DNA of 32,000 nucleotides from assembly GCF_008000775.2 (NCBI RefSeq), contig NZ_CP042905.2:1530001-1562000 (forward strand), given 5' to 3'. Source of the DNA: Promethearchaeum syntrophicum (GTDB lineage: Archaea > Asgardarchaeota > Lokiarchaeia > Sigyniarchaeales > Promethearchaeaceae). The notes beneath the pieces were generated by a model. It saw only the letters and a list, made by a program, of their open reading frames with translations. It ran no database searches and was not told the origin of the DNA. Both the position numbers and the translations under genes were made by a program. Below are positions 1 through 32,000 of this stretch, in pieces; positions within the stretch are counted from its first letter, which is position 1; every line of letters begins with the position of its first letter.

Positions 1-997
1 CTGGTAAAGGGTCTCCAATCTTTACTCCCAATAATTCTGCTAAAAATAAAGACCATGACCTGGCAACAACTCCAACATTATAACCTCCGCCACCTAATCC
101 GAGAAATTTATTATTACAATATTTTGGAACATTTTGGTTAATAATTTTAAATATTTTTTCATGCCCTGATGTAGAAAGACCCATGTTTGTGATTGGATCA
201 GAGAAGTGGGTATCAACTCCTAATTGACAAACTAAATAATCAGGTCGATAAGCATCCATAATTTCAGGAACGAGTTTCTCAAAAATATTTATATAAACGG
301 AATCAATCGTTCCTGGCAATAAAGGTACATTTAAGGCATATCCTTTGCCTTCTTCTTTACCATTTTCATCCAATAATCCTGATCCTGGAAACAAAGTATG
401 CCCGTCTTGATGAAACGAAAGCGTTAACACATCTGACCTATCATAAAAAATCCATTGCACCCCATCTCCATGATGACAATCTATATCTAAGTACATAATT
501 TTTGTGCCATTTGGCGATTTATCCAGAATATGTTGAATTGCTACCGCTGCATCATTTAGCAAACAAAACCCTGAAGCCATTTCGGGCATTGCATGGTGTA
601 ACCCTCCCGTAATATTGAAACTTCTTGAAGAGTTTTCTTCCAAAATATAATCTGCTGCGGTTAATGAGGCACCGCATACTGCCATAGCCGCGTCATACAT
701 TCCAGGGAAGATTGGGTTGTCTCCTGGTCCAAGTCCAAATTTAGGAAAAGCTTGGTATGGTGAACCCCCTACATTGTTGAGTTCTTTCAATTTATCTAAA
801 TATCCGGCTTTATGAATACGTAACACTTCTTCTTCCGTTGCACTTCTTGGCGTAATTAATTTTAGATTCGGATTTTCAAAAAGATTATATGCTTTCATTA
901 AATCATATGTAAGTTCAATGCGTTTTGGAGTCAAAGGGTGCCCAGAACCGAAATTGTATTGATTAAATTGCTCCGTAAAAATAAAACCAACTTCCAT
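1..997 (-). CDS. Histone deacetylase-family (class I / AcuC-like) deacetylase; the C-terminal end runs off the window
   Basis: It is absent from the ORF track because no stop codon lies inside the window. My hand translation of the minus strand from the ATG at 997..995 stays open to position 1 (332 codons). It reads MEVGFIFTEQFNQYNFGSGHPLTPKRIELTYD...FNITGGLHHAMPEMASGFCLLNDAAVAIQ...MYLDIDCHHGDGVQWIFYDRSDVLTLSFHQDG...LGLGGGGYN. These are canonical HDAC/arginase-fold motifs (GGxHHA, SGFC, DxDxHHGDG, GGGGY). Confidence 0.85.
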   Translation of the reverse strand, partial: MEVGFIFTEQFNQYNFGSGHPLTPKRIELTYDLMKAYNLFENPNLKLITPRSATEEEVLRIHKAGYLDKLKELNNVGGSPYQAFPKFGLGPGDNPIFPGMYDAAMAVCGASLTAADYILEENSSRSFNITGGLHHAMPEMASGFCLLNDAAVAIQHILDKSPNGTKIMYLDIDCHHGDGVQWIFYDRSDVLTLSFHQDGHTLFPGSGLLDENGKEEGKGYALNVPLLPGTIDSVYINIFEKLVPEIMDAYRPDYLVCQLGVDTHFSDPITNMGLSTSGHEKIFKIINQNVPKYCNNKFLGLGGGGYNVGVVARSWSLFLAELLGVKIGDPLP

Positions 998-1047
998 ACC
1001 TAAAAAAATGTTTCCATCACTTTATTTTTTTCGAAAAGCAATAAAAT

Positions 1048-1578
1048 TTATAAAATAATTTTTTTGAAATCTTTTTTGAATTCGATTCCATGCTCATAAT
1101 AAAGTTCTGCTGTTTTTCTTGCTTCTTCAACTGCTTTTTCATCCAATTTTTTAATTAATTTTGCAGGATGCCCTAATATTAGACTCCTTTCTGGAAAATT
1201 TTTCCGTTCCGTCACTAAAGAACCTGCCCCAACCAGAGAACCTCGACCAATGGTAGTTTTTCCCATTATAATTGAACCAATACCAATTGTCACGAAATCC
1301 TTTAAAGTACATCCATGTATTACACAATTATGCCCGATAGTATTATATTCCCCTATATTTGTGCCGGAATCATGCAATCCATGTATTACTGTGCCACTTT
1401 GTATATTTGTGAATTTTCCAATTTTTATTTTGGTTCCAAGCCCTTCAAGCACAACACCGGAAAAAATCGTGCAACCTTCCCCAATTTCAACATCCCCAAA
1501 TATTATAACGTCATCGGCAATAAATCCCACATTAGGATTAATCTTAGGTTTACTATCTCTCAAAGCATAAACATTCAT
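1048..1578 (-). CDS. Gamma-class carbonic anhydrase-like / hexapeptide-repeat (left-handed beta-helix) protein
   Basis: 176-aa ORF with hexapeptide-repeat periodicity. The His pattern TVIHGLHD...IGHNCVIHGC followed by IGIGSIIMG...GAGSLV matches the gamma-CA / YrdA / PaaY family. It sits 50 bp upstream of the HDAC gene on the same strand. Confidence 0.8.
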   Translation of the reverse strand: MNVYALRDSKPKINPNVGFIADDVIIFGDVEIGEGCTIFSGVVLEGLGTKIKIGKFTNIQSGTVIHGLHDSGTNIGEYNTIGHNCVIHGCTLKDFVTIGIGSIIMGKTTIGRGSLVGAGSLVTERKNFPERSLILGHPAKLIKKLDEKAVEEARKTAELYYEHGIEFKKDFKKIIL

Positions 1579-1610
1579 TTAAAAATCATCTAATATTGTT
1601 TTTTATTTTT

Positions 1611-2030
1611 CTAATCTTCATCTTCCTTAAGAAAATTGGAAAGCGTTTTCGCATCTTGCCCTTGCTTTTTGATGGTAATTGAAGATCCGATTCCTAAAAT
1701 CTGTCTTTCAATTTGTTGAATTTCAATAAGTGAAATTACTCCGCGTCTAATCATACCTTGTCGGAGATATTGTAACAATAGATCCAATTCAGGCATTATC
1801 TTTGGGGGAAAAATTTTTTGACGGATCTTAGCAAATAATTCATAATTTCTTTGTTTAATTATGTTAAGATATTGATTCGCGTTCGGTGCGAGTAATACGG
1901 CAAGAATTTGATCCATTTTGTTATCTATAGGCAATTCTACTCTCTGGGATCTTTGTTCTGCTTGTTTCTTCTTATTTAAGATTTCTTGCATTTTTTGCAT
2001 CCGAATGCGATGCAATTCGTCATCACTCAT
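1611..2030 (-). CDS. PDCD5 / TFAR19-like double-stranded DNA-binding protein
   Basis: 139-aa ORF. MSDDELHRIRMQKMQEIL, QILAVLLAPNANQYLNIIKQRNYELFAKI and LLLQYLRQGMIRRGVIS...SSITIKK align by eye to the archaeal and eukaryotic PDCD5 (dsDNA_bind) pattern: DLEEIRRKKLxELQ, ILxQILxPEARxRLxNL, and a C-terminal basic beta-strand. Confidence 0.7.
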   Translation of the reverse strand: MSDDELHRIRMQKMQEILNKKKQAEQRSQRVELPIDNKMDQILAVLLAPNANQYLNIIKQRNYELFAKIRQKIFPPKIMPELDLLLQYLRQGMIRRGVISLIEIQQIERQILGIGSSITIKKQGQDAKTLSNFLKEDED

Positions 2031-2147
2031 TTCATGTTGTTAAATCCGCAAAAATTGAAAAATTTTATGATTGATATTGCATTATATAAAATTAAGTAAA
2101 ATTATACGATTTTTATTAAACAATTTTTTAGAGATGATTTTTTCTAC

Positions 2148-3299
2148 ATGAATATTTCTGCACTAATTAAACCATTAAACATAGTCTATCCTAATCCAAA
2201 CAAAATTCCTAAGAATTTATTAAACACGCCAGTTGCGGCGGATTTTAAAGCCACATCTAAATTAATTCCATTTAGAGAACAATATTTAAACGAAAAACAC
2301 CCCCATACTATCAAAAACATTCATTATCAGTATGGAAAAATCAAAAAACGCAGAGCAATATTATTTTTCTATAAAAAAACGCCTGTTAAAATGGTTTTTT
2401 CAAATAAAATTGATCCTTACGCAAAACAGTTAATGAAAGATTTTCCGCCTCGCGTTCAATTTCCTCCAACAACTGTTAGCTCTCCAATTGCCCGAAATCT
2501 AAGAGAATTTGCCCTTAAATGGGTGGTTGATCAATTTTTTTCAGAAAAAGATTATATAACCTTTGATGAACCGATTTTAGATACTGTAAATCCTGATTGC
2601 TTAGAAGTTCCTGCTACTCTGGGGCATAAAATACTACAAATGTCTAAAGACATTGATATTTCAAAAGATACTAATAACGCTTCAAAAATCTTTACCAATT
2701 CCATGATGGAAATCGACTTAAAAGATTCTTTTTTCGTTGAAATTAAAGCTTACCATCAAACTTCCATTGTCGGAGAAAAAGAAGTGCTTCAAACTTACAA
2801 TTATGCAATTCGAGGAGGAAAAGCCCTCCTAATCACTACTGGAACGCTTAGTGACTTAAAAGCGTTAGAACTCCTAAATGATCAAGATCAACATAAAGAT
2901 CACGATTTTTCAACTGGATATGTCCCTGAAATCTACAAGAATTTCGTGCAAACTGTTAAGAGAAATAATCGAAAATTGATAAAAAGTATCAATTTCAAGC
3001 AAGGACAGGATTCTTATGATACAATGGGTATTTATATTTCTGCTTCTAATAAACTCGAAAAAATGCATAAATATACTATCAATTGGCCCGCTAAAATCGA
3101 ATACACTAAATTAGCCACTCCTGATTCAATCTTAAAATTCCTTCATTCCGATGATAAACTTGGGCTTATAGAACCCAAAGCATTTCATAAATTACTATTG
3201 TCATACAAATTAAACAAAGCAGCAAAACTTTTTACACACATCCAAAAAAGTCTGCTGGAAGAGATTATCATAAATCCTGCGTTATTATACCCAAATTAA
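2148..3299 (+). CDS. Hypothetical protein (383 aa) with a possible PD-(D/E)xK / Mrr-cat-like nuclease core
   Basis: A long ORF in an AT-rich background, with an ATG start. Residues 186-240 read SMMEIDLKDSFFVEIKAYHQTSIVGEKEVLQTYNYAIRGGKALLITTGTLSDLKAL. That is D-x7-E-x-K followed by a VGxxEV...G...LLITTG..S segment, which resembles Mrr-type restriction-endonuclease cores. I recognised nothing else in the protein. Confidence 0.5.
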   Translation: MNISALIKPLNIVYPNPNKIPKNLLNTPVAADFKATSKLIPFREQYLNEKHPHTIKNIHYQYGKIKKRRAILFFYKKTPVKMVFSNKIDPYAKQLMKDFPPRVQFPPTTVSSPIARNLREFALKWVVDQFFSEKDYITFDEPILDTVNPDCLEVPATLGHKILQMSKDIDISKDTNNASKIFTNSMMEIDLKDSFFVEIKAYHQTSIVGEKEVLQTYNYAIRGGKALLITTGTLSDLKALELLNDQDQHKDHDFSTGYVPEIYKNFVQTVKRNNRKLIKSINFKQGQDSYDTMGIYISASNKLEKMHKYTINWPAKIEYTKLATPDSILKFLHSDDKLGLIEPKAFHKLLLSYKLNKAAKLFTHIQKSLLEEIIINPALLYPN

Positions 3300-3547
3300 T
3301 TTTTTTAACTCTTCCCTCATTAATGTATATCCCCTTATTTTTTCAAAACTGTCCAATTTTAGCGTTTCAAAATTCTTACTTATAATCACTACTTAACATT
3401 CTACCCATAATTCTATTTATCAACTACTTATCCATTTAAAAGCTAAAGATTACTATTAATCATGCAATTGTTTGAAAGATAACATATATAACCTTATTTT
3501 TACTATAAAAAAGCTAGTATATTTTTTTTTAGGTCCGAAATATCGAG

Positions 3548-4102
3548 TTGAAATCTATGAATGAAGGAAAAATAAACATACTCCCCTTTTGGTTACGGGT
3601 GATAAACATTAATCTGGGTGTTGCTATGGTAATACTTTCTGGATTGGCAATATTTCAAAATACCTTTATTTTATCGATTAAACTTACGTTACTTAGTATA
3701 ACCTTACTGTTGTTGTCTGGAGTTCTTCTTGCTAATGGGATCACCACAAGGAATTTCAGTCACAGTTTAATGGTCCTAAATGTCACTTCGGGATCGGTGA
3801 TCTTGGTGCTGGGAGCCATAACTCTTATTTTTCTGCAATTTGAAATCGATGTGTCCAAAATACTCCTTGTTGTTGGCCTATTAATCCATGCAGGTACTCG
3901 TATCGCCATCAGTTTCTCGAAATTAGCACTTCCATTTAAAATTAAATTATTTAATTTCTTAGTTGCCACTGTTCTAATTGCTCTCTCGATAGTTATCGTA
4001 ACAGACCTTCAATGGGCCTCGGAAACACTATTAGGTATAACTTTTCTTACCGTAGGCATGGAAAAAACCTTCATAGGAATTCAAGGCTATTATTTGGAAT
4101 AA
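3548..4102 (+). CDS. Multi-pass integral membrane protein (about 6 hydrophobic segments), function unknown
   Basis: 184-aa ORF made almost entirely of hydrophobic helices (LGVAMVILSGLAIF, LTLLSITLLLLSGVLLA, SGSVILVLGAITLIFL, ILLVVGLLIHAG, LVATVLIALSIVIV). The track start at 3548 is TTG; the first ATG is at 3557. Confidence 0.6.
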   Translation: MKSMNEGKINILPFWLRVININLGVAMVILSGLAIFQNTFILSIKLTLLSITLLLLSGVLLANGITTRNFSHSLMVLNVTSGSVILVLGAITLIFLQFEIDVSKILLVVGLLIHAGTRIAISFSKLALPFKIKLFNFLVATVLIALSIVIVTDLQWASETLLGITFLTVGMEKTFIGIQGYYLE

Positions 4103-4197
4103 AACACTCTCATTTTTAATTAATTTTATAGTGAAGGATAATATAATAAAAAAAATTAGTATAGTTCATCAGAAAACTAAGGATTTTAGTGAAGAAA

Positions 4198-5673
4198 CTA
4201 CAACCATTCGATAGCACCGATATCTGGAGCAATTCCAACAGGAACCGATGAATTAAAGAAATCAAATAGCACCCCAACATCTAATCCTGCATCAATACAC
4301 GGAGAGTTTGTTGTTAATCTGAAATCTCCCGAAATTGGATTAAAAAGCAAGGGATTTGCATTTAAGTTATTAACTATCGAATTACCTGAATCTCCATTAA
4401 GATTATTAAACTCTAAGGCGGAAACAGCTAAATCTTTATATATATAATTATCCCACCCATGAGAATTATATACCAAATTATGTTTAAATACATTACCGCC
4501 CATTTCCCGATTATGAATCCTGATCCCACCGTTTGTTTCAAGTAACAAGTTATTTATAATCAGATTATTTTCAACTTGGAGCACATTATCTTTTACCGAA
4601 CCTATCAGAATAATACCTTCACTTGCTGTGTTATAAATCACATTGTTAAACAGTCGATTGTCATGGCAAGCTTGGTGTTTATCCTCAGTCAATCCTGAAG
4701 CAAAGGCTGTGAAATCAAATCCATGAGCGTCTGTCCGGTCATTAGGATTTCGGACTGTATCGATAATATTATAATAATATGAATTATTATTCCCTTCAAC
4801 ATGATTTGTAATGGTCGTGTCCTTGATATAATTCCGATAGAATTCATTGTGATGAACATAACCTTCCCGTCCGAATGTTTCTAATCCTCTCATATAATCT
4901 ATATCTCCGCCGTAAATATAATTCTGGTAAATGTGATTATATGCGGTTTCGGCCAATTCAAATATCTGTGAAAGTCCTATCCCAGTATGTGGCCAATTGT
5001 AAACAGAATTATTATAAATTGCCCAATACTTAGCTCCATCAGTTAATTGAATTCCATCTCTTCCTGAAATTAATACTTTTCCCAATAATCCACTATCTAT
5101 AGTACAATTCCGAATAATTCCATGATCAGCAGATTTTGATTGACTATATGATCCAGTAATTCGTAATCCATATCCCCATGTATCCAAACCAATAAAGCAA
5201 TTTTCAATGGTTGTGTTTACTGATCCCCTAATAACAACACAAATTTCCGTTCCTTCCCTAAAATCCATGTTTTTAACATCAGTAAATTCAGTGTCTTGTA
5301 AAGTTAATGCATATTTTTTCCCATTGATTATTGGATGAGGACCAAAACCATAAGCACTCAAGATTATAGGATGGGTTTCATTTCCTTTGGAGACTAAGAT
5401 GATTTCTCCGTTCCATTCATCCCCTTTCTTGAATAGAATTATGGTTCCTGCCTCAAAATCCCATCGATTCACTTGATCAATCGTTTTCCAAGGTGATTCA
5501 GGACTTTCTCCATCGTTTCTATCATTACCAGTCGAAAAGCTTACATAATAGATTCCTCTGGGTTTCCACTCCCGGATATGACCATCAAAAATAGAAGGGA
5601 TTATTATAAATAGGGAAGAAATTAAAATTATTCCTATACCGATTCCAAATTTCGCTTTTTTCTTCATTACCAT
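4198..5673 (-). CDS. Secreted or membrane-anchored right-handed parallel beta-helix repeat protein
   Basis: 491-aa ORF. The N terminus KKKAKFGIGIGIILISSLFIIIPSIF is a signal peptide or anchor. The body carries iterated short turns (NCFIGLD, IRNCTIDSG, IYNNSVYNW, IYQNYIYGG, FYRNYIKD, LFNNVIYN, ENNLIINN, FKHNLVYN) typical of pectate-lyase/NosD-type beta-helix repeats. Confidence 0.7.
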   Translation of the reverse strand: MVMKKKAKFGIGIGIILISSLFIIIPSIFDGHIREWKPRGIYYVSFSTGNDRNDGESPESPWKTIDQVNRWDFEAGTIILFKKGDEWNGEIILVSKGNETHPIILSAYGFGPHPIINGKKYALTLQDTEFTDVKNMDFREGTEICVVIRGSVNTTIENCFIGLDTWGYGLRITGSYSQSKSADHGIIRNCTIDSGLLGKVLISGRDGIQLTDGAKYWAIYNNSVYNWPHTGIGLSQIFELAETAYNHIYQNYIYGGDIDYMRGLETFGREGYVHHNEFYRNYIKDTTITNHVEGNNNSYYYNIIDTVRNPNDRTDAHGFDFTAFASGLTEDKHQACHDNRLFNNVIYNTASEGIILIGSVKDNVLQVENNLIINNLLLETNGGIRIHNREMGGNVFKHNLVYNSHGWDNYIYKDLAVSALEFNNLNGDSGNSIVNNLNANPLLFNPISGDFRLTTNSPCIDAGLDVGVLFDFFNSSVPVGIAPDIGAIEWL

Positions 5674-5773
5674 TAACTTCTAATGAAAATATATAAATAA
5701 AATTCTAGTAATAAAAGAATGGAAATAAAAAGAAATGTTGAAAAAAGAAATAAAAAGTAAATTGAACTCGGTT

Positions 5774-6307
5774 CTACTTGCCCTCATTGCGGGAAATAAT
5801 CAATCTTGTCAACTCAGTAAACGCTTCGTCAACATTGGTACCTTCTTTCGCCGAAGTCTCAATATAAATCGAATCCTCATCATCTGCATACTCTTGACAC
5901 TCTTCTCGATCAATTACTTCCCCGACTTCAGGAATCAAATCAACTTTATTTCCTATGAGAACGAATGGAATATCTCCTGCAAACTGCTTAACCTCCGATC
6001 TCCAGTTTTGTACATTATCCCACGTGGCAGCACGGGAGAGATCAAAAACCAGAAGGACTCCAGAGGCTCCTTTATAGAAGGTTGTTCGAATGAAGCTGAA
6101 ACGTTCTTGACCACCGATGTCCCAGATCGATAAGACGGCATTTTTTCCTTCTTCGTAAGTAACTTCCTTTGTTAAGATATCAACTCCAACCGTGAGTTTG
6201 TAATCGCGTTCAAACTTAGATTTGATGAATCGGTGAATTAGGCTCGTTTTACCAACAGCGGCCGGACCGCAAAGCAAGATTTTCAATTTATAATTTGACA
6301 TGGTCAA
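5774..6307 (-). CDS. Rab/Ras-like small GTPase
   Basis: All five G motifs are present in order. G1 is GPAAVGKTS, G2/switch I is TVGVDILTKEV (Rab-like TIGVDF), G3 is WDIGGQERF, G4 is GNKVDL and G5 is ETSAK. The length is 177 aa. The C terminus (LIISRNEGK) has no Cys prenylation motif. Confidence 0.9.
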   Translation of the reverse strand: MTMSNYKLKILLCGPAAVGKTSLIHRFIKSKFERDYKLTVGVDILTKEVTYEEGKNAVLSIWDIGGQERFSFIRTTFYKGASGVLLVFDLSRAATWDNVQNWRSEVKQFAGDIPFVLIGNKVDLIPEVGEVIDREECQEYADDEDSIYIETSAKEGTNVDEAFTELTRLIISRNEGK

Positions 6308-6747
6308 TTTCCAGCATTTTTTTTTATATGGAAAATTTTTTTTTTTAATATATATAAATTTTCTATGTATATTAATTTAATAAATGCCTTTCCTAAATAA
6401 TTTTTATTTTAAAACTAGGACTTTTTATGGGATGAATTAGTTTTCATTTGATATTCTATTTTATAAAAACATAAAAATCTAAAAAAGATAATTAACGGGG
6501 TGACCTTTCCAAAAATAACTCCCCGTATAACGCCAACGGGACAACCAGTGACATCGTATATTTGCATTAAAGATCCTTCAAAATAGGAATAACATTTTCA
6601 AAAAATCGATCTATCAAGTCTTTTAACTGAATTATGGCCAGAAAAGCTGCTTTGTTAGACTCTTTGTGTTTTTTAAAGGTAAAAATTAGCAAAAAAAAAA
6701 AAATTATTACTCTTTAATCCACGTTACGTTCAATAAAATCGAAGAAT

Positions 6748-6942
6748 CTAATTATTTCTCCTTTTTCGATTTGCTCTAATTCTCGCTCTCCGCCTTTCTA
6801 ATTGCTCCGCTGAATTTTTATCGATATTCTGACCTTCAAATTGTACACCATTGGGGCGAGATTGAATCACTCTTCTTCTTGGGCGGAGGAACGCATAAAC
6901 ACCAACTCCGAGAATAGCAGCACCAATGGGTATCCATAACAA
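6748..6942 (-). CDS. Possible small single-pass membrane protein (64 aa), or the remnant tail of a larger surface protein
   Basis: The start is TTG. The ORF has one hydrophobic helix (LLWIPIGAAILGVGVYAFL) followed by RPRRR and a very basic C terminus (RRRARIRANRKRRNN). The frame is open upstream to 7056 without any ATG and overlaps the neighbouring gene, so gene status is doubtful. Confidence 0.2.
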   Translation of the reverse strand: MLWIPIGAAILGVGVYAFLRPRRRVIQSRPNGVQFEGQNIDKNSAEQLERRRARIRANRKRRNN

Positions 6943-6996
6943 ATTTAAATTGCCCTCCTCTTCATCGGGAGGATTGGGGGGAACAGGATCAGGTTC

Positions 6997-8967
6997 TTGA
7001 AGAAAGGGTTCTGGTGTTATATATCCTGCATGATATGTACCCGAGTAAAGCGGATTTTAAAAACTATTCAAAAACCATATTCGATTGATGTTTTAGAGAA
7101 TGATCCAAACCATGTTTCCAAATTAGAAACAAAATCTTTATTAAAAAAAATTCGTTCTTTGACTACTGCAGTTATATCGTATGCCAAAATATCAAACAGA
7201 TTGAGTAATATAAAGGTTAATTTGAACAGTGATGATCCTTTTTACGATCGATATTCAAGAATAATTAGATCCCTAAATCATATATATCATTACAATCCAG
7301 ATTTAGCAACCAGACTTGCTTATTTGTGTTTTAATTCTCAAGATATAGACATAAACGAGCAATCGCTTATTGATTCTAATGTAGATCATTGGATCGTCCA
7401 TTCTGAGGAATATATGTCACTTAAATATCCAAATATCGAAATTTCTAAAGAACCTTGGATCTTCAATTTTGCTACAGATTCAAATATAAAAAAAGAAATC
7501 GACTCAATATTGACAGATGCTCAAGAAATATCGGGATATTCATTGTATTTATCTAGTATTATGTCTCAATCCAATACATTGGTAACAGGTATTCACATGA
7601 ATCCTCTTTTCTTGCACATTATGGATGCTGCACTTCATGCTAATATTCCCGGTGCATTTGAAGACAACTGTATTTTTATGTCATATAATAGATTAAGGGC
7701 TTTAATTGATCCTACCCAAGAAGTGGTTCTTACCGTGCAAGAAAATGATTTTATTGAATATATTCTAAAGAAAATTATTAAATTACAGGGGCGTGCAACT
7801 TTTCAAGAAAATTTGAAAAGTTTTAATGATCTCATCTTCGATAAAACAATAAGTGAGAATGCTTTATGGACAAACGGAAATAGAAAAGGATTTATTTGGA
7901 AATTAACCAGTGGAACCGAGCTTTCTCCCTTTTTGGACTTAAGGAAAAAATATTTAGACGGCGATACATCTGTAATGGAATGGAACTTCGTTTCAGTTGA
8001 AGAAGCTCAGATTTTTATAGGATCTTTAGCCGGAAATCTTCAAGTTACATTTCCTCAACTCGGAATAACAGGTGTAGACAGCATTTTTACTGGAGATTCC
8101 GAGGGAGAATTAAAACATCAACTTGCATTTCAATTTTATAAAAGCGGAGATAATTTTATTCGAATAAAACCAGGAGAACCAATTAGGAATGCTAATGGTG
8201 ATATTATAGGAGCTCCGAGATTTTTAATGGTAAAAAATCAATTTGTTATTGCTCTTTCGCACGATACCTTCAATGTAGATACAGTTATTCATTTTAATGA
8301 TTTACGGAATACATGGGGTGATACTTTTAAAGATAAGGGAAGAAATTTCATTGTTGGGTATCATGGGGTGCATAAGGAAGGGTATTCGGATACCAAAATT
8401 AGAAAAATCAAGGAGGCACAAGACAAGGGTGCAGCTTTTATAAGCGGTATTGAAGATTCCGTAGTCTGGAGTAATTTTATGAAATCGATAGAAGTTTTTC
8501 ATGCGAAGGAGCGTTCTGGTGATGAGCATTTTGAATCCGTTTTTCTTATGGCTGATATACTAGACAAGCTTGTTCATATAGTAAACAATCCTGCAGATTA
8601 TGATTTAGGCTTCGAAGATATTATCAATGAGATCACTGAAAAGGCTTATTCTCCAGAATATTTTGATTATCATGATGATTATAAAGGGCTTACTCTTGAA
8701 GAATGCCAAAAAGTTGCTGAAGCTTTCGGAAAATATGTTGATGCCGGAGTAGTTAAAACATTGCCAGGTTTTGTAAAGTGGTGGAACAATTTCAAGAATT
8801 CAAACCAATATATAGTGCACAAGACTGGAAGTTGGTATCTGGATCAAGCCAGAATTATCGCATCTAGATTTTGGTTAATAAAGAAATTCTATAATGAGAT
8901 GGATCCGACACATACACCAGATTGGGTTGTTCATTTACCATTATCGATGCCTTGGGGTAATCTATAA
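6997..8967 (+). CDS. Hypothetical protein (about 645-656 aa), no recognisable domain
   Basis: An uninterrupted 1.97-kb frame in an AT-rich genome is strong coding evidence. The track start at 6997 is TTG and the first ATG is at 7030. I found no P-loop, signal peptide or catalytic motif. Confidence 0.7.
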   Translation: MKKGFWCYISCMICTRVKRILKTIQKPYSIDVLENDPNHVSKLETKSLLKKIRSLTTAVISYAKISNRLSNIKVNLNSDDPFYDRYSRIIRSLNHIYHYNPDLATRLAYLCFNSQDIDINEQSLIDSNVDHWIVHSEEYMSLKYPNIEISKEPWIFNFATDSNIKKEIDSILTDAQEISGYSLYLSSIMSQSNTLVTGIHMNPLFLHIMDAALHANIPGAFEDNCIFMSYNRLRALIDPTQEVVLTVQENDFIEYILKKIIKLQGRATFQENLKSFNDLIFDKTISENALWTNGNRKGFIWKLTSGTELSPFLDLRKKYLDGDTSVMEWNFVSVEEAQIFIGSLAGNLQVTFPQLGITGVDSIFTGDSEGELKHQLAFQFYKSGDNFIRIKPGEPIRNANGDIIGAPRFLMVKNQFVIALSHDTFNVDTVIHFNDLRNTWGDTFKDKGRNFIVGYHGVHKEGYSDTKIRKIKEAQDKGAAFISGIEDSVVWSNFMKSIEVFHAKERSGDEHFESVFLMADILDKLVHIVNNPADYDLGFEDIINEITEKAYSPEYFDYHDDYKGLTLEECQKVAEAFGKYVDAGVVKTLPGFVKWWNNFKNSNQYIVHKTGSWYLDQARIIASRFWLIKKFYNEMDPTHTPDWVVHLPLSMPWGNL

Positions 8968-9100
8968 TACCTCAAGTGAATGTCTTGGTCATCTCTTTAG
9001 GGGTGGTCAAATTTTTTATATTTAAAATCTATTAGTTTATTAAGTTAGCTAGAATGAATAAACATGGATCAATTGAAAAACTAACAAGCAGAGAATCAAA

Positions 9101-10291
9101 ATGAAACAGTTATTAGATGAGGATGATAGGAAAACGCTGAATTGTCTTGGTACACATATTTCTTCCCAAGATATTCAGAAAAATAGACTTTATTTGACTT
9201 ATTATACTGCTAATGGATTTGTAGATAAAATATTTCTTTGGGGGTTAGCTAGAACCGCTTTTTCGAAATATGATGATTTTGTTTTCAAAAATAGAAGCAG
9301 ACCTCGCATAATCGATATAACATCTTATAGCAAGATAAAAATTTTGAAAAAGTTGGAAAATTTTCCTTATTTAGAGTCTCTTGATATACACCCTTTTTTC
9401 AAATCAACAGACTCGTTAGAATTAATTGGAAATCTCAAAAATCTTAAACGTTTATTTATTTTCAGCTATAACCCAATAAGAATTCCCGATTCAATAGGTA
9501 ATCTTTTGGGGATTACTGATTTGGGAATTACTATAACACAAAAACCATTCCACCTCCCAAAAACTTTTAAAAATCTTAAGAACGTTGAAAAATTTAGTAT
9601 TAGATCGGGTATTTCTAAATTTCCTAATAGCCCAAGTCTTAAGAATTTCCCTGAATTTATATTAAATTTTAAGAAATTAACACATCTTAGTCTAAGAACG
9701 AATTCTTTAACTTCGCTCCCGCAATCCATTGGGAACCTCCGAAATCTTCGAGAAATGAATTTATATAACAATGAATTATCATCCCTCCCACATTCCATCA
9801 AAAACCTTAAAAATCTCACCCGCCTAAACATCGGAAGGAATAATTTTACCCGAATCCCAGAAAATATCAAGCATTTAAAAAATCTCGAATCAATCGATAT
9901 AAGTTATAACCCGTTTGTGTCTCTTGAATCTTTTAGATATCTTTTTTTCAATCCCGCCTTAACAATTATAAGCGATTTTGCTAGTTCTAAAAATTATAAA
10001 TTGTCAATTGGTGGTCTTACTATTCCAAAAGAAGTAAAAAACTATTGGCATGAAAAAAATTATGAAGGAATCATGCAATATTATACTCCACCCATTATTG
10101 AAATCGCTCAGAAATATGCCCATAATCCTAAATCCTTAACTCATCATGAATTGAAACGCCTCGAAACCGAGGTCACTGAAAAAGAGCGCAGAATTTTAGA
10201 ATTAACTTTACCAAAAAACGATCCAATTTTAAGAATTATAAATGAAAAATTAAAAATCGAGTTATCTAATGGATTTGGATTAATGAGATAA
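9101..10291 (+). CDS. Leucine-rich repeat (LRR) protein
   Basis: There are about 8 tandem 22-24-aa LRRs. One example is LTHLSLRTNSLTSLPQSIGNLRNLREMNLYNNELSSLPHSIKNLKNLTRLNIGRNNFTRIPENIKHLKNLESIDISYNPF (LxxLxLxxNxLxxLPxxI). Non-LRR N- and C-terminal regions flank the repeats. Confidence 0.85.
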   Translation: MKQLLDEDDRKTLNCLGTHISSQDIQKNRLYLTYYTANGFVDKIFLWGLARTAFSKYDDFVFKNRSRPRIIDITSYSKIKILKKLENFPYLESLDIHPFFKSTDSLELIGNLKNLKRLFIFSYNPIRIPDSIGNLLGITDLGITITQKPFHLPKTFKNLKNVEKFSIRSGISKFPNSPSLKNFPEFILNFKKLTHLSLRTNSLTSLPQSIGNLRNLREMNLYNNELSSLPHSIKNLKNLTRLNIGRNNFTRIPENIKHLKNLESIDISYNPFVSLESFRYLFFNPALTIISDFASSKNYKLSIGGLTIPKEVKNYWHEKNYEGIMQYYTPPIIEIAQKYAHNPKSLTHHELKRLETEVTEKERRILELTLPKNDPILRIINEKLKIELSNGFGLMR

Positions 10292-10342
10292 GAATTCTTT
10301 CATTAAAAAAAAAATTGTGTGTAAAAGAAAATTTAATTTATT

Positions 10343-11158
<816 letters not shown>

Positions 11159-11420
11159 TCAATAATTCTGTATATTCTATTTTTTTAAAAAAATACCCTA
11201 ATGAGTTTTTTTTCAATTTTTTGTGTTAATTTTCTTTTATTTCGAGTCCCTTTATTTTTTTAGCAAAAATATTCCGAGGAACGATAATACCTAGAAAAAA
11301 AACCTAATTAAAATTAACTAAAATAATGATATTAATGAAAACATGGAAATTTTGAGCAAATTGAATAAATTGAAAATTTAATATTAGAATAAGGCAATAA
11401 TATTATTATAAGAAGGTTAC

Positions 11421-14387
11421 GTGTTAGAAATGCCCGTTGACGAAACACTACAAAATTTGGCTTTTGAATTAACTGATGAAGCCGAAAGTTATTTAGACAA
11501 TGGAAATTACTCAGAAGCGATTCTAAAATTCCAACAAGCCCTGGATTTATTTCAAAAAGCTGGTTTAGATGCTATACAATTTGAAAAAGCACGACAGATG
11601 ATTTTGAAACGTCAGAAAAAAGCGATGGATCTGGATCAAGATAGTAAAAAAAAAAAAAGTATAACTCAAAATAAAGATGTTTCTGCACCTATATCGACTC
11701 CACCAACTGGAGAGCAAGATTTGGTGAATGATGGGCTTGATCTTTTGGAAGAAGCGGAGGAATTACTCGATGCAGGAAGATATAATGAAGCAGTTCAATA
11801 TTTCTATTCTGCCTCAGAAATTTTAAAAACAGCCGGGTGGACTCAAGAGCAGTTAACAAATATTAAAAATGTTGTAGATACCATTTTAGAAATGTTAGGG
11901 CAATCTGGACAGTCAGCACAACCCTTGAGTGTTAGAAGTCAAGAATCAACTCAAGCCAAACCTATGTTTGTGCCTACATTTATGAAAACTGATCAAAAAG
12001 ATATTATTGATCCCAGTTCTAAACAAGGACAACCGAGGGTTTCTCAACCATATATTCCCAGTTATCTAAAAGTTTCAGGCAAACAACCTGATTTTATCCC
12101 TGAACAAGAGAGGAGACACCCAAATCAGCAAACCCAAGCCGGGTACCAACCATCTTTTCTGAAATCGGGACAAAAAGATTATACTCCCCAAGAAAAATCG
12201 AAAAATCAAACAGGTAGAACAAGATCTGATGGGCAATATATTCCTACGTTTGCTAAACAAGAACAAGAATCTGCTCAATTCGATGGCACTAGCGTGAAAA
12301 AAGCATTAAGTCTCGCTTCAGAAGGGAAACCTTTTGATTTTAGTGAAATTTCTTCAGAACCCCATGAAGGCGAGCCTGCATCTATATCTTCTCCAAAAAT
12401 TGATCAAAAATTATCACCCAATACTCCAATGTTCATAATTGTTGAAAAACGAAAATCGGTGGAAAAAAAAACACAAGATATTATGAAATTGTTTAAAGAA
12501 AAACAAGAGACCCAACAAGCAAAGTTACAATCCGTCTTTGATATTATTGATAAAATTCGTGATAACGAACAAGATCGTAAATTCAATTTAGCTATTTCCC
12601 AATTAAACAATAGCATTGAAAAAATTAAAGAAATTCCGGGTTGGACTGATCAAGCCACAGTTCTTTATGCATGGTTGATTGTTTTGAAAGAAAAACAAAG
12701 GATCAATTTTGATCCCAGGGATGAAAATGTTATATTTGATTTTGGAAAAATAAGAAGTGAATTCAATAAAATAATGGAGGACTCATTAGCTCTTTCTTCT
12801 AGCAGTGAGGTAACGATTTCATTTAATGATCTAATTAACCAAGAATTAACCGCTGAACAACTCTACAAAAGCAAAATTGAAAATGAAGCTGAAATCCAAG
12901 GGATAATTTCTCAACTTCTAGTAGAAGGGAAGAACCTTGCTGATAAAGAGAATTTTGTAGAATCTATCACGAAATATAACAAAGCCTCCTTACTTTTTAA
13001 TAATTTAGAGTGGTATGAGCAAATCAAACAGATTAAAGAGATCATTGAAGAATTAGCAGTAATTCAAAAAATTAATGATCAAGTGTTAATAAAAGTACAA
13101 GGTAAATCGATTGAAGGGTTAGAAGCGAAGCAAATTAAATCTGCGGTGGCTAAAAATTATAAAAACCGCCAAGAACGGATTGCTTATTTAGAAGATCAGA
13201 AAGGAAAACAACATACGGTTCAAGATGAAGCATTTTCAATGATTAATAAAGCGGAAAAATTGTTTCATTCGCAAAATTATGACGAATCAATCGGATTATA
13301 TAAAAAAGCCGTAAACTTACTCTTAACCGTTGGTTGGGAATCACAGATACCAACTATCCATGATCGAATTTCGGAAATCAGGTATGAACGGGATAAATTT
13401 ATTCTCCAAGTTCAGAAAGCTTATCAAGATGAGCTTGATCGAAAAGAAGAAACTCAAAAATTGCAGGATCAATTCCAGCAACTAATTCAAGAGAAGATTG
13501 AAGAAGGACCTCCTGAACAAACTGTCGTTAAAGAAGACGCTCAACAAGATTATGAAGTACACCGGCAAAAATTGGAAAGTGTTCAGAAAAGAATTACCAC
13601 TTTATTAGAATCCGCGGATAATTATTCAAATGTCCATCAATTTTCTCAAGCGTATGAAACCATAGCAGAAGCTAAGACTGTTATGCTCGAACACAATTGG
13701 AAAGATCAATTATCCTTTTTAGAGAATTTTTCTTTAAGAATCAAACATGAAGAAGAATTATACAAGAAAAAATTACAATTAGAACAAGCAAACGAACAAA
13801 AAGTTTTACAAAACCAATTAGAATTTGAAAACTTTCTTAATGAACAATCACAGATAATTGAAAAAGAACGCGCTGAAAAACAAGCAAAATTAATGCAATT
13901 CCAATCAAAACAAAAAGAACAACATCAAATACGAGAAGACGCGTTTAAATACATGGAAGAAGCCGAAACTGCTATGGCTAAAAATCAATATGAAAACGCT
14001 ATCGATTTATATCAACGAGCAAATCAACTATTTCTAGAGATTGGATGGAATATTGACATTAACTCTCAAATTCAAAAAGTAGCTCAAGAAAAATCCACTT
14101 ACATCCGTCATATTAAAGAACAAGAAGATAGAAAACTTGCATTAGAAAATCAAAAAAGGCAAATTGAACAAAAGAAAGAACAAAAAAAGGCGGAAGTCGA
14201 TAATGCATTCCAAGATGTTAAATCTATGTTAAGAGCGATGAAAAGCCCCGTAAAACAAGAAGAAGAAATCGAAAAAGCGAAAAAAGTTAAAGCAATTTCC
14301 GCCAAAGAAGAAGCTGAAGCAAAAGCAAAAGCAAAAAAAGAATTAAGCGATTTTAGAGCAATGATTAAAAAAACGGCAAAGAGATAA
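11421..14387 (+). CDS. Large coiled-coil protein (988 aa) with seven MIT/TPR-like helical modules and a Q/P-rich linker
   Basis: A 2.97-kb open frame. The track start at 11421 is GTG and the ATG is at 11430. Seven approximately 55-aa modules share the pattern A..L..A..(L)...(N)Y.EAI..Y..A..L....GW. They are separated by E/K/Q-rich coiled-coil stretches. Confidence 0.8.
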   Translation: MLEMPVDETLQNLAFELTDEAESYLDNGNYSEAILKFQQALDLFQKAGLDAIQFEKARQMILKRQKKAMDLDQDSKKKKSITQNKDVSAPISTPPTGEQDLVNDGLDLLEEAEELLDAGRYNEAVQYFYSASEILKTAGWTQEQLTNIKNVVDTILEMLGQSGQSAQPLSVRSQESTQAKPMFVPTFMKTDQKDIIDPSSKQGQPRVSQPYIPSYLKVSGKQPDFIPEQERRHPNQQTQAGYQPSFLKSGQKDYTPQEKSKNQTGRTRSDGQYIPTFAKQEQESAQFDGTSVKKALSLASEGKPFDFSEISSEPHEGEPASISSPKIDQKLSPNTPMFIIVEKRKSVEKKTQDIMKLFKEKQETQQAKLQSVFDIIDKIRDNEQDRKFNLAISQLNNSIEKIKEIPGWTDQATVLYAWLIVLKEKQRINFDPRDENVIFDFGKIRSEFNKIMEDSLALSSSSEVTISFNDLINQELTAEQLYKSKIENEAEIQGIISQLLVEGKNLADKENFVESITKYNKASLLFNNLEWYEQIKQIKEIIEELAVIQKINDQVLIKVQGKSIEGLEAKQIKSAVAKNYKNRQERIAYLEDQKGKQHTVQDEAFSMINKAEKLFHSQNYDESIGLYKKAVNLLLTVGWESQIPTIHDRISEIRYERDKFILQVQKAYQDELDRKEETQKLQDQFQQLIQEKIEEGPPEQTVVKEDAQQDYEVHRQKLESVQKRITTLLESADNYSNVHQFSQAYETIAEAKTVMLEHNWKDQLSFLENFSLRIKHEEELYKKKLQLEQANEQKVLQNQLEFENFLNEQSQIIEKERAEKQAKLMQFQSKQKEQHQIREDAFKYMEEAETAMAKNQYENAIDLYQRANQLFLEIGWNIDINSQIQKVAQEKSTYIRHIKEQEDRKLALENQKRQIEQKKEQKKAEVDNAFQDVKSMLRAMKSPVKQEEEIEKAKKVKAISAKEEAEAKAKAKKELSDFRAMIKKTAKR

Positions 14388-14441
14388 AACAAAATAGTAA
14401 GAGTGACTTAGAGATACAAGAAGAGAATAATTAGACGTGAT

Positions 14442-15380
14442 TTGCCCTTGAACGATCAAATATTGCGGGTTACAATTATTACATCCACCGAAGATATTGC
14501 ATCCCAAACCATCCGAAGTAAATTATTGGAGCTTTATCCTTTCAAATTACAGAAGGATCTTGGCAAATGGAACAAAAATACTTTTAATAGTGTATTCAAA
14601 TATATTCATACAAATCCAGATTTCCCGTCGATTGAATTTTCCCTAATTGATACCGATATCTCGATGATTAGGCTTGATGATTATCTTTCCCCTGATGATA
14701 TGTTTGGAGATCTGATCATATTTGCAAGCCGTCACCAATCCAAAAGTGAACGAACTGCATTATTATGCCATACTCCGGGAAATTTGAATGAGGATAATTC
14801 TGCTGGTGGGGAACCTTTCAAAATTGCAAAGGGAAGCGGATTACTCTCGTATTATTGTTACAGCCATTTAGTAGATTTAGTGCAAAAAGAGGAACATTAT
14901 GATGTTCCCGTAAATCATGAGGTGACTCATCATGGGCCGACAAAATTCATTCAACCAAGCATTTTTATCGAACTGGGGAGCACCGAAGTGGGTTGGAAAA
15001 ACGAAACAGGAGGAAAAATTATCGCCCACGCAATTTTTAGTACCTGCTGCAATTTATCTCAAAAACATTATAGGGCAGGTAAATGGCACAAACATGATAT
15101 CAGGGTAGGAATTGGATTTGGTGGGGGACATTATATGCCAAGTTTCTCTTCATGCATTGAGAATATGATCGGTTTTGCCCATACTGTCTCAAAACATAAG
15201 GTATTTGATTTAACTATCAAAATGATCCAACAGATTCTTGATCGCACACTGGAAACGATCGATTACTGGGTGATTGATTGGAAAGGGCTTAAATCCGCAG
15301 AAAGATTGCATGTCCTTTCATTGTTAAAAAATTTCGATTCGATTCCGTATAAAAAATCAAAAGAACTAAGACAAAATTGA
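14442..15380 (+). CDS. dtdA: D-aminoacyl-tRNA deacylase, archaeal type (DTD2)
   Basis: IIFASRHQSKSERTALLCHTPGN, HEVTHHGPT, PSIFIELGSTEVGW, GIGFGGGHYMP and VIDWKG match the conserved blocks I remember from Pyrococcus DTD2 (IAFASRHSS, YEATHHGPT, PSFFIEIGSSEEEW, GIGGGHYAP, YVDWKG). The track start is TTG and no early ATG exists. Confidence 0.85.
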   Translation: MPLNDQILRVTIITSTEDIASQTIRSKLLELYPFKLQKDLGKWNKNTFNSVFKYIHTNPDFPSIEFSLIDTDISMIRLDDYLSPDDMFGDLIIFASRHQSKSERTALLCHTPGNLNEDNSAGGEPFKIAKGSGLLSYYCYSHLVDLVQKEEHYDVPVNHEVTHHGPTKFIQPSIFIELGSTEVGWKNETGGKIIAHAIFSTCCNLSQKHYRAGKWHKHDIRVGIGFGGGHYMPSFSSCIENMIGFAHTVSKHKVFDLTIKMIQQILDRTLETIDYWVIDWKGLKSAERLHVLSLLKNFDSIPYKKSKELRQN

Positions 15381-15387
15381 TAATCTA

Positions 15388-15396
15388 TTTTTTTTT
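15388..15396 (+). terminator. Oligo-T run (T9) downstream of dtdA, an archaeal-type termination signal
   Basis: A T9 run begins 8 nt after the stop codon at 15378..15380. Oligo-T tracts are the established archaeal terminator signal. Such runs also occur by chance in an AT-rich genome. Confidence 0.35.
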
Positions 15397-15561
15397 ATTA
15401 TCCAGAACTTTTTAAGAAAAATCTGATTAAATCTTTTGATTTAAAATTAATCTACGAGAAATTTATGATAGACATAAGAGATGCTATGTTTAAAAAATAG
15501 TTTAAAATGCTAATAATTTCAGAAGATACTTAGAATTTAATTAAATTTAGGATGAATCTTC

Positions 15562-18006
15562 ATGAATAATAGGAAAATTCCACGTAGTTCTTACATAAAA
15601 ATTGTCATTATCCTAATTTTATCTAACTCCTTGTGGATTTCAATTTCTTTTCAAAAACAAGATGCATTATATCAAGAAACAGAAGTTCACACTAATTTAT
15701 ATGCTCAGATTTTTAGAGAAGAGATTAATGAACGAATAAATTTAATGAAAATTTTTCAATCACAATGGGTGAATGATGATAATGAATCCAAACTCTATGA
15801 TTATGATAGATTCTTATCTTTGGCTCCTCAATTTTGGGACATATATGTGGGGATGCTAGCAATAAGCTGGATTAATATTTCTGGATATATAAAATGGGTT
15901 TATCCTGTAGTAGAGACTACACCTCCTCTCAACATTTCTGTAGTTATTAATGAAGATGGAACAATAAATGATGGGTTATATAATGCTAAAGAATCTGGAA
16001 ATGTAAGTCTCAGATTTACAACAAATTTAATTCGAGGTGGGATTGGATATACCGCGTATTATCCCCTAATTTGGAATAATTCGATAACTGGATTTTTTGC
16101 ATTTGTATTTCGATCTTCTGAATTAATTGAAGAAATCGTTTTAGGGTCGCCAGATCTCAATGATTATTCATTCAGTATTTTTGGAAATCAAACAGAATTA
16201 TATCAATTTGGGGAAATCTTTGATTTAAATTCTAAACACACCGTAAATTACAATTTATCTTTTTATGACCATTCATGGCAACTCTATTTTTGCCCAATAT
16301 CAACAAATATTCGAGATGCTTCACCGTTAGGTAACTGGCAATTATTAATTTTTGGCATTTTATTACCCTTTATTACAATTCTTGCAGAAATTATTATTTT
16401 AACTCAAAAAAGAAAAACTAGAAAGACTGTATCCGAAAAAAAAAAATTAGAAACTCAACTGAAAAGAAGTGAGAGTGATAGATTACTAATTTTGGAAAAT
16501 TTGAGGGAAAATGTTATTTATTATGATAATCCTGATTTATCAATTAAGTGGGCAAATAAAGCAGCAAAAAAAGCTTTTTCCAAAATAATTGACCATTCGT
16601 TTAAAGATGAACGTCATTGGGATATACTAAACCAGAAATGCTATAAAATTTGGTATGGAAAATCTAAAGGTTGTATTGATTGTCCAGTATTAAAAGCATT
16701 TAAAACCAGCAAAGAATCCCGATTAATAAAAAAAAGTTTAGATGGAAAAATTTGGAGTATTAATGCATTTCCAGCCTTCGATAAAAACAATAAAATCGTT
16801 GGTGTTGTTGAAGTAATGATCGATATCACTGTTCAAAACAAGATGGAAGAAAATCTTAGACATTCACAGAAAATGGATGCTGTGGGGCGTTTAGCTGGAG
16901 GAATTGCACATGATTTTAATAATTTTCTAACAGTTATCAATGGATATTGTGAATTAATATTAAACCAAATTGAAGATGAAAATCCAATACGAGAAGATTT
17001 GCAAGAAGTTAGTCATGCAGGAAAACAGGCAGCTTTTTTGACTCAACAACTCTTAAAATTTAGTAGAAAACAAATTTTCCAAACTCAAATATTAGATTTA
17101 AATGAAATAATTGCAAATATGAATAAAATGTTAACCCACTTAATCGGAGAAAATGTCGAATATAATTCCAATTTGGGCTTTGGAGAGTATAAAATTGAAG
17201 CAGATCCAAACCAAATTGAACAAATTATTATGAATCTCGTAATTAATGCTCGTGATGCAATGCCAAAGGGAGGGATACTTACGATTGAAACCCAGAATAT
17301 ATTTTTGGATGAAGATTCAGCCACAAGTTATCCATTTTTAGTTGATCCTGGTATGTATGTTTTAATTATTATTTCAGATACAGGCATTGGAATGTCCGAA
17401 GAAATTCGAGAACACATTTTTGAACCATTTTTTACCACAAAACCTCAGGGAAAAGGGACAGGACTCGGATTATCTACAGTTTTTGGCATTGTAAAGCAAT
17501 CCAATGGATTTATTACCGTACATTCTGAACTGGGAAAAGGTACACAGTTAAAGGTATATTTACCGCAAGTTAATAAACCCATTGTAGAACTTAAAAAAGA
17601 AGAATCCATATTAGTTGGATTTGAAGGCCACAAGACAGTATTATTCGTTGAAGATAATGATTTGATTTTAAAATATTTAAAAAAAATATTAGAATCCAAT
17701 GATCTCACTGTTTTAATAGCCAGAGATGGTATCGAAGCCATAGAGATTTTTAACGAAAATCATGATAAAATTGATCTCTTAATTACAGATATAATAATGC
17801 CAAGAATGAGTGGTATTGAATTAATAAATGATCATCTATTGCATATTGAGCCCAACCTCAAAGTTTTACTTATTTCTGGATATTCTCCAGACACAATAAA
17901 AATTCCTGAAAAAATTATCCAAGATGGCAATTTCCTACAAAAACCCTTCACTGCTTCCCAATTAATTCAAAAAATAAATTACATTTTAAGAATAAAAGAA
18001 GATTAA
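15562..18006 (+). CDS. Hybrid sensor histidine kinase (TM, extracytoplasmic sensor domain, TM, PAS, HisKA, HATPase_c, receiver)
   Basis: Two TM segments (IVIILILSNSLWISISF; LLIFGILLPFITILAEIIIL) bracket a domain of about 230 aa. The H-box is LAGGIAHDFNNFLTVINGY. The N-box is QIIMNLVINARDAM. G1 is DTGIGM and G2 is GKGTGLGLSTVFGIV. The C-terminal receiver reads VLFVEDND...DLLITDIIMPRMSG...LLISGY...FLQKPF. Confidence 0.9.
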   Translation: MNNRKIPRSSYIKIVIILILSNSLWISISFQKQDALYQETEVHTNLYAQIFREEINERINLMKIFQSQWVNDDNESKLYDYDRFLSLAPQFWDIYVGMLAISWINISGYIKWVYPVVETTPPLNISVVINEDGTINDGLYNAKESGNVSLRFTTNLIRGGIGYTAYYPLIWNNSITGFFAFVFRSSELIEEIVLGSPDLNDYSFSIFGNQTELYQFGEIFDLNSKHTVNYNLSFYDHSWQLYFCPISTNIRDASPLGNWQLLIFGILLPFITILAEIIILTQKRKTRKTVSEKKKLETQLKRSESDRLLILENLRENVIYYDNPDLSIKWANKAAKKAFSKIIDHSFKDERHWDILNQKCYKIWYGKSKGCIDCPVLKAFKTSKESRLIKKSLDGKIWSINAFPAFDKNNKIVGVVEVMIDITVQNKMEENLRHSQKMDAVGRLAGGIAHDFNNFLTVINGYCELILNQIEDENPIREDLQEVSHAGKQAAFLTQQLLKFSRKQIFQTQILDLNEIIANMNKMLTHLIGENVEYNSNLGFGEYKIEADPNQIEQIIMNLVINARDAMPKGGILTIETQNIFLDEDSATSYPFLVDPGMYVLIIISDTGIGMSEEIREHIFEPFFTTKPQGKGTGLGLSTVFGIVKQSNGFITVHSELGKGTQLKVYLPQVNKPIVELKKEESILVGFEGHKTVLFVEDNDLILKYLKKILESNDLTVLIARDGIEAIEIFNENHDKIDLLITDIIMPRMSGIELINDHLLHIEPNLKVLLISGYSPDTIKIPEKIIQDGNFLQKPFTASQLIQKINYILRIKED

Positions 18007-18310
18007 CAATTTCAATTCATTATATTAAAAATATTTCTTTGAAAAGATCCTTTACAGTGATTTTGATTGAAAAATGCTAAAGTCCATTGAAAATTTGCAC
18101 CTCCTTTCTTTATTAAGAAAATTTGATTTGATTCTGAATAAAGAATAAAAAAAAATTTGAAGAACTTAAGAGAACTCAGAAAAATTCAGAATAATTTGGA
18201 ATACCTTGGAAAAAGTTAAAAATTTATATGTCAATTTTGTATATTTCAATATTTGAGCTTTGAATATTTTTAGATAATGTGAAAATTTTTGAAAATAAAA
18301 GTGATGAAAA

Positions 18311-18583
18311 ATGGTAAAATTTGATAAAAAAAAGCCGACTCAAGAAGAACTTACCAAATTAGGCGTGAAAGAATGGGGGACATGGACTAAAGAAGTCAGT
18401 GAATTCCCCTGGGAATATGACAGCAAAGAAACCTTTTATGTTCTCGAAGGGGAAGCTGAAATTGCTTCTGAAGGAGAAACAATCTCATTTGGGCCAGGTG
18501 ATTTGGTTACATGTTATTCTGGACTAAAATGTACGTGGAATGTTAAAAAACCGATTAAAAAACATTATCGATTTGGTGATTAA
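18311..18583 (+). CDS. Small cupin-fold protein (Cupin_3 / DUF861-like)
   Basis: The 90-aa ORF reads WGTWTKEVSEFPWEYDSKETFYVLEGEAEIASEGETISFGPGDLVTCYSGLKCTWNVKKPIKKHYRF. This follows the single-domain EutQ/DUF861 cupin pattern: W.....F.W.Y...E..Y.LEG...v...g......aGD...fp.G....W.v....k.Y. Confidence 0.75.
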   Translation: MVKFDKKKPTQEELTKLGVKEWGTWTKEVSEFPWEYDSKETFYVLEGEAEIASEGETISFGPGDLVTCYSGLKCTWNVKKPIKKHYRFGD

Positions 18584-18586
18584 TCC

Positions 18587-18595
18587 TTTTTTTTT
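18587..18595 (+). terminator. Oligo-T run (T9) downstream of the cupin gene
   Basis: A T9 run begins 4 nt after the stop codon at 18581..18583. Confidence 0.35.
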
Positions 18596-18628
18596 CTCTC
18601 TTTATATTAATATAAAAGATATAAATAT

Positions 18629-18925
18629 ATGGTATTGTATGTATACAATATGTCATCAACAGTAAGAATTACTAAAAAAGATAAACAAGAATTAGAAAAC
18701 CTGATTAATTATCTCAATTATAAAGGAAAATCAAAAATTACTCAAGAACAAATGATTTCTCTATTAATAAACGCAGGTATTAAACGAAAACATGAACTAT
18801 TAGAACAAATTCTTAAACCTGAGAACGATTATGATTGGAAAAATGACCCAATATTTTCATTAATTGAAATTGAATTGGATGAAAATTCAAGTGAAACAGT
18901 AGACGACATAGTATACGGAGATTGA
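18629..18925 (+). CDS. vapB: Putative antitoxin (ribbon-helix-helix-like N terminus) paired with the downstream PIN toxin
   Basis: A small acidic-tailed ORF ends 4 nt before the PIN gene. STVRITKKDKQELENLINYL looks like an RHH beta-strand plus helix. An alternative in-frame ATG lies at 18650, just after a 7-bp-arm inverted repeat, and may be the true start. Confidence 0.5.
   Translation: MVLYVYNMSSTVRITKKDKQELENLINYLNYKGKSKITQEQMISLLINAGIKRKHELLEQILKPENDYDWKNDPIFSLIEIELDENSSETVDDIVYGD
18634..18649. promoter_or_regulatory. Inverted repeat ATTGTAT-GT-ATACAAT abutting the vapB start region (candidate autoregulatory operator)
   Basis: The 7-bp arms are perfectly complementary. The repeat lies between the two candidate ATGs (18629 and 18650). 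A 12-bp palindrome TATATTAATATA at 18603..18614 lies about 30 bp upstream in a TATA-like context. Confidence 0.3.
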
Positions 18926-18929
18926 AAAG

Positions 18930-19370
18930 ATGCCGGTAGAAATCTTCTTAGATACAAGTTTTATAATCTCGCTCTTTAATAAAACCGATAAAAATCATAA
19001 TAAAGCAAAGGAAATGATTCTGAAAACATTTGAAAATAATGCTAACACTGTTTTCGTTTATTCAGATTATATTTTTGATGAATTGATAACTTTTATGAAG
19101 AAAAAGAAAATATCTTCAAGCATCATCCAAAAAAATGGAGATAAAATTTTAAAATCAAAACTATGGATGAAAATTCCTATTTCTGAAACAGTATTTCAAA
19201 AATCTTGGAACATGATAAAAAAATTTAAAGATAAATCATGGAGTTTTACGGATGTCAGTTCATTTGTCCTTATGAAGCAACTAAACATTCTCTATTTCCT
19301 TTCGTATGATACTCATTTCTTACAAAATCCCGAAATTTCTCCTTGGATAATATCCCAAGAAAAATCCTAA
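18930..19370 (+). CDS. vapC: PIN-domain ribonuclease toxin (VapC-like)
   Basis: The four conserved acidic positions occur in PIN order: IFLDTSFII (D), YIFDELITF (E), WSFTDVSSF (D), SYDTHF (D). The size is 146 aa and the gene is tightly coupled to the upstream small ORF. Confidence 0.85.
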   Translation: MPVEIFLDTSFIISLFNKTDKNHNKAKEMILKTFENNANTVFVYSDYIFDELITFMKKKKISSSIIQKNGDKILKSKLWMKIPISETVFQKSWNMIKKFKDKSWSFTDVSSFVLMKQLNILYFLSYDTHFLQNPEISPWIISQEKS

Positions 19371-19813
19371 ACTTTGTAATACTTATAAGCAAAAAAAAAT
19401 ATATATAGGTAACGACAAAATTGATCCATATAATTTTTATGAATTTCCCTTTATTCCTATGACAAAAAGGAAGGATTTAAATATTCATCTGTCTAAGAAG
19501 TACTTGAGCTCGGATGACATCATTTTAATATCCTTCTTTTGAATGGTATCCTCCCTCTAGGCTCGTTTTGAGCCAATATTTTGTTTTGTTTGTAAGATGC
19601 TTCCGATGCTCTTTATACCCTCAATTTTACTCGTTTAATAAGAATTAGGTTAAAATTGATGAGTTTTTAAATTTATGGCTAAAGAAATTTTGAAATCTAA
19701 AATTGATATAAAAAATTCGAATTTAAATATTATGCAAAAAAAACGAATAGAAGTAGTTTCGTTGCATGTAGTTAAATTTTTTATGCAATATTGAGTATGT
19801 TTTTATTTATCGC

Positions 19814-20449
19814 ATGAAAAATAATCAAGAAAATATAAACAGTTTTAAAAAATGGGATAGTCATACATTCCGTTGGGCTTTTGTTTGTTTTCTATTGATT
19901 GGCTCTGTTAATGGCTTATTTACTTATCTATTTGATGTTCTTCTTTTTGAAAATAAAATAGGATATGGGTTTTTTTATTTTGTTTTGATATTCTTTGGAA
20001 TAATTTTATATTATTTTTACGTTAGGTTTCAACGTAATTGGTTTGGGATTTTTGCTTTTGGATTAATGGGTTTTATCGGAATTGGTATTGAACTGTGGTT
20101 AGAATATTACACAAATCCCGTTCTCAAATCTCCTTGGGCTGCAGTGGGGTGGGGATTAATTTATTGTGGTTATGGATTAATTGCGGATTTTTCTATGTGT
20201 CTTAAAAAGATTATTCAGAAAGAGCAGACAGTTATTCTATTATCAGCAGGTATTTTTGGTCTTGGATCGATTTTATTGAGCATAATTCCCTTACAATTCT
20301 TTTATGTGCCGAATCCTGATGAGGATGCAAAAAGTTTTTTAACTTACGGTGTTTTTCTTATACCTTATGCGGTTCTTCAGACCATTATGGGGGCATATAT
20401 TGGGATGAAACTAGCACAACAAAAAGATTTCATAACTAAATCAAAGTGA
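19814..20449 (+). CDS. Multi-pass integral membrane protein (211 aa), function unknown
   Basis: There are five to six hydrophobic helices (WAFVCFLLIGSVNGLFTYLF, FFYFVLIFFGIILYYF, FGIFAFGLMGFIGIGIELW, VGWGLIYCGYGLIADF, ILLSAGIFGLGSILLSIIPL, GVFLIPYAVLQTIMGAYIG). It lies 36 bp upstream of the peptidase gene on the same strand. Confidence 0.6.
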   Translation: MKNNQENINSFKKWDSHTFRWAFVCFLLIGSVNGLFTYLFDVLLFENKIGYGFFYFVLIFFGIILYYFYVRFQRNWFGIFAFGLMGFIGIGIELWLEYYTNPVLKSPWAAVGWGLIYCGYGLIADFSMCLKKIIQKEQTVILLSAGIFGLGSILLSIIPLQFFYVPNPDEDAKSFLTYGVFLIPYAVLQTIMGAYIGMKLAQQKDFITKSK

Positions 20450-20485
20450 GTTAACTTTATTTTTCGGCTCTCCAATAACAATGAT

Positions 20486-22276
20486 ATGAAGAAAAAGTGT
20501 GATTTTAGCGTCGTTCTAATTTTGGGATTTTTGTTATTGGGTCCTATTGCTATAAGCGGAAATCAAGTGTTACGGGTGGTTGGGGAAAAAAATACATCAA
20601 TCCCTGCCGAAAATTTTCAAAATATCGATTATTTAATTATAACCGGCAAAGATATGGCTGAAACTCTAGAACCGCTGGCAGAATGGAAATCCCAAAAAGG
20701 ATTACGCACCCTAATAATGAACGTTGAAGATATCTCGAAAGATTTCTCAGGGTCTGATCTGGCCGAGAAAATGAAAAACTGCATTAATAAATTTTATCAA
20801 AATAACCACACCAATTGGGTAGTACTCGCAGGAGATTTCGATACTGTTCCCACCAGAGAAGCTTACTCGCAAGAATATTATCCGTCAGATGGAGACACGG
20901 TGAGTTGTGATTACTATTACTCAGATTTAGATCACGATTGGGATTCAAATAATGATGGTGTGTGGGGGTCTGATGACGATGATAAAGATTATATCGCAGA
21001 GGTTTATGTTGGGCGTTTATGTACGAATAATATTGCTGAAATGGAGAATATGATTCAAAATATTATTCAATATGAAACAGATCCTGATGTCGGACCATGG
21101 ATGACGAGTGCGTTATATGCGGGAGCATTTTTGGTGTTTGATTCCGATTATAATGATAACGATACGGTTGATTTTGGGGAATGTGATGCAAATAGAAATC
21201 ATAATTTTCTGGCAAATCGGCTTCCTGAAAATTGGACAAGTGTAATTTTGGCAGAAGATGAGGGGTTAAAAAATTCATCCTATTACTATGATCTTCCTTT
21301 GACGAATGTGAGTTTACAAGAGCAAATTAATAATGGTTTTAGTACGGGATATATAGTTGGTCATGGGAATCCTCAGCGAATGATACGGTTAGTATTTAAT
21401 ACAGATCTTGACGGGGATGGCTTATTTGACTATACTGCTGATCCGTATAATGCGGGGGGGAGTAAAATAGATGTAGACGCGAGGTTTGATTTAATTTCGA
21501 CTAACGGAGCTATGAACCTAACGAATAATCGCTTGGGGATGTATTATTTAGGTGGATGCTCAACTGGAACGTTTGACGATGCGAACGACTGTTTATCCGA
21601 ATATTTTCTAAAAACTGCTGCAATAGGCTGTATTGCTGGAAGTCGAGTGGTGTGGGGTGAAGATCAATGGACAGAGAGAGAACACGGTGGATGGTACTCG
21701 GATGGTTTAAGTGTCAGGTTTTGGGAGCAGTTATACCTTTATAATCAACCGGGGAAAGCCTTTTCATATGCTAAAGCAGATTATGTTGCAGATCGCGAGA
21801 GTCTTGGGCCAGATGCAGATAACAAGACTTATTATCCCAATTGGGAACAGAAGGTTTTAAAACAATTTAACCTGTTGGGAGATCCCGAGGTGAATTTATG
21901 GCAGACGATTCCCGAGGCACTCAATATTACTCACATTCAGTTGAGTTCAAATGAAACGATGAAATACCAAGTTTCTTCAACTAATGGAACAATGGCTGGA
22001 ATATCTGTAACTTGCGTTCGAGGTTCAGAATTAATGTGGAAAGGGATTAGCGATGAAAATGGAGAAGTGGAAGTCCCCTTTTCTGCAGAAGAGATGAAAT
22101 TCATGTCAGTTACCGCAAACGAGGATCAATTCATCCCATCTATCATAGGAAATATTAAAGAATATATTCCTCCTAAAGACTCAGGAATTCCGGGATATAA
22201 TATAATGATTTTTGGAGGATTTTGCTTGATCGGTGTGGGTTTCATTATCTCATTGAAAAGAAAACAATTAATATGA
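20486..22276 (+). CDS. Secreted peptidase C25 (gingipain/clostripain-like cysteine protease) family protein with a C-terminal membrane anchor
   Basis: The N-terminal signal is FSVVLILGFLLLGPIAISG. C25-type blocks are present: YLIITGKDMAETLEPLAEWKSQKG, WVVLAGDFDTVPTRE, YVGRL...IQYE, a His block (YIVGHGNP) and a Cys block (YYLGGCSTGTFDD). The C-terminal tail is IPGYNIMIFGGFCLIGVGFIISLKRKQLI. Confidence 0.6.
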   Translation: MKKKCDFSVVLILGFLLLGPIAISGNQVLRVVGEKNTSIPAENFQNIDYLIITGKDMAETLEPLAEWKSQKGLRTLIMNVEDISKDFSGSDLAEKMKNCINKFYQNNHTNWVVLAGDFDTVPTREAYSQEYYPSDGDTVSCDYYYSDLDHDWDSNNDGVWGSDDDDKDYIAEVYVGRLCTNNIAEMENMIQNIIQYETDPDVGPWMTSALYAGAFLVFDSDYNDNDTVDFGECDANRNHNFLANRLPENWTSVILAEDEGLKNSSYYYDLPLTNVSLQEQINNGFSTGYIVGHGNPQRMIRLVFNTDLDGDGLFDYTADPYNAGGSKIDVDARFDLISTNGAMNLTNNRLGMYYLGGCSTGTFDDANDCLSEYFLKTAAIGCIAGSRVVWGEDQWTEREHGGWYSDGLSVRFWEQLYLYNQPGKAFSYAKADYVADRESLGPDADNKTYYPNWEQKVLKQFNLLGDPEVNLWQTIPEALNITHIQLSSNETMKYQVSSTNGTMAGISVTCVRGSELMWKGISDENGEVEVPFSAEEMKFMSVTANEDQFIPSIIGNIKEYIPPKDSGIPGYNIMIFGGFCLIGVGFIISLKRKQLI

Positions 22277-22332
22277 ATAAATAAAAAAAAAAAATTAAAA
22301 GTCATTTTAGAAAAAACTAGAAGGTTGGAAAT

Positions 22333-23370
22333 ATGAGAGCGGGATATATAGAAAATCATGGCTCGGTGGAAAATATCAAAATAGGAGATGTGGACAACCC
22401 GAGAATTGGTAATTTAGATGTTATAATTAAGACCGAATTTGCAGCATTAAATCGTCTGGATTTATTTGTGGTGCAAGGTTGGTCTGGTTTAAATTTGAAA
22501 ATGCCTCATGTATTGGGAAGTGATGGATCTGGAATAATAACAGAGATTGGACCGGATGTCATTACTGATTTACATGTAGGGGATCGTGTCTTGATCAATC
22601 CAGGGATCGGTTGTGGGCAATGTTCACAATGCCTATCTGGAAGGCAAAATTTTTGCTCCAAATTTTCAATTTTGGGAGAAAATAAAAACGGCACCTATGC
22701 AGAATACGTTAAAGTTCCCTCAAGAAATGTGCTCAAAATTCCCGATTCTTACCCCTTTGATAAAGCAGCAGCAGCCCCATTAACCTTTTTAACCGCTTGG
22801 AGAATGCTTGTTTCTCAAGCCCAAATTAAAAGTGGAGAATATGTTCTAATTCAAGGTGGAAGTGGTGGAGTATCGACAGCGGCAATACAGATTGCAAATT
22901 ATTTTAATGCTACTACGATAGTTACTACGAGTTCTGATGAAAAAACGGCTAAAGCCAAAGAAATGGGGGCGGATCATGTAATTAATTATAACCAAATTCC
23001 GAATTATGCGAAAGTAGTGTTTAAAGAACTAACTAAGAAAAAAGGGATCGATCTGGTAGTCGATAGTGTTGGAACCGTAACTTTTAACACCAGCTTAAAA
23101 ATGCTGCGACCTGGTGGTAGATTGGTGACATGCGGGGCTACAACAGGACCGAAAGCGGAACTTGATATCAGATCTATTTTCTGGAAACAATTAAAGATTT
23201 TCGGCTCAACCATGAGTAATTATCAGGAATTTCACGATGTAATGAAGTTAGTGCTGAATGGCAAATTCTCTCCTGCAGTTGATAAAGTATTTAAACTTGA
23301 AGAACTTCAGGATGCCGAGCGTTATTTAGGAGAATCGAATCATTTTGGTAAAGTGTTAATACAAATATAA
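22333..23370 (+). CDS. Zinc-type medium-chain alcohol dehydrogenase / quinone oxidoreductase family protein
   Basis: It contains HVLGSDGSGIITEIGPDV and GDRV. The structural-zinc Cys cluster is GIGCGQCSQCLSGRQNFC. The Rossmann motif is IQGGSGGVSTAAIQIA. The length is 345 aa. Confidence 0.85.
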   Translation: MRAGYIENHGSVENIKIGDVDNPRIGNLDVIIKTEFAALNRLDLFVVQGWSGLNLKMPHVLGSDGSGIITEIGPDVITDLHVGDRVLINPGIGCGQCSQCLSGRQNFCSKFSILGENKNGTYAEYVKVPSRNVLKIPDSYPFDKAAAAPLTFLTAWRMLVSQAQIKSGEYVLIQGGSGGVSTAAIQIANYFNATTIVTTSSDEKTAKAKEMGADHVINYNQIPNYAKVVFKELTKKKGIDLVVDSVGTVTFNTSLKMLRPGGRLVTCGATTGPKAELDIRSIFWKQLKIFGSTMSNYQEFHDVMKLVLNGKFSPAVDKVFKLEELQDAERYLGESNHFGKVLIQI

Positions 23371-23414
23371 GGTAAAAATCTACAATAACTTATGATTATT
23401 AGAAGGGATTCAAA

Positions 23415-24422
23415 ATGAAAGTTTACGTATGTGGCGGAACCGGTTTTATCGGGTATCAAGTGTGTTTACAGTTACTTGAAAAAGGGCATGAAGTTAGTTC
23501 AATCTCTCTAGGAGACGTTGAATTAGGATCGTGGTGGCCTAAAGATAAAATTAAGACAAAGATTGGGGATCTTTTTACCATGGAAGCTGATGAATTAGTG
23601 GAAATGTTTACGGGATATGATGCCATGGTATATGCTGTCGGTCCTGATGATAGATATACTCCAAAAGCTCCAGCTTACAAATTTTTTTATGATCGGTTGG
23701 TCCTAGCGTGTGCAAAAGTTGTAAAAGCAGCGCGGGATGCGGGTGTAAAAAAATGTGCTATTTGTAATTCATACTTTGCTTATTTTGATAGAATAAGGCC
23801 CGATGAACATTTAGCGGAGAAACATCCGTATATCCGATGCAGAGTAGAACAAGCTCAAAAATGCATTGAGATTGGAGGGGATAAGATGGCAGTATATATT
23901 ATGGAATTACCATACATTTTCGGTGTCCATCCCGTTCGTGCTCCAATTTGGAAAGATTTGTTTATCAAGCGACTGTTAAAGATGAAACCATATATTTTTT
24001 TCTTTAAAGGGGGTACTAATATGATTACCGTGAACCATGTTGCTGAGGCGATTGTAGGTGCAATTTTAAATGGAAGATCAAGTAAGAGGTACACCATTGG
24101 GGATAAAAATCTCACCTGGGTAGAATGGATATCATTAATGTTACCTGAAATGGGAATAGATCGAAAAATCAAGATTTTACCGCCATTTCTAGGCACTTTA
24201 TTTGCTAAACGGATGAAAAGAATTGAAGCAAAAAAAGGATTAGAACCGGGATTAGATTTAGACCATTTATTTAAGGATATTCAGTGTCGAGAGACTTATT
24301 TCGATCCTACATCCTCCCAAGAAGAATTAGGGTATACCGGGGGGGAATTGGAAGAAGCTATCAAGGAAACGGTCAAAAAGTGTATGGAATTGATAAATGA
24401 TGAACCCCAAATAAATTCCTAA
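23415..24422 (+). CDS. NAD(P)-dependent epimerase/dehydratase-type (extended SDR) oxidoreductase
   Basis: The N-terminal Rossmann motif is MKVYVCGGTGFIGYQVCLQLLEKGHEV (GxxGxxG). The length is 335 aa. It lies 44 bp downstream of the ADH gene on the same strand. Confidence 0.75.
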   Translation: MKVYVCGGTGFIGYQVCLQLLEKGHEVSSISLGDVELGSWWPKDKIKTKIGDLFTMEADELVEMFTGYDAMVYAVGPDDRYTPKAPAYKFFYDRLVLACAKVVKAARDAGVKKCAICNSYFAYFDRIRPDEHLAEKHPYIRCRVEQAQKCIEIGGDKMAVYIMELPYIFGVHPVRAPIWKDLFIKRLLKMKPYIFFFKGGTNMITVNHVAEAIVGAILNGRSSKRYTIGDKNLTWVEWISLMLPEMGIDRKIKILPPFLGTLFAKRMKRIEAKKGLEPGLDLDHLFKDIQCRETYFDPTSSQEELGYTGGELEEAIKETVKKCMELINDEPQINS

Positions 24423-24496
24423 TATAGAAATATATTTTAGAAGAAAAACAAGATATGGATTTATCCTTTTTTTTCCATATTTAACCTATTTTTTTT

Positions 24497-25144
24497 CTAT
24501 TGAATAGAATTGTGCCGTTTTTCTTTGATAGGATGAATATCTGGAATAGGAACACTAATTATCGAAAGAAAATGAGTATTTGGAGTCTTTTTATTACGAA
24601 ATTTTTCTAAATTCTTTTTTAAATCTTCCATGATCCCCTTATACTCTAACCATTCCTCTTCGGTATTAATGGATATTGGAGGAATCATTAAATCAACTTT
24701 GTCACTTAAGTTAATTTTATCATCTGAATTCAATATTTCATCAATATGTTCCTCCATGAATATCCCGGCATAGTATGTAATATTTCTTGGCCAAGAAGCT
24801 AATGCTTGAAACAAACGTGAAATACCTAAAAAATATATTTTTTTTTCTTCTTTAGTTGAACTCTCTAAGATTTCATCCACTTTATTTATACTTTTAAACG
24901 CATCTAATGGCTTCTCTGTAAGTTTATAGAATTTTCCCCAGCCTAATGATTCATTTTTATCTATCTCGAGATATTTTAGTTCAACTAATTTCTTAACATG
25001 CCCTAAGGTCGTGCTTTCAGATTTATTTATCATTTTTGAAAGTAATTTTAAATTAAGCGAACCAAATGTAATAATTTGGGCAATTATCCCCATTTGTGTT
25101 TCGTTTCCAAACACTTTCATGTATTCTTCAAACTCGATTGCCAT
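24497..25144 (-). CDS. Winged helix-turn-helix (ArsR-like) transcriptional regulator with an uncharacterised C-terminal domain
   Basis: The N-terminal 85 aa reads FGNETQMGIIAQIITFGSLNLKLLSKMINKSESTTLGHVKKLVELKYLEIDKNES..GKFYKLTEK. This fits the ArsR/wHTH pattern: recognition helix S.stvs.Hlk.L...g.., with the wing ...Y.LT. It is divergent from the peptide cassette. Confidence 0.6.
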   Translation of the reverse strand: MAIEFEEYMKVFGNETQMGIIAQIITFGSLNLKLLSKMINKSESTTLGHVKKLVELKYLEIDKNESLGWGKFYKLTEKPLDAFKSINKVDEILESSTKEEKKIYFLGISRLFQALASWPRNITYYAGIFMEEHIDEILNSDDKINLSDKVDLMIPPISINTEEEWLEYKGIMEDLKKNLEKFRNKKTPNTHFLSIISVPIPDIHPIKEKRHNSIQ

Positions 25145-25175
25145 TAAATAATATATAGATTTGGACTTTAAAAAT

Positions 25176-25269
25176 AATTCGATTTTCGAATTAATTCTAA
25201 ATTCGAAGCATTTAAATATGTGAGTTGATTATTATTATTTAGAACTCGAATTAATTCGAAAATCGAATT
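25176..25269. promoter_or_regulatory. Perfect 22-bp inverted-repeat pair (candidate operator pair) in the divergent promoter region
   Basis: The left arm at 25176..25197 is AATTCGATTTTCGAATTAATTC. The right arm at 25248..25269 is GAATTAATTCGAAAATCGAATT, the exact reverse complement. Each arm itself contains AATTCGA-N3-TCGAATT and the 10-bp palindrome GAATTAATTC. The arms lie 32-53 bp upstream of the regulator ATG and 26-47 bp upstream of the first peptide ATG. Confidence 0.55.
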
Positions 25270-25294
25270 ACTTCTAAAAAAAAAGTGAAAAAAA

Positions 25295-25384
25295 ATGAAA
25301 AAGAATCGAAATTTAAACGTAAAGAAAAACGCCTTTGATCTTATGATAGAGAATCCCGGATTAATTTGCTCAATCCGAGTATAA
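25295..25384 (+). CDS. Micro-ORF 1, 29-aa conserved peptide MKKNRNLNVKKNAFDLMIENPGLICSIRV
   Basis: ATG to TAA spans 30 codons. It is one of three in-frame paralogues with synonymous-biased divergence. It falls below the ORF-track size cutoff. Confidence 0.5.
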   Translation: MKKNRNLNVKKNAFDLMIENPGLICSIRV

Positions 25385-25428
25385 AGTCACAAATTTTTTT
25401 TAAATTAAAATCTAAATAGGGGAAAAAA

Positions 25429-25518
25429 ATGAAAAAAAACTTAAAATTATACGTAAAGAAAAACGCCTTTGATCTGATGATAGAGAATTCCGGTTTAATC
25501 TGCTCAATCCGAGTATAA
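25429..25518 (+). CDS. Micro-ORF 2, 29-aa conserved peptide MKKNLKLYVKKNAFDLMIENSGLICSIRV
   Basis: ATG to TAA spans 30 codons. It is preceded by GGGGAAAAAA and followed by a T7 run. It is a paralogue of micro-ORFs 1 and 3. Confidence 0.5.
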   Translation: MKKNLKLYVKKNAFDLMIENSGLICSIRV

Positions 25519-25562
25519 AATTAATAAAATTTTTTTAAACTAAAACTAAACAGGGGAAAAAA

Positions 25563-25652
25563 ATGAAAAAAACTCAAAAATTATACATAAAGAAAAATGC
25601 CTTTGACCTTATGGTTCAGAATCCCGGATTAATAAGCTCAATCCGAGTATAA
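25563..25652 (+). CDS. Micro-ORF 3, 29-aa conserved peptide MKKTQKLYIKKNAFDLMVQNPGLISSIRV
   Basis: ATG to TAA spans 30 codons. It is preceded by GGGGAAAAAA and followed by a T6 run. It is a paralogue of micro-ORFs 1 and 2. Confidence 0.5.
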   Translation: MKKTQKLYIKKNAFDLMVQNPGLISSIRV

Positions 25653-25785
25653 ATTCAATGGACAATTTTTTAATAATTTAAATATTTACTTCGATTTTTT
25701 GATTCCAATTGCCAGTCAAGATTTGTTTTCAGATTTGATTTCTGATAACAAAATTATTTTAACAAGATTATCATAGATTTTAACA

Positions 25786-27117
25786 ATGATTGAAGAAATT
25801 AATCAAATTTTTATCTTGATCTTGATTCTCTCTTTAATCTTTGTATATTCGAAAGAAGAAATCGACGCCACTCTGTTCATTCTTTTATTTGCCATTATTG
25901 GAGCAATCTTCACAGGACTCGTTTTTAATGCAGAACCCATTGATTTTTTCGACTATATACCTCTTCAAACATTAACATTTTTAATTTTCATGGATATGTT
26001 TATAAAGATTCTAATCAAAGACAAGATATTTGAATTTTTTACTATCAAGTTGATTCATTTAACGCATGCAAATATACGCTTACTCTTTTATTTATTATGT
26101 ATTGCCAGTGCTTTAGTCTCAGGAATCATGGAGGACGTATCCGTTGCTCTCATTATCAATCCGATAATTTTTCGCACGGCGAGAATTTTGAAATTTAAAG
26201 CAAAACCATTTATCATGGGAACTACTGCATCGATTTTAATTGGGAATCTTTTAACCCCTTTTGCCACTCCTGTAAGTATCATTATATCTTCTGGGTTTAA
26301 TCTGAATATGGGGTGGTATTTCAAATATTTCGCGTTATTATTTGTAATTTTACTAACAACCAGTTTAATTCTATTTGACAGATTGTATATTAAGAAACTT
26401 CCTCCTCCGTCGGAGAAAGATGTTCAAATCTTGATGACGATTATGGATCCTGAGCTGTTGATTGTTAAAAAGGGACGCTTTTATCGTCTCATTCTATATT
26501 TAGTAATTATGCTCATTTGCATAGCGTTCAACATCCTCCCATTCCTAGTTGTGACTTTAATTACGGTATTTACATTAATAGTTGAAAAACTCAAATTCAA
26601 CAATGTTTTAAGAAAAGCAAATTGGAATCTACTTTTTCTATATAGTGGCTTATTCATATTAATTGGCTGTATGACTATTAATGGAACAATTGATATGATT
26701 CAATCTGTTTTGAGCACTCTCATCGGGGGAAATTTGATCATAGCTATTGTGATTATAGTGATTTTTGGAAGCTTACTATCGAGTTTTGTTTCTAAGAGTT
26801 TGACAGCAATAACGTTTATTGCGATTGTCTCCAATTTATTTTTAGTTACCTTCACAGATCCAGTAGATCAAGTGATTTTAATTATGGCAGTAAATATCGC
26901 TGTTCTTGTAGGGGGTAATTTCGTTCCTCAAGCATCTAGTTTTATCTTATTTACCATCGAAATGGCGAAATCAGAAAAAGTCCCCGATTTAACCTATAAT
27001 ATTTTCAAAAAACAGATGAGGAAATACTCATTACTATCCGTTTCAATTACCTTAATCTACTATTTTTGTCTTGTGCTAATACTTAAATTACCCGTTTTGC
27101 TATCCACCGGCTCTTAA
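25786..27117 (+). CDS. Ion-transporter-superfamily permease (ArsB/NhaD / CitMHS-like), about 10-12 TM segments
   Basis: 443 aa, almost entirely hydrophobic. Segments such as LLFYLLCIASALVSGIMEDVSVALIINPIIFRTARILKFKAKPFIMGTTASILIGNLLTPFATPVSIIISS resemble the ArsB/NhaD pattern: l..ta.lSa.l.N....l...Pi.....g..p.p.l.....an.Gg..TpiG.p.N. Confidence 0.55.
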   Translation: MIEEINQIFILILILSLIFVYSKEEIDATLFILLFAIIGAIFTGLVFNAEPIDFFDYIPLQTLTFLIFMDMFIKILIKDKIFEFFTIKLIHLTHANIRLLFYLLCIASALVSGIMEDVSVALIINPIIFRTARILKFKAKPFIMGTTASILIGNLLTPFATPVSIIISSGFNLNMGWYFKYFALLFVILLTTSLILFDRLYIKKLPPPSEKDVQILMTIMDPELLIVKKGRFYRLILYLVIMLICIAFNILPFLVVTLITVFTLIVEKLKFNNVLRKANWNLLFLYSGLFILIGCMTINGTIDMIQSVLSTLIGGNLIIAIVIIVIFGSLLSSFVSKSLTAITFIAIVSNLFLVTFTDPVDQVILIMAVNIAVLVGGNFVPQASSFILFTIEMAKSEKVPDLTYNIFKKQMRKYSLLSVSITLIYYFCLVLILKLPVLLSTGS

Positions 27118-27149
27118 CCTATTGAGAAAACAAAATCTAAAAATTAAAA

Positions 27150-28259
27150 TTAATGAAACGCTTTCCAATAAGGAGCTAAAATGGCTTTTAGTTGAGGGAT
27201 TAATTTATTTTCGGTATATTCTAATATTTCTGCCTTCTGTCTTATGCTGAAATCATCAGTTTCTTTGAAAATAGGATTATCATCAGCCAGCGAATTTAAA
27301 ACATTGGTAATCGAATTTCCCAGATGCTTTATATTATAACCGCCTTCTAATGTGCATTGAATTCTTCCTTTTGCAAATTCATCGGATATTCTTCCCAACT
27401 CATGGATAATATACGAATAAGTTTGATCCATGAATCCCAAATTGGTCAGGGGATCATTATGATGAGCGTCGAAACCCGCTGAACAGAGGATAAATTCGGG
27501 TTGAAATTCTCTTAGCATTGGCATGATGATTTGTTCAAAGGCTAATTCAATTGATTTTTGGCCTGAATAAGGTGCCAAAGTGATGTTGACAATTTTTCCT
27601 TGTTGTTTTCCTTTCCCAATGTCATCAACGAAACAAGTTCCTGGATAAAGGGTATTAGGGTGTTGATGAATTGAGAAAAATAGTAATTCTCCTTGCTCTA
27701 ATCCAGAATAAAAAATCTCTTCAGTTCCATTTCCTGCGTGTGCATCAAAATCAACAATAACAACTCTGTTCAATTTTTTAACTCGGGTTAAATATTCAAC
27801 GGATAATGCGATATTGTTAAAAATACAAAAACCTCGTGCATAATCTTTATTAGAATGATGCCCTGGTGGTCGACACAGTGCAAACCCTCGGTCAATTTCC
27901 CCTGAGAAAATTGCATCTATTGCTGCAAAATTTCCACCAGTCGCATAAAGGGCGGCATCAAAAGTTGCCGGACTGGCGACCGTATCCCCATCAATATAAA
28001 CATGGCTGTTTTTCTTGATTGTGGTTTCTACAGCGGCATTTACTTTATTAATTAAAGAATTTGAATGAGACCAGCGAATTTGGTCTAAGGACACTTTTCG
28101 AGGATCAATTTTTTTAAAATGTGCAATTCGATTATCACCGTACATTTGGTTTTCTTTTAATCGCTTTATTGTATTGATGACACGGTCTGCACATTCTGGA
28201 TGGTTTCCCGTATCATGTTTTGCGTAAATATCTTGATAAACAATACCGACATTTTTCAT
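27150..28259 (-). CDS. Histone deacetylase-family (class II / HdaH / acetylpolyamine amidohydrolase-like) deacetylase
   Basis: It contains HPECADR, CRPPGHHS, RGFCIFNNIA, VIVDFDAHAGNGTEEIFY, SIHQHPNTLYPGT, CSAGFDAHHNDPL and LEGGYN. This is the full set of HDAC-fold active-site blocks. The length is 369 aa. Confidence 0.9.
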   Translation of the reverse strand: MKNVGIVYQDIYAKHDTGNHPECADRVINTIKRLKENQMYGDNRIAHFKKIDPRKVSLDQIRWSHSNSLINKVNAAVETTIKKNSHVYIDGDTVASPATFDAALYATGGNFAAIDAIFSGEIDRGFALCRPPGHHSNKDYARGFCIFNNIALSVEYLTRVKKLNRVVIVDFDAHAGNGTEEIFYSGLEQGELLFFSIHQHPNTLYPGTCFVDDIGKGKQQGKIVNITLAPYSGQKSIELAFEQIIMPMLREFQPEFILCSAGFDAHHNDPLTNLGFMDQTYSYIIHELGRISDEFAKGRIQCTLEGGYNIKHLGNSITNVLNSLADDNPIFKETDDFSIRQKAEILEYTENKLIPQLKAILAPYWKAFH

Positions 28260-28315
28260 TATTCTAAGGTTAGTGTTTCATTAATTTAAAGATAAGCTTA
28301 ATTTTTACAATCGTT

Positions 28316-30886
28316 TCAGAGGAATTTATCGAGAGATTTTTTTGGGTTTTGGTTAGAATCATCTTCTTCATTTTCGTTAGTTTTTTTCTTAATGATTTTT
28401 TTTTTCGGAGTTCGTTTTATTATGGATTTGGGTTTTGCATTAGGATTTAAGATTTGTTCATGGATGCTTCTAGCTAGTTTTTCCCCAATTAATGGAACAA
28501 CTGCTAATTTTTCTAAAGGAGCTGATTTAATTAATTTAATCGTTGTATAACCACTATTATATAACTTGCGCGCCCTGATACGTCCAATTCCTTTAAGTTT
28601 TACAAGTGGAATTAAAGAATGTTTAATTCCGTGAGATACCCTTAAGTTAATATCCGAAAATTCTTTAGTCACAGAAGCATCTGCATCCAATCTTGATATC
28701 TGGGCTGCGGTTCTTAGGAACCATTGTGCGTTATTAATAATTCGTCTGAGATCTCCAGAACCTATGTTGAAATGTTCTACTATGTCTGGTTCTGGAATTT
28801 CTGAAATCCAATCTCGTAGAATCATAGTAAGTTTAATTTCCTGCGCAAAATCTGAATAGTCCTTTTGTCCATAAGTATAAATCTCTTCCATGATCAGATT
28901 ATCTGCAAAATCCTCTATAAAAGAATTAATTGGGGTGTAATCTGATTTCCTTAAGAATAATTTATGAAATCCGCTGGGTTTGGTGATCAAATGGAGCCAG
29001 CTAATGGTATTTAGCTCGAGCTCTTTATTTTGTAGTAATACTAAAGCATAAATAATGTCCTCACGAATTAACACAGCATCTTTGGGTGAAACATAACTTT
29101 GAGAAGTAATTTTTCCAAATTTAGTTGGGACAAATACATTTTTTTCATTTTTCTGTGTTATAATTAAATCTTTTTCCAGAAAAAATGTAATAATTTTCTG
29201 AATTCGGGTATTTAATTCCTTTTCTGCTTTAAAAGTATTTTCTTCCTCACTCGATTTTGGTTTTTCATGGGTTTTATGAGATTTCAAATAATCTTGGGCA
29301 GAAATAAATGAATTTTCAGAATTATCAATATTAAGGGGATCTTTTCTTTTACCAAAATTTGCAGCGATTTTTTTCTTTTTTGTTCTTCTCTTAAAGGTAT
29401 TATTCGGGAATCTAAATGAATATTCAGAATCTTCATCCAATATATATGTACCATGCTTTAATTGGTAGTAATAGAAAGTATTTTTTAGAAAATTTATAAT
29501 TAAATCCTTTGTGTTTGCATTTTTTGAAACGATTAAGCTCAGAATATGACTTTGTAATCGATCTTCATCACTAAGTTTGCTGTAAATATCTTCAGATTCC
29601 CCATTTATATACGTTATTGCATTTTCAGTTAGTTTGTCAGGGTTACTACCTAAGATTACAACTTCACCGTAGGGATCAAATTGAGGACGACCCGCCCTAC
29701 CCGCCATTTGCTTATATTCCATGATAGGGATTAAAACTGAACCTTTATCTGATGTATATCGATATAAAGTTTTGATAATAACTCGGCGTGCAGGTGTATT
29801 TACACCAGCAGCTAATGTGGGAGTGCAGCATATTACCTTAATTGCATGATTATTAAAATTTTTAACAATGAAATCTAATTGGGAACGGGATAGTCCCGCG
29901 TGATGAAATGCAACTCCTCCTCTAAGACATTTGTAGATTTTTTTTGAAACTTCTAAGCTATCTTCAGCTTCTTTCTTAAAATCTTCTTGTAATTTTTTAT
30001 ATAATGGTAAATCTTCAGGTTTTGATGCCAACTTGATCTTATTGGGTAATGACTCAGCGACGCTTACTGCACTTCTCCGAGAATTACAAAAAACCAAAAC
30101 TTGTCCTCCTTCTTTTACCATTTCGATTGTCAAATTGCTAACATCGTCCATTTTTGGTAAATAAGGGACTTTTCTTATAGATCCATCTTTGAATTCGATT
30201 TTATTTTTTAAATAAAAGCCTTCCTTAAGCTTTACCGGTCGCCAATCGCTGGTTATTAATTTGGCTTTTAGCCATTCTGCTAATTCATTAGCATTCTTTA
30301 TTGTGGCAGAAAGACCGACGATTTGGATATTTGGGTTTAAAGTCATCAAGCGGGTTAGAAGGAATTCCAATGTTATTCCTCGTGAATCATCATTTATTAA
30401 ATGAATTTCATCACAAATGACCATCTGGATATTTTCTATTAATTTTGGATTTAAACGAATAAGGGAATCTGCTTTTTCATTCGTCAATATAATTAGATCG
30501 TTGAAAAATACACGAAAATCACTTTGATCAACATCACTTGTTGAAATACCGACGCGAATTCCTAAGTCCCCCCAAGACTTTTTGAATTCCTTATGTTTCT
30601 CGTTTGCTAATGCTTTTAAAGGGCACAGATATAAAATTTTCTTTCTTTTCTTTGGTTCGTTTTTAGATTCTTCAGACGCTTTAAGAAATTTCTGAAGTGC
30701 AATAATTTCAGCAATGAGAGTTTTCCCAGATGCAGTGGGAATGCTCACAACTAAATTATTTCCCTCTAATCCCGGTTTGATTGCTTCCCATTGTGGAGGA
30801 TAGAATTGAGTAATTTTTCTCTTTTTTAAAAGATTTATTATTTTAGTATGCAAGAATTGAGAATAATTCTCTTCAATTTCATTCAT
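28316..30886 (-). CDS. hel308: Ski2-like DNA helicase Hel308 (HelQ/Hjm family)
   Basis: The SF2 motifs are I (SIPTASGKTLIAE), II (VICDEIH), III (GLSAT) and VI (YKQMAGRAGRPQFD). The C-terminal helix-hairpin-helix-like region reads LVKLKGIGRIRARKLYNSGY. At 856 aa it is longer than the roughly 700-aa archaeal enzymes I recall, because of Lys-rich insertions. Confidence 0.9.
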   Translation of the reverse strand: MNEIEENYSQFLHTKIINLLKKRKITQFYPPQWEAIKPGLEGNNLVVSIPTASGKTLIAEIIALQKFLKASEESKNEPKKRKKILYLCPLKALANEKHKEFKKSWGDLGIRVGISTSDVDQSDFRVFFNDLIILTNEKADSLIRLNPKLIENIQMVICDEIHLINDDSRGITLEFLLTRLMTLNPNIQIVGLSATIKNANELAEWLKAKLITSDWRPVKLKEGFYLKNKIEFKDGSIRKVPYLPKMDDVSNLTIEMVKEGGQVLVFCNSRRSAVSVAESLPNKIKLASKPEDLPLYKKLQEDFKKEAEDSLEVSKKIYKCLRGGVAFHHAGLSRSQLDFIVKNFNNHAIKVICCTPTLAAGVNTPARRVIIKTLYRYTSDKGSVLIPIMEYKQMAGRAGRPQFDPYGEVVILGSNPDKLTENAITYINGESEDIYSKLSDEDRLQSHILSLIVSKNANTKDLIINFLKNTFYYYQLKHGTYILDEDSEYSFRFPNNTFKRRTKKKKIAANFGKRKDPLNIDNSENSFISAQDYLKSHKTHEKPKSSEEENTFKAEKELNTRIQKIITFFLEKDLIITQKNEKNVFVPTKFGKITSQSYVSPKDAVLIREDIIYALVLLQNKELELNTISWLHLITKPSGFHKLFLRKSDYTPINSFIEDFADNLIMEEIYTYGQKDYSDFAQEIKLTMILRDWISEIPEPDIVEHFNIGSGDLRRIINNAQWFLRTAAQISRLDADASVTKEFSDINLRVSHGIKHSLIPLVKLKGIGRIRARKLYNSGYTTIKLIKSAPLEKLAVVPLIGEKLARSIHEQILNPNAKPKSIIKRTPKKKIIKKKTNENEEDDSNQNPKKSLDKFL

Positions 30887-30907
30887 CCTAGATTATACTC
30901 CCAGATC

Positions 30908-32000
30908 TTATTTGGGTTTTTTCGTTAATCTATATTCTCCAGGTTTCGGACAATAAAGTGTTCCTTCATTAGCCCACTCATTTAAGGCTTGTTGAACAAA
31001 TTCTTTAGTAATTCCTTGAAGGGTTGCAATTGGTTCATATATATCATCGAATACTAAAGGAGTGGTAGGATCTGCTAGAGTTAATTCTTTAATTTTTGAT
31101 AATATTTTATTGAATCGATCTTGTTTTGAATGAGTTCGCCCCGTCATCATTATATCGATATCATAAGTTTTTGTTTCTTCATCATAACCAATATCCTTCA
31201 TATAACGTTTTACTAATTCAATAACAGCATCTACATCTTCTTCAGTTACAACATCGCGTAAAGCCATTTTTGCATAGGCTTCACACATTCTAACAATCCC
31301 ATCAAGAGTTCGAGCAACAATACTTACCGCAGTTGAACCTTCTGGATTTGAATTACGCATTTCTACATAAAAATTACGGATCTTTTCTGCGGTTTTCTTT
31401 GTTAATTTTGGGAATGAATTATTTTTACAATAGCGGATATATTTCTTTAATAATTCCATTGGGATAAAATCCAAAGTAGCTTTCGGGGGTTTTCCTGATT
31501 CATCTTCCTCTAATGAAAAAGTATCATCATACCCTTGCATATGACTGGTCAATATATATTCTGCGATTATATCGTCCTCATGTTTATCTGGTTTATCTCG
31601 AATAACGAATATGAGATCAAACCGAGATAAAATTGGTGGACTCAGATTGATATTTTCGACTGCTGTCTCATATTCGTTCCAACGACCATGTTTAGGATTT
31701 GCAGCTGCTATGATTGCTGTTTTGGCTTGAAGTGTAGCTACAATGCCCCCCTTTGCTATGGAAATCGATTGTTGCTCCATTGCCTCGTGGATCGCTACTC
31801 TATCTGTTTTCCTCATCTTATCAAATTCATCAATACAGGCAATTCCTCCAGATGCTAAAACCAATGCTCCTGCTTCTAGCTGCATACCAGAATTATCATT
31901 TTCTCGTAAAACTGCTGCTGTTAATCCCGCTGCTGAGGAACCTTTTCCTGATGTATACACTGATCTCTTAGAAATCATAGAACAACTTTGAAGAATTTGC
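30908..32000 (-). CDS. mcm: Replicative helicase MCM, C-terminal AAA+ and winged-helix portion; the N-terminal part lies beyond the window end
   Basis: It contains SVYTSGKGSSAAGLTAAV, the Walker B motif GIACIDEFDKM, HEAMEQQSISIAKGGI, AAANP and the arginine finger SRFDLIF. The frame stays open upstream of the track's M at 31978 (..QILQSCS-MISKR), so the gene is truncated by the window. Confidence 0.9.
   Translation of the reverse strand, partial: QILQSCSMISKRSVYTSGKGSSAAGLTAAVLRENDNSGMQLEAGALVLASGGIACIDEFDKMRKTDRVAIHEAMEQQSISIAKGGIVATLQAKTAIIAAANPKHGRWNEYETAVENINLSPPILSRFDLIFVIRDKPDKHEDDIIAEYILTSHMQGYDDTFSLEEDESGKPPKATLDFIPMELLKKYIRYCKNNSFPKLTKKTAEKIRNFYVEMRNSNPEGSTAVSIVARTLDGIVRMCEAYAKMALRDVVTEEDVDAVIELVKRYMKDIGYDEETKTYDIDIMMTGRTHSKQDRFNKILSKIKELTLADPTTPLVFDDIYEPIATLQGITKEFVQQALNEWANEGTLYCPKPGEYRLTKKPK

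Follow-up and report, generated by a model that had tools for sequence, protein, structure and literature searches.

Three unannotated tandem mini-genes of a small-protein family in the Asgard archaeon Promethearchaeum syntrophicum

The locus and its three mini-genes

Between the genes DSAG12_01978 and DSAG12_01979 of P. syntrophicum MK-D1 lies a tandem repeat, which occupies positions 25289-25659 of the 32-kb stretch of DNA that was analysed (the window, to which all positions refer). Tandem Repeats Finder describes it as 2.8 copies with a period of 134 bp and 85% matches (score 537). All three 134-bp units contain one ATG...TAA frame of 29 codons, and an ORF list with a minimum length of 20 aa places these frames at 25295-25384, 25429-25518 and 25563-25652 on the plus strand, with 29 aa apiece. 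The products, derived from the ORF list and the alignment of the copies, are MKKNRNLNVKKNAFDLMIENPGLICSIRV for mini-gene 1 (25295..25384), MKKNLKLYVKKNAFDLMIENSGLICSIRV for mini-gene 2 (25429..25518) and MKKTQKLYIKKNAFDLMVQNPGLISSIRV for mini-gene 3 (25563..25652), each followed by a stop; the last is the nearest copy to the annotated paralogue DSAG12_01949. The preliminary description of the locus had given these peptides and coordinates, which the ORF list reproduces exactly. It had also stated that the ORF track misses them, which is true for the default 60-aa ORF list of the window, from which the three mini-genes are absent. Its codon tally was re-derived as well: there are 15 variable columns, six of them purely synonymous (K3, N12, D15, L16, G22 and I24), and Ile24 is encoded by ATT, ATC and ATA in the three copies. 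A translated product would be marked by a NAFDLMIENPGLICSIR-type peptide, NAFDLMIENSGLICSIR and NAFDLMVQNPGLISSIR. The back-translated KKNAFDLM pattern has three matches in the 32-kb window, against a chance expectation of 0.11, and none outside the repeat. The repeats are confirmed as real copies of a small-protein gene family, unannotated at this locus.

The array is flanked by a divergent gene for a 215-aa winged-helix (ArsR/MarR-like) regulator, DSAG12_01978 (24497..25144, minus strand), which was assigned from Pfam and a structure model. The gene DSAG12_01977 (23415..24422, plus strand), encoding an NAD-dependent epimerase/dehydratase according to Pfam and locus comparison, is part of a stretch of about 2.4 kb that separates an ADH-like gene from a permease in MK-D1 and is missing in L001-L005. 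Downstream and co-directional is the SLC13/CitMHS permease gene DSAG12_01979 (25786..27117, plus strand; Pfam). The region 25695..25785 (plus strand), outside the repeat, is the permease's own upstream region and aligns with L005 and L007. It exists in L005 in the absence of both peptides and regulator, which speaks for an array independent of the permease.

Occurrence in Promethearchaeum

A fourth MK-D1 paralogue has already been deposited as the 32-aa hypothetical protein DSAG12_01949 (QEE16120.1), and in an exhaustive profile search of 1.84 billion proteins it is the only credible family match. Its RPKM is 277 (Imachi et al. 2020, Suppl. Table 3, PMC7015854), a value that belongs to the paralogue and not to 25295-25652, and that may include reads mapping to several copies. 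At the nucleotide level, nine distinct copies beyond the three of the window were found on seven Promethearchaeum contigs. Within the collections scanned, copies occur only in contigs of this genus; a first genome-collection scan and the viral contigs scanned gave no copy, and the bactofilin locus of other Lokiarchaeia (L017-L022) holds no family member. The homologue search suggested in the preliminary description brings the set to 12 copies that keep frame and length, and the family is, as far as these collections reach, restricted to the Asgard genus Promethearchaeum.

The preliminary description had recognised no described family in the peptides. This stands in so far as Pfam, NCBIfam, PADLOC, PDB sequences and Rfam give no credible match (a PADLOC match with E = 0.027 and two PDB matches with E of at least 1 are noise), but one member, DSAG12_01949, was already in the databases. 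No description of the family was found in the literature. A concatenated four-peptide query in a word-indexed protein search also gave no match, a weak result as the known 32-aa paralogue was missed too. The 1009-aa tandem-repeat protein P0038, which contains GFDYMIGQPGVLSGVRV ten times, was rejected as a relative, as its score (E = 2e-15) merely adds up ten weak matches to one stretch of 16 residues.

Within the genus, at least three genomic contexts harbour the family, in arrays of one to three copies. L001-L005 are without regulator and peptides, and in L011 only the 3' flank of one unit and a truncated regulator are left. Comparison of these loci shows the array to be an accessory module, present, absent or deleted among close relatives.

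Selection on the reading frame

The preliminary description had argued for selection on the translated product. This was examined with 12 distinct aligned copies from eight contigs. All 12 have exactly 29 codons, an ATG start and a TAA stop, so that the broken frames or lost start and stop codons that would have pointed to a DNA or RNA element are not found in any copy. The dN/dS statistics are modest, the ORFs being tiny and the copies related by descent, and they give a pooled pS of 0.367 and a pN of 0.142, hence an omega of 0.31. This value, not near 1, is below those of all five alternative frames (0.45-1.81), and only one in 300 column shuffles is as low. The minimum numbers of changes at the three codon positions are 20/9/30 (chi-square p = 0.004). 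The arrays have periods of 134, 137 or 140 bp, all indels being in the spacers. The combination of fixed length, start and stop with low dN/dS and spacer-only indels indicates that the units are translated small genes rather than a non-coding repeat. As judged from the aligned copies, the family is maintained by selection on the protein, and the earlier claim is supported.

It could be imagined that the ORFs are incidental to a non-coding DNA or RNA element, for example a MITE-like element, a terminator/promoter cassette or a structured sRNA, or that they are the 5' relic of a larger gene. The units are indeed A-rich at the start and T-rich at the end and contain an internal inverted repeat, and NAFDLMxxNPGL presumably resembles the opening helix and turn seen in many wHTH proteins. 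Nevertheless, this reading is highly improbable in view of the conserved frames, the concentration of changes at third positions and of indels in spacers, and the lack of an Rfam match, tRNA or covariation. A relic is further opposed by the finding that no longer protein with the same N-terminus exists among the 1.84 billion representatives and that the peptides have no Pfam HTH match. A MITE or gene fragment was ruled out by frame conservation and the lack of a longer homologue.

Control region and divergent regulator

The TATA box of copy 1 is bracketed by a 31-nt inverted repeat, located by inverted-repeat search, with arms that are 94% complementary. The left arm (25167..25197) holds the operator-like core TTCGAATTAATTC, and conservation of its region extends to L007, L013 and the peptide-free locus L009. 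The right arm (25248..25278; GAATTAATTCGAAAATCGAATTA) is in the presumed 5' leader of mini-gene 1. The TATA box-like TTTAAATA between them (25211..25218, plus strand), read from the sequence, is the putative promoter of mini-gene 1. It is invariant in MK-D1, L007, L013 and L009, among which the control region has a mean column identity of 82%. The copies in L006 and L015 are preceded by the motif as well, and in L014 its place is taken by TTTATATA. In L009, the same leader runs to the ATG of an MFS transporter, at the place where peptide 1 stands in MK-D1. It is shown that the first copy here sits behind a control region common to the divergent winged-helix regulator.

DSAG12_01978 consists of an N-terminal wHTH domain and a C-terminal region of about 130 aa without a recognised fold. 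Its score for Pfam HTH_24 is just under the cut-off, the AF2 model has a pLDDT of 52, and the top PDB matches are ArsR/MarR wHTH proteins. The gene has an RPKM of 0 (Imachi 2020, Suppl. Table 3, PMC7015854). The regulator would bind TCGAATTAATTCGA-type inverted repeats flanking the TATA box and in this way control whether the array is transcribed; its homologue seems to act likewise on the MFS transporter gene of L009. Homologues adjoin peptide arrays in L007, L008 and L013, but this type of regulator is not an obligate partner: the peptides occur without it in L006, L014, L015 and L016, the last having a different HTH-GTPase gene beside them.

Signals of the individual units

Shine-Dalgarno-like motifs, read from the sequence and for copies 2 and 3 also from copy comparison, precede the ORFs on the plus strand: GTGA (25285..25288), 6 nt upstream of the ATG of copy 1, and GGGG in copy 2 (25419..25422) and copy 3 (25553..25556). 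Shine-Dalgarno motifs are in general complementary to the 3' end of archaeal 16S rRNA. In all 12 copies a purine-rich GTGA, GGTG or GGGG is found at the same place before the ATG, though the flanks diverge. The GGGG-A6 that the preliminary description saw before each ORF is correct for copies 2 and 3 only, copy 1 having GTGA-A6. The T6-T8 runs that it placed after the stops were recovered: a T8 run (25394..25401, plus strand; read from the sequence) starts 9 nt past the copy 1 stop as a putative oligo-T terminator, which may also provide the TATA region for copy 2, followed by a T7 run past copy 2 (25530..25536) and a T6 run past copy 3 (25666..25671), both on the plus strand and read with the help of copy comparison. 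A T run of 6-13, starting 9-13 nt past the stop, occurs in 10 of the 12 copies. The spacer between stop and T run often contains the motif AATCAATAAAA, also in the divergent type B units. Each unit would then be laid out as a Shine-Dalgarno-like motif, an ORF, a 9-13-nt spacer and an oligo-T terminator. The T runs are probably leaky, so that copy number would set dosage.

These signals could alternatively form a cis-acting leader or arrest-peptide cassette. A ribosome at ...SIRV-TAA would abut the oligo-T 9-13 nt downstream and modulate termination, either intrinsic or by aCPSF1/FttA, thus controlling read-through to the next unit and the downstream gene, and tandem copies would sharpen the response. 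The near-constant spacer, often with its motif even in type B units, is in accordance with this, as is the conservation in both protein and nucleotide sequence, which is strongest in the last nine codons up to the invariant TAA. Peptide 1 stands at the position of the transporter start codon in L009. Moreover, all seven arrays with a visible downstream flank have a co-directional gene next to them, within about 30-190 nt, but the four independent contexts of this co-orientation lack statistical weight, and the downstream genes (SLC13, ABC ATPase, bactofilin-domain protein or a 66-aa ORF) are mutually unrelated. The permease has an upstream region to itself, which in L005 serves it in the absence of peptides, and selection acts on the whole peptide, not on the C-terminus alone. 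Leader-peptide attenuation is not known to have been demonstrated in archaea. A leader cassette therefore seems rather unlikely, and autonomous mini-genes are the preferred reading of the units.

A probable second constraint at the nucleotide level

Codons 21-28 of copy 1 contain the inverted repeat CGGATT...AATCCG (25357..25377), detected by folding and copy comparison. By the latter, the element is also present in copy 3 (25625-25645) and, with one pair broken (CGGTTT), in copy 2 (25491-25511). Synonymous divergence, which is 0.50 in codons 2-20, amounts to 0.12 in this element region of the last third; at codons 21-29, synonymous sites are about four times more conserved than elsewhere. The protein thus cannot explain all of the conservation, and as it coincides with CGGATT/AATCCG, a constraint at the level of DNA or RNA is likely to overlap the coding constraint. 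The preliminary description had overlooked this feature of the ORF's last third.

The stem can be drawn on both strands, with energies of -5.2 to -12.6 kcal/mol on the minus strand versus -4.1 to -6.5 kcal/mol on the plus strand. It is longer and more stable on the minus strand owing to G-U pairs (85.8% of cells pairing versus 76.7% on the plus strand). Synonymous sites are conserved in the stem and free in loop codon 24. No pair is altered on both sides on either strand, and all stem variation breaks a pair. Whole-unit folds have z values near 0 on both strands, except for the minus strand of copy 1 (z = -2.08). Rfam gives no match at the gathering score in the whole window and only noise at E up to 5 in 25100-25800, for example a BsrG-like match with E = 3.6, and ARAGORN detects no tRNA. 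A structured non-coding RNA was rejected on the lack of an Rfam match at the gathering score and of compensatory pairs on either strand.

The asymmetry of the stem is reminiscent of a type I toxin-antitoxin-like or cis-antisense pair, in which the plus strand would encode the peptide and a minus-strand RNA of about 90 nt would repress the peptide mRNA. This RNA would start with the stem-loop CUCGGAUUGAGC...AAUCCGGG and end at T runs complementary to the A-rich start region, and the tandem duplication would resemble the E. coli ibs/sib and ldr loci. In favour of such a pair, besides the greater stability and the z value of copy 1 on the minus strand, are the synonymous sites fixed in the stem but free in the loop, the accessory, multi-copy and strain-variable nature of the module, and the minus-strand T8/T7 runs after the ORF complement with an A/T-rich TATA-like stretch before the stem. 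Such TATA-like and T-run motifs are, however, cheap in DNA of 33% G+C. The whole-unit folds of copies 2 and 3 are unremarkable, every stem variant breaks a pair without compensatory change, Rfam has no match, and the peptide, unlike type I toxins, is not hydrophobic or membrane-like. An antisense pair is considered improbable.

The element also permits a more specific form of the leader reading, which we judge to be unlikely. The 134-bp unit would act as a translation-sensing terminator, in which the ribosome at ...C-S-I-R-V-TAA lies directly against the oligo-U and, together with the CGGAUU/AAUCCG hairpin that it has to melt, determines whether termination by the polymerase or by FttA/aCPSF1 takes place. 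If true, it would be the first leader-peptide attenuator described in Archaea, built in tandem for a steeper response.

Properties and possible role of the peptides

The peptides have no TM-like window: no stretch of 15 residues has a Kyte-Doolittle mean above 1.17, and GRAVY ranges from -0.66 to +0.11. The net charge is +2.5 to +4.5 in 11 of the 12 copies. An AF2 model of the peptide shows two short helices with a pLDDT of 67. The maximum 18-residue helical moment (0.21-0.39) is matched by 34-92% of shuffles, and an amphipathic, bacteriocin-like peptide was rejected because shuffled sequences reach moments just as high. Variability among the copies is greatest at the N-terminus. A cysteine is located five residues from the C-terminus in 11 of the 12 copies; copy 3 and DSAG12_01949 have a serine there.

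The preliminary description leaned towards a leader-plus-core or signalling peptide. In this scheme, the basic N-terminus would be the leader and GLICSIRV the core of an exported signal or RiPP/pheromone precursor, with maturation and export taking place elsewhere and the adjacent regulator as its sensor, in Rgg/SHP or arbitrium style. The peptides are short, start with MKK, are divergent from an HTH regulator and occur as tandem diverged copies; type B units share their N-terminus with the family and have another C-terminus, DSGLLYPFRA. An ABC ATPase-like gene follows the L013 copy and a PEMT/ICMT-family gene precedes the L006 copy, next to which the near-constant cysteine could be seen as a further point in favour. 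The leaning is not supported by the rest of the evidence. There is no hydrophobic h-region, signal-peptide-like stretch or otherwise recognisable export signal, and the N-terminus varies more than the rest of the peptide, whereas a leader should be conserved. The genes next to the homologues, which the preliminary description had proposed to tabulate, vary between loci, and no maturase, protease or dedicated exporter recurs across contexts. The cysteine is replaced by serine in copy 3 and DSAG12_01949, and the regulator is a small wHTH protein rather than a TPR receptor and is missing from other contexts. An exported peptide is consequently held to be quite improbable.

Three narrower candidates are likewise disfavoured. 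CaaX-like prenylation, suggested by the PEMT/ICMT-family neighbour, is opposed by a cysteine that lies five and not four residues from the end, by the serine in two copies and by the occurrence of this neighbour in one context. For a RiPP precursor array, no radical SAM, LanM, YcaO or protease-type maturase gene is present among the neighbours in any context examined. For RRNPP/Rgg-SHP-type signalling, DSAG12_01978 has a wHTH only and no TPR in Pfam, and the pairing of peptide and regulator is inconsistent.

On balance, there is about an even chance that the cassette represents three autonomous, translated mini-genes in tandem, which belong to a small-protein family confined to the genus. The product would be a soluble basic peptide with a pI of about 10, in which a Lys-rich N-terminus is followed by the short helix NAFDLMIEN, an N-[PS]-G turn and the invariant ...SIRV end. 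Its action would be in trans, through binding to a protein or nucleic acid partner. That it is a soluble, basic, trans-acting peptide, as opposed to a secreted signal, membrane toxin or cis-acting leader, is a tentative guess, held at somewhat less than even chances. The role in trans is the default reading, and a regulator-gated small protein is our best guess.

Significance

Close to half of the genes of P. syntrophicum MK-D1, the reference among cultured Asgard archaea, are hypothetical. The present analysis adds a small-protein family that standard annotation missed at this locus; the genome has at least four of its genes, three of them here. A further outcome is a defined regulator/operator module, as predicted from the control region, and a clear presence/absence polymorphism among strains. 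The family is a concrete positive-control target for Asgard small-protein proteomics and Ribo-seq, and the combination of coding and nucleotide constraint beside oligo-T terminators offers a tractable case for the interplay of transcription termination and translation in this lineage. It is a modest, not a spectacular, find; should the product prove to be no more than a small protein that varies among strains, the gain would be confined to improved annotation.

Comparison with known systems

Several known systems resemble the array in part. The leaderless bacteriocins aureocin A70 and garvicin KS are likewise encoded by three to four paralogous genes in tandem, whose cationic products have about 30 residues; they are accessory and have a regulator or transporter nearby. 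In contrast to these, the peptides described here do not exceed shuffles in moment and hydrophobicity, have no Trp/Gly-rich amphipathic helix and are not accompanied by recurring immunity or export genes. With the Rgg/SHP and other RRNPP systems of Firmicutes and with arbitrium (AimR/AimP), the family shares a short MKK peptide gene divergent from an adjacent HTH regulator and a conserved C-terminus. However, the regulator here is a small wHTH protein without TPR, the peptide is not hydrophobic, has no export signal and also occurs without the regulator, and no Opp- or PptAB-type machinery recurs.

The E. coli ibs/sib and ldr/rdl loci are similar in their tandem units of about 130-140 bp, each with a tiny ORF and, potentially, a structured antisense strand bounded by T runs, and in being accessory. 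Here, the peptide is basic, soluble-looking and devoid of a membrane helix, there is no sequence or Rfam kinship, and the antisense RNA is putative. As in TnaC, SpeFL and the fungal arginine attenuator peptide, a short upstream ORF whose C-terminal residues and stop are most conserved immediately precedes a termination signal and a further gene, which often encodes a transporter. Those leaders are single-copy and tied to one operon, whereas the arrays stand in front of genes that are unrelated to one another, and the permease that follows here has an upstream region of its own.

Among annotation-missed microproteins are sP26 and sP36 of Methanosarcina mazei and SgrT and MntS of E. coli. Small ORFs have also been seen by ribosome profiling in Haloferax (PMC7261190). 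Tandem triplication, copy-number variation and an overlapping nucleotide-level constraint are atypical of microproteins. Nevertheless, the present family has in common with them a frame of fewer than 50 codons that default gene calling misses, a ribosome-binding motif of its own, restriction to a lineage, conservation at the amino-acid level and, here, co-regulation with or adjacency to a transporter.

The small-gene array of MK-D1

The window was assigned to Promethearchaeum syntrophicum MK-D1 by exact look-up of the flanking proteins, which are a 215-aa winged-helix (wHTH) regulator (DSAG12_01978; 24497-25144, minus strand) and an SLC13/CitMHS permease (DSAG12_01979, QEE16150; 25786-27117, plus strand). 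Between them, Tandem Repeats Finder reports a repeat at 25289-25659 with a period of 134 bp, 2.8 copies and 85% matches, and an ORF list with a threshold of 20 aa contains three 29-aa frames starting at 25295, 25429 and 25563. The preliminary description quotes the same peptides as this list and is right that 15 codon columns vary among the three copies, with synonymous changes alone in six of the columns. The GGGG-A6 stretch that it placed before each ORF is found at copies 2 and 3, whereas copy 1 has GTGA-A6. Back-translated KKNAFDLM gives three matches against a chance expectation of 0.11. The MK-D1 trio consists of genuine small genes, previously unannotated. Antisense ORFs with a TTG start lie opposite copy 2 (25412-25507, minus strand, 31 aa) and opposite the copy on contig L006 (931-1044, minus strand, 37 aa); they are probably incidental, and none is listed opposite copies 1 and 3.

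Distribution and variability of the locus

The peptide alignment and homologues of the wHTH protein served as queries and led to further copies: one on the metagenome contig L006, two with a 137-bp period on L007 and L008, flanked on one side by a regulator of 55% identity and on the other by the permease, one on L013, where a 61%-identical regulator lies on one side and an ABC-ATPase-like gene on the other, and others on L014, L015 and L016, from two Promethearchaeum sp. MAGs. When 1.84 billion protein representatives were searched exhaustively with a profile, the sole true match was QEE16120.1 (DSAG12_01949), a 32-aa "hypothetical protein" (MKNMKKTQKKYIKKNAFDLMVENPGLISSIRV) that comes from MK-D1 itself. 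Its gene lies immediately 5' of DSAG12_01950, a bactofilin-type gene, and so has the context also seen in L014 and L015. The family had not been recognised as a described one; searches of Pfam, NCBIfam, PADLOC and the PDB indeed gave no match to the peptide, but one paralogue is thus already on deposit. Another library protein, P0038 (1009 aa), has tandem repeats with about 10 copies of ...SGFDYMIGQPGVLSGVRV..., a stretch that matches NAFDLMIENPGLICSIRV at 9 of 16 positions; as a family homologue it was judged a summed-repeat artefact. No member was found at the bactofilin loci L017-L022, which belong to other genera of the Lokiarchaeia, or on the viral contigs scanned, and within reach of the searches run the family appears confined to the genus Promethearchaeum.

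In the close relatives L001-L005 (permease at least 90% identical), the ADH-like gene is directly followed by the permease, with neither regulator nor peptides, so that MK-D1 has about 2.4 kb extra, made up of an epimerase gene, the wHTH gene and the array. Comparison with L001-L005, L007/L008, L011/L012 and L013 marks 23371-25725, between the ADH-like gene and the permease, as a spot that varies between strains: nothing occupies it in L001-L005, L007 and L008 have the regulator and two peptides there, MK-D1 has the epimerase, regulator and three peptides, and in L013 the regulator and one peptide are followed by an ABC ATPase in place of the permease. L011 and L012, which keep the 3' flank of one unit and a regulator without its wHTH, are deletion derivatives. 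The permease is split into two ORFs (224 and 188 aa) in L007 (3732-5047) and forms one 472-aa ORF in L008 (2782-4200), despite an identical peptide region, which suggests either a frameshift or a fault in the assembly.

Two arrays are closed, 5' of a bactofilin-type gene, by shorter relatives (type B) located 3' of the 29-codon (type A) copies, namely MKKNEKNKIKLYIKNQTYDSGLLYPFRA and MKKNQKHYIKKQANDSGLLYPFRA (L014 1279-1365; L015 5141-5215). The two paralogues (24-28 aa) end in DSGLLYPFRA and a TGA stop, use different synonymous codons for Pro and Arg, and have the same N-terminus, GGGG motif and AATCAATA-T(n) 3' flank as type A. Between the array and the bactofilin-domain gene runs a long tract of low complexity made of AAT/AATAAT (L014 1420-1540; L015 5290-5350). 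The last units of MK-D1 (25653-25671) and L016 (5091-5110) share a 3' flank (TCAATGGA...T run) that sets them apart from internal units, which have AATCAATAAAA there. This hints that array ends may be orthologous and that arrays may grow by internal duplication.

Evidence for protein-coding genes

All 12 distinct type A copies align without gaps over 90 nt, each with ATG, 29 codons and TAA. Pooled pS is 0.367 and pN 0.142, giving an omega of 0.31, below the 0.45-1.81 of the other five frames and reached by 1 of 300 column shuffles; the minimum changes by codon position are 20, 9 and 30 (p = 0.004). Length differences between arrays are confined to the spacers and, although the flanks differ, a purine-rich GGGG, GGTG or GTGA stands a few bases 5' of every ATG and should be able to pair with the 3' end of a typical archaeal 16S rRNA. 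Neither an Rfam match, nor a tRNA, nor a compensatory change in the only candidate helix, on either strand, was found. For these reasons together the units are very probably real translated genes, and the frame kept in 12 of 12 copies and the low omega bear out the early proposal of selection on the translated product. That the repeats are instead a non-coding or relic element is highly improbable.

A probable second constraint on codons 21-29

Synonymous divergence is 0.50 over codons 2-20 and only 0.12 over codons 21-29 without codon 24, which alone is saturated (1.06). The fixed codons are unusual for a genome of 33% G+C (ATC in 12/12, xCC in 11/12 and TGC in 11/11 copies), and the Arg codon is CGA or CGT, never AGA. 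The conserved synonymous positions make an inverted repeat, CGGATT (nt 63-68) and AATCCG (nt 78-83), with the free wobble of codon 24 in its loop. G-U pairs lengthen the stem on the minus strand, where energies are -5.2 to -12.6 kcal/mol (plus strand: -4.1 to -6.5) and 85.8% of cells pair (plus strand: 76.7%). A general liking of the ORFs for C-ending codons could lie behind part of this pattern; a DNA- or RNA-level function of the region, on either strand, is likely but unproven. A peptide paired with an antisense RNA, in the manner of type I TA loci, with which the strand difference might agree, is an improbable reading, the peptide not being hydrophobic.

Control region and expression signals

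A TATA-like box, TTTAAATA (25211-25218), lies 5' of copy 1 and is flanked by a 31-nt inverted repeat (94% complementary; arms 25167-25197 and 25248-25278) rich in TCGAATTAATTCGA-type palindromes. Across MK-D1, L007, L013 and L009 this control region (25167-25278) has 82% mean column identity. It is far better conserved than the regulator protein, which is only about 52% (51-52%) identical in L009, where the same leader (1613-1761) runs up to the ATG with which an MFS transporter begins, and no peptide is present. In the model, the regulator is an ArsR/MarR-type wHTH protein whose C-terminal half is poorly predicted. Because the inverted repeat brackets the TATA box, the leader is reused in L009 and the model contains a wHTH, the regulator would govern the divergent promoter, with peptide 1 as the first cistron under its control.

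In 10 of 12 copies, the stop is followed after 9-13 nt by a run of 6-13 T, a signal at which archaeal transcription usually ends. Copies 2 and 3 might be expressed by read-through or from their own TATA-like T/A stretches; either may apply. The region upstream of the permease (25695-25785) is homologous to that of L005, where peptides are absent, so that permease expression would not need to depend on the array. A cis-acting leader/terminator cassette, which the T runs might suit, is an unlikely explanation. In the published expression table of MK-D1 (Imachi et al. 2020, Suppl. Table 3, PMC7015854), the regulator has an RPKM of 0 against 225-308 for its neighbours, with 237 for the permease; the paralogue DSAG12_01949, elsewhere in the genome, has 277. 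The zero could mean that the regulator gene is truly silent, or it could be an artefact of mapping or of annotation.

The peptide and its possible role

The peptide is basic (net charge +2.5 to +4.5 in 11/12 copies) and its helical amphipathicity is not above that of shuffled controls. The AF2 model built from three aligned sequences has two short helices (residues 13-19 and 21-25; mean pLDDT 67), and M1, K2, K3, D15, G22, I24, S26, I27, R28 and V29 are invariant in seven diverse copies. In L006, a PEMT/ICMT-family methyltransferase (245-721, plus strand) stands directly 5' of a copy with a Cys five residues from its C-terminus, a loose echo of CaaX processing seen in one context only, the Cys not being invariant. 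In L016, a two-copy array is divergent from a gene (3794-4678, minus strand) for a 294-aa fusion of an ArsR-type HTH and a Gtr1/RagA/Arf-like small GTPase domain, with PAS-domain genes beyond.

As an overall statement, the best explanation, which stands about evenly between right and wrong, is that the array may represent regulator-gated, dosage-variable genes for a soluble small protein; that this protein would act in trans is a tentative best guess. The value of the locus lies in Asgard annotation and in overlapping constraint beside terminators, and its scope is narrow. An exported signal or RiPP precursor is quite improbable: the locus differs from RRNPP systems in having neither a TPR receptor nor an export-type peptide, and from RiPP arrays in its variable N-terminus and the lack of a maturase among the genes near the arrays. 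Leaderless bacteriocins are amphipathic and type I toxins hydrophobic, unlike this peptide, and structured RNAs would differ by covariation and an Rfam match. The closest likeness is to the growing class of unannotated small proteins, to which the locus belongs in a generic sense.
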